Assembly (NCBI GenBank): GCA_964016885.1
Contig: OZ024741.1
Span: 22,258,001-22,322,000, forward strand
DNA length: 64,000 nt
Direction: 5' to 3'
Origin: Eledone cirrhosa
Lineage: Eukaryota
Shown: piece by piece, positions 1-64,000 of the stretch
How the letters are laid out: each line of letters opens with the position of its first letter
Numbering within the stretch: the stretch's first letter is position 1
Program-made: the position numbers and the translations under genes
The notes under the pieces: generated by a model
The model's input: the letters and a program-made list of their open reading frames with translations, nothing else
Database searches by the model: none
What the model was told of the DNA's origin: nothing

Positions 1-99
1 GACATATGAAATACTTTATATTCTGTTATATGTTTCAGCTATCACATTGCTATCCTATCATAAACAACTAAAACCAAGATACAAACAGAAAGCCTGAAC

Positions 100-750
100 C
101 AGCGTGGATGTGTAATTTAAAAAACAAAATTATGTCCCTGAGACGAATTATCGCACAGATCACTGTAGTTATAAAAGGCAACATAGCGAGCAACTTCACA
201 CGACACCAGGAAGACGTAAGAAAAAAGCTATAGAGGCGATTTGGCGATACAAGATTTAAAACTCTAAACTCCAAACTACACCAGTTGAAACAATAACTCA
301 CAGCTGCAACAGAAATACTAAAATATAAGTCAACAGCACATAAACGGCAAGTGCTAAATAGATTATTTGCCAGAGATCCTAAATCAGTTTATCGCAGTTT
401 GAATAGGAAAAGCTCAATCTCTGTAAATGACAAAAGAACAGGTTGAGAGCTACTGGAGATCTGTATGGGAAACGAATGATGGATTTAACAAACAAACTAA
501 ATGGCTAAAAGAACTGGATCAGGAATAAGGCCAGCATGTCCAGACAAAACATTATGACATAGATCAGTCAATACAGGAAACAGCTCTACAGAAAATGTTG
601 AATAGGAAATCACCAGGTCTGGGCCTGGTGATTTCCTATAACAGGATACTGGCTGTAGAATTTCACCTTCTATTGGCAAGATCTCATATGGCTGTTTAGA
701 GAAACCATCAAAGGCAGACAAGAACTGCCCCTATGGTTATCAACTGCCAC
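100..750 (+). mobile_element. Decayed R4/Dong-like non-LTR retrotransposon fragment (pre-RT region)
   Basis: Broken frames read LNRLFARDPKSVYRSL, YWRSVWE, WLKE and KSPGP, resembling the RT N-terminal region of restriction-like-endonuclease LINEs. Confidence 0.45.
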
Positions 751-769
751 TACTCTCTTCTTTTTTAAC

Positions 770-3547
770 TCTGTGATGGGGTTTTCAGTATAACTCGCTA
801 CAACTTGTTTCGTAAAGACCGCATTAATCGTGGTGGTGGTTGTGTAATGGTCTATGTTCGGTCAAATTTGTCGGCAATTCCTTGTGTTGATTTGAACCAA
901 TCACAGCAGGAAGTATTTTTCTGCGATATACGTATGACCATGTCAACACTGCTACTTGGAGTCGTTTACCGTCCCCCAAATTACCATCAGGACACTCAAC
1001 TTTGTGATATCCTCAGAGTTGCTGCCAGGAAAACAGCCACTTATGTTTTCATTGCAGGAGATTTCAATCACCCTGAGATTGACTGGAAACCTTTCGTTGG
1101 CCACCAAGTGCAAATGACTTCCTTGAGCTAATGCTGGACTCGAATTGGTCCCAAGTAGTCACCTCCCCAACAAGAGGTGACAACACTTTGGATCTAATCT
1201 TCACCACTACTCCTGAAACGGTCATTAGTGTTACTGCTGAGGAACCTTTAGGTGACTCTGATCATGCTATGATCATTGCCAGTCTATCCCTCATAGGCAG
1301 TAACAAGAACCACAACAATCTTCAAACTGCTCACTTTGACTGGAATAAAGCAGACTGGAACTGTTACTGCACCGAGTTGCAATGTCCAAACTGGCTTGAG
1401 TTCTACGACTCTGGAGATGTCAACACTGTACACCAGAACATCCTGAGCTCAATATGGACAGCATGTGCAGCATCGGTGCCATGTAAGCAGAAAAAACATC
1501 CCAAAAGTGCAATTTGGGAGACTGCAGCAGTCAGAAAAGAACGTTGTAATGAAAAGAACGTTGTAATGCTGAATGTGAGTACAAACTCCATAAATCAGAT
1601 ATCAATAGGAAGAGGCGAAATAAATCATCCAACCATCTCAAACAGGTGACAAAAAAGGCAGTGCTTCAATTTGAGCAGCATATAGCAACCAACCCTGACA
1701 GTAAGGTGTTCTGGAAGTATGTTCACTCAAAGCAGAGGCCTCACTCTCCAGTTGGTCCTCTTCACAATCCCCACACAAGCCAGGTTACTGACGACCCCAA
1801 GGAATGCGCAGAGCTCATTGCTGAATGCTATGCAGGCATTTTCACTATTGAAGACCAGAGTGTACCATCTCCACCACCTATGACACCGGATTCTATTACA
1901 ACAATGAAATTTACACCTGCAATGCTGCGATGTCACCTTAAAAATAAACGCAACCATGCCTCTTCTGGTCTTGATGGTGTTACGTACCTGCTTCTCAAAT
2001 GTGGTGGGTACTTCCTTCTGCACCAGCTATCACGCTTCTTCCAATTCTGTCTAAACAACGGTGCTACTCCAGAACAGTGGAAAACTGCCAGTGTCATTCC
2101 TCTGTTCAAAAAGGGTGACTGCACATCACCTGTGAACTATCGTGCAGTCAGTCTGACTAGCTGCATTGCCAAACTGATGGAATACTGTGTCAGAGAAACA
2201 CTTTGGAACTTCTGGAACTCGCAATTTGTATTTATCCCTAACTCCAGCTGCTGTGATCAACTTATCGAGTTTCTTGAAGACATCACCCGGATCACTGATG
2301 GTGGCTCATGGGTGGATGTTGTTTACCTTGATTTTGCTAAAGCTTTCAGTTCTGTGCCACACAAAAGGCTTATGGAAAAACTCTCTGCAATGGGTGTGAA
2401 GGATGACCTTTTTAACTGGTTGAAGTCCTTCATTCTCAGTCGAAGAGAAGTAGTCACGGTTCTGGGACAGCATTCCTCACCATATGAGATGTCATCTGGT
2501 GTACCACAGGGATCTGTTCTTGGTCCCCTTTTGTTTGTGGCATATATTAATGACATAGATGCCAACTTAAAGAATGCCACAGTACTGAAATATGCTGATG
2601 ACATCAAGCTGTACCTTAAGATAAAAAGGACAGATCCTGAACACTATAGATCTTGCCTGCAATCTGACCTGGACACAATGCAACAATGGATCACAGACTG
2701 GCAACTCAAGCTAGCTGTGGACAAGTGCACCACCATGCATTTTGGGAGTAAAAACCCAGTGTCCACATACTCCCTCCACAATATTAATATCAAGAAGTCT
2801 TCTTGTGAACGTGACCTGGGCATTACGGTCAGCAGCGATTTGCGTTGGACGAAGCACGTCTCTAAAATTGTCAAGAAGGCCGAGGGTGTCTTAGCATCAC
2901 CCAGCAAGACCTTTGTCAGCCGCTCTCCAGCTATCTATTTAAAGCTGTACATAGCTATGGTGCGGCCACACTTAGAATTTGCATCACCAGTCTGGAACCC
3001 CTATCCTGCTCAGAACATTGACCGCCTGGAAACTGTTCAGAGACGTGCAACCAAGCGAATACCCTCCATCTCTGAATGCCTTGCTTCCCTGGGCATGGAT
3101 ACATTGAAGCTCCAACGTCTGGCAACTGACTTGGTAAACACCCACAAGATTATTAACTATCTTGCCAACAACAACCCTGAGTACCTTTTTGATTTCATGT
3201 GTCTAACACACGTGGGCATACCTACAAAGTCAGAAACAGCACAGCTCCCATGACTTTCGGAAACATTTTTTCACGCTCAGAGTTGCTGAAGCATGGAACA
3301 AACTCCCTGCTTCAGTTGTTAGCTGTTGAGACACTGCATCCTTTAAAACCTCCATGCTTCCTGAGATTCGCCAACACTACACCTGATATTCCCCCTCCAT
3401 ACACATACACACATGTATACCATGACTCATACACTATTCACTTCCCTGACATTTGTATATTATTCTATGTACTATACATGCACCTTTGACAAGTTGTAGT
3501 GCACCTGAGCACTTTACACAATAATTTCATTATTATTATTATTATTA
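770..3547 (+). mobile_element. CR1-type LINE, 5'-truncated and frameshifted ORF2 (APE + RT) with 3'UTR and (TAT)n tail
   Basis: APE motifs RKDR..GGG, YRPP, GDFN, PTR..LDL, SDH; RT motifs YLDFAKAF, GVPQGSVLGP, YADD; tail cacctgagcac...tattattatt. Confidence 0.93.
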
Positions 3548-3724
3548 ATCCTCATATGTCCAATGAAAGACACAGCCAATGTGTTTCAATTAATTTTGAA
3601 AAAGATCAAAAGTTTGAAAAGATTTAGAAATATAACTAACTTTCACATCATTAAACTGGTGCTTGGAACATAACTTAACAAAGGTTCTTAAATAAATTAT
3701 CATGAAAAGCTTTTATATGAATAT

Positions 3725-4258
3725 AACGTTGGTATGGACATGTGATGCATATGAAGGATGACAGCTGCATAAAAAGGTGCAGAGCACTAGAAGTCGATGG
3801 AAGCCACGGAGTAGGGAGACCGAAGAAGACCTGGGATGAGGTGATAAAAGCCGACCTTACCTAATTGCACCTCTCAAGGGTGATGACACACGACCGTGAT
3901 GTCTGGCGTCATGCAGTAATACAGACGACCCGACTTCCCACGAGTACAAGCTGAAGCTGAAGCATATAGTCAATATGCACCCACCCCCTCCCACTGCAAA
4001 GTGGTCGTGGAGGTGCCACGCAAAAAAGAACCCAGCCCACACTGTAAAGTGGACGTGTAGGCGCCTCGGAAAAAAAGCACCCAGCACTCACTGTAAATGA
4101 GGTTGGTGTTAGGAAGGGCATCCAGCTATAGAAATCAAGCCAGAATCAGTTCCCGTATGAACAAGACAAGGTCAGCCGACTGGACACTGCTCACAACAGG
4201 ACAACCCGTCTAACCCCTGCTAGCGTGGAAGAACAGACGTAAAACGGTGATGATGATA
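3725..4258 (+). mobile_element. RTE-type LINE 3' end with (GAT)n tail
   Basis: RWYGHVMHM...GRPKKTW coding end, 3'UTR homologous to 37795-38330, ends in gatgatgat. Confidence 0.7.
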
Positions 4259-4569
4259 ACCCTTTCATTACCATATTTCTAATGAAAGACATTGTCAATG
4301 TGTTTCAATTATTTTTTTAAATAATAAATATGTTGGGAGAATTTAGTTATACAGAGTGAATTTAGTTATACAAAAGTCTTGCTTTTGTTTCATAGATACC
4401 ATTTTGTTACTGAAAATTACAACTACTTCCTGTAGAAGAGAAAATGTAAAACATGTTTAGAAAAACTTGAAACTTGAAATTTATAAATTAAAACAATGAA
4501 AAAGTAGAACCTCAAATAGTATGAGATATGGTATTTTATAATCAGGTAAATACTTTATGCTCACTCTAT

Positions 4570-5010
4570 AATAATAATAATGAAAATTATTGTGTACAGT
4601 GCCCAGGTGCACTACAACTCATCAAAGGTGCATGTATAGTACATAGAATAATATACAAATGTCAGGAAAGTGAACAATGTATGAGTCATGATATACACAC
4701 AGATACACATGTGCGTGTATATGGAGGGGGAATATCAGGTGTAGTGTTGGCAAATTTTGGGAAGCATGGAAGTTTTGAAGGATGCAGTGCCTCGACAGCT
4801 AATAACTGATGCAGGTAGTCTTTTTCATGCTTCAGCAACTCTGAGTATGAAAAAATGTTTCCGAAAGTCATGGGAGCTGCGCTGTTTTCTGACTTTGTTA
4901 GCATGTCATGGGTTTTAGACACATGGAATTCAAAAAGGTGTTCAGGGTTGTTGTTGGCAAGATGGTTAATAATTTTATGGGTGTTTAGCAAGTCAGTTGC
5001 TAAATGTCAA
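4570..5010 (-). mobile_element. CR1-type LINE 3' fragment
   Basis: Reverse complement matches about 3110-3545. Confidence 0.9.
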
Positions 5011-5799
5011 AGCTTTCATTAAGGTTTAAAAATAAGTTTGAACACTTTAGTACCATAGAAATAAGGGTGATTTCAAGCAGCTTGATATCAAAAGGGTTGA
5101 TCCCTTTTAGGTCAGCTTTGATTTGAAAGATATTTCAGCTGTAACCAACACATATTTTAGCCAGACATAGTGTATCTAGAACTACATTATCCAATACATC
5201 CGTCCTTTTTGTAAAAGATAGTATGGTGATATGAGGGAGATTTGACTTCTATTTCTAGCAAGTCAAGCCATAATGTAAAATCTCCCATGTTGACTTATCT
5301 CAGTATGTTTGTGTCTGTGTTTGCAGGGATAATTAAATTGATGGGAGGAGAGAGTCGGGTATTGATATAATATTTATTGTAATATTTATGTTTCATAAAG
5401 GAGCTGGGAGGAGGTGTACCAAAGTTCTGCTGCATGAGGATCAGAGACCAGGAGGTGTTTGGCTTTGTAAAGTGTATCAATGTATCAGTGTGAATCAGGA
5501 TATTATTGGGGAAAAGTTTATTCAAAATGACACTGGTGCACTTAACACCACTGACAGTGAAAAGAACAAGGCCTGGGAATGTTATTACAAGAGGTCAATG
5601 TATAGAGAAAGGGGTGGAAGGAAGAGGGACTACCTCTAGTTGACAGTAACTATTAAAGGAAATAAACTTCGTTTAGGGACACAACACTATGGTAAAGGAC
5701 GTGCGTCTACATGTGAGAACACAGATACCTAAATATGGAATGTTACGCGAATGTTACGGAATGTATGTATATGTGTATATTTGTGTATACTGTATATAT

Positions 5800-6557
5800 A
5801 TATCTGTAGCAGTTGCCTCCCTTGTTGTGACTCACAACCCCAATAGATTAACAACATCTAGACGGGAAGTAGAATCCTTTCTGTAACTTCCGGTCAGAAC
5901 CCTATAAAACTAACAACTTTAAGTTCTCACTCTCTCATTTGCCCTTCCGGCGCCTGGCCTTCGCCAGGCGTCCCGCTATATTGGTAACCCTGACGTGATA
6001 CGAACACGCAGCCGTTCATTGGTATAAGTGGTCACCCCCCACCCACCCACCCCCCAAAAAATAGCAGAATCTGGTGTTGTGTGAGTAACATTACGAATAC
6101 ACAGCAAATTTATTGACAAACTATGAAAATACTCAGTCAAAGAAACGCACACACGCACATGTGAAACTTTCGTGCAGACAGACCTTTTCTCTCACGCATC
6201 AACTAACTGTCGCATTTCACGATATATATATATGTTTCTCCAAGAAACGAACACACCACGCACATGTGAAATTCGCGTTCAGACAGACTTTTTCTCTCAC
6301 GCATCAACTAACTGTCGCATTTCACGGGTTGAAAACTGCGCATTTAATCAGAATGCTTATTTCTTTGGTCTATATATATATATATATCTGTAGCAGTTGC
6401 CTCCCTTGTTGTGACTCACAACCCCAATAGATTAACAACATCTAGACGGGAAGTAGAACCCTTTCTGTAACTTCCGGTCAGAACCCTATAAAACTAACAA
6501 CTTTAAGTTCTCACTCTCTCATTTGCCCTTCCGGCGCCTGGCCTTCGCCAGGCGTCT
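5800..6557. repeat. Two direct repeats of about 170 bp (5800-5972, 6383-6557) enclosing a duplicated segment of about 70 bp
   Basis: Near-identical tgtagcagttgcctccc...cgccaggcgtc copies, each after (TA)n. Inner duplication at about 6153-6220 and 6258-6325. Confidence 0.85.
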
Positions 6558-7267
6558 TCTGCCAGCCGCGTTTGCCTGGCAATCAAAACGGTAACTACTA
6601 ACTTTGCTTCATTCTTTCATTTATTCATTGACATGTCAACTATACTGTTAAATTGTTGATTAAATAGTATACACACAAACCATGTCTCCTTGTTACATTC
6701 ATACACACTAGTTCTCCGCTATATATCTGTGTGTGTGTGTGTCTGTGTGCATGTATGGGTATGCGTGTATGTGTATTTCCATGTACGTGTATTATATTTG
6801 TTCATTTGCGAGTGTGGATTTATATAGATATTGATATATATATATATATATATATATGTGGGTGTTTATATATAAGTATGTATGCGAGTACGTATGTATG
6901 TATATGTATTTACATTATTCTTAACTCAGACGGTGAGAATCATTCGGTTTCCTAAATAGAATATTAGTCTAATGACTCCGTTTATACCATAAACGTGGTT
7001 TTGTCTTTGCGTGTAATTGTTCTCATCGCTCCACATAATGACGCATTATCTTCGCTTTTTTCCGTTCATTACCAGGGAAAGTCTTCATGAACTAAAGTAT
7101 CATCTTACTGTTTTCCTCCGGTTGCAACATTTTTTCGAAATATTTACTTCTGCGTTCACAGATTGATTTCTTTAGTTTCAGAAGATCCCGTTAAGGGTGA
7201 AAGCAGCGATTCTTTGCTTAAACTTTAATCTGTTATTTTAATAAATATCTATATATATATATATATA

Positions 7268-7511
7268 ATCATCATCATCATTTCATTTTACGTCCGCTTT
7301 TCCCTGCTTGCAAGGGTGGGACGGGAACTGATTCTGGCTTGATTTCTACAGCTGGATGCCCTTCCTAACACCAACATCATTTACGGTGAGTGCTGGGTGC
7401 TTTTTTGTCGTGGCACCTCCACGACCACTTTGCAGTAGAATGATATGGACCCCAGTCCTATCATCTCATTTCTACAGCTGAGTAAACTGGAGCAATGTGA
7501 AATAAAGTGTC
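7268..7511 (-). mobile_element. SINE family B, truncated at the mariner insertion
   Basis: Matches 43552-43885 up to aataaagtgtc. Confidence 0.8.
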
Positions 7512-7518
7512 ATATATA

Positions 7519-8411
7519 CAGGGTGCGAACGATATTTGTTCGCAAGATTACTGTCTAGGAAAAAATAACACAGTCGTTTTATTTTTTTAAATATATTTAT
7601 CAAACTTGGGTCAGTTTGTCTTCTTGACTTGTTCTTTCGATCTCACTCGATAAATCCGCCATTGGCTTTGATGACGGCCTCAAGGTGGCCTCGGAACCAG
7701 CTACAGGCCTTCAGCACTGTCCCCCAACTTAGGCCCCTAAAGGCACTTGTGATCCTGGCCTTCAGATTGTCTTTCGTATTGCAGCTAGATATGTTGGTGT
7801 ATCGTTCCACTGCGCCCCACACAAAGAAGTCGAGGGGGTTGCAGTCAGGCGAGCTGGGAAGCCAGATGTCAGGTGAAGTGTGGTCGACGAAGTTCTCTGA
7901 CAGCCAGGCTTGGGTCCTTCGGCTGGTATGGCAGGGCACTGAGTCTTGCTGCCACACGTACGGCCTACCTGCAGCTACCTGGTCGATCCAGGGCTTTACT
8001 ACCTTGCTCAGAACGTGGATGTAGCCATCGGTGTTCAGCTTGAGGCCCTCAGGGAAGAAGTGAGGTGGCATGTCGTCACCTTGACTGCTGACGACACCTA
8101 AGATCAATGTTGTCGCTGGAAACTTTGTCTGCATGACTCTGGGCATGTCTTTGGATAAGACAGCGAGCCACCTCTAGTTCTGGGAGTTGATCTTCTGGTC
8201 CTTATTTGTCCTCCCGGCACGGATTCCAAGAAGAACTCCGTGTCTCTTTCACAAATTTGGAGGTTCAAAATTATTCATAATCAATTATTCTGAAAATAAA
8301 TAATGGAAATATAGTCACTGTTTTTATGAAGACAAGAGTGACAACGGAAGTAAAACAAATTTGCATAAAATTAGCAGTTGAAAATTGCGAACAAATTTCG
8401 TCCACACCCTG
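7519..8411 (-). mobile_element. Internally deleted Tc1/mariner (DD37D/maT-type) DNA transposon
   Basis: 27-bp TIRs CAGGGTGCGAACGATATTTGTTCGCAA and CAGGGTGTGGACGAAATTTGTTCGCAA, TA on both sides. ORF 7643-8146 has WQQD-37aa-D (SPDCNPLD). Confidence 0.92.
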
Positions 8412-8669
8412 TATATATACACACACACACATCATCATCATCAGCATCCTCCTTTTTCAAACAACATAACCATTATGTCCCAACAATTCATGTCACTATT
8501 TATTACTCCAAAAGAAATAAAATATAAATAATATAAAAAGCTTTACACATGATAGGTATTCAATTTATATTTGTAAAAGTTATATATACAAGTTTGTTGT
8601 ATTCACATGATCTATATTGTGATGGTCTTTACATCCATATCTTAGTTGTCTTATAATCCATGAATTTGG

Positions 8670-9570
8670 CAATCATCATCATTATCACGATTGTGAACAC
8701 AGTTGAACATTCCTGACAAGGTCTCTCCATAATTCATGATTTTCCATTGCGCTTGGCAACTGTATCATCTGAGAGTTTATCAATGAAGGTTTGAGCAGGT
8801 CTTCTACTGCGTCTTCCATGAGTTTGGCAACTGTATCATCTGAGAGTTTATCAATGAAGGTTTGAGCAGGTCTTCTACTGCGTCTTCCATGAGTTTGGCA
8901 ACTGTATCATCTGAGAGTTTATCAATGAAGGTTTGAGCAGGTCTTCTACTGCGTCTTCCATGAGTTTGGCAACTGTATCATCTGAGAGTTTATCAATGAA
9001 GGTTTGAGCAGGTCTTCTACTGCGTCTTCCATGAGTTTGGTTCTCACAATAGCTAGATAGATCATCATCATCACCATTGCGATCACAGTCGAACATTCTT
9101 GACAAAGTCTTAGCAACTGCTCCCTACTGAGGTTTGTATCATCTGAAAGTTGATCAATAAAGGTTCAAGCAAATCTTCCTCTACTGCATCTCTCGTGAGT
9201 TGATTCCCACAATCATATCTTGTATATAACTTCCTGAGTTGATTCCCACAATAGTAACTGGTGTATAACTTCCTGCTTCCTTCTCCAGCAATGTCCTGTA
9301 AATCATAACTGTCTTTCAGTAATTGTAGTTGGTATCTTGGGCAAGATTCCATATAAACTTTCATTTGTAATACGTTAACACCAGTTTATGTTTTGTACAA
9401 CCCTAAGCATTTTAGTATATGTTTCATCTAGTTTCTTCTCAAGTACTTGTGTGAAGGTCCATGTACCTCATACAACAACACTGACTCAACAGATGTTCTG
9501 AAGAATAATATTTTGATTTTCTGGATAGGTCTGACTTACACATCCTTTCCATGATACTGATCCATGTCTC
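8670..9570 (-). mobile_element. Decayed RTE-like LINE 3' fragments
   Basis: Remnants such as THGRRSRRPAQTFIDKLSDDT and gat-repeat tails, present in partly duplicated form. Confidence 0.55.
8753..9040. repeat. 71-bp minisatellite, 4 copies, derived from RTE 3' coding end
   Basis: ttggcaactgtatcatctgagag recurs at 8753, 8824, 8895 and 8966. Confidence 0.92.
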
Positions 9571-10095
9571 AACTAATCCATACTGTCACTTAATCCTTAT
9601 CTAATCCACATGCTCTGAACTATGGGGTTTTCTTATGATAATTCTCATCATTGAAAATATTTTCAATTGAATGTGTTCTTTGAATAATAAATGCTAGGGA
9701 GATCATATCCCTACATATTGTAAGAGGCAACAAGATTGATTTGAGCCAAGGTCATCTGGCTGTAAAATAGAAAGCCTGTTCTGAACCCACAAGGTTAACC
9801 TCTGATTTAGTAGGGAAAACAACTTTAAAACGATTGTTGTTATGTCTGTTGTTCAAATATTAAGAAATGTGTTTATAGTTTGTGGGTGTCAATAAGATCA
9901 CAGTGTACTTATATCATTTTTGAATGTGACTCATTTGTAACTAGGTTCAGTAATTTAGTTGGAATGTTACTGTAATATACCGATCCTTTTTAATTTGGTT
10001 GATAAATTAATGAATTATAACACATGTCCACACATTTTCAATACTCAGTAACTAATTTATAGAGCTTGTGTATTACAATTACCAGTTATTTACAT

Positions 10096-10465
10096 ATACT
10101 CTATTTTCCAATGTATAAGATGCAGTTTTTTTTACTCCAAACTTTTATGTCAAAATCTGCTTGTGTCCTATATATTAATAATATAAATACAATAATAAGG
10201 TGGCATCAGTAAAACAGTGGATGGTATTGAGGATGATATTCTCTTTGAAAATGGCAGTGTACACAATGATGAAATTGTTAATGTTTTCCAAGCCATAGTT
10301 AAAGCAACAAGGAATTTGTAAGTTTTGAGGTTAACTAAATATACCTTTCTTTATTGTGCTTTAAGAATTCTTTCCAATATGAGGTTGAAGTTTTGTTCAA
10401 TAAAATTTTTTAAAATAATTTTCCCCAAATAAGAGTGCACCAAATCCACCAATATATCCTGAACA
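10096..10465 (+). mobile_element. Possible decayed pogo/Tigger-like remnant
   Basis: Start tactctattttccaatgtataagatgca resembles pogo-type termini; internal peptide GISKTVDGIEDDILF resembles a pogo transposase C-terminus. Right end is poorly defined. Confidence 0.35.
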
Positions 10466-11027
10466 GTAAGACAATTTTCTAAGAGTAATGAACATGTTAT
10501 GAAGACATTTTGAAGTTAGTTAACTGATAACTTTCCTTCCTTCAAATGAAAACAAAACTGTTTTGAAATAAACCTTATATTTCAAAATTGTTTTGAAATA
10601 AGCCTTATATTTTATACTGACTTGTATATTTTCGTTATTTTTCATATCATATTCCTTATTCGGGATTTCAATTTGATTATAAATCAGCAAATCAACTTAA
10701 TTTGTTCCAGTTTCATCGAGATATTCAAATGTAATTTTAAAAAAAATAACATTTGTTATTATCGTCATGAGAAATTAATATTCTCTCTTCCATGTAGGCA
10801 AAAGTTTAATTTAAATGTCAACTGACATCATCATCATCATCACCGTTTAACGTCCACTTTTTCCACGTTAACATGGGTTTACAATATCCTCTCTACTAAT
10901 TTACATTTCTGAGTTCAAACCAAGTCTACATTGACTTTATTTTTATTTTCAGAGATAATAAACAGCAGTAATATACACAGGTCGATTAGGTCAACTCTTT
11001 TCTTGAAGTAAATAGTGTTTGATAATA

Positions 11028-11240
11028 ATGGTTTCTTATATAGGCACAAGGTAAGCAATTTTGGGTGAGGGGAAAGTTGATTAAATCAACCCCAGGGCAT
11101 TACTGGTGCTTTATTTTTATCGACTTCATAAGGATGACAGGCAAAGTTAACCTTGGTGTGATTGAATTCAGAACGTAAAGGGTGATGACTCTATGTCGCT
11201 AAGCATGTTGTCGGACGCTCTACCGATTCTGCCACTCCAC
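11028..11240 (-). mobile_element. SINE family A, diverged copy
   Basis: Similar to the reverse complement of 39903-40091. Confidence 0.7.
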
Positions 11241-11402
11241 AAGGCCACTGCTATTCCTGTCGTAGTTGGAGAACTGGGTTTGATAAGCAAGGGAAGTGAC
11301 AAACTCTTGGATCAAATGCCAAGTATACCATATATAAAAGAAATTAAAAAAACCGTACTTATTAATACTGATCACATTTTGTGAAGAGCATTGTCAATGT
11401 AA
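11240..11402 (+). mobile_element. R4/Dong-like endonuclease C-terminal fragment
   Basis: IPVVVGELG...EIKKTVLINTDHIL resembles the P-V-GALG...QK--LLGTAHILR end of R4-clade ORFs. Confidence 0.55.
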
Positions 11403-11560
11403 TGTTGGGAGGGCAAACTGCGTTATAGCCATGGACAAAAGGGTGCAGTTTATCCATTATATGTTTTATAATAATCAGTTATCTACAGAACTGTAAAATG
11501 TGTTATAACAAACCATCACCCACACCAGGCCCCACAGATATCCAAGGAAAAAAAAAAAAA

Positions 11561-11610
<50 letters not shown>

Positions 11611-11914
11611 CAATGGTAATAACAATGAACCAAAGGAAGATTATAGAAAATTGAAGGGAAATTTCTGTTTCCCATAAGAGTTAGGTGAATAGAAATATAT
11701 ATTTTACAGTAATATCCACTAGAATGCTTCCCTTGGTGACCAACCTTTTAAAATTTTGGTACATTCTGTCCAAATTTTGAAGTCAGAGATCTTTTTAGTT
11801 TATATGGCAAAACCCTAAAAAAACTTCTAAGAATTTATCAATTTTAATCTCAAGAAAAACACCATTAAGTTTCACTTAAAATTTATTTCGATGTTGAGAG
11901 TGGTATATCCTTGT

Positions 11915-13093
11915 TCAATTCCGTGAAGGAAACACTTTTAGTTTTCCTGCATCACTTAGTTCATTCCTAGTTTCATTCTTTTTAGAATTTGAAGACAAAA
12001 CTTTAGGTTTCCAATATTTTTTCTGTTTAATTTTTGAGATAACAGTTTTTAGCTTACTGGTTTCATTCTTTTTAAACATTGAAGAAAAAGCCTTGGGTTT
12101 CCACTTATTTTTCTGTCCAAATTTTGAAAGCGCATGTTGTATTTTCCCAGTTTCATTCTTTTTTAAATTTGAAGAAAAAACCCTAGGTTTCCATGGAAGT
12201 TTCTTGTTAAACAGTAAAGGAACTGCTTCCTGTATTTTCCCAGTTTCATTCTTTTTAATCTTTGAAGAAAAAACCTTGATTTTCCATGGAATTTTCTTGT
12301 TAGGAACTGCTTCCTGTATTTTCCCAGTTTTATTCTTTTTAATCTTTGAAGAAAAAACCTTGATTTTCCATGGAATTTTCTTGTTAGGAACTGCTTCCTG
12401 TATTTTCCCAGTTTTATTCTTTTTAATCTTTGAAGAAAAAACCTTGATTTTCCATGGAATTTTCTTGTTAGGAACTGCTTCCTGTATTTTCCCAGTTTTA
12501 TTCTTTTTAATCTTTGAAGAAAAAACCTTGTTAGACTTTGGAGCAAATGCTTCCTGTATTTTCCCAGTTTTATTCTGTGTAAATTTTAAGGAATATTTTA
12601 TCTTGTTTTTGTTTAATATTATTGTGTTTGATTTATATTTATTTTGTATCCGATAAATAGATGGTTTAATGGATGTTTTCAAGAAAAACGTTTTATATTT
12701 CAGTTTTTCTAAATTTACACCAGACGTGATATTTATTTTACCGTCTGCCCAAGTTTTTTGTTTCCCATGTTTCGGGACGTTTTTTAAGGGTTTCGTCTGT
12801 GTTGCTTGTATGTTATATTTCCGTTGTATTTCATTCCTTTTACGTAGATAATTTCGGTTAGGTTTAGGTTTAGAGAAATATTTCACTGACGGGATTTTAA
12901 TTTTGTCTTTGTGATTTTTTCCACTGGAAAATTTATACGTTCGTTTGAATTCATTTTTCGGCATATATTCGCTTGCAAAGAAACCGTATGTCATCACTAA
13001 GCTTACAAGAACAACTGAGAAAAGTACAAGCAAATAAAAAGTTTTAATGCTTGTAATACTACAACATGCCTTTTTCTTTTGACGTTTTAACAT
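11915..13093 (-). CDS. Lys-rich type II membrane protein (392 aa) with 28-aa tandem repeats; resembles a glycosyltransferase cytoplasmic tail, anchor and stem exon
   Basis: Short basic N-tail, hydrophobic anchor FYLLVLFSVVLVSLVMTYGFF, about 8 repeats (KIKKNKTGKIQEAVPNKKIPWKIKVFSS). 1.18 kb ORF in very AT-rich DNA. Candidate 5'UTR intron 13099-13271 (GTAAGT...pyrimidine tract..TAAG) ends 5 nt before the ATG. Confidence 0.7.
   Translation of the reverse strand: MLKRQKKKACCSITSIKTFYLLVLFSVVLVSLVMTYGFFASEYMPKNEFKRTYKFSSGKNHKDKIKIPSVKYFSKPKPNRNYLRKRNEIQRKYNIQATQTKPLKNVPKHGKQKTWADGKINITSGVNLEKLKYKTFFLKTSIKPSIYRIQNKYKSNTIILNKNKIKYSLKFTQNKTGKIQEAFAPKSNKVFSSKIKKNKTGKIQEAVPNKKIPWKIKVFSSKIKKNKTGKIQEAVPNKKIPWKIKVFSSKIKKNKTGKIQEAVPNKKIPWKIKVFSSKIKKNETGKIQEAVPLLFNKKLPWKPRVFSSNLKKNETGKIQHALSKFGQKNKWKPKAFSSMFKKNETSKLKTVISKIKQKKYWKPKVLSSNSKKNETRNELSDAGKLKVFPSRN
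12231..12575. repeat. 84-bp in-frame coding tandem repeat
   Basis: tgtattttcccagtt recurs at 12231, 12315, 12399 and 12483, with degenerate copies on both sides. Confidence 0.9.
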
Positions 13094-13987
13094 TTTCGCT
13101 TATAATTATCAAGGAAAAAAGTTGAAAAGTTGAACGTGAACATATCAAAATAATCCTTATTTAGCGAAGTATATACATATATACACACAAACACAAATAT
13201 ATATATGAGTGTGTGTATCTATGTATGTACTAAATAAATCAAATGAGGATAAAGCAGGTTGATTTACTTACATGTGTATAAAGATAAAATAACGTCCTAT
13301 TTACAGGTAATATGAAGTGTGCTTAAATAAACACTATACACAACACATATATATAAGTATATATATGACCAGCTTGAACAATGGGGAGAGAAGAAAAGAA
13401 CAGGTATATATATATATATATATATATAGGACAATGTGAATATATATATCGACTGCTGGATCGACTAGGTTTTTGTTTGAGAGAATAGATCACTGAACAA
13501 TATAAACAGCAGGGTGTACGTGTTTTGATTCAATTTTGTTATAAACGAAATCTCCTAATTTCTTTTATAAAATCACACACGCACACACACATATATATAT
13601 ATATACACATATGTATATGTGTATATATGTGTGTGTGTGTGTTTTGATTCAATTTTGTTATAAATGGAATTAAGAAATTTCGTTTATAAAATCACTCACA
13701 CACATATATATGTATGTATCTGTGTGTGAGTGTATATATACATACATTAATACATTCATACACACACACACATATATATAAATATGTATGTATCTGTGTG
13801 TGTATATATATATATATACACATACATATGTATTATATATGTATGTATACATACATCCATACAAATACATACATGTATGTGTGTATATGTACACACACAC
13901 ACACACATATATAATTAGTTATAACAGTAACATATACAGGTACTTAAGTTTCGTTGGGTTATACACCCCAACTCATTTCAGTCTATT

Positions 13988-14173
13988 GTGGATTGGCAGT
14001 ATTGGTAGAGGGTCGGACACCATGCTTTGATGCATAGAGTTACGGCCCTTGCCATTCTGAGTTCAAATCCCGCCGAGGTTAACTTTGCCTTTCATCCTTA
14101 CGGGGTCGATAAAATAAAGTACCAGTAATGCACTGCGTAATTGCTGGCCTTGTGCCTAACGTAGAAACAATTA
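13988..14173 (+). mobile_element. tRNA-derived SINE family A
   Basis: A box TGGCAGTATTGG, B box GAGTTCAAATCC, core gcctttcatccttacggggtcgataaaataaagtacc, end agaaacaatta. At least 12 copies in the window. Confidence 0.88.
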
Positions 14174-14384
14174 TATAAATAAAACATATTTATAACCATT
14201 TAACGTCTGTCTTCCCAGCTACCAGCCGTTGGACATGTCACAAATCAAGTGGTATCGCAGTTATTGATCTCTCGGACATTACACTATTCTACAGTGTGTA
14301 TTGGTAGTGATGTAGCTACAGTGTGTGCCGCCAGCCCTTCAGTTTGCTGCCCCTCTGGACCCCAACAAAAATGCATATTGCTCT

Positions 14385-14422
<38 letters not shown>

Positions 14423-14554
14423 GTGAGGTTTTTTTTTACAAAATGAAAAATAACCGAGGTGTCCTACACGAGTGAAAGTATAAAGAAAAAGAGATGAAAT
14501 CGAAAATGCAACTGGAGTCTTATTTTTTTAAAAAATATATATATTTATTTGGTT

Positions 14555-14592
14555 CCTTTACCGGTTTCGCAGTTCTTCTGCTTTTCAAAAGG
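14555..14592 (-). ncRNA. Mirror copy of the minimal hammerhead motif
   Basis: Exact reverse complement of 14776-14813. Confidence 0.75.
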
Positions 14593-14775
14593 TGAGTTGA
14601 GATGGAGGGTCTGTGGTTTTTCTCACATCTGGTTGGTCTCTGAATGTTACTTGTTTTATATGGAAAAAGTGGCTCGAAATGCCAGGTTTTTCGAGCCACT
14701 TTTTCCATATAAAACAAGTAACATTCAGAGACCAACCAGATGTGAGAAAAACCACAGACCCTCCATCTCAACTCA

Positions 14776-14813
14776 CCTTTTGAAAAGCAGAAGAACTGCG
14801 AAACCGGTAAAGG
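14776..14813 (+). ncRNA. Minimal type I hammerhead ribozyme motif, U3-A8 variant
   Basis: CCTT [TTGAAAA] GCAG-AAGAA-CTGC [GAA] ACCGGT [A] AAGG: stem I CCTT/AAGG, stem II GCAG/CTGC, palindromic stem III, GUA site. Confidence 0.75.
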
Positions 14814-14882
14814 AACCAAATAAATATATATATTTTTTTTAAAAATAAGACTCCAGTTGCATTTTCGATTTCATCTCTTTTT

Positions 14883-14953
<71 letters not shown>

Positions 14954-15065
14954 CATATACATATATATATTGATAACCTTGACCGACCAGTCTGTTGGGC
15001 GACGATTGGCGCCGCTAGTCACAGCACGTCGTGCTGTTTTAGCCATATATATATACATATAAATG

Positions 15066-15107
<42 letters not shown>

Positions 15108-15139
15108 ATAAACGTTCTGCGTGGTTGCATATGGGTTAC

Positions 15140-15403
15140 ATATGAATAAAGTGGTCCTTCATCAGTGATCTTTCAACCATCATCGTATTCCTTCGCTTTA
15201 AAGACCATATACCTGCGGTTCTTCCTCACTTTTCGTTGCTTCACCATCTTTGTTTGTTTACACTCTCGCTGTTCCCTTTATTTACGTGTCCCAACGACTT
15301 TCTTTAGCCGTTGCTCGCACCAACCGGAGGTATATGGTCTTTAAAGCGAAGGAATACCGATGATGGTTGGAAGATCACTGATGAAGGACCACTTTATTCA
15401 TAT
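15140..15403. repeat. Inverted repeat, arms about 81 bp, spacer about 100 bp
   Basis: 15140-15220 vs 15322-15403 with few differences; flanked by (TA)n. Confidence 0.92.
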
Positions 15404-15556
15404 ATATATATATAACCCGTTTTACGTGTGTTGTGTTGAAGCAAATAACTATGTGTATACTCTGGGAATGTATCTTACATTGCCCATGAAGTACGCTGAG
15501 ATACAACCGGTACTGGCATTGATAAATAAGCTGGGTCCGTCAACTCCTTATTATAT

Positions 15557-17660
15557 ATATTGTTATACTTTGGGATGGTCATGTTGCCAATAAGAAACAC
15601 ACGCACCAGTTGCTTTCACTCCAATTTATTATAAATTAAAAAATTCTTTTTTTTTTAATTTATAAATTTCCAGTTGGTTGGTTGGTTCCACAACCGGACG
15701 GTTGTTCATATATTGTCAAAGTTCTTTCGTCACACATTCTGTGACCTCTTCAGTGACTGGGATTCTTTTCTTTGTTTTGTGCCTCTCCTTTGTTCTGTCC
15801 TACGCCATCTTGTCTGTGTGTGTGTTGTGTGCTTAGTTTGCGCATGTGTTACATCCGGGTGTCTGTGTGCGTTTTTATTTGTTTATTTTATTTGTTTCTT
15901 TACATGTTACTGGTTGGTTGTTTGTTCTATGTGTGTGTGTTTTCATTTTGTCCTTAATTGTAAGTTGTGATGTTACTATTCCATTCATGTTTTCTATTTA
16001 ATTTTGGTTGGAGTTTATTTATGTTTATTGCCTCTGTGATTTGTCTAAACATTGCGTCTTTTCTGTGTGTAGATTTTATTTTTATTTCTATGTTCTCTAA
16101 TTTGCCCTTATGTTCTATTTTAGCATGTTGGTGGAGTACTGATGATTATTTTCTATCTTGAAGCTCTCGCCAGTGTTCATTAACCGTTCTCCTATACTAC
16201 GAGCTGTCTCACCTATGTACACTATATTCTTATCTTTACATTGTCCTTCAGTACATCTTATGCTACATACTATGTTTCTAGTTTTACAGTTAATATGGGG
16301 GCTTAGTTTACAGATTAAGCATTTCTTATCTATACAGGGAGGTCTTTGAAAAGGGTATGTATTACTAATAAGTGTTTTTATGGAGGTACCTGGTCTTTCT
16401 ACTATCTTAATATTAAGTTTAATTTTATCTAGGGCCCTTCTAAATTTGTAAGCTAATTCACTTCTAGGGGTTGTATTGATGAACATTACACTCTGGTATA
16501 TATTGCTATAATACCATGAGTTTATTCTATTAACCTTATTCCTAGTTCTTTCTATTCTATTCCAAAATTTGCTCCTATACAAGGGGCAGGTCCCATTTGT
16601 ATCATTATTTACCATTTTTTCCCATTTGGTTCTGGCTCCTCTATATACTCTGATTTTATCTCTCTGATTGTAACCAGAGAACTGCATACGGTGGATGAAG
16701 TGTTGTATGTGTCTCTCTAGTTCTTTGGGGTTGCACATGCGGGACACGTTTCTCATCACCCGTACTAAATCCGCAATCAGTATGTTGATTTTGGTGTGAT
16801 CCGAAACAGTTGAGTTTCGGTGGATCAAATATTTGGAAGTCTTGGGTTTGGCATAATGGGAATGGGCGATTTGTTTTTTGTTATTAATGGTTTCTAATCA
16901 GATCTCTGTGTCTAGTACAGGTAATCGATGGTTGGGGTGTTTGCTTGGGTAGTCTATAGTAACTCTAATACTCTGGTGGATGGAGTTAGCTATTTGCTGG
17001 ATGCTTTCCATGGTGTTTTTCTCTAATTGCTGACTGTTCTCTAGTGGAGGTGTTTTTACTACGATGTTTATATCATCAACGTAGCGAGAGTACATTATCA
17101 GGGTTAAGAGGTTGCTGTCTTCTAATTGTTCTTTAAGTTTATTGTCCCACCATACCATGAATAGGTTAGCTATGTCACCTGCAATGCTAACACCACTGGC
17201 TGCTCCCTCCTCTTGGGCATATTTCCATTAAATTTGAACATATATTCCTTAAGGGTTAGTTTTATACTGGTCCCCACCGCATGTGAAATCATTTTCTTTA
17301 GTTCATCGTGGTTTTCGGGGGTTCGTATGGCTCTGGTCCACCCATTCCATCTTTCTGTGTGGGTTTTCTTGGCCATTGAGGTAATGGTAGGTGGTCTGCC
17401 TCTTACTAGTCTTGTGGTTCTAAGGTCATACGTATCTAGATAATAATTACTATAAGTAAGTTTAAGTAGGAGTCCCAGCTCACTGGTATCAATCCCACGG
17501 AATTCAACATTGCTCTCACTGATAGTTAGTTTCTAGCGTAATGCTCCGATCTTTCTCTCTTTCTGTAGACCACTGGGGTCTGTTGATAGTGGTGAATCTT
17601 TCACATAGCTTGTTCTGTAGTGGAGTGCTCCGATGTCTCTGTTGCTAAGGTGGGAAAATA
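15557..17660 (-). mobile_element. Decayed Penelope-like element (RT + Cys-rich linker + GIY-YIG; Neptune-like)
   Basis: RYVDD (16898-17158), LPVLD, CxxxxCxxC linker, NIV..C...YIGETARS, and frameshifted C-terminus RQITEA..LNRKHEW near 15980-16070. Confidence 0.9.
15715..15757 (-). ncRNA. Hammerhead ribozyme motif in the Penelope 3' pseudo-LTR
   Basis: GTCA [CTGAAGA]G GTCACA-GAATG-TGTGAC [GAA]A GAAC T T TGAC. One extra nt after the core; minimal stem III. Confidence 0.7.
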
Positions 17661-17797
17661 TAGGCTTTATATACCTGTCGCTTTCTGCCTCCCACCTTTA
17701 GGGGATAGCCCACGCATGAACCTGTTTACACCAAAAGGGTGATGACCTAGAATTTGACCTTTAGGTGTCACCCAAGGTTCAAGGCACGGACAGATTT

Positions 17798-17935
<138 letters not shown>

Positions 17936-18021
17936 ATATATATATCAATAGATAGATAGATAGACTTCGTTTTTGAATTTGTTTTGCAAGATTTCTTATC
18001 TGAAAAGGTATGTTGAAGCAT

Positions 18022-18174
18022 ATATTGTTATACTTTGGGAGGGTCATGCTGCCAATAAAAACACACGCACCTGATGGGTTTCTCTTCAATTTATTATAAC
18101 TGTCCAGCTGGTTGGTATAATAACCAGATGGTTGTTTATATATTGTCAAAGCTCTTTCGTCACACATTCTGTGA
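18022..18174 (-). repeat. Partial upstream pseudo-LTR of the Penelope-like element
   Basis: Diverged direct repeat of 15557-15744, ending inside hammerhead stem II where a SINE A fragment starts. Confidence 0.8.
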
Positions 18175-18323
18175 TTTGAACTCAGAACGTAAAGGGCCAT
18201 AACTCTATGTCACAAAGCATATTGGCCGACTCTCTACCGATACTACCAATAATATTCAACACAAACACGAACGTCAACAGATTTGCTAATGGAACAGACA
18301 TATTATACAAAGCATATAAATGA

Positions 18324-18700
18324 ATTTACAGTAGATAACATTACAGATGCTTAGATAACATTATAAATTGCTCGCGATTCTTTCAGAAAGATATATTCTT
18401 ATAACGTTGCAATATTAAAGAAAATGTAAAGGAAGGGGTGAACAACCGAGCCAACACCAGAGCAAAAGACAGCAACGGCGCAAGGAGTACTGGGCAACCT
18501 CTCTAATGATTTGTGAGGCAACCCAGCACACTCGCAGCGTTGCCTCGGGTGATGATGAGGCTAATGCGCTGGAACAACCAAGCGCCCTCGCGAGATTTGT
18601 CAGTTACTTCTATTAGGCGAGCCGCCAGTGAAGAGAGGAACCTCGCAGTCAGCGGCCCGACTCCCCCAAACGTCTGGAAAGCGACAGGCTGAAAAATGTA
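18324..18700 (-). mobile_element. CRE-like non-LTR retrotransposon 3' end
   Basis: Minus strand reads SREGAWLFQRISLIITRGNAASVLG*, the typical CRE endonuclease end, followed by a 3'UTR. Confidence 0.7.
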
Positions 18701-18764
18701 GCTGGCCGACAGATCACAGTATTTTAATCATATATAGACATCTATCTATGGTAAATAATTTATA

Positions 18765-19105
18765 CTTGAACTCCGAACTGCTGAGCTCCTCCGCAATGTC
18801 GGTACGTCGGCGGCTCGTCTGAGGAAGGAACCCCATGAGGTGGGGTGCTGTTGCAGCGGGTGTCACTGGCCATCGTCCGTGGGAATGCTTTTGCCGTCTT
18901 GTCCGCGGGGAGAAACACTTCTGTCCTCTTGCCCTAGGCCCAAACACCCAATCACCCCCTCACCTCTCCCCTCTCTTCTGCGACACCAGAGCTCTTGCCA
19001 TCCCTTCCCGTTCTTTTTTTTCTTTCTTTTTCTCTTTTTTCTCTATATTTCCCTATTCTTTTTTTCCTTTTGTATCCTTTTCTTTTTTTATTATTGCCGT
19101 TATTA
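18765..19105 (+). mobile_element. Second CRE-like family 3' fragment
   Basis: LLQRVSLAIVRGNAFAVLS followed by a pyrimidine-rich 3'UTR; homologous to 25120-25440. Confidence 0.65.
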
Positions 19106-19110
19106 TAGTT

Positions 19111-19295
19111 GGCATTGGAGAGGTTCGGACGCCATGCTTTGCAGCAAAGAGTTACGGCCCTTTATGATCTGAGTCCAAATCCCGCCGAGGTTAACTTTGC
19201 CTTTCATCCTTACGGGGTCGATAAAATAAAGTACCAGTGATGCACTGGGGTAATTTCTGGCCTTGTGCCAAAAGTAGAAACAATTATTATTATTA
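19111..19295 (+). mobile_element. SINE family A
   Basis: Family core and agaaacaattattatt tail. Confidence 0.85.
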
Positions 19296-19477
19296 TTGTT
19301 ACTGTTAATTAATAAAATATGGGATGAAGGCAAAAACACTATAAACTATAGGCCCTTGTCGTTTCAAACCTATTTTTCACGCATACAAAATGTTATTGGA
19401 AATATAATTTAAAGGGGAGCAACTCCATTAGCATATTCACATGTTTAATTCGTACACACCACCTCAAGATTTTAAAA

Positions 19478-19697
19478 TAATGGTTTCTTATATAGGCACA
19501 AGGCCAGCAATTTTGAGGGAGGGCAAAGTCCTTTAAATCGACACCAGTGCGTGACTGGTACTTTATTTTATCAACCCCGTAAGGATGAAAGGCAAAGTTA
19601 ACTTCGGCGGGATTTGAACTCAGATCATAAAGGGCCGTAACTCTTTGCTGAAAAGCATGGCGTTCGACCCTCTACAGATACTGCCAATCCACCACCC
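19478..19697 (-). mobile_element. SINE family A
   Basis: Reverse complement of the family consensus. Confidence 0.85.
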
Positions 19698-20856
19698 TAG
19701 AATAATATACAAATGTCAGGGAAGTGAATAGTGTATGAGTCATGATATACATGTGTGCGTGTGTATGGAGGGGGAATATTAGGTGTAGTGTTGGTGAATC
19801 TCAGGAAGCATGGAGGTTTTAAAGGATGCAGTGTCTCGACAGCTAACAACTGATGCAGGTAGTTTGTTCCATGGAGGTTTTAAAGGATGCAGTGTCTCGA
19901 CAGCTAACAGCTGATGCAGGTAGTTTGATCCATGGAGGTTTTAAAGGATGCAGTGTCTCGACAGCTAATAACTGATGCAGGTAGTTTGTTCCATGGAGGT
20001 TTTAAAGGATGCAGTGTCTCGACAGCTAACAACTAATGCAGATAGTTTGTTCCATGGAGGTTTTAAAGGATGCAGTGTCTCGACAGCTAACAACTGATGC
20101 AGGTAGTTTGTTCCGTGGAGGTTTTAAAGGATGCAGTGTCTCGAGAGCTAACAACTGATGCAGGTAGTTTGTTCCATGGAGGTTTTAAAGGATGCAGTGT
20201 TTCGACAGCTAACAACTGATGCAGGTAGTTTGTTCCGTGGAGGTTTTAAAGGATGCAGTGTCTCGACAGCTAACAACTGATGCAGGTAGTTTGTTCCGTG
20301 GAGGTTTTAAAGGATGCAGTGTCTCGACAGCTAACAACTGATGCAGATAGTTTGTTCCGTGGAGGTTTTAAAGGATGCAGTGTCTCGACAGCTAACAATT
20401 GATGCAGGTAGTTTGTTCCATGGAGGTTTTAAAGGATGCAGTGTTTCGACAGCTAACAACTGATGTAGGTAGTTTGTTCCATGGAGGTTTTAAAGGATGC
20501 AGTGTCTCGACAGCTAACAACTGATGCAGGTAGTTTGTTCCATGGAGGTTTTAAAGGATGCAGTGTTTCGACAGCTAACAACTGATGTAGGTAGTTTGTT
20601 CCATGGAGGTTTTAAAAGATGCAGTGTCTCGACAGCTAACAACTGATGCAGGTAGTTTGTTCCATGGAGGTTTTAAAGGATGCAGTGTTTCGACAGTTAA
20701 CAACTGATGCAGGTAGTTTGTTCCATGGAGGTTTTAAAGGATGCAGTGTCTCGACAGCTAACAACTGATGCAAGTAGTTTGTTCGATACTTCAGCAACTC
20801 TGAGCGTGAAAAAATGTTTCCGAAAGTCATGGGAGCTGTGCTGTTTTCTGACTTTG
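19698..20856 (-). mobile_element. CR1-type 3' fragment containing an amplified 61-bp unit
   Basis: Flanks match the CR1 ORF end and 3'UTR (3230-3465). Confidence 0.88.
19810..20782. repeat. 61-bp minisatellite, about 16 copies
   Basis: Unit tggaggttttaaaggatgcagtgtctcgacagctaacaactgatgcaggtagtttgttcca. Confidence 0.96.
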
Positions 20857-21247
20857 TTGACTTTAATTGTCGTTAGATCGTCGAATAGAATGGTTTGTAA
20901 CATTCGTTCCGGTTCTCTGCTCTCTGAGTTCAAATCCTGCTGTCAACTTTGCTCTTCATCCTTTTGAGATCGATGAAAAAAATACCAGTTTAGTACTGGG
21001 GTAGATTCTTCCTCTATACCTCTTTCTCATTTCCACTCTCTCACTCTCCATCTTTCTCTGGAAGAAATATGCTGTATTCAGACCTGGAGAGTAGATGGGC
21101 TCTGCCAGGTTTTAAAATGACTTTGAAACACCATATGTCAAGAGTTATAGAAACATACATGCCTATTTATAAGTACACTATGTTTTGACTGATTTAATTT
21201 ACAATTAATAGTGAATTCAAACTAGCAACTTATATTTCTAAATTAAA

Positions 21248-21550
21248 TAATTGTTTCTACTTTTGGCACAAGGCCAGTAATTATCCCAGTGTATTACTGG
21301 TACTTTATTTTAGCGACCCTGTAAGGATGAAAGGCGAAGTTAACTTCGGCGGGATTTGAACTCAGACCATAAAGGGCCGTAACTCTTTGCTGCAAAGCAT
21401 GGCGTCCGACCCTCTACGGATACTGCCAATCCACTGCCCTTAGAGTTTCTACTTTTGGCACAAGGCCAGCGATTACCCCAGTGCATCACTGGTACTTTAT
21501 TTTATCGACCTCGTAAGGATGAAAGGCAAAGTTAACCTCAGCTGATTTGA
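21248..21550 (-). mobile_element. SINE family A, one full plus one partial tandem copy
   Basis: 21248-21440 and 21445-21550. Confidence 0.85.
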
Positions 21551-23904
21551 ATATATGATTTTGTAATATATCAAATCAAAATTACATTATTAAATCTTAT
21601 TCTTATTTTGTTTCTTGTAAATCATTTTTTTTTTCAAAATATTAATTCAAAACTTTTGTGAATAGGCATCATATCTTGTCATTTACCTATGGTTTAAATT
21701 TCATATAAATCGAAGGGAAAAAATTTTCAGTGGGGGTTTGTGCCCCTTGGGGACCCTTTGATTCAAATGAAATATACTTATCCAAGTACCCTGGGCAATG
21801 TAGTTTCAGAATATATTTGGTTATGGGGGTTTATCTCCAAAACCATAGGAGGAGTTTGTGAACAAACAAACAAACAGACAGGAACTACAACTTTATATAT
21901 AGAGATGTTCAACACTAAACGTTTCCTCCCTCACACACACAACTAAGGTACAAAAATGTATATTGATATTCTTTTATTTAATTAACTTTTTTAATACTAA
22001 ATCTTCTCTTTCCAGCCAGATCTGCACTTCCTATCACCAACCACTTCACAGTGTGAACTGGATGTGTTTATTGTGTAAATCACCAACACTAGGGAGGCTG
22101 CCATGCCATTCACACTATTAGAGGGTTCTCCTGACCCTTTGTTTGTTTGCTTGGCAAGCTCTGAGTGGCTGGAAGCCCTTCCTATCACCAACAGTTTTCT
22201 AAAATAAAATAAAAACTACCTATAATTACTCTAAATGTTGTGATAACTAACAATTAATTGTTGTGGTCGTCTTTCTGACTATTTGTGATCAGCTTTTTCA
22301 AAAACTTTATTTTTCTAATTCTTAACTTATGAATAAAAGAAGATAGTTGTTGATGGTTAGCTCATGAAATGTATTCCATTTCAGTTCCCTATATTCTTTT
22401 GCCTACAAAAGTTGGCCATGTGACTAAGAAGAGCAGAGTCATCATAATCATCATCATCATTTAATTTCCTTGCTAGTAAGGGTTGGATGGGTCTTTACAG
22501 ACTGAGTTAGTACACTAGTGGAGCCTTGTAGCTTTCAGAATGACGGGGGGGGGGAGGCTGAGGCTACATCTAACATATGTTTCTGCACTCTACAGAGAGC
22601 ATTTTATCATGTAGGTCACCTTCCAACCTTTTGTTTAGCAAACTTGGTTCCTTTCTTGTCACCAACTACTTCACTGGTGTATTTATCATGTAGATCACAA
22701 ACACAGAGAAGTTGTCATGTCTTTGACACAACTGAAGTGTCCTGACAGGTTTTCTACTGCAGGTTTTCAACCACTTTACAGAGTGTACTGGGTGCATTTG
22801 TCCTGTGTATCATCATCTTAGTGGGGGAGGTTGTCATGTCTTTGACACAGCTGAAGAATCCTCCTGATCCTTTAGACTAAATTCCTTTCAGTATTTTGTT
22901 ATATTCTGAGTTTAAACTCTGCTGGGCTTGACTTTACCTGTCACCCTTCCAGGGCAAAAAAGAACATCTATGGCTGATATTTACCGAAAATTATTGTGAA
23001 TGCAAGCAGCTGAAATGGGGTACCTCCGAAGGGTCTTTAGAGTAATGTTACTTGATAGAGTGTGTAACGTATATCAGAGAGTCCAGGTACAGCCACCACT
23101 CTGAATTGGGAGATCACAGCTCCGATACTATGGGTTAGATTGTCTTAGGAAAGAATCTCTGGACAGATTTTACGAGCAAAACCAACTGGAAGGAGAACCA
23201 GGGGTAGCCCCTAAGCAAGATAGTTGGATAACATCCATCAACTTGGCTGGTATAACTTGGGGATCTAGCCGGATCAGTTGGAGATGATTGATTCTGACAG
23301 GGCCCACTGGAAGTAGTGTTTGAGGACTCTGCTGCCACGACCCTCCCAAGAATAAGTGGAAGAGAAAGAAGAGAGAAATAGGTAATGTTTCTGAAAGAAG
23401 AAATAGAGGTGTTGTGATGTTCATTTCCATAGTGTTCTTCACCATTCCCTAAAATAGCAAACCTTCTCTCAACGAAATACAAGGATAATATTTGGAGGCA
23501 ACATGCTACATGATCACTATAATTAATCCCTGCATGAGAGCATCTACATGACCTGCTAAAAATAGTAGCTAAATTTACATCAAACTGACACTATTCAATG
23601 TCTTTCAAAGAAGACATTGGGTAGTATAGTCCTAGATACAGTTTATCAGATATCAAGTTAGGATGGGCACCTTAGATCACAAGTCTACTTGTTGAGCACT
23701 GACCTAGGGCTAAACAAGAACAGGCATTTATTTTATTGATCCAGAGAAATTAAATGCAAGGTTCACTATGAAACTAAATACAATTGCATTTATTCAGATC
23801 ACTTTTTTCAACTCACCATCACGCCCTGAAAATAACAATACTTTCTGATTTAATCACAAGGCCAACAATTTTGGGGGAGGGCAAAGTCAATTAAATCAAC
23901 TTAT

Positions 23905-24366
23905 ATGCATGGTCATGTAGGTGTCACGACAAAAAGCACCTAGCCCACACTGAAGAGTGGTCATGTAGGTGTCACAATAAAAAGTACCCAGTCCACACTG
24001 TACAGTAATCGTGTATGTGTCACAACAAAAAGCACCCAGTCCACACTGTAAAGTGGTCATGTGGGTGTCACAACAAAAAACACCCAGTACACACTGTAAA
24101 GTGGTCATGTGGGTGTCACAATAAAAAGTATCCAGCATACACTGTATAGTGGTTGTGCAGGTATGACGACAAATAGTACCCAGCACACACTGTAAATATT
24201 TTTGGTGTTAAGAAGGGCATCCAGCTGTAGAAACCAAGCCCAAATCAGTTCTGTATGAGCAAGACATGGTCACCTGAACTACCTTGTCTCACGACAGGGC
24301 AACTTGTCTAATCCATGTTAGCATGGAAAATGGACATTAAACAGTGATGATGATGATGATGATGAT
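23905..24366 (+). mobile_element. RTE/SINE-B-related 3' region with about 6 copies of a 48-bp unit and (GAT)n tail
   Basis: Unit gtggtcatgtaggtgtcacaacaaaaagcacccagtccacactgtaaa, then aagggcatccagctgtagaaacc and gatgatgat. Confidence 0.7.
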
Positions 24367-24894
24367 GAGATGAATGGTCCATACAGGTGAATGTTTCTAT
24401 AGAATGTACTTGTGAGGAGTTATGCCTGACAGGTTGAATGTGTATACAGTTAGCTTTTTTTTTAAAGTGACAGCTGTAAATCTGTGGTTTATCTACTTAT
24501 TCTTTATATTTTATCTTGGTGATTAGTTATGCCTGACTGGTTCTCAGCTAAGGCCACTCCTTAGCTAAATCAGCTGTTGTATATATATTGGTGAGGGGCT
24601 ATCCCTGACTGGTTCTCAGCTAAGGCTACTGAGTGTGTTGTCTCAGCTAGTTGAGTATTAATAGTTGATGAGGAGAACAAATTGTTATGACCTTCACACT
24701 ACTGAAGAGTTCTCTCAACCTTTCCATGACATGGTTTCTACAGCTGGATGTCTTTCCTACCACCAGTCATTTTACAGAGTATACTGGGTGCATTTATCAT
24801 ATAGATCAGCAACACTAAAGAGGTTGTGGTGTCCTTCACCCTTTCATGACATGGTTTCTACAGCTGGATGACTTTCCTATCAACAATCACTTTA

Positions 24895-25480
24895 TGGAAT
24901 CACCCTCTTCCCATTCAGAGGTAGATCCCTCATCTGGGACACCATATGTTGTGACACATTCTCTGCCTCCAACTTAGTCACTTTGGCAACAAACCTTGGT
25001 ACTGCGGCCCGCAATACAGAGGAAAGGAAGAGAAACAAATACCAGGGATTGTCCAGCTGCATCCTCTTCGCAACAGTCACCATCAAAACCTCAGGTGTAC
25101 TTGGCCCCCATACTGTTGAGCTCCTCCACAAGATCGGAACTTTAGCACCCCCATCTGAGGAAGGAGCCCCGCGAGGAGGGGGTGGCTGTTACACCGGGTG
25201 TCGCAGGCCATTGTCTGCGGAAATGCTTTTGCGATCTTGTCCATGGGGGCGCAACCCCAACACCGCCGTGACCTAGGCCTAGAGCCCATCATCCTTTCCC
25301 CTTTCTCCTCCCTTTATTCTGTGACCCTAGAGTCCTTGCTTTTTCCCCTCCTTTTCCTCTCATTTATGGCCATTTATAGTCCTTTCCTCTACAGCCAGAT
25401 CTGCCCTTCTTTACCCCTTCCCCTTTTTCCCATTACTTAATTTTGTTTTTATCTTTCTTGTTCATATTTATGTAATTATC
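24895..25480 (+). mobile_element. CRE-like restriction-like endonuclease fragment
   Basis: AARNTEERKRNKY...VTIKTSGVLGP...ELL, then frameshifted RVSQAIVCGNAFAIL. Confidence 0.7.
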
Positions 25481-26122
25481 AATGGTTTTAGGCCAACTTT
25501 ACAGAGTGTACTGGGTGCATTTATTCTATAGATCACCAACACTAGGGAGGTTGTTGTGCCCTTGACACTAATGTAAAGTCCTCTTGACCCTTTTTTTGCA
25601 GTTAGATGCCCTTCCTGTCACAAACCATGTAACTGGGTGCAGTTTCATGGCACCAGCACTAGAACTGTTGCCATTTGGTGACTAGATGCTCCTTTCAACC
25701 TTTTTTGGCATGATTTCTACTGCTGGAAGCCTTTCCTAATACTTACCACTTTACAGAGTGTGCTGGGAGCCTTTCAATGTGGACCCAACACTAGGGAGGT
25801 TGTCGGTCATCGACTTGACTGAAGGACCCTCTCTATCGAATGAGAGAGGAGCAGTTTAATTTTTTTTTATATTACACCTTTCCTACCTCAGACTGTGACA
25901 TTTGACACATTCAGAAGAGAATGGACCTTTTCAGATTGTTCGTGACTCGCTTTAATGAAGTATCAGGTTATTCTCTTTGTGGGGGTGCTTGGCTATTCCA
26001 GCACCTTAATCTCTCAATCTCACTCACCTATTTGGGGGCTTTGTGAAAAAATTAAGAATTCCTACAGGGTTTATCAGTAAAGTTGGACACTTCTTCATGA
26101 CATTCTAAAATTTCTACTTTAA

Positions 26123-26342
26123 CCCTTTCGCATTCAAACCGGCTGTATCCAGCCAGAATTCTCTCACCTCTTTCTGTTCAAACTGGCTGTAAATGGCTAC
26201 TAATACTGATGTTAAGGTATTCTTCTCAAAATAAATATCATCAAAATCTCATAGATTCGATATTATGTGAGATAATTATGTGAAATAAAGTGTTTACCAT
26301 GAAAATACAATAGTAAATATAGAGTAATGTAAATGCTAAGGG
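26123..26342 (+). mobile_element. TTAA-flanked MITE (piggyBac-like termini)
   Basis: TTAA|CCCTTTCGCATT ... AATGCTAAGGG|TTAA. Five related copies in the window. Confidence 0.8.
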
Positions 26343-26751
26343 TTAATATGTTATTTTAAAATATAAAATGGTATAGTTTGTGTATGTCTCCATGTCTGTG
26401 TTTAGGTACTGTAACTTGAAAGTTTGATAAAAGAAGTGCAAGGAGACCAGAAAAAAAAAAAGTAGCAATTATATACGACTGACTAATAAATTGTAAGACA
26501 GTTAGAAACCTGACCCAAAACGTTGAGCTCTTTTGCCACATCAAAGAAAGGCCATCACACTACATTCTTTAAAGTGGTTGGTGTAGAGAAAGACATCTTT
26601 GTTATCGAAGGGGGTTGATTAGCAGAGTTGTTAGAGCAGTAATGGGTAACCTGAGGCCCGCAACTCTTTCTGAATGGCTCGCCTAAGTCATCTAAGTGAA
26701 ATCTTTCTGATTTTTTTACCCCAACTTTTCAGTCATAATTTATCTTTCTAA

Positions 26752-27110
26752 AATAAATTTACAGTAGAATAACATAACAAATGTTTTAAATATATACATA
26801 AATAACATTACAAATGCTTAGATAACATTATAAATTTCTCGCGATTCTTTCAGAAGGATATATTCTTTTAATGTTATAATATTAAAGAAAATGTAAAGGA
26901 AGGGGTGAACAACCGAACCAACACCAGAGCAAAAGGCAGCAACGCCAGCACTGGTTCGGTTGTTCACCCCTTCCTTTACATTTTCTTTAATATTGTAACA
27001 TTAAAAGAATATATCTTTCTGAAAGAATCGCGAGCAATTTATAATGTTACTAAGCATTTGTAATGTTATTTAAAACATATTTGTTATGTTATTCTACTGT
27101 AAATTTATTT
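26752..27110. repeat. Fold-back inverted repeat of a CRE-like 3'UTR (arms about 160 bp, spacer about 31 nt)
   Basis: 26752-26920 vs 26952-27110; homologous to 18324-18478. Confidence 0.93.
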
Positions 27111-28664
27111 ATATGGTTTGTATTTATCTTTCTATAATTTTTACGATCGAGGAAAACAACGTGTACGAATTCTGAAGAAACAAATCAAAACAACCTGAGT
27201 TACCGCCCCTTTTTCTAAATGTGGGCACAAATGTAAATAAGCGCTTGTGGTCCGCCTGATGATGAGCCATATCACATACGGGATTTGAACTCAGAATGGC
27301 AAGGGCCGTAACTCTATGCATCAAAGCATGGCGTCCGACCCTCTACCGATACTGCCAATCCACACGTATAGATAATAAATGTGTATATATATATGAGGAG
27401 GATGAGAAGAAAAAGGGAGAGGAGGAGAAAAAGAAGAATGACAACAACAACAATAACAAGTGGAAGTTTGTATGATTTTCATTTTATTTAAAATTAATTT
27501 TGATTTTGATTTGTTCTTCATGCAGCAAGAATTCTAGTGAATATAAAATCCAACATCTTTACATATTATATACATATATACAGATACGATTCAAGAGCAA
27601 AATATGATATCTATATTATTAAAATACTGTATTGGTATTTCAAAAGATCAAAAAAACAAAAAAAAACGAGAGGTTTATTATGTACTGTCAGGTCCCAAAT
27701 ACGAGGGTGGGTGGGAGTAGAATAAGTGGAGGGGTGGGGGAATTGGTAATTTTTTTAGGTTGTCCCTGTTGATTTTTTTAAAAACCAGAATTAGTTATTT
27801 AGTTTACATATTGAGACCCCAAACCATCCTATTTATTTTATAACATAAGGTATTTCTAGTAAGGTACTTTTTTGTCATGTATAATCTTAACTATAATAAA
27901 GAAAGGAGTGCGGGACTGCATCCAGAATATAATTTTTTATCCTGTTTGTAAAATAAGTTGGATTACTTTGAATAAACAATGAATGAATATTACATAATTT
28001 ATCTGCAAAATTTCATAGCTTTTGATTAAATATATTTTATTGCTTATTTAAAGATTCACTTCTTTAAAATTTTCAAATGTCAACACTTCCAGTTAGTGAT
28101 CACTTAAATAAACATTCATATATTTCCGTCACTAATTTTCTCCTAATGCAGTTTATATATAATCTCGTCTTTTTTAAAATGTATCATCGATTACGTTAAT
28201 TATTACGCAGTCTTCATTCAATTTCTGTGTATATTTTCAATTACGATTTTATTTGATGTATCATATCTACATGTATATATACTTGCATATAATATCAATA
28301 TACACACTACACATACTAGCAGAAAATCACCTGAAGGGTGGTTTTTCTGGTAGTGTTTTTAATGTCTAAAGAAAATTAATTGTGACAGAAATGCTACCAC
28401 TTAAAATAAAATTTCACTGGAGATAGATTAGCAAAATTTAATAAACGTGTGCGTGTGTGTGTGTGTGTGGGGGGGGGGGGGGTCCTGAAAATCAATAGGG
28501 GGTGGGGTGATTATTCAAGACCCGGGAGTAATCATTTATAAATTGTATTGATTTGAAGTCCAATTTTAGTTTTCTACTGAATTTTCATTCAAGTCCAAAT
28601 TTTAATTTCAGATTTTAAATATATGTATTTTAAGTTCCTGGTATATATATGTATGTATATATAA

Positions 28665-28702
<38 letters not shown>

Positions 28703-29099
28703 GTATTTGGTTCATGAAAATATGTTTAGCTGAATTTTCAATTAAAATATGTAAAAGCTGGAAGACCAAAAAAAAAAAAAAAAAAAAAAAAATAATCGCC
28801 CTCAAAATGTTTAACCATTATATTTCCATATTGTATTTCAAATAATTAATTAATAATTTTAGGGGGATTTACTAAAATTATTGCAGTTCTTGCATCAAAT
28901 TATGTTGGTAGTTATTAATTTAAATATATACTTTATAAAATAGGTGGTCATACATAGGACCACAGCTGGTTTGGCTTGAGTTGGTATTAAAAGATCTTAA
29001 TGTTGATTATTTCACTATGATACGATGACCCAATGGTAGATGAGAAATTTAAGGGTATTGGAAGTCTGAGAATACAAGCTAGATATTCATTTATCTATG

Positions 29100-29312
29100 A
29101 TAATGATAATGAAAATTATTGTGTATAGTGCTCAGGTGCACTACAACTCATCAAAGGTGCATGTATAGTACATAGGGGTAATGTACAAATGTCAGGAAAG
29201 TGAACAGTGTGTGAGTTATGATATACACATAGACACACACATACATGCATGCGTGTGTATGGAAATTTCAGGAAACATGGAAGTTTTGAAGGATGCAGTG
29301 TGCCGATAGCTA
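29100..29312 (-). mobile_element. CR1-type 3' fragment
   Basis: gtgctcaggtgcactacaactcatcaaaggtgc tail signature. Confidence 0.85.
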
Positions 29313-30031
29313 TGAAAATTGAATATTGTCAGCAAAATCTAGAGAAAAAAAAAAGTTCATTTCAAAGCAGAGAAATCCAAAGATTCTAGCCAGGAAGTGG
29401 AATATAAAACGTTATAAAAATATACCAAAATGATCTTTTCTCACTGTGGAATGTGTATTCTGTGGATACACTGATTATAAAAGCACCAACATCCAGTCAG
29501 ATCTTTTACAAATGTTATTATGAAAGATGACTGAAGATTTTTTCAAAATCTTACTACAAACAAACAAATAAAAAAAAAACAGCAACAAAAATTAAGAAAT
29601 AAATTAATTATACTACTGCTATTTATCATTATCAAACAGCTATTTATCATTATCAGACAGCTATTTGTCATTAACAATTACACATACACACAGATATTTG
29701 ATTTTTAACTAACAGTTCATGGTCATCTCATATTTGTTTCAGGCCTAAGCTAAGTATGACTAATATCCCTCTCTCTCTCTCTGTCTGTGTCTCTGTGTGT
29801 ATGTGTGTGTGGGTGGGTGTGAAGTAGTAGCAGCAGCAGTAGTAGTAGTAGTTGTAGTAGTAGTAAATACAAAATTTAAAATCTGACAACATATAAGAAT
29901 TTAAGTGATTTGGTAAACTCCAAGATTCTGGTCATTTGTATTTGGAGTTTCAGCAGTTTTAGTTGGCAGGTGTTTTCAGCATTACCTTCAATGGTATATA
30001 TTTTATATATGTGTGTATATATAACATACAC

Positions 30032-30124
30032 ATATATATTGGTTGTAACATAAATTCCCGCCGTTGTTATAAAACTTCTTAATAAAAAAAACGGCGGGAA
30101 TGTATGTTACAACCCAATATATAT
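30032..30124. repeat. Short inverted repeat (arms about 34 bp) within TA/CA microsatellite
   Basis: ggttgtaacataaattcccgccgtt vs aacggcgggaatgtatgttacaacc. Confidence 0.85.
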
Positions 30125-30260
30125 ATATAGACACACAATAGACCCTGCATATACATGCACACACATTATGAACCCTGCACATATATAATGTGGACATAGT
30201 GTACCCTTTGGTAACAAATCTAATTCACTCTAGAACTTTATTCATTAAGACACCAATTAA

Positions 30261-30486
30261 CCCTTTAGTGTTCAAACCGGCCAAAACCGGCCAAAACCGG
30301 CCAGAATTCTCTACCTCTTTCTGTTCAAACCGGCTGTAACTGGTCACTCAAACTGATGTTAAGGTATTGTTCAAAATAAATACTTTAAAAATCTCATAGA
30401 TTCGATATTATGTGAGATAATTATGCGAGGTAAAGCCTTTACCATGAAAATAATAGTATATATAAAATAATGTGAATGCTAAAGGG
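30261..30486 (+). mobile_element. TTAA MITE
   Basis: TTAA|CCCTTTAG...CTAAAGGG|TTAA. Confidence 0.82.
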
Positions 30487-30990
30487 TTAAAATTTGTATT
30501 TCGAGACAATTCATTCTAAACCCTCAACCAATACAAAAAGTCTAAATCTAAAACATCTCTTTTCAAAATGAACAATAATATATAATAATATATATATTAT
30601 TTATAAAAATAAATCATATAATAAAAACAATGTTAGAATTGTACAGTAGATATAAGAAGGAATAAACAGAAATGCTATGTCAATACAGCAACCCTATGAC
30701 TCCCTTGCAAGTTATGAGAGAGAAGGGAAACAAAATAAATATAAAATATAGCCAAGTCTTCTTATTGTGTCCACAAGAGTATCAGTTACAAAGCTTAGCT
30801 AGATGTGGTTCCGCCACAGCTGAACACATTGCTGTCCTTTCTCATTAAATTCTGCCAAGTCCAATACTGTGTAGGGGTGTTCCAGCAGGGGTCATATCAG
30901 GAGGTGCTGCATAGGCTGTGGTTTGATACCACAGTCACACATACCGTCCCCATCCTTTAAATATCCTCATTTTGCCAGAGTGACTTTTGC

Positions 30991-31570
30991 ATGTACAGTA
31001 CAGTAGTTAGTATTAGTGGCTCAGACATAGTGTATCTAGGACTACATTATCTAATGTACAGTACAGTAGTTAGTATTAGTGGCTCAGACATAGTGTATCT
31101 AGGACTACATTATCTAATGTACAGTACAGTAGTTAGTATTAGTGGCTCAGACATAGTGTATCTAGGACTACATTATCTAATGTACAGTACAGTAGTTAGT
31201 ATTAGTGGCTCAGACATAGTGTATCTAGGACTACATTATCTAATGTACAGTACAGTAGTTAGTATTAGTGGCTCAGACATAGTGTATCTAGGACTACATT
31301 ATCTAATGTACAGTACAGTAGTTAGTATTAGTGGCTTTCAGACATAGTGTATCTAGGACTACATTATCTAATGTACAGTACAGTAGTTAGTATTAGTGGC
31401 TATCAGACATAGTGTATCTAGGACTATATTATCTAATGTACAGTACAGTAGTTAGTATTAGTGGCTATCAGACATAGTGTATCTAGGACTATATTATCTA
31501 ATGTACAGTACAGTAGTTAGTATTAGTGGCTTTCAGACAGTGTATCTAGGACTACATTATCTAATGTACA
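30991..31570. repeat. 63-bp minisatellite, about 9 copies, flanked by direct repeats of about 220 bp
   Basis: Unit atgtacagtacagtagttagtattagtggctcagacatagtgtatctaggactacattatcta; flanks 30770-30991 and 31587-31793. Confidence 0.95.
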
Positions 31571-32268
31571 CTTCTTCTTATCATATCCACAAGAGTATCA
31601 GTTACAAAGCTTGGCTAAATGTGGTTCCGCCACAGCTGAACACATTGCTGTCCTTTCTCATTAAATTCTGCCAAGTCCAATACTGTGCAGGGGGAATATC
31701 AGGAGGTGCTGCATAGGCTGTGGTTTGATACTGCAGTCACACACACCGTCCCCATCTTTTAAATATCCTCATTTTGCCAGATTGGCTTTTGCACAACCAG
31801 CACCAGATCTTAATCTGTTGAGGCATTTCCACACTGCATAGTTTGTATCTGCTTCAGGGGGGGGGGGGGTAGTGGCTTGCTTATCTTTAGCTCAGGTAGC
31901 CAAGTAATACACTAATAAAACTTTCACACAGAAATTGTTCGACAGGATTCCATTTGTTAACAAGACCTTGTCCAGGACCCCACACCTAAACCAGCTTTGA
32001 CATTCCCAGAAAGCAATGGGTGTCCCATAATCAGATCTGCCCAACACATGTCAGGACAGCCCATCATCTCCATTGATGGAAAATGAAGACAGCCCGGCAT
32101 GAGACTGTGGGGAAACTGACAAGATAGTACTGTATGTTGTTCAGGATTGCTCACTCAGACGGAGGCAATAATGCTAATGCTGGAAATGATGCCTTAGTCT
32201 GGCTTGCTGGTCTCAACCTGCCTCTCTAACCATTGTGTATATGTCATACAAGAAAATTTGTTACCAAA

Positions 32269-32449
32269 TAATTGTTTCTACTTTTGGCACAAGGCCAGCA
32301 ATTACCCAGTGCATTACTGGTACTTTATTTTATCAACCCCGTTGGATGAAAGGCAAAGTTAACCTCGGCAGGATTTGAACTCAGACCATAAAGGGGCGTA
32401 ACTCTATGCTGCAAAGCATGGCGTCTGACCCTCTACCGATACTGCCAAT
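32269..32449 (-). mobile_element. SINE family A
   Basis: Reverse complement of the family consensus. Confidence 0.85.
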
Positions 32450-32889
32450 GGAGAAACATTTGTTACCTTCATTTTCACTACTACAGACTTTTAACAAAGG
32501 ACCCACTGTATATATGTGTATATAAACGCACATATGTGTGTATATGTATACACATGTGTGTATGTGTATACATGTATGTGTGTATGTGTGTGTATCTGTA
32601 TTTCGGTTTATGTCTCATAACTTAACATTTCAAACAAAAATGTATCCTATAATATAAATACTGGGGTTGATATAACCGACTAAATCAAGGTGATGCCCCA
32701 GCATGGTTGCAGTCAAATGACTGAAACAAGTAAATATACAAATATACATATATATAAGCAAAGAGAGATATTTAATTTGTTGGTTATTCAACAAATTTAT
32801 TTATAACAGATTCAAAGCACTCTACAAGTTTTCTGGAGTATAATATCAATGATATTAATAAATGGAAACTATATTTATAAAACCATATT

Positions 32890-32950
32890 TATTTTATTAT
32901 ATATATTTCAAGGGTACCAACATTTTGGTACACTCTCATCAGATAAAATA
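32890..32950 (-). ncRNA. Mirror copy of the hammerhead motif
   Basis: Reverse complement of 33017-33077. Confidence 0.85.
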
Positions 32951-33016
32951 CAAACTGAACCTGAACCGATAAGGTCTGGTTTCTTGGATATGTCACCATT
33001 TATAAAACAAATTTTG

Positions 33017-33077
33017 TATTTTATCTGATGAGAGTGTACCAAAATGTTGGTACCCTTGAAATATATATAATAAAATA
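33017..33077 (+). ncRNA. Type I hammerhead ribozyme motif
   Basis: TATTTTAT [CTGATGA] GAGTGTACCAA-AATG-TTGGTACCCTT [GAA] ATATATAT [A] ATAAAATA: perfect 8-bp stem I, 10 of 11 pairs in stem II, palindromic stem III. Confidence 0.85.
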
Positions 33078-33802
33078 AATATGGTTTTATAAATATAGTT
33101 TCCATTTATTAATATCATTGATATTATACTCCAGAAAACCTGTAGAGTGCTTCGAATCTGTTATAAATAAATTTGTTGAATAACCAACAAATTAAATATC
33201 TCTCTTTGCTTATATATATGTATATATATACACACAAATGGAAGTTCAGTAAAATTGAAGTTGTGGCTGTGGCCAAGCTAATGATATACAATCAGGTATG
33301 TGCAGCAAAGCACTCGATAAGGTTGTGTCACCTTAGAGTAATAACATTTGTTAGAAAGCTTAACAAATTGAAGACTGCGACCGGTGAGCCAGCCACATGA
33401 ACCAAAGCAACATGAAATCCAACTCATGTAATTGACAAACCTGGACCATCTCATCGATATTATGCAATATCTCCGATAGTTTTCTATGAATATATATATA
33501 TGAACACATACACATACACGCACAAACATATATAAATACATATACACAATGGAGAGATGTTCAGATACTGAAAAGTAGGTTAGCGTGATAACTCATATGA
33601 TCTGAGCTGATGCAGTGAGAGAAAAACTTTTTTTTTTATATCAACTTTTTCAGTAGTGGCCAGATTGTTGTGAAAATTTAATGTAAAACTTAAGTAAAGA
33701 CTATAATTTTTAATGTGGTGCCATTTATAGTAATGTTTTGTACTTTTTAATGTCTTCTTAATGCTTTACAGGACATTAAGAGCTAATATATCTTAAATAT
33801 AA

Positions 33803-34059
33803 TTAATTAGAAAGTGAACAAGACAAAATATATTACTCCATTACCAAAGGTTTCTGGATCACAGACGATAATAATATATATGTCTGGATCGTTCGTCAGA
33901 TGTTATGGATAAAAGATATGAAATGAAATTTCATTTCATATCTTTTATCCATAACATCTCTATCTGACGAACGATCCAGACGTATATTATTATCGTCTGT
34001 GATCTAGAAACCTTTGGTAATCGAGTAGTTATATTTTGTGTTGTTCACTTTCTAATTAA
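33803..34059. repeat. Loopless fold-back palindrome centred at 33928/33929
   Basis: gaaatgaaa|tttcatttc centre; arms about 126-131 bp with several substitutions and a 6-nt indel. Confidence 0.95.
33958..34025 (+). ncRNA. Type I hammerhead ribozyme motif (somewhat decayed; mirror copy at about 33836-33903 on minus strand)
   Basis: CTCTAT [CTGACGA] AC GATC CAGACG-loop-CGTCTG T GATC TA [GAA]A CC-TTT-GG T [A] ATCGAG. Base of stem II is mismatched. Confidence 0.7.
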
Positions 34060-34271
34060 ATAGCTCTGTTCTATACATAGAGCACTCTTTTTTCCTTTGC
34101 TTTTCCTTTGGAATTATGTAGCACATATCTTAAATATATATCATTTTGAATAATAACCAAAAGAATGAGATGGTGAATACATGCAGCCGAAATGAGGTTC
34201 CTATGAAGTGTCTCTGAAATAACATTACTCGATAGGGTAATAGCTTGGAGATTAAGGAGTCACTCCTTATA

Positions 34272-34680
34272 ATAATTGTTTCTACTTTTGGCACAAGGCC
34301 AGCAATTATCCCAGTGCATTACTGGTACTTTATTTTATCGACGCCCGTAAGGATGAAAGGCAAAGTTAACCTTGGCAGGATTTGAACTCAGATCATAAAG
34401 GGCCGTAACTCCATGCTGCAAAGCATGGCGTCCGACCCTCTACCAATACTGCCAGTGCTCAGGTGCACTACAGCTCATCAAAGATACATGTATATTACAT
34501 AGAATAATGTACAAATGTCAGAAAAGTGAACAGTGTATGAGTCAGGATGCACACAGGCACACACACACATGCGCACGTGTGTATGGAGGGGGAATATCAG
34601 GTGTAATGATAACGAATTTCGGGAAGCATGGACGTTTTGAAGGCTGCAGTGTCTCGACAGCTAGCAACTGATGCAGGTAG
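34272..34680 (-). mobile_element. SINE family A (34272-34455) joined to a CR1 3' fragment (34454-34680)
   Basis: SINE head tactgccagt runs directly into gtgctcaggtgcactaca. Confidence 0.85.
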
Positions 34681-34994
34681 AGCCACTATTTTGAGAGAGA
34701 GAGAGATCGCAGCTCTAGAACTACAGACATATAATTAGTAGAATGTCTATGCAAGAATTACCGGCCAAATTTTATGGGCAAAGCCAACCGGTAGGGGACC
34801 CAGAGGTAGACCATGAGCATGATAGTTGGATAACATACATAAGCTGTGTTGGTCGGGGGTTGCTTCTGGTAGGACCTCTAGGGAAGTATGTCTGATGACT
34901 CTGGCCCCACAACCTTCTCAAGAATATGTGGCTGAAGAAGACAACAACTTAGCAGAAAAGAAATTTATCAGTAAAGGATCAGTTGAGAAACAAA

Positions 34995-35680
34995 CACACA
35001 CACACAGAGACACACACATACATTGTCTTAGACAGAGGAATATTAGCACACACAGAGACACACACACATTGTCTTAGACAGAGGAATATTAGCACACACA
35101 GAGACACACACATATACACACATACATTGTCTTAGACAGAGGAATATTAGCACACACAGAGACACACACACATTGTCTTAGACAGAGGAATATTAGCACA
35201 CACAGAGACACACACACATATACACACACATTGTCTTAGACAGAGGAATATTAGCACACACAGAGACACACACATATACACACATACATTGTCTTAGACA
35301 GAGGAATATTAGCACACACAGAGACACACACACATTGTCTTAGACAGAGGAATATTAGCACACACAGAGACACACACACATACACACACACATTGTCTTA
35401 GACAGAGGAATATTAGCACACACATATACACACACACAGATATACACACATACATTGTCTTAGACAGAGGAATATTAGCACACACAGAGACACACACACA
35501 TTGTCTTAGACAGAGGAATATTAGCACACACAGAGACACACACACATATATACACACATACACACATACATTGTCTTAGACAGAGGAATATTAACACACA
35601 CAGACACAGACATTGTCTTAGAGGAATATTAAAACACACAGACAGACAGACACAGACACACAGACATTTTCTTAGAGGAA
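34995..35680. repeat. Minisatellite with constant core cattgtcttagacagaggaatattag and variable (CA)n spacers, about 13 copies
   Basis: Core repeats every 45-70 bp. Confidence 0.93.
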
Positions 35681-37042
35681 TAATAACTGGAAATAAAATC
35701 CTAAATGACAAAAACAATTCCATTCAAAAATATAATCTACCGTTTAGTGATTGTCAGTTGTAAATATTTAAAATAATGGCCGAGATTTTTTCTACAAACA
35801 TTACACAGTATTACACAACTGTCGTATACAGTATTACACTATATTACACATTACACAACATTACACTGTACTACACAGCAGTACACAATATTACACATTT
35901 CATAGTATTACACAGTACACACTATTACACAACAGCACATGGTATTACACATTACATAATACTACACAACATTACACTGTATTACATATTACAGTGTATT
36001 ACATAGTATTACATATTACACAGTATTACACTGGATTCAGTCATGTCATAGAAATATTTTATAGTTTTTGGCTCATAATAGCTTATAAATATACGGGGGG
36101 GGGCTTCCTGGCTTTTAGGGTATCACAGAAGGGTAGAACTGCTGCAACAAGTGTGTGAATCTGAGAGGGAAATATGTTGAATAAAATCATAATTAACTGA
36201 TCCTCCTGCATTTTCTTTTACTCAAAGCCAGGAAGTTTTCAGCACCTCCTTGTATACTAATTATCATCATCACCCGTTTTCCCTGCTAGCAACGGTTGAA
36301 CAGGTTATCACAGACCAAATCAGTACTCAAGCAAAGCTACTAACCTTTCAGATAGGCCAGGGGCCCTATTTTTTGCTTAACTATATTTCTGCACTCTACA
36401 GAGTGCCCTAGGTGTATTTTATTATGGCACCAACACAAGGGGGTGGGGTGACATGTCTTTGAGACAAATGAGGATTCTTCCCAATCCTTTTGACAGGTTT
36501 TCCACAGCTAGATACCCTTCCTAGCACCAACCACTTTACAGAGTGTACTGGGTGTATGTATTGTGTAGATTACCAACACTAGAGAGGTTGACACAATTGA
36601 ACAGTTCTCTTGACCCCTTTTTTGGACATAGTTTCTATAGCTGAAGGCTCTACCTATTACTAATCACCATACAGGATATACTGTGCATTTTTTTGAGGCA
36701 CCAGTTGCCATGTCAGGAATGGAGGGTCCTCTCAATCATCTATGGCTGGAATCCCTAACACCAACCACATTACAAAGTATACTGGGTGCATATATATTAC
36801 ATGGTTCTACTGAGATGAATTTGAAGCTACTTGTCACTACTGCAGCAACTGAGATGACTGTACCAGGCCCAAAACGAATTGCTGGGTTTGATTGTGAAAA
36901 ATTGCTCAGTAACAAATTTACTGAGCTGGAAGATATGTTTAAGGATAAAGAAGGATGGAGAGGAATTGTTCATGATAAATTTACTGTCCATCAGACATAA
37001 GGATGAGGATGAATCTCACTTATTTGACTAAAGGTAATTACA

Positions 37043-37074
<32 letters not shown>

Positions 37075-37376
37075 TACCTTCAACTTGCACTGCTGGTCCC
37101 TCTATTGGATCGATGTGGGGGAGACTGTCTTTCTCCCAATTATTCTCCTCATTTAGTAGCCTTTCGTAGTGACACTTCCAAGCTACCTTCTTATCAGCGT
37201 CAGTGATGGCAAGTACACCATCATCATTAAGGACACACTTCTCCCCGACAATATCACGGTTTTCCTTGACACATTGCCTAGCAATCCTGAACACCTCACG
37301 TTTTTGGTCCTCGCGTTGTAGAACATGCTTGAACTTTCTTTCCTCTGCTTCCCTTCTTGTGAAGTACACTTGTCAC
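37075..37376 (-). mobile_element. RTE-like LINE internal fragment
   Basis: VFRIARQCVKENRDIVGEKC...AWKCHYERLLNEEN (APE-RT linker). Confidence 0.75.
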
Positions 37377-37794
37377 TTCATGATGATGATGATGATATAT
37401 ATATATAGTTGTCCATAGTTTCCAGTGAAAGGACGATGTGGAAGAGGAAGACAAAATAAAACCTGGACAGAAGTGGTGAGGGTTAATTATAAAATGCTGA
37501 ACCTCATGGAAAAGATCATGGAAATGCATCAAGCAGACTGAAGGTGTACTGGAGATGAAGTGCCCCACCCATACTTGAAAGGAAAGGATGTAAAATGATT
37601 CAGAACATCAACCTTCTAGAAATCCCTCCTCAGTAAAAGTTAGAGTTTAGGAGTTAGTTGTGAGGGTCACAATTAGCCTCACCATCTGATGACCCTTGCG
37701 GTGTGACCAATTGTCGCTCTTGGAGGTGAATTGATGTGACTTTTCTTTTTTTTTTTGCTTTGATTAAATATTTTTGTGCATTATATATACATAT

Positions 37795-39282
37795 ATCATC
37801 ATCATCATTGTTTAATGTCCATCTTCCATGCTAGTATGGGTTGGACGGGTTTGTCCCACTTGAGGTAAGATTGGTTGGGTGACCATGTCTTGCTTATTCA
37901 GATCTGTTTCTGGCAAGTGTTCTACAGCTGGATGCCCTTCCTAACACCAACCACATTTACAGTGTGGACTGGGAGCCTTTTACCGTGTCTCCTACACGAC
38001 CACTTTACAGTGGACTGAAGTGGGAGGATGGAGTAGGGATGTGCAGTGGGGTGTACATTGGGTTAAGAGGTGCCTACTGACTGTAGGTTCGTATGCAATG
38101 ACAGTTGGGTCTTCTGTATAACTGCATGGCACCAAAGATCTCGATCCAGTGATGTTGTCTTAGAGAGAAGTAAGTGAGCAAGGTCAGTTTTTATCACCTC
38201 GTCCCAGGTTTTTCTGGGTCTACCCACTCCGTAGTTTCCATCAATTTTGATCACTCTGCACTTTTTTATACAGCTGTTGTCCTTCATATGCATCATATGT
38301 CCGTACCAACGCAACCTCCTCTCCAGAACACAACATTTATTCGTTTATGCTTTGACGTTTACGTTCATTACTATTACACATCCATTGGAGCGTGCAAGCT
38401 TCGTTTCTTTCTAATCTACACAAGTCTTCTACAGACAATGCCCAGGTCCCACTGCCATGTAATATTGCTGTTCGTATACAAGCATCATACAATCTGCCTT
38501 TCGTTTTTAGAGAAAACCCTTTTGTGGCCAAGAGTGGTATTAGCTCTGAACTTTTTCCATCCCGTTCTGACTCTGGCTACTGTACTTTCAGAACACCCTC
38601 CTCCACTGCTGATTTTGTCACCCAGGTAACAGAAAGTGTCTACTATTTCTATAGAACTACCTGGGCAGTTGAAGGAGTTAGTACCCAGTGGGCACTCACT
38701 ACTTACTGCACCTGAACATCGGCCATATATAAAATCTACATTCTTAGATAGCTTACTTGTAATCCCACTACATCTTTTATTTACCCACAGTTTGCATTTG
38801 GGCATAGAATGGAATTTCTACCTATTCCTTTCTTATACACTGAGCATGGCCATTTCCCAGAGGGCACCTGTGTCATATTCTCCTTTCTAATACTAGAACT
38901 TTAGTCTTCGACAAGTCAACTTTCAGGCCTTTAGATTCTAGGCCATGCTTCCATGTTTGGAATTTCTTCTCTAGTTCTGCCATAGATTCAGCTATGAGAG
39001 TTAGATCATCCGCATATAGAAGTTCCCATGTGCAGCCAATCTTAAACTCCTCTGTTATAGCCTGTAGGGCAATAATAAACAGTAGAGGGCTAAGGACAGA
39101 GCCTTGGTGAACACCTACTTTTACGCTAAACTTTTCACTATATTCATTGTTAATTCTAACCGTGCTGACTGTTCCTCTATACATGGCTTGTATAGCGCTC
39201 ACAAGCTACTCATCTACTAGTTTTATAAGAGCCCACCAGATAATGGAGCGGGGGACTCTGTCAAAGGCTTTCTCCAAGTCGA
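37795..39282 (-). mobile_element. RTE-like LINE, 5'-truncated, RT with Cys/His finger insert, 3'UTR and (GAT)n tail
   Basis: DLEKAFDRVPR, GVHQGSVLSPLLF, LLYADDL, CKLWVNKRC, FCYLGD, RWYGH, GRPRKTW; multiple frameshifts. Confidence 0.9.
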
Positions 39283-39902
39283 CAGATGGTTGGATAACAT
39301 CCATGATCTTGGCTGGTCTCGCTTGGGGATCCAGCTGGATCAGTTGGAGACGGTTGCTTCTGTCAGGACCTGGTGGAAGGAGCGTTTTAGGACTCTGCCC
39401 CCACGACTCTTTCAGGAATAAGTGGACAAGGAAGAAGAATATATATAAGCTTCCTAGCAATAATTAATTGATTATATCTATTTCTATCTGAGATTAAATT
39501 GTTCTGAAGGCGTTATAAAATTTGATATTGCTAGAAAAAAATTAATTGTTAATATTAATTATTGTGTTGGGGGTTAGAGTCATTGTTAGAGATAGATGTG
39601 TGTATAATACAATATTTAAATTTTAATTAATACAGCATGAAGTGAATTAGGTCATAAGGGGAGTCAATCCTACAAGTATTGAGCTTTGTGCGCCAAGAGT
39701 TATCGATCTTGTATTATAAATATACAATATACTTGTCTTAAATTTAATTTCTAGTAGAATTAATGGTTGCAAGTTATTCTAAACAAGTTAGGGGAGATCT
39801 AGGATCAAGGTAAGGGTACGGGTTCGGTTAATGATAGGTTTGGCGCTAGGTCTCTCTTTAGAGTTGTGGTTATGGTTTATTTCTGATATAGCGACATTAT
39901 AA

Positions 39903-40091
39903 GGGCAGTGGATTGACAGTATCGGTAGAGGGTCAGACGCCATGCTTTCTAGCAAATAGTTATGGCCCTTGCCATTCTGAGTTCAAATCCCGCCGAGGTT
40001 AACTTTGTCTTTCATCCTTACGGGGTCGATAAAATAAAGTACTAGTAATACACTGGGTTATTGCTGGCCTTGTGCCAAAAGTAGAAACAAT
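39903..40091 (+). mobile_element. SINE family A
   Basis: A/B boxes and family core. Confidence 0.88.
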
Positions 40092-40302
40092 CAAATCTTG
40101 TTCAATTTCTCTTAGGTCTTGAAGAATTAAAACTCCTCTGAAGAGTGACAGACTCTTCAATTATTGGTAGTTCCAACAAGAATTCTTCCCCATGTGAAAC
40201 CATGTTAAGGAGATAAACAAGATTAGATAGAATATTTTTAAATCTATATTGTTTGTACTCCCTTAAATAGAGTTTTTACTCGCTTAATTTTAATATATAT
40301 AT

Positions 40303-40491
40303 AATTGTTTCTACTTTTAGCACAAGGCTAGCAATTATCCCAGTGTATTACTGGTACTTTATTTTATCGACCCCGTAAGGATGAAAGGCAAAGTTAACCT
40401 CAGCAGGATTTGAACTCAGAATGGCAAGGGCCATAACTCTATGCATCAAAGCATGGCGTCCGACCCTCTACCGATACTGCCAATCCACCGC
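40303..40491 (-). mobile_element. SINE family A
   Basis: Reverse complement of the family consensus. Confidence 0.88.
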
Positions 40492-40747
40492 CTATATATA
40501 TATATATAATGACAAACAAACAAACAAACGCAGGAGTCAATGGTACACAGTGTTATTAGCTTCACGCTTGGTGAGAGTGGGGGGAGGGGTTATGACGTTT
40601 CGGACATAAGTGAAGGGGAGAAGGAACTCTGAGAGAGAGAGAGTGAGGAGGGAGTTAGCAGGAAGAGGATGAGAGGACGGGAAAAAATAGAAATAAAAAT
40701 AAACATAAAACATGAAGTCAAAATAAATAAAAACAGAATTAAACGGA

Positions 40748-41045
40748 ATCATCATCATCATCATCATCATTTTACGTCCACTTTTCCCTGCTTGCAAGGG
40801 TGGGACAGGAACTGATGCTGGCTGCCCTTCCTAACACCAACCTCATTTACAGTGAGTGCTGGGTGCTTTTTTTCCATGGCGCCTACACGACCACTTTACA
40901 GTGTGGGCTGGGTGCTTTTTTGCCGTGGCACCTCCACAACCACTTTCCAGTGGAATGATATGGACCCCAGTCCCTATCATCTCATTTCTACAGCTGAGTT
41001 AACTGGAGCAATGTGAAATAAAGTGTCTTGCTCAAGGAAACAACA
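40748..41045 (-). mobile_element. SINE family B, head missing
   Basis: Matches 45249-45535. Confidence 0.82.
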
Positions 41046-41187
41046 AGGAATATATAAAGAAAAGACAGAATTAAAAAAGTGAGAGGGGTGTGGAAAGGCA
41101 AGTGTGTGGTGGTGAGTGAGGGGTGGGCGGAGGTAGAGGGAGAGGGGGAAATTGGAGTCCGAGCGCAGATGGGGGAAGGTAAGGTGT

Positions 41188-41412
41188 GTGTATGTGTGTA
41201 TATATATATATACACATATATATACACATATTTACATATATATATACACATATATATTCATATATATACACATATATATACATATATATACACATATATA
41301 TACATATATATACACATATATATACATATATATACAGATATATATACACATATATATACACATATATACATATATATACACATATATACATATATATACA
41401 CACATATATAAC
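41188..41412. repeat. (TATATACACA)n-type compound microsatellite
   Basis: Direct inspection. Confidence 0.9.
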
Positions 41413-41531
41413 AAGACTCATTGTTTAGCCTTAATAAAATGGATATTAAAACTCTACTTTGCTATTGAGTACTCTTTTCTCTCAGCAATCAACCACACAC
41501 ACCTATATATGGAGTGGGGAGGTATTCATTC

Positions 41532-41578
<47 letters not shown>

Positions 41579-42342
41579 AAAGTGTTCAAGACCCCGACGG
41601 CAGAGCTCAAGCCATTTCGACAGCCATTTCTGGACTGAGAGTCCAGAAATAGTCGTCGAAAAGGCTTGAGCTCTGCTGTCAGGTTCTTGAACATTTTCCT
41701 ATTACCCACTCTACTACCCAAAGTATTGAGTACTCTGGTGCGTTATGGTCCACCTGGTTCCTTACCACACTTCCTTCGTTATATATACATATATATATAT
41801 ATATACACACACCAGAGTGTATCTAGATTAAAATTGGTACAATATATCCCTGCATATTCTATATAAGAAGGAACTAGAAGGGTTGATGTCAAAAGGGGCA
41901 TCAGACTGTGAAACATTGCCTCAAAAAGTCCCATCCAACCAAATGCCAGCATGGAGAATTAGATGTAAAAACCAATGATGATGTGAGGCCTTTTTTTCTA
42001 CAAGTTATAATTAGGTGAAAAGATAGGTATCAAATATAGTTAAATCAGGAGAAATATGCACCAATAACAAGGTTTGCCTTCAAACGTTTTACTTCTTTAT
42101 GAAGGTGGCACTTAGTTTATGAGAAAGCCACATGTGGCCCTAAGACTGCATGTTCCTCATCTCTGGTCTAAAGCATATCTATCATTGTTTATGCTCTCTT
42201 ACAAAACCTCTCATATATTGTAACGTTAGTTACAAATTTCATATATGAAATGAAAAAATATATAAAATGGTGATGACTAAATTTAAAAAATTAAATGATT
42301 TATGAAGATGAAGCTAAAATAACATAAACAATCATATCTTAA

Positions 42343-42592
42343 CCCTTTAGCATTTAAACCGGCTATGTCCGGCCAGATCAAACCAGCCATAACCAGTTGC
42401 TCATACTTATGTTAAGGTATTATTCTCAAAATAAATGATATCAAAATCTCACAGATTCGATATTATGTGAGATAATTATGAGGTAAAGCTTGTACCATGA
42501 AAATACAATAGTAAATAAAATTAATCATCATCATCATCATCATCATCGTTTAACGTCCTACTTCCACGCTTGCATGGGTTTATGCTAAAGAG
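42343..42592 (+). mobile_element. TTAA MITE carrying a nested (CAT)n RTE/SINE tail at about 42523-42581
   Basis: TTAA|CCCTTTAGCATT ... ATGCTAAAGAG|TTAA. Confidence 0.8.
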
Positions 42593-43242
42593 TTAAACAA
42601 GGAAAGAAAAAGAGCTGATTGTCAGATCGAACCAAGTAAACAATGTTCCCATTGGTCTTTCCATTACTGATACTATCTGCTGGTCACAATTCATGAAATA
42701 AAAATGCAGGTTTAACTGACCTCTTATAATATAACTCCTGGTAGAAGCATCACTAGTTTTTCCTGTAACTGGAGACATGATTTAAACTCAGATTACCGAA
42801 AGCTGGAACAGATAATGTAAAGCATTACATCAAACTCTTTACCAATTCCACTAATCTACTGTTCATCGATTGGTACTTTATTGATCCCGAGTAGAGTGAG
42901 CCAATTCATATACTGTAGTATTTAACGGTTCACCAGAGTTCAAATCTCACTGAGATCAACTTTACCTTCAATCCTTTAAGGGTCAATAAGTAAAGTACCA
43001 GTCCAGAAATGGTGGACTGGAAGAATTATTAAACAGTTGAGTAGGATGCTTTGTGGTATCTGATCTGACTCTTTGCATTCTGAGTTCAAATTAAATCTCT
43101 TACTGCCAGGACTTACAGCTAGCAGATGATATCAGCAATGGGGAAACATTACTCCCTTGGTCTGATCTGATAATCAGATTCTTTCCTTTCTTATTTAAAG
43201 CAAATCATTTTTTTTTTTTTTAATTGATATAAATTTGTGAAA

Positions 43243-43386
43243 TTAATTAATTTGTGAATTGAAAGCAAATTTCATGTTTTCATTTTCCTTATCACAGATA
43301 TTAAGCTCCAAGTATAAAATATCTTTTTTGGGGTTAGCAGAAAGGCATTTACCACTGGCTTCATTGTACAACATCGATGGAGCAGA
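43243..43386 (-). CDS. GALNT11: GALNT11-like terminal coding exon (ricin gamma repeat)
   Basis: tttcag|SAPSMLYNEASGKCLSANPKKDILYLELNICDKENENMKFAFNSQIN-TAA. LY..SGKCL..IC pattern. Confidence 0.85.
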   Translation of the reverse strand, partial: SAPSMLYNEASGKCLSANPKKDILYLELNICDKENENMKFAFNSQIN

Positions 43387-43551
43387 CTGAAAAGAGAAAA
43401 GTTAAAATATATCATTCATTTTATTTTCACTGTTTTGAAATTGAAATAAAAAGATCTATACTTTTTTGTGCCATATTCATTTTAGGCTTTTTTTAAAAAT
43501 ACAAATTAAAGTAATTAAGATTTCAATACTTATTCAAACTTAAAAGGTTGA

Positions 43552-43884
43552 ATCATCATCATCATCATTTTTACGTCCGCTTTTCCCTGCTTGCAAGGGT
43601 GGGACGGGAACTGATTCTGGCTTAATTTCTACCACCAACCTTCCTAACACTAACCTCATTTACAGTGAGTGCTGGGTGCTTTTTTGCCGTGGCACTTCCA
43701 CGACCACTTGGCAGTGGATTGATAGGGACCCCAGTCCCTGTCATCTCATTTCTACAGCTGAGTAAACTGGAGCAATGTGAAATAAAGTGTCTTGCTCAAG
43801 GAAACAACACATCACCCGGCCTGAGAATTGAACTCACAACCTTTCGATTGCAAGGCTAATGCTCTAACCACTAAGCCATGTGCC
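43552..43884 (-). mobile_element. tRNA-derived SINE family B with RTE-like (GAT)n tail
   Basis: Minus-strand head ggcacatggcttagtggttagagc...gtgagttcaattctc (A and B boxes); 3' part shared with the RTE 3'UTR. Confidence 0.87.
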
Positions 43885-44772
43885 ATATTTCAATATTTTA
43901 AGTTTGTGGATTTCAGATTTTTCTACCAAGAAAAGGAATTTGATTTTATTAAAAGTTTACACTATATAAAGAATAGGTATTCCAGTGTTTTGCACAGATA
44001 GTTAAAGGGCAGGAGTTACTGAATTTGACACAGAAATAAAATATTTGATATGACAGGTTATTAGACCAACATAGCTGCAAGATTCATTAGACCTATATAG
44101 CTATTAGGTTCATTAAATTAATACATAATTCAGGTCTATTTAACCAACTAGTATGTTAAATCTGTTAGACTAACACATCTCTAAGGTTTAAATCTGAAAA
44201 ACCAGTAGAATAGACTCACCCTTCTTCTGGAATATACTAAGCAAATGAATTTACCTTGTCCCCTTGTCACCCTCTCCCTGTAAATATGTTATTCTTCTTT
44301 GTAAGATACATTAACAAGTCAAATTATGCATACAAAATTTAGGTTCAAACCCCTAATTAATTTTAAATGTTCTAGAAGTTTTTGGTCATATGACAGCAGG
44401 TTATAAATCCAGGCAGAAATCTTATGTCAATGAAGGATCTTCTAAATCCTTTCTAAATCTTCATCTTCACCTTTGTCTTGAGCCTTGTAAAGTCCATTGT
44501 TGGACATAGGCCTTCCCTGAGCTGCCCCATCTTTGCCAATCCTGAGCCATTCATGGCCAAACATTTTTCAACTTTCTTGAGGTTGTCTCTCCACCTGGTC
44601 TTCAGGTGGCCTCTCAATCAATGCCAGCCAGATTTGTATTTTTTCAAGTCTTTCCTGCCAACAATTTCCTCTGCTATAATTTCTCTTCAAGACATGAATT
44701 ATTGTATATTCTTTGGATACAAAAGAATTATATTTTTACAAGGTATTTATCATATAGCCAAGCATTCATTAA

Positions 44773-44982
44773 CCCATTAACATTTACATTACTCTATATT
44801 TACTATTGTATTTTCACGGTAAAGGCTTTATTTCAAATAATTACCTTACATAATATCGAATCTATGGGATTTTGATATTATCTATTTTGAGAACATAAAT
44901 ATGAGCAGCCGGTTACAGCCAGTTTGAATAGAAAGAGGTGAAAGAATTCTGGGTGGATATGGCCGGTTTAAATGCTAAAGGG
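44773..44982 (-). mobile_element. TTAA MITE
   Basis: Reverse orientation of 26123-26342; TTAA on both sides. Confidence 0.8.
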
Positions 44983-45248
44983 TTAACACTTACACCAAAA
45001 CAAATGCACACACCACATTTCATTATTTTGATTGTAATAAATGTTGGGGTTATTGTATAAATTTATGTATTATAAATAAAAATGAATTGTATTTTGTACA
45101 GTTTTCCTTGCTTCTTATTTGTATGTTTTTAGCTTTCAGGTGCAGTGGAACCTTGATTCACGAACAATTTTTCCAAATATAAAACGTTTTGGTTCACAAA
45201 TAATGTCTCAAGTAATGAACACACAAGCCAGCAATAATGGTTGGAGAC

Positions 45249-45611
45249 ATCATCATCATCATCATCATTTTACGTCCGCTTTTCCCTGCTTACAAAGGTA
45301 GGACGGGAACTGATTCTGGCTTGATTTCTACAGCTGGATGCCCTTCCTAACACCAACCTCATTTACAGTGAGTGCTGGGTGCTTTTTTCCGTGGTGCCTA
45401 CACGTCCACTTTACAGTGTGGGCTAGGTGCTTTTTTGCCGTGGAATGATAGGGACCCCAGTCCTATCATCTCATTTCTACAGCTGAGTAAACTGGAGCAA
45501 TGTGAAATAAAGTGTCTTGCTCAAGGAAACAACACATCACCCGGTCTGAGAATTGAACTCACAACCTTTCAATTGCAAGGCCAATGCTATAACCACTAAG
45601 CCATGTGCCGC
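45249..45611 (-). mobile_element. SINE family B
   Basis: Homologous to 43552-43884. Confidence 0.87.
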
Positions 45612-45874
45612 CAAGCTGGGAGTATCAGCAGGAAAGTGTCACTTGCTGTGTAGTTAGTTACTATGGTGATATCTATCTGTCTTTCACACACAGTCTATCT
45701 CTCTCTCTCTCTCTCTCTCACTGTATTTCTCTCTCAACATTTCGTATGGGAAAAATAGTTTTGGTTAACGGACATTTCAGATGAGGAACAGTCTTCAGGA
45801 ATAAATTAAGTTCATGAACTGAGGTTCCACTGTATTTCCCAGATCATGATATATATTAAAGTAAACAGACTTAC

Positions 45875-46021
45875 TGAAGTGTACCATATCCATTTCTGAG
45901 TTGCTTTGCCATTATCACATTTCATTAACTTTGGAAAGCTTTTCTTAGATCCATCATCATTGATTTCTAGACATAATACATTGCCTAACTTCAGCTCATC
46001 ATCAAATGTTTGAAACCATTG
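45875..46021 (-). CDS. GALNT11: GALNT11-like ricin lectin beta repeat exon
   Basis: ttgcag|QWFQTFDDELKLGNVLCLEINDDGSKKSFPKLMKCDNGKATQKWIWYTS|gtaagt. QxW motifs and PxLMKC. Confidence 0.9.
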
Positions 46022-46396
46022 CTGCAAATTTAAAGAAATATAAAGTAAATAAATATGGACAGATTTTAGGGGCAAAACGAACTGACAAGAGACCGATGGG
46101 TAGATCCCGAGCAAGATGGTTGAATAACATCCACGATCTTGGCTGGTCACACTTGGAGACTTCTGACAGGACCTGGTGAAAGGAGTTCTTTGAGGACTCT
46201 GCCCCCTCAACCCTCTCAGGAATAAGTGGGTGAAGAAGAAGAAAAGGAAAAAGAAGAAGAAAAAGAAGTGATGTATAATGATGATGATGATGATGATGAA
46301 TCCTCCCCAATATAGGGTTTATTTTTTAATTCATATGAAGATTCTGGACAATCGACTAAAAATTAACTGCAACAGACAAGCCAAGAATATACAAAC

Positions 46397-46507
46397 CTGT
46401 TTCTTCAACTTTAGACTGGGATCACATTTAGCTAAAATCAACTTAGATTTCTTTACATATATTTCCCGGGTTGACTGAAGACATAAGCCTGATGCAACAT
46501 GCATAAT
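46397..46507 (-). CDS. GALNT11: GALNT11-like ricin lectin alpha repeat exon
   Basis: ttacag|IMHVASGLCLQSTREIYVKKSKLILAKCDPSLKLKKQ|gtttgt. Cys pair of a ricin B repeat. Confidence 0.88.
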
Positions 46508-47289
46508 CTGTAAAGAAAAAGAAAGAATGTAATAAATAAGAAGACTGTTTATTAAACAGTACAGCACTGATAGTGTATAAAGCTGATAATAAGGCCAGAC
46601 CAGATGTGAAATGTAGGTCTTCCAAACTGGTAATAAGTCTAGATTAGAAGTTAAATTTAGGCCACTAAAACTAGTTACAGGCTCAGGGCAGATGTGAAAT
46701 GTAGACTCTCAAACCTCATGTGAAATAAAGGCCTAATGAGAAGAATAATTTGCGTAATTCAAAGTCCTCATTAAGCTTTATATTAATCAGTACTACATAT
46801 GATGTATAATTTGAAAATGTGGAAATTCCAAATGCAAAAAATAACAGAAACAACAGTCAACCACTGCAAATAATGGCTCAGAAAATCTGGTAAAATACTC
46901 TTGGAGATGAAAAACAGTGGCCAGCAACCATATAGGTTACAAGTACACTACTTGTATAAGTTATCCTGGCATCTTCCCCAGTCCAAATTCATATATAGGT
47001 GTGTATGTCTATAGTTGCTATAAATAGTGGCACCTTTCAATGAAATAATGAACCTTTATAGAATTATGTAGAAAACTCTAGAATATCCCTTCTCTTTTCC
47101 TTAAGTGGCTGATGTCTCGACTCTCTTCATCTTCCCCTTCCTCATTTACCCCCAAATTCTGTTGGACTAATCAAATAGCAGTAGCACCAAGTAGTTATAA
47201 CCCAAAGACTAGCATAACTACTGGAACTGTATTACTGTTTAGCTGGCAGGTAGACAAGGTTGGACAAACTCATTTTGGTACGAACCCAT

Positions 47290-48036
47290 TGTTCGTCTCT
47301 GGGGAGCCATGCAAACTTTCTTCATTTCAGACATGATAAGCCAATACCAACGCAGCTTCCTTCGACAAGAATACATTTCCTTCTTTTGGTGAACTCCAAA
47401 ACTTTGGAGACACCCACAAGATTATTAACCATCTTTCCAACAACATCCCTGAGCACCTTTTTAAATTATATATGTCTAACACCCATAGAGGTGCTTACAA
47501 AATCAGAAAACAGTACAGCTCCTATGTCTCTTGGAAACATTTTTTCACAGAGTTGCTGAAGCATGGAACAAACTACCAGCATCTGTTGTTAGCTGTCAGG
47601 ACACTGCATCCTTCAAAATTTCAATACTTCCTGAAATTCACCAGCACTACACCTGATATTCCCCCTCCATACACATGCATGCATGTCTGTGTAGTATGTA
47701 TATATCATCACTCATACACTATTCACTTTCCTGATATTTGTACATTATTCCATTTACTATACATACACCTTTGATGAGTTGTAGTGCACCTGAGCACTGT
47801 ACACAAACATTTTCATTACTATTATTCATTATTATTGCTGAGGATGGTGGATTGGCAGTATCGATAAAGCGTCAGACACCATGCTTTGCAGCATAGAGTT
47901 ATGGCCCTTTACGTTCTGAGTTTAAATCCCGCTACGGCCAACTTTGCCTTTCATCCTTATAGGATCGATAAAATAAAGTGCCAATAATGCACTGGGGTAT
48001 TTGCTGGCCTTGTGCCAAAAGTAGAAACAATTATTA
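47290..48036 (+). mobile_element. CR1 3' fragment (about 47290-47835) followed by SINE A (47846-48036)
   Basis: CR1 tail cacctgagcactgtacac plus tatt repeats, then the SINE head. Confidence 0.82.
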
Positions 48037-48349
48037 TGGCTATCAACGAAGGCATGATGAAAGGGAGGTAAGGGGAGAATGTTGAGATGCTAGAGTGAAA
48101 GGAAGTGGATGGATGTTGTGTCCAAAAGACTAAATGGAGAGGAACATCAGTTAGACTTCTCATAGGCAAAACACAATGCCACAAATTTTTCTGAGTGGGT
48201 AACAACCACGGGCTGGGTAGGGTAGGTATTCTGTTAGTAGAATAATGGGTAAATTGAGTAAATGACAGAATAATTAAAATGAGATTAGTCCTTATAAAAG
48301 TTGTGATATATGTACTGCAAGTCTTTCATACAGACTCCTTCCCTAACGA

Positions 48350-50070
48350 GTGATGGAGACTTTATAACCACAACTGATGACCTCATAACCACAGCTAGTG
48401 ACGTCATAACCACAGCTGGTGACCTCATAACCACAGCTAGTGACATCATAACCACAACTGGATACCTCATAACCACAACTGGTGACCTCATAACCACAGC
48501 TTGTGACCTCATAACCACAACAGGTAACCTCATAACCACAGCTAGTGACCTCATAACCACAGCTAGTGACTTCACAACACAGCTTGTGACCTCACAACAC
48601 AGTTTGTGACTTCACAAAATAGCTGATGACATCATAACCACAACTGGTGAGCTCATAACCACAACTGGTGACCTAATAACCACAGCCGGTGACCTCATAA
48701 CCACATCTGGTGACCTCATATTCACAGCTGGTGACCTCATAACCACAGCTGGTGACCTCATAACCACAGCTGGTGACATCATAACCACAGCTGGTGACAT
48801 CATAACCACAGCTGGTGATCTCATAACCACAACTGGTGACCTCATAACCACAGCTGGTGACCTCATAACCACAACCGGTGACCTCATAACCACAACTGGT
48901 GACCTCATAACCACAACTGGTGACCTCATAACCACAACTGGTGACCTCATAACCACAGCTGGTGACCTCAAAACCACAACTGGTGACCTCATAACCACAG
49001 CTTGTGACCTCATAATCACAGCTTGTGACCTCACAACACAGTTTGTGACTTCACAAACCAGCTGATGACATCATAACCACAACTGGTGACCTCATAACCA
49101 CAACCGGTGACCTCATAACCACAACTGGTGACCTCATAACCACAACTGGTGACCTCATAACCACAGCTGGTGACCTCATAACCACAGCTGGTGACCTCAA
49201 AACCACAGCTTGTGACCTCATAACCACAGCTTGTGACCTCACAACACAGTTTGTGACTTCACAAACCAGCTGATGATATCATAACCACAACTGGTGACCT
49301 CATAACCACAACTGGTGACCTCATAACCACAACTGGTGACATCATAACCACAACTGGTGACCTCATAACCATAGCTGGTGACCTCATAACCACAGCTGGT
49401 GACCTCATAACCACAGCTGGTGACCTCAAAACCACAACTGGTGACCTCATAACCACAGCTTGTGACCTCACAACACAGTTTGTGACTTCACAAACCAGCT
49501 GATGACATCATAACCACAACTGGTGACCTCATAACCACAGCTGGTGACCTCATAACCACAACCGGTGACCTCATAACCACAACCGGTGACCTCATAACCA
49601 CAACTGGTGACCTCATAACCACAGCTTGTGACCTCAAAACCACAACTGGTGACCTCATAACCACAGCTTGTGACCTCATAATCACAGCTTGTGACCTCAC
49701 AACAGTTTGTGACTTCACAAACCAGCTGATGACATCATAACCACAACTGGTGACATCATAACCACAACTGGTGACCTCATAACCACAGCTGGTGACCTCA
49801 TAACCACAGCTGGTGACCTCATAACCACAGCTGGTGACCTCATAACCACAACAGGTGACCTCATAACCACAACTGGTGACCTCATAACCACGAATGGTGA
49901 CCTCATAATCACAGCTGGTGACCTCATAACCACAGCTGGTGACCTCATAACCACAGCTGGTGACCTCATAACCACAACAGGTGACCTCATAACCACAACT
50001 GGTGACCTCATAACCACGAATGGTGACCTCATAACCACAGCTGGTGACCTCATAACCACAGCTTGTGACT
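48350..50070. repeat. 21-bp minisatellite (gacctcataaccacagctggt), about 80 copies, with higher-order blocks
   Basis: Marker cacaacacagtttgtgacttcacaaaccagctgatgac recurs at about 48593, 49032, 49240, 49468 and 49697. Confidence 0.97.
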
Positions 50071-50077
50071 TTAATGG

Positions 50078-50437
50078 ACATGCTTTCTGAAATTCACTAA
50101 CACTACACCTGATATTCCCCATCCATGCACACACACGTGTGTGTGTGTGTGTGGTGTGTGGTGTGGTGTGTGGTGTGTGTGGTGTGTGGTGTGTGTGTGG
50201 TGTGTGTGATGTATGTGTGGTGTGTGTGGTGTGTGTGGTGTGTGTGGTGTGTGTGTGTGTGTGTGTGGTGTGTTTGTGTGGTGTGTGTGGTGTATGTGTG
50301 GCCTGTGTGGTTTGTGTGTATATCATGACTCATACACTATTCACTTTCCTGACATTTGTACATTATTCTAAGTACTATACATGCACCTTTGATGAGTTGT
50401 AGTGCACCTGAGCAGTGTACACAATAATTTCCATTAT
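50078..50437 (+). mobile_element. CR1 3'UTR with expanded (GT/GTG)n tract
   Basis: CR1 3'UTR on both sides of 50137-50320. Confidence 0.85.
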
Positions 50438-50616
50438 GTCAAGCAACACTCTATGGGATTCACAGAGGCTTTAGGTTTGATACAAGAAATAAGGAAAGAC
50501 AGCACCCATGACTCCTTTTCAGAACCTTTCTGACTAAAGGAAGGATGGGAAGAAGTTATTTTCACACAGGAGAAGTGGATAGACTAAAGGCCTCTGGAGT
50601 CAGGTTGTGGTATTAA

Positions 50617-50815
50617 CCCTTTAGCATTTAAACCGGCTGTATCCGACCAGAACTCTCTCACCGCTTTCTGTTCAAATTGACCGTAACTGGCTACTGTTAA
50701 GCTATTGTTCTCAAAATAAATAATATCAAACCCTCACAGATTCGATATTATGTGAGATATAGTGTTTACTGTGAAAATACAATAGTATATATAGATTAAT
50801 GTAAATGCTAAAGGG
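50617..50815 (+). mobile_element. TTAA MITE
   Basis: TTAA|CCCTTTAGCATTTA...TAAATGCTAAAGGG|TTAA, perfect 14-bp TIR. Confidence 0.85.
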
Positions 50816-50879
50816 TTAAACTGGACAACAGATTAAGTAAAATTTTTAAATTAGCCAATGATTAAAATCAACGACATAC

Positions 50880-50966
50880 CTTGCTAACAACTTTTGGTTT
50901 CTGATGGCTTCGATGTAAATGTAAATTTAAAAAAGCTGGTGGTACCTCATCAGAATTTGGTAGCGA
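50880..50966 (-). CDS. GALNT11: GALNT11-like linker exon
   Basis: aaacag|SLPNSDEVPPAFLNLHLHRSHQKPKVVSK|gtatgt. 87 nt, phase 0-0, at the expected catalytic-lectin linker position; low sequence conservation. Confidence 0.75.
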
Positions 50967-51395
50967 CTGTTTCAAAATAAATAAGATAGATATATAAATA
51001 AGTCAACCAAACAATACTTCAGAGTAAGTAACAATAGAAAGTCTGTATTACAAGACATTCAAATACAATTGATGTTGTTTAGTTCAACTCAGGCCTGATC
51101 AAATAGATTTCATATCAAAGACATTCAAGCCATGACCATCCAGTCTATTTTAAGAATAATGTACTCTGTACTACATTATCCATGTGACACTAGAGTGTGG
51201 TTGCAGAGAGATTTAGCTGCTATTTCTAACAGGTTGAGTGACAATGTGAAGGCTCCCTCATCAGATTGTTTCAAATAATGTTATTAATGTTCATTCAGCC
51301 CTTGGTCAGCCCTGATCAAGCAGGCTTATGATCAAAGAAACTCCTGCAGTGGCCATCCTACCATTTCTTCCCAGTCATAGGACATCATTATCATC

Positions 51396-51694
51396 ATATA
51401 ATGTGGAAAGTGATACAAAATGGACGATAAGATGATGGTAATGAAAAAGTTACCTGGTAATCTTTGTTTTTTTTTGTTTTTTGTTGTTGTTGTTTCTTTC
51501 ATCCTAATATTTCAGAACTGAAAATTCCCTTCTTCGGAGTATAAAGAACTCTCAGAGAAAAATTAGGATGAAAGAAACAACAGCAACAAAAACAAAAACA
51601 AAAGCCAAAGATTACCAGGTAACTAACTTTTTCGTTACCTCATCTTACCTTCCATTTTGCATTGTTTAGCCTTCTATCACTGTCCACATTATAT
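51396..51694. repeat. Older imperfect fold-back inverted repeat in a GALNT intron
   Basis: gttacctggtaatctttg vs caaagattaccaggtaac; tttctttcatcctaat vs attaggatgaaagaaa. Confidence 0.88.
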
Positions 51695-51869
51695 ATTATA
51701 TACAATGTTTCAAGCAAACTACAACATTTTATCATCATCATTATCCTTTTACAGCCACTTTCCATGCTTGCATGGGTTGGACGGATTGTCATGGTTTGAA
51801 ATTAGACAGATTTGAAGCACTATGGCACATTTTTATCAAATTCTACACAATGTCCTTCCTAATGCCAAT

Positions 51870-52175
51870 CACTTTACAGTGTGCACTGGGTACATTTTAT
51901 CATGGCACCAGCACTACCACTTTACAGTGTTCAATAGGTACATTTTATCATGGCACCAGCACTACCACTTTATAGTGTTCAATAGGTACATTTTATCATG
52001 GCACCAGCACTACTACTTTATAGTGTTCAATAAGTACATTTTATCATGGCACCAGCACTACCACTTTACAGTGTTCAATAGGTACATTTTATCATGGCAC
52101 CAGCACTACCACTTTACAGTGTGCAATAGGTACATTTTATCATGGCACCAGCACTACCACTTTACAGTGTGCAAT
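51870..52175. repeat. 48-bp minisatellite, about 6 copies, inside an RTE/SINE-tail element
   Basis: Unit cactttacagtgttcaataggtacattttatcatggcaccagcactac. Confidence 0.92.
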
Positions 52176-52392
52176 ATTCAGAAACACAAGGGGGTGGGGG
52201 GTTGTCATGTTCTTGACAAAACTGAAGAATCCTCTTGACCATTTATTAAGTATGATTTCCATGGCTGGATGCCCTTCCTAACACCAACCAACTTACAGAG
52301 TGTACCTTGGTGCTGTTTGTTGTTGCACTAGTACTATATATACACAGTTGAAAAATGGGGTAACAGTTATAGTGTTATAGTTAAGTGCTTAC

Positions 52393-52527
52393 CCGTTCAG
52401 GATAGACATTTTTTAAATACCATTTGAAGGATTGGCACTCTAAAGATTTTCTAAGTGAGACTCTTTCTGAAATATCTCCATATTTTCTGTTTTTGGCAGC
52501 TCCATCAATAATACTGAAGAAGTATTT
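52393..52527 (-). CDS. GALNT11: GALNT11-like exon (end of catalytic domain)
   Basis: caaaag|[45 protein letters not shown]|gtaagc. YGDISER and FKWYL motifs. Confidence 0.92.
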
Positions 52528-52649
52528 CTTTTGGAAGTAAAATAATAAAAACATTAACAACAATAGTAATAATTAGTTTCTCAAACAATTAAAATTATTC
52601 ATAGTGTTTCTCTTTACACAGTATTTCAGTCAGATTCATCTCGAATCAC

Positions 52650-52888
52650 CACACCTGAAGATCTATAGTGTTGTATACCCTAGTACTTGACAGACCTGAA
52701 GATATATAGTGTTCTAGACATCATTTGACCCTGAAGATATACAGTGCTGTATACCCTAGTACTTGACACACCTGAAGATATACAGTGTTGTATACCCTAG
52801 TACTTGACACACCTGAAGATATACAGTGTTGTATACCCTAGTAATTCACACACCTGAAGATATACACTGTTGTATACCCTAGTACTTA
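52650..52888. repeat. Minisatellite of about 41 bp, 6 copies
   Basis: Unit acacctgaagatatacagtgttgtataccctagtacttgac. Confidence 0.9.
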
Positions 52889-53242
52889 CAATACCATATA
52901 GTGCATCCAGTGTAAACTTTGAATACACTAAAGTTATAGTAGAATCACAGGCTGGCTAACAAAGAAGAGATTTTTGTGTGACATGCACAGAGGTAATTAT
53001 TAGTAAGAGAGCGAACCAGTAAAATAAAGTCTTTCCAATGTATGGAAGACTCCACAGAAGTAGTTGATAGTTTTTTTGTTACCTAGGTGACCTAATTAAC
53101 AGTAGAGGAGGCTGTTCAGAAGACATAGTAGCTTGAGCAAAACAGGGTGGAAAGAGTTCAGGAAGCTATTATTTCTGCTGGCACTGAATGAATTCTCTTC
53201 AAACAAAGAGTAAATGATACAATTCTTGTATGTGAAATGCTA

Positions 53243-53434
53243 TAATTGTTTCTACTTTTGGCACAAGGCCAGCAATTATCCCAGTGTATTACTGGTACTT
53301 TATTTTATCAACCCCGTAAGGATGAAAGGCAAAGTTAACCTCGGCTGGATTTGAACACAGACCATAAAGGGTCGTAATTCTTTGCTTCAAAGCATGGCGT
53401 CCGACCCTCTACCGATACTGCCAATCCACTGCCC
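53243..53434 (-). mobile_element. SINE family A
   Basis: Reverse complement of the family consensus. Confidence 0.85.
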
Positions 53435-53529
53435 TATACAGGCGGTAGTGAGTATATGGTTGTGAGTCCTGGGGATTGAACAGAGAGGATGTGAGAAAGT
53501 TGGAAAGAAATAAGGGTGGCATGTCTTGT

Positions 53530-53838
53530 GAAGGCGTGTGACTTGTCGTTAGAGTATTCAGCTCACAATTGTAAGGTCGTGAGCTCGATTTCAGGTGGTG
53601 TGTTGTGTCCTTGAACAAGACACTTTATTTCACATTGCTAGCAAAAATGAGTTGTACCTGTAGTTCGAAGGATCAGCCTTGTCACACACTGTGTCACACT
53701 GAATCTTCCTGAGAACTATGTAAAGAGTACACGTGTCTGTGGAATGCTCAGCCACTTGCAAGTTAATTTCATGAGCAGGTTGTTCCATTGATTGTGTCAA
53801 CAGGAACACTTGATGTTGTAACCGATGGAGTGCCTCCA
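53530..53838 (+). mobile_element. tRNA-SINE with a head related to family B and a different 3' half
   Basis: Degenerate A/B boxes, then gtgttgtgtccttgaacaagacactttatttcacattgct shared with family B. Confidence 0.65.
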
Positions 53839-54474
53839 TATTCTACTGGATGTTAAATGTGATAATGTATGGTAGTGAGACCTGGGAATTGAACTCAGAG
53901 GATATGAGAAAGTTAGAAATGAAGCTGTGTAATGGATGTGTAATGTTAGGGTTAGGGTTAACATGAACAACAAAGAACAGATGATATTGAAGAAAAAACT
54001 GGGTATAAGAAGAATTAGGGGTAACGTGCAAGTATGGACACATCATACATATGGGGGTGGTTCTTAGGTGAGGAAGTGGCATAAATTCCAGGTAGAAGAC
54101 ACCTGAGGAAAGCTTGAGCAGAAGTGGTGAAAACTGGTTTCAGGATTTTGACCCTTACAAAGAGGATACTGAAAGAATGTGACATGTGGCAGGAAGGGAG
54201 CATGTGACATGTGGCAGGAAGGGAGTATGTGACATGTGACAGGAAGGGAGCTGTCTTGAAGAGGACTTATCTAATCTATGTAGCATGGTAAAGTGGACAT
54301 AAAACTGATGGTGATGATGAGGATTTTGATGATGATGATGATAATGACAATGATGATGATGATAATGCTGATGATGATGATGGTGGTGATAATGATAATG
54401 CAGTGCACCTGAGCACTGTACATAATTTTCGTTAGTATGATGATAATGATTGTGATGATGATGATGATGATAAT

Positions 54475-54928
54475 AATTGTTTCTAAGGCCAGCAATTATC
54501 CCAGTGTATTACTGGTACTTTATTTTATCGACCCCGTAAGGATGAAAGGCAAAGTTAACCTCGGTGGGATTTGAACTCAGACCATAAAGGGCCGTAACTC
54601 TTTGCTGTAAAGCATGGCGTCCCACCCTCTACCGATACTGCCATTCCAGATGATGATAATGCTGCTGCTGATGATGATGATAAAGGTGATAAGGATAATG
54701 TAGTGCATCTGAGCACTGTACACAATTTTCATTATTATGATGATGGATTGGCAGTATCGGTAGAGGGTCGGATGCCATGCTTTGACGCATAGTTACGGCC
54801 CTTGCCATTCTGAGTTCAAATCCCGCCGAGGTTAACTTTGCCTTTCATCCTTACGGGGTCGATAAAATAAAGTACCAGTAATGCACTGGGTAATTGCTGG
54901 CCTTGTGCCAAAAGTAGAAACAATTATT
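54475..54928. mobile_element. Inverted pair of SINE A copies (54475-54645 minus, 54744-54928 plus) within (GAT)n tracts
   Basis: Head-to-head family copies about 100 bp apart. Confidence 0.87.
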
Positions 54929-55025
54929 ATGATGATAATGATTGTGATGATAATGATGATGATGGTGATGATGATTGTGATGATAATGATGATGATTGTG
55001 GTGATGATAATGATGATGATTGTGG

Positions 55026-55072
<47 letters not shown>

Positions 55073-55112
55073 GTGGTGGTGATGGTTCTCTCTTTGAAGT
55101 AGAAATACTTAC

Positions 55113-55265
55113 AATATATCCATCCATCCAAACATGAGCAACACGAAGGGAATTCTTCAGCATGGTGTTTTCTCCTTTTGGGGAAGTATAAGGTCGACGA
55201 ACCCGGAAAACATGTCCGACTCTGGAACATGGCAATATCTTCAGATGCCCACCACACATCCATAT
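55113..55265 (-). CDS. GALNT11: GALNT11-like exon
   Basis: ctcag|[51 protein letters not shown]|gtaagt. PCSRVGH motif with the third metal-binding His. Confidence 0.95.
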
Positions 55266-55321
55266 CTGAGAAGAAATAAATTAAAATATATTAATTTGAG
55301 CGATTTCCGTCTGTCACACAA

Positions 55322-56050
55322 TGTGTGTGTGTGTTTGTGTGTGTGTATGTGTGTGTAAAAGGAAGGAAAGGGGTGGTGAAAAAACTATAGCAAAACAGCT
55401 GCTGGCGTTCCATTTGCTACTCTCTGTGTGAGTGTATGTGTGTGTTTGTGTGTGTGAATGTATGTGTGTAAAAGGAAGGAAGGGGGAGGTGAAAAAACTA
55501 TAGCAAAACAGCTGCTGGCGTTCCATTTGCTACTCTGTGTGTGAGTGTATGTGTGTGTTTGTGTGTGTGAATGTATGTGTGTAAAAGGAAGGAAGGGGGA
55601 GGTGAAAAAACTATAGCAAAACAGCTGCTGGCGTTCCATTTGCTACTCTGTGTGTGAGTGTATGTGTGTGTTTGTGTGTGTGAATGTATGTGTGTAAAAG
55701 GAAGGAAGGGGGAGGTGAAAAAACTATAGCAAAACAGCTGCTGGCGTTTCATTGACTACTCTGCGTGCGAGTGTATGTGTGTGTGTGTGTTTGTGTGTGT
55801 GAATGTATGTGTGTAAAAAGAAAGGAAGGGCTGGTGAAAAATCTATAGCAAAACAGCTGCTGGCGTTCCATTTGTTACGCTGTGTGTGAGTGTATGTGTT
55901 TGTGTGTGTGAATGTATGTGTGTGTAAACAGAAGGAAGGGGGTGGCGAAAAAACTATAGCAAAACAGCTGCTGGCGTTCCATTTGCTACTCTGTGTGTGA
56001 GTGTATGTGTTTGTGTGAGTGCATGCGTGTGTGTGTGTTTGTGTGTGTGA
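55322..56050. repeat. 113-bp minisatellite, about 6 copies, next to a GALNT acceptor site
   Basis: aaaactatagcaaaacagctgctggcgttcc recurs with period about 113. Confidence 0.93.
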
Positions 56051-56406
56051 ATTATGTGTGTGTGTTTGTGTGAATGTATGTGTATGTGTATTTGTATGAA
56101 CGTATGTCTGTGAGTGTGTATTTTTGTAAGCGTGTCTGCGTTTGCGCGTTTATATTTATATACTCATACATATGAGTATGCACACACACACATACATAAG
56201 TGTCAGCATGTTGAAAAAAATCCTAGTAAATAAAATTACAGACAGCAAAGTCTACTACATATAATATGTCCTGCTGGAAATAGCAGTCAAATCCCCTTCA
56301 AACTACACCCTAAAAAAATAAATGATACATTGGTTAAGTTACTTTTATATATACTAGACTGGATAAAAAGATAGCTGGTCATGGATGGAATAGCTTTGAT
56401 CATCAT

Positions 56407-56631
56407 GAGTTGCTGAAGCATGGAACAAACTACCTACCTATAAAACCTCCATGCTTCCTGAGATTCGCCAACACTACACCTGATATTCCCCCTCCATACA
56501 CATACACACATGTATATCCTGACTCATACACTATTCACTTCCCTGGCATTTGTATATTACTCTATGTACTATACATGCACCTTTGATGAGTTGTAGTGCA
56601 CCTGAGCACTGTACACAATGATTTCATTATT
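56407..56631 (+). mobile_element. CR1 3' fragment, tail-to-tail with the long copy
   Basis: Matches 3280-3535 with an internal deletion. Confidence 0.88.
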
Positions 56632-56636
56632 AAAAA

Positions 56637-58940
56637 ATAATAATAATAATGAAATATTGTGTACAGTGCTCAGGTGCACTACAACTCATCAAAAAGTGTA
56701 TGTATAGTACATAGGGTAATGTACAAGCGTCAGGAAAATGAACAGTACATGAGTGATGATATACACATGTGTGCATGTGTATGGAAGGGGGACATCAGGT
56801 GTAGTTTTGGCGAATTTCAGGAAGCATGAGTGTTTTAAAGGATGCAGTGTCTCGACAGCTAACAACTGACGCAGGCAGTTTGTTCCATGCTTCAGCAACT
56901 CTGAGCGTGAAAAAATGTTTCCGAAAGTTATGGGAGCTGTGCTGTTTTCTGATTTTGTAGGCATGTGTGTTAGACACATGGAGATCAAAACGGTGCTCAG
57001 GGTTGTTGTTGGCGAGATGGTTAATAACTTTGTGGGTGTTTACCAAGTCCATTGCCAGACGTCGGGGCTTCAATGAATCCATGCCCAGGGAAGCAAGGCA
57101 TTCAGAGTATGGTAGGTGTCTGATGGAGGGTATGCCCTTGGTTGTACGTCTCTGAACAGTTTCTAGGAGGTCAATGTTCTGAGCAAGATAGGGGTTCCTG
57201 ACTGATGATGTGAATTCCAAGAGTGGTTGTACCATAGCTGTATACAGCTTTAAATAGATGGCTGGAGAGCGGCTAACAAAGGTCTTGCTGAGTGATGCCA
57301 AGACACCCTCGGCCTTCTTGACAATCTTAGAGACATGCTTTGTCCAACGCAAATCGCTGCTGACAGTAATGCCCAGGTCACGTTCACAAGAGGACTTCTT
57401 GATATCAGTGTTGTGGAGGGAGTATGTGGACGCTGGATTTTTCCTCCCAAAATGCATGGTGGTACACTTGTCCACAGCCAGCTTCAGTTGCCAGTCTGTG
57501 ATCCATTGCTGCATTGTGTCCAGGTCTGATTGTAGGAAAGAGTTGTAGATTTCAGGATCAGTCCTTTTGATTTCAAGGTACAGATTGATGTCATCTGCAT
57601 ATTTCAGTACCGTGGCATTCTTTAGGTTGGCATCTATGTCATTAATATATGCCACAAACAAAAGGGGACCACGAACAGATCCCTGTGGTACACCAGATGA
57701 CATCTCATATGGTGAAGAATGCTGTCCTAGAAGTGTGACTACCTCTTTTCGGCTGAGAATGAAGTATTTCAACCAGTTAAAAAGATCATCCCTCACACCC
57801 ATTGCAGAGAGTTTTGCCATAAGTCTTTTGTGTGGCACAGAATTAAAAGCCTTAGCGAAGTCAAGATAAACAACATCCACCCATGAGCCACTGTCAGTGA
57901 TCCGGGTAATGTCTTCAAGGAACTCGATAAGCTGATCACGGCAGCTGGAGTTAGGGATAAATCCAAACTGCGAGGGCCGGATGAGGCTGTGAGAGTTCCA
58001 GAAGTTCCAAAGTGTTTCTCTGACACAGGATTCCATCAGTTTGGCCATACAGCTAGTAAGACTGACTTGACGATAGTTGACAGGTGACGTGCGGTTGCCC
58101 TTTTTGAACAGGGGAATGACACTGGCAGTTTTCCACTGCTCCGGAGTAGCACCATTGTTGAGACAGTATTGAAAGAAGAAAGAAAGCTGGTGCAAAAGGA
58201 AGTACCCGCCACATTTGAGAAGCAGGTATGTAACACCATCAAGACCAGGGGAGGCATAGTTGCACTTATTCTTAAGGTGACGTCGCAACATTGCAGGTGT
58301 AAATTCCATAGTTGTTATGGAATTTGATGTTAGAGATGGTGGAGATGGTACATTCTGGTTTTCAACAGTAAAAATGCTTGCATAGCACTCAGCAATGAGT
58401 TCTGCGCATTCTTTGGGATCATCAGTGATCTGGCTTGTGTGGGAATTGCGAAGAGGACCAACTAGAGAGTGAGGTCTCTGCTTTGAATGAACATATTTCC
58501 AGAACACCTTACTGTCAGGATTGGTTGCTATGCGCTGTTCAAATTCAAGCACTGCCTTTTTTGTCGCTTGAGGTGGTTGGAAGAGTTATTCCACTTTTTT
58601 CTGTTGGCATCTGATTTATGCAGTTTATATTCTCGTTCAGCGTTCCAACGTTCTTTCCTGGCAAGTCGGACCACTGAAGTTTCCCAAATTGCACTTTTGG
58701 GGTGGGTTTTTTTCTGCTTACGTGGCACCGATGCTACACACGCTATCCATATTGAGTCCAGGATGCTCTGGAGTATAGTGTTACATCTCCAGAGTTATAG
58801 AACTCATACCAGTTTGGGCGCTGTAGCCCAGTGCAGTACAAGTTCCAATCTGCTTTCTTCCAATCAAAGCAAGCAGATTGGAGATGGTTCTGGTTTTTGT
58901 TGCTGCCCGCAAGAGCCAGATTGGCAATGATCATAGCATT
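56637..58940 (-). mobile_element. CR1-type LINE in GALNT intron with uninterrupted 585-aa RT ORF (56795-58552); APE part truncated and frameshifted
   Basis: QFGF, YLDFAKAF, GVPQGS, YADD, ERDLG, VRNPY, WNKLP; same family as 770-3547. Confidence 0.95.
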
Positions 58941-59246
58941 ATATTATATTACATCAGTGTTACCTGTTGGAACACTGCATCCTTCAAAACTTCAATGCTT
59001 CCCAAAATTCGCCAACACTACACCTGATATTCCCCCTCCATACACACACATCCGTGTATGTGTGTGTTGTGCGTGTGTCTGTGTGTGTGTGTGTATAGAT
59101 GGAACAACATGAAATAAAGCTTCTTGATGAAGGACACAACACATTGCCCAGCCCGGGATTCGAACTCACAACCTCACAATTGTGAATCCAACTCCCTAAC
59201 ACAAAGTCTTCACAAGAAGAAACACCTGTTAGTAAATAAAACTTAC

Positions 59247-59364
59247 CCTAAATGAGATTTCCAAGTTTTCTCCCCCCCAAACATCCATACCCGAGTCATA
59301 TTTCCCCATCTCGTTAAAGTAATGACGTTCAATAGCAAACAAGCCACCAACCATAGTTGGAGTT
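59247..59364 (-). CDS. GALNT11: GALNT11-like exon (Gal/GalNAc-T motif)
   Basis: ctgcag|(K)[39 protein letters not shown]|gtaagt. WGGEN motif. Confidence 0.95.
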
Positions 59365-59930
59365 CTGCAGGTAGAAAAGAAAATAAAGTTTAATAAATTC
59401 TGAGAATTTATCTCTTTTGAAGATAGAAGATATTCACCTGTATAAAAATATACTTCAATTACGTACTGGGATAAGTTATCATCATTAAAAAAAAACACAC
59501 AGTCATTAAAATAATTTATCATCATTAAAATAATTTATCATCATTAAAAAAAAACACACAGTCATTAAAACAATTTATCATCATTAAAATAATTTATCAT
59601 CATAAAAAAAAACACACACACAGTCCACGCTGTAATGTGGTCATGTAGGTAACACAGTAAAAAGGCTCCCAGTCCAAAATATAAATGTGGTTCGTGTTAG
59701 GAAGGGCATCCAGACAGTCCTCTACGAGCGAGACACGGTCACCCAACCAATCTTGCCTCAAGTGGGACAATTCCCGTCTAACCCATGCTAGCATGGAAGA
59801 TAGACATTAAACGATGATGATGATAAGTACCAGTAATACACTGGGGTAATTGCTGGCCTTGTGCCAAAAGTAGAAACAATTATTAGTCTACCTTTCTATG
59901 CCTACATGGGCTGGATGAGTCTTCCCCAGC

Positions 59931-60227
59931 CATGGTTGGATTAAGACCTTGGAGGACCAGGGGCACTTCAGGTTAGGGGGGGGGGGTATACATAAAAAAA
60001 TTAGAATACACAGCAAACCCCCCCCCCCAATTTTACACATCAAAGTTAGCTTGGCACAAGTAATTAGAATTGAAAAGTTATACATACAGGTATTAAATTC
60101 AAAAATTCTAACCATCTTAATGCCCAGCTGAGGGCACAAATAAATTGCTACAGCCGTCACTGGTGGGGCTCCCATTGCAAGGGGTCAGGGAAATTGCCCC
60201 CTTTGCCCCCCAATAAATCCAGCCCTG
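59931..60227. mobile_element. hAT-type MITE with 8-bp target-site duplication
   Basis: TCCCCAGC at 59923-59930 and 60228-60235; termini CATGGTTGGATTAA and (rc) CAGGGCTGGATTTA. Confidence 0.8.
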
Positions 60228-60867
60228 TCCCCAGCACAGCTTTCTTCTACTTGACTTATTCCTTCATCATCTCTTCTGTAAGGTTCAACATTCTGAGATC
60301 TGTTCTTACCACTTCTACTCAGGTTTTCCTCAGTCTTGCTGTTCTGTAAGTGTCTGGCAATTACTCAGACTTGCTCTTCTTGGAATGTCTGGCATTTCTT
60401 TACCCACCAGTACAATCTTATATCTAGCATACTACATATGGTTTTTCCTTCTCATCTATGTCTCATCCTTTATCAACATTAACATTACACATCTAGTGGA
60501 GCATGCTTGCCTCATTTCTTTCTAACCTTCACGCATCTACAGTGAATGACTATATCTCACTCCCATGCATCATTCCAATTTGTATACAGGCATCATATAA
60601 TTTACCCTTTGCTTAGAGAGTAAATCTTTTTGCTGCCAGCAGAGATGATAGTTTCATGATATTGTTTCCAGTCTTCTTCTTGTTCTAGCTACTATGTCTT
60701 CTGAACACCCTCCTCTACAATAATTTCTACTTTTAATCCTCTGTTAACCCTTTCATGATCGCATTTCTAATGAAATACACTTTATTTTAATTAATTAATG
60801 AAGAATTTTGAGGGATTTATTGAAATTAATTATTTCATTACTAAGATAGTAACAAAATTAACCTTCA

Positions 60868-61023
60868 GGTTAATTTTGTCTTTTTGGTTAGGTTGGTAAC
60901 TAAAGGGTTAGGGGTTAAATTGTCTTTTGGGCCAGGTTGGTAACTAAAGGGTTAAGGGTTAATTTTGTCTTTTTGGCCAGGTTGGTAACTAATGGGTTAA
61001 ATTGTCTTTTTGGTCAGGTTGGT
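60868..61023. repeat. Tandem copies (about 4) of a TTAA-MITE terminus
   Basis: ttgtctttttggccaggttggtaactaaagggttaa repeated; matching left end ttaaccctttcatg at 60744. Confidence 0.7.
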
Positions 61024-61024
61024 A

Positions 61025-61240
61025 TCATCATCATCATCATCATCATCACCGTTTTACGTCCGTTCTTCCACGCTAGCATGGGTTAGACGGGTTGTCCTGT
61101 TGTGGGCAGTGTCTGGTCGGCTGACCATGCCTTGCTCATACAGGAACTGATTTAGCTTGATTTCTACAGCTGGATGCCCTTCTTAACACCAACCTCATTT
61201 ACAGTGAGTGCTGGGTGCTTTTTCGTGGCGCCTACACGTA
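61025..61240 (-). mobile_element. RTE/SINE-B 3' tail
   Basis: Reverse complement of 4060-4258. Confidence 0.8.
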
Positions 61241-61448
61241 ATATCTAAAGGGTTAAGTAGTTAATAATAGGAAGTGAATCCAACTAAAGGTAACTATCCT
61301 ACAATCTATTCCTTGCTCCCAATCATGCAAACATGAAAAAATGAAAATAAAACAAAAAAGGAAAATGAAGAGAAATTGTTCAAGTTATAGACTTCATTTT
61401 GTAAAATGTAGAACATTAAACTCTTGGAATGAATAAAATTATACCCAC

Positions 61449-61687
61449 TTAATTGGTGCAGCTAGAGGGACATTGTTGTATTTTGGTGGTAATGGGTCCC
61501 ACTGGTAATGTAAACCCCAGTTGAAACCACCACGTACACGGGGTGAAGCAGTGTAGGTGAATGTATCAGAGTTGATTGTGTCAACAAATGGGATGGCAAC
61601 TGTTTTACGATCTTTGGCAATTTGGAACAATAGTGGAGGTAACCAGTTGACATTTACTTCAATGTGACTATCCAGAAATACCAAAAC
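61449..61687 (-). CDS. GALNT11: GALNT11-like exon with DxH metal-binding motif
   Basis: tttag|[20 protein letters not shown]...[20 protein letters not shown]...API(K)|gtgggt. DSHIE and RGGFNWGLH are typical of the GALNT11/Pgant35A subfamily. Confidence 0.95.
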
Positions 61688-62023
61688 CTAAAATATAAAG
61701 AAAGTGTTTCACCTTTAACATCCTGTACCACACCAAACCACATTAGTAAGACAGTCTTGAAAAATACAAAACAACACTATGAGTGCATAACATTAACAAT
61801 TTAACTCTTTATTCTACCACTGGAAATTTCCACAATAACCTGCCCACTGGTAAAGTTGCTACAAATATCAGAATTAACAAACCTGTTTTTAGATATTTTC
61901 TGCTAAATCATTACAAGATTAAGAGTTAATAGAAGCTAATTAAACAGAAATTTGAAATTAACTTTTAAAAATTAATTTCAAAGCTACCTATATGACTATA
62001 TACATGGCTTTCAAATAATAAAA

Positions 62024-62325
62024 TAATGAAAATTATTGTGTCAGTGCTCAGGTGCACTACAACTCATCAAAGGTGCATGTATAGTACATAGAATAATATA
62101 CAAATATTAGTGTGTATGTGTTTGTGCCTGTCCACTATCTACTAAAGATCAGAGGTAAACAGATTGTGAAAGAGGAAAGAGACATGTAGTTAACATGTGT
62201 GTGTATCTGTATCATAACACATACACTTCCCTGACATTTGTACATTATTCAATGTACTATACATGCACCTTTGATGAGTTGTAGTGCACCTGAGCACTAT
62301 ACTCAATCATTTTCATTATTATTAT
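62024..62325. mobile_element. Inverted pair of CR1 3' ends (62024-62106 minus, 62220-62325 plus)
   Basis: gtgctcaggtgcactacaactcatcaaaggtgcatgtatagtac and its exact reverse complement. Confidence 0.88.
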
Positions 62326-62517
62326 TTTAAATGAAAGATAGAAAGAGATATAAAAAACAGAAGTTCCAATATGGAGGGAGTTGTAGCAGCCAATCAGCTT
62401 CATGTATTTCTAATCTATTATTTATCTGTTTTTTTTTGTTGTTGTTGATGATATTAGCCTCTTTGATTCTTTCCATTTGGATGATCTAATATAAAACTAT
62501 AGATACATAATACTTAC

Positions 62518-62642
62518 ATGTCCAGTAGCTTTTGAGGCTCCAAATATACGTGCTCTGATTAAACCTTCACGTTTTCTTGTTCTGAAAACTTTCACCATGG
62601 GGAAAGGATTGGTCAACTCCTCTTTTAAGTCTGTTAGATCAG
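62518..62642 (-). CDS. GALNT11: GALNT11-like exon
   Basis: ttgcag|(S)DLTDLKEELTNPFPMVKVFRTRKREGLIRARIFGASKATGH|gtaagt. REGLIRAR motif; phase matches previous exon. Confidence 0.93.
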
Positions 62643-63819
62643 CTGCAATAACAAAAAAAATAAATAAATATATTATATATATGTGTGTGTGTGTGACAGC
62701 TCACACCTATCCAGTCCCTTATAGATGATAGCTAGATTCTTTTCTTGTAAAAGTAAATTAGGAAAGATCTAATTAATACATTAAATATTTTCAGTTAAAA
62801 ATTAGTTAATACCAACATCATTATTGTTGATTTGTATATTTTTAAACTGAAATACAAAAAAATGAAAGACACAAACAGAAAATATCCAGGAAGACTTGGG
62901 ATGAGGTGATAAATGCTGACCTTGCACGTACCTCTTGAAGGCGATACAGGACTAAGATCTCTGGCATTATGCAGTGATATAGAAGATCTGCCTTTCCATG
63001 AGCACAGGTTGAAGCATACATCTAGTATGCACCACCTTCCTCTCCATCTCCATTCCAAACACCTCCCACCCTTGTCCTAACACTTCACCCACGTTCTATC
63101 ACTCTGCCCCTCAAACAAGTCCCTAGATTTATCTCCCCATCCCCACACACCTGCCCTACCCACACAGTAAAGTGGTCATGAAGGTGACACAACAAAAAGC
63201 ACCCAGCCCACACCGTAAAGTGGTCATGTAGGTGACACAACAATAACCACCCAGCCCACACCGTAAAGTGGTCATGTAGGTGACACAACAAAAAGCACCC
63301 AGCACAATAAAATCCTAAAATACCGGGAACTACGAAACAACTATTTTTTCCAGCCTGTGCTGTTCCAAATGGTGGAGCTGGGCCACTGACCGAAAGTTCT
63401 TGTCATTGTTTGCAGCTCACCTTACCAAGGTGTCAGGTGATTCCCATGAATGTACTATGTTGTATCAGCGCCTTAGCCCCGCCATCATGCACAGTAATGC
63501 TCCGAGCATATTGGTTTGCATCAAAAATTTCCGTTGACCCTTGTGCTGAATTAATGGTGGTGAATTAATGGTTGTTTTTGTTTGTTTTCTTTCCTTTTTT
63601 TTTCTCTCGCTTTGATCATATTATATATTTTTGTTCATTATATTTGTAAGGTTCCTAAATTAATTGTATTTATTATATGTGTTTATATCTATGCTTATAT
63701 TTTCATTCTGTAAGAACTATAAACAATTTGTAATGTACAATCATATATGTATATCGCTGCGGTTATCTCCCTTTACATGCATGTGAAAAATGTCAAACGA
63801 CAAAAAGAAACTTGCTTAC

Positions 63820-63986
63820 ATAGATCGCTGAAGTCATCAACAAGAATTATTTCATGGATCATTTCTGAAGGAGATCTTTTAACGACAGAGTTAATTGACC
63901 GAAATAAAGTTGACCGTGCTTCATTATAGAAACACATAACTACACTTGCTTTAAGTGGCACCTGTAATTGATATTCCTTTGGACAC
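63820..63986 (-). CDS. GALNT11: GALNT11/Pgant35A-like polypeptide N-acetylgalactosaminyltransferase, first exon visible in window (upstream exons lie beyond 64000)
   Basis: Acceptor tttcag, then [55 protein letters not shown], then donor gtaagc. GT27 FYNE and EIILVDD motifs. Confidence 0.92.
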
Positions 63987-64000
63987 CTGAAACATAAAAG

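Follow-up and report, generated by a model that had tools for sequence, protein, structure and literature searches.

A hammerhead-bearing palindrome in the genome of Eledone cirrhosa, probably two Penelope-like element 3′ ends inserted head to head

The 64,000-nucleotide stretch of Eledone cirrhosa DNA analysed here (the window) contains, at positions 32742-33225, a palindrome of 484 bp with two identical hammerhead ribozyme motifs, one per arm. A Penelope-like retrotransposon (PLE) probably left it behind as a dead-on-arrival insertion, in which two 3′ ends, 5′-truncated to unequal extents, are joined head to head within a TA microsatellite. The 213-bp inverted repeat proposed in the first-pass annotation proved real: 32742-32954 and 33013-33225 are complementary, without gaps, at 211 of 213 positions, and are separated by a 58-nt spacer (32955-33012). 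The outermost 15 bp on either side consist of TA-type microsatellite, which leaves non-repetitive arms of 198 bp, with 196 matching positions. The left TA-type run (32742-32756) is mirrored on the right, where the run occupies 33211-33230, and may be either target microsatellite or element terminus. The right arm (33013-33210, + strand) is read as the longer copy of an element 3′ end, pseudo-LTR-like and with the 3′ end outward, and the left arm (32757-32954, − strand) as a shorter one whose truncation point lies 12 nt upstream of the ribozyme core.

The two arm differences annotated earlier were found at 32814/33153 and 32827/33140; in the ribozyme sense the right copy has C and the left copy T at both, and one of the two lies at a CpG. 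The divergence is 0.94% (95% interval 0.11-3.4%). At a rate of 0.09 substitutions per 25 million years, taken from the available part of PMC13282606, this corresponds by hand calculation to about 1.3 million years (0.15-4.7), a rough figure that ignores copying errors, CpG decay and conversion. The palindrome had been called young or homogenised; young fits, and with both arms likely copied in a single event there is no need to postulate homogenisation. The element has a GC content of 23%, and both arms lack an ORF. In the PAc element an ORF begins inside the ribozyme; here this is not so, the two ATGs giving 16 and 8 codons (counted by hand). Close to the 3′ end of the right copy (33170-33193, +) a hairpin of 9 bp with an A/C-rich loop was obtained by fold prediction and, by analogy with the PAc element (PMC11167929, available text), could be a candidate reverse-transcription start signal. 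No clear target duplication or tail was seen at the insertion; the possible duplication is just a 9-nt TA direct repeat (32748/33222).

The motif of the right arm is a type I hammerhead at 33017-33077 (+). It comprises an 8-bp stem Ia (33017-33024/33070-33077), the CUGAUGA box (33025-33031), stem II (33032-33057) with ten pairs in 11 positions, one U-C mismatch and a G·U as first pair, and the GAAA box (33058-33061). The cleavage triplet is AUA, and the cut is predicted after its 3′ nucleotide, A33069. The identical motif of the left arm lies at 32890-32950 (−), with its core at 32942 and the predicted cut after 32898. All core positions (C3 U4 G5 A6 N7 G8 A9, G12 A13 A14, A15.1-U16.1 and H17) are present in both arms. 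The core-flanking pairs are U-A in stem I, the G·U wobble in stem II and A-U in stem III, and stem I is open-ended; core positions and core-flanking pairs are what the inclusion criteria in the available text of PMC3088659 (Perreault criteria) address. The canonical core and the long stem II of the earlier description were therefore recovered, and its cut site stands as the one predicted from a type I motif. An origin of U11.1 by CpG decay was considered and is weakened, as natural PLE consensus motifs carry U11.1; the literature search for G10.1 with U11.1 returned no paper.

A strict descriptor with a threshold fitted after the fact matched the motif in the window and none of 150 block-wise dinucleotide shuffles, and two looser descriptors matched 2/150 and 3/150 shuffles against three matches in the real window. 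Chance occurrence of the hammerhead motif is excluded by these shuffles. Searches with Rfam gave no family at gathering score and no hammerhead family at E ≤ 10, only generic hairpins far below gathering. The Rfam models seem insensitive to such variants, since a window-wide scan at gathering score also missed a textbook minimal hammerhead at 15753. The exact 26-nt core-plus-stem II pattern had no match in GTDB genomes, as expected for a eukaryote repeat. The copies of the motif that were compared are two, and they are identical.

The spacer appears to belong to one arm. Positions 32998-33008 are perfectly complementary to 33084-33094, forming an 11-bp stem Ib (+) distal to an internal loop of 8 × 6 nt. 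This helix is available to the right copy only, as the left arm ends before its 5′ strand. Shuffled spacers attained an 11-bp helix in 18 of 5000 trials (mean 6.4 bp), and the real spacer in the opposite orientation gave 8 bp; the predicted pairing of stem Ib was 0.63-0.98 in seven of eight sequence contexts and 0.22 in the remaining one. Since the 11-bp pairing is with the right arm only, the spacer, at least its 3′ part, likely represents what natively precedes the + copy; the − copy would then be the shorter of the two, ending 12 nt before the core. The spacer begins with a 6-nt direct duplication that may be junction filler. The 8-bp stem I of the earlier description thus holds as stem Ia, and for the + copy it is incomplete, with a further 11 bp likely lying beyond the internal loop.

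The stem III made of (AU)4 did not survive as a feature of the single molecule. The octamer at 33061-33068 (+) is self-complementary, as are 365 of the 6127 A..T octamers of the window; in the monomer it gives at most 2 bp with a 4-nt loop, at a pair probability of 0.00, and the 8 bp form only between two molecules, in a double hammerhead. In a model that omits tertiary and magnesium terms, the monomer ribozyme fold of the + copy lay 6.2-6.5 kcal/mol above the ensemble and that of the − copy 9.5 kcal/mol above it, and stem Ia had a pair probability of 0.06-0.26, with AU registers competing. The strand-exchanged double hammerhead of 32990-33110 came within 0.2 kcal/mol of the homodimer optimum in this tight construct, and was 5.5-11.3 kcal/mol above the dimer optimum in four longer contexts, values that are approximate because the flanks were folded separately. 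Taken together, the near-optimal tight construct and the weaker longer ones make dimer function plausible in these models. In the complete palindrome, forcing the ribozyme to form cost 82.9 kcal/mol for the whole + element, 68.6 kcal/mol for the + prefix that just completes the ribozyme, and 81.2 kcal/mol (minimum-energy) on the − strand. The penalty of about 80 kcal/mol arises because, by symmetry, the antisense arm is transcribed first on either strand, and the whole palindrome is predicted to stay uncleaved even if the ribozyme is sound.

The PLE-type origin implied earlier is supported by the layout of the insertion. Within the available text of the sources, PLE hammerheads occur in pairs 100-700 bp apart on opposite strands (PMC4209133), PLEs form inverted 5′-truncated copies and use (TA)n targets (PMC8557442), and head-to-head pseudo-LTRs of 181-218 bp have been described (PMC3846280). 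In agreement with this, the palindrome joins inverted, unequally 5′-truncated 3′ ends head to head, sits in a (TA)n target and has its hammerhead near the 3′ end, the distance from cut to end being 141-156 nt as compared with 164 nt in the ORF-bearing PLE of the window. An ORF linking reverse transcriptase (RT) to GIY-YIG was not found with the insertion, which, being ORF-less, is therefore at most a truncated or non-autonomous derivative. It is the layout that carries the assignment to PLEs, because neither a parent ORF nor another copy of the family was found in the window. This head-to-head layout is not specific to PLEs, since the 3′ end of a LINE-like element (26751-27110) and hammerhead-free palindromes of the window show it too.

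The insertion may have arisen as follows. [quoted passage not shown] Neither copy would have been completed: synthesis of one would have ended 12 nt upstream of the core and that of the other up to 70 nt upstream of it, after which the two would have been joined. Each keeps the full core, and the right one also the 11-bp distal stem I, as read from the sequence. Two-ended priming is somewhat favoured over fold-back self-priming, a mechanism proposed from palindromes at inverted junctions (PMC3846280, available text); the junction of the present palindrome forms an imperfect hairpin only. Tandem transcripts of the parent are predicted to be cut slowly, as a double hammerhead formed through the (AU)4 palindrome. 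Dimer action in tandem transcripts has been described for PLE hammerheads in the accessible parts of PMC4209133 and PMC6765202, and slow cleavage would be expected because, of four triplets compared on purified RNA, AUA was cut most slowly (PMC1636495, as far as available). The hammerhead of PMC11167929, in the text available, needed the PLE protein for cleavage and was dispensable for insertion. At the palindrome, a read-through transcript would contain the antisense arm first and is predicted to zip into a 213-bp hairpin, so that the ribozyme would be silent there and the transcript exposed to double-stranded RNA editing or dicing instead.

The motif is filed as a type I hammerhead that would work like the dimer-type PLE motifs, and the insertion is putatively a PLE. 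When compared with the minimal PLE consensus, the palindromic 15.2-16.2 pair and loop III were present. The motif falls outside that consensus because two features are not found: the extra nucleotide after A9 is missing in the best register, and in place of the G10.1-C11.1 pair and short helix I there is a G·U at 10.1-11.1 and a helix I of at least 8 bp. The PLE pseudo-LTR hammerheads in the available part of PMC4209133 are alike in being type I, with a long helix II and a palindromic loop III that requires dimers, and in occurring as opposite-strand pairs 100-700 bp apart, mostly in ORF-less truncated copies. They differ in having the extra nucleotide and the G-C pair; the Schistosoma minimal motifs listed there have 7-8 pairs in helix II against ten here, and helix I is of 4-5 bp there against 8 bp plus the predicted 11-bp distal part here. 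The all-AU palindromic stem/loop III is shared with Penelope of Drosophila virilis and its relatives, with three AU units according to a PDF table with a displaced GAAA column (PMC4209133 supplement, in part), as is a bulge or mismatch within helix II (PMC4209133); the present motif has four AU units, A17 instead of C/U, and a far longer helix I.

The Hydra-clade PLEs of PMC8557442 (available text), including Hydra-1_Obim of Octopus bimaculoides, resemble the insertion in their (TA)n targets and in a hammerhead near the 3′ end, although the palindrome is unlike Hydra-1_oBim in sequence. In the accessible part of the supplement of that paper, 17 of the 25 Hydra-clade motifs listed have U before GAA, 11/25 have A17 and 2/25 a G·U as first stem II pair; all 25 have C15.2-G16.2 or A15.2/C15.2 and a GU-H triplet, whereas U15.2-A16.2 and AUA are found here. 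Penelope-13_HM of the same supplement has an inverted truncated copy, with the ribozyme on both strands, as here. An 18-nt stem II probe had no match in the part of this supplement available, where line breaks could hide one. The texts available already record each of the following for PLEs: opposite-strand hammerheads, inverted truncated ends, (TA)n targets, a loop III that is an AU palindrome, and G·U as first pair. The unusual remainder of the motif is the long stem II combined with the distal stem Ib. No description of this octopod family was found in the literature covered, and closer relatives may stand in other papers or supplements; the accessible parts of PMC544870, PMC2837043, PMC6431247 and PMC8969392 held nothing decisive on the palindrome.

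A decayed PLE is present in the window at 15555-18174 (−), with an RT, a CX4CxxC linker of Neptune/Nematis type, a GIY-YIG-like motif and direct pseudo-LTRs, the 5′ one of which is interrupted within stem II by a different repeat. Its RT matched Pfam RVT_1 at an E-value of 6.5e-4, below the cut-off, and the best protein match was from O. vulgaris (59%). Its hammerhead, with the core at 15753, is the textbook minimal form with the extra nucleotide and the G-C pair. This element was rejected as parent of the palindrome: no significant similarity was found, and the best local alignment to its 3′ region was matched by 8 of 200 shuffles. To judge from these sequences, this PLE, with its ORF, pseudo-LTRs and hammerhead, is of another family than the palindrome. 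In blastn of the element against the window, microsatellite was the only other hit at E ≤ 0.01, which bears out the earlier statement that no parent PLE ORF of the palindrome family is visible there. Comparison of the arm with nine other window regions gave the best result for 14479R, equalled by 3/200 shuffles and marginal after nine tests.

Inverted pairs are dense across the 64 kb. An unrelated second hammerhead palindrome lies 575 bp from the first at 33800-34062 (to 34124 with its tail). Its core is at 33964, with a GUA triplet, a predicted cut after 34019 and a Hydra-like stem III; it is spacer-free, with a perfect central palindrome, and a 6-nt deletion in the left arm removes the stem I strand there. 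[quoted passage not shown] A target duplication of 14 bp (33788/34125) borders it, and a tail of 62 nt extends on one side. The palindrome at 26751-27110 (within 26738-27134) has the same layout as the first, with a target duplication of 13 bp and 7 nt of junction filler. A third copy (18317-18477) matches the spacer, which is thereby shown to be upstream sequence native to one arm. The palindrome is preceded by an ORF end that, from its motif, looks like a restriction-like-endonuclease LINE; a Pfam search of this ORF end gave no match. This palindrome confirms the head-to-head layout model, and suggests that two-ended insertion extends beyond PLEs in the Eledone cirrhosa genome. The palindrome at 14479-14889 has 201-bp arms (199 matching) and a 9-nt spacer, is hammerhead-free and adjoins a TA run; the resemblance of its ends to those of the present element is marginal. 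Another at 15137-15406 has 85-bp arms that end shortly past a CUGAUGA half-core, with no GAAA box after it. Further short palindromes (13539-13689, 30032-30124, 41574-41702 and 51413-51662) lie mostly in or beside simple repeats.

Other explanations of the palindrome were weighed against a PLE insertion. The unit could be a non-LTR retrozyme of the non-autonomous kind, in which a hammerhead repeat devoid of ORFs propagates via circular RNA with the help of PLE enzymes, here in an inverted double insertion. The ORF-less, AT-rich arms and the weak helix III of a type I hammerhead are as in metazoan retrozymes (PMC7229834, available text), the extended stem I with its internal loop is closer to canonical type I motifs than to minimal PLE ones, and retrozymes are present in molluscs and thought to derive from pseudo-LTRs (available parts of PMC7229834 and bioRxiv 10.64898/2026.07.22.740005). 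However, the retrozymes of PMC7229834 are direct tandem repeats of about 300 bp that yield circular RNA, and the window holds one inverted pair and no direct tandem copy of the unit. The canonical motifs in the accessible text of PMC4209133 have a 4-bp helix II against the ten pairs here, and the defined 3′ end in a TA run is like that of PLEs. We regard a retrozyme as unlikely. Nearly the same low weight, if anything slightly less, is given to a single hammerhead copy duplicated later by fold-back repair or template switching, or to a MITE-like DNA element with a captured ribozyme. Several palindromes of the window are hammerhead-free, among them 14479-14889 with similar ends, and 15 bp of TA-type sequence are mirrored inside the arms; but this sequence is of low complexity, and the same element position is reached at both outer ends. 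Two neighbouring palindromes with 13-14-bp target duplications and one-sided 3′ extensions are, in addition, what a single retrotransposition event predicts.

It is very improbable that the palindrome is a read fold-back or an assembly artefact, even if nearly identical arms are what such an artefact would give. The two mismatches had been held to argue against it; alone they say little. The unique left and right flanks, which differ in sequence, and the non-palindromic spacer that belongs to one arm say more, as do the neighbouring palindromes, which diverge by 1-14% at aligned positions and some of which have target duplications. A fortuitous hammerhead in AT-rich DNA is the least credible of the four explanations. 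The 25% GC of the motif, the competing AU registers that leave stem Ia so weakly paired and the negative Rfam result would fit it, and are outweighed by the shuffle counts above and by the agreement of its position with two other hammerhead-bearing ends in the window.

A gene at 43246-63985 (−) encodes a GALNT11-like glycosyltransferase. Ten of its exons were identified, and their identity to Octopus sinensis ranges from about 40 to 90% depending on the exon; the top named match of an exon was to this species (84%). A location of the palindrome in a coding intron of this gene was rejected, as its exons, from 63985 to 43246 (−), end about 10 kb short of the element. A long 3′ UTR of this gene, or a UTR intron of another gene, may be the site. 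On the − strand at 11915-13099, an open frame of 394 codons encodes a hydrophobic segment at the N-terminus and repeats of 28 residues that are rich in lysine; it may be a first coding exon, and Pfam gave no match for it. A tandem array at 31000-31594 consists of mostly identical 63-65-bp units, and long RT-encoding open frames at 1553-3253 (+) and 56795-58585 (−) are presumably CR1/L2-like LINEs.

As a PLE insertion, which explains it best, the palindrome would be an unremarkable relic that adds to the hammerhead-bearing PLE ends already known. Its ribozyme nevertheless offers a small construct on which cleavage by dimers only, through a pure (AU)4 palindrome, could be tested, and the locus is a young example of a head-to-head junction, the origin of which may be two-ended or self-priming, as well as a likely source of long double-stranded RNA. 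There is, finally, a long-shot reading in which an ORF-less octopod family spreads as head-to-head hairpin units, the 11-position stem II and the bulged stem I of 8+11 bp of a variant hammerhead make a new tertiary contact, and the antisense arm acts as an off switch. It is equally doubtful that, under this reading, read-through transcripts would go to double-stranded RNA editing or dicing and transcripts started in the spacer alone would cleave. If true, this reading would be of greater consequence, as it would reveal a mobile RNA equipped with a lock on its own ribozyme.
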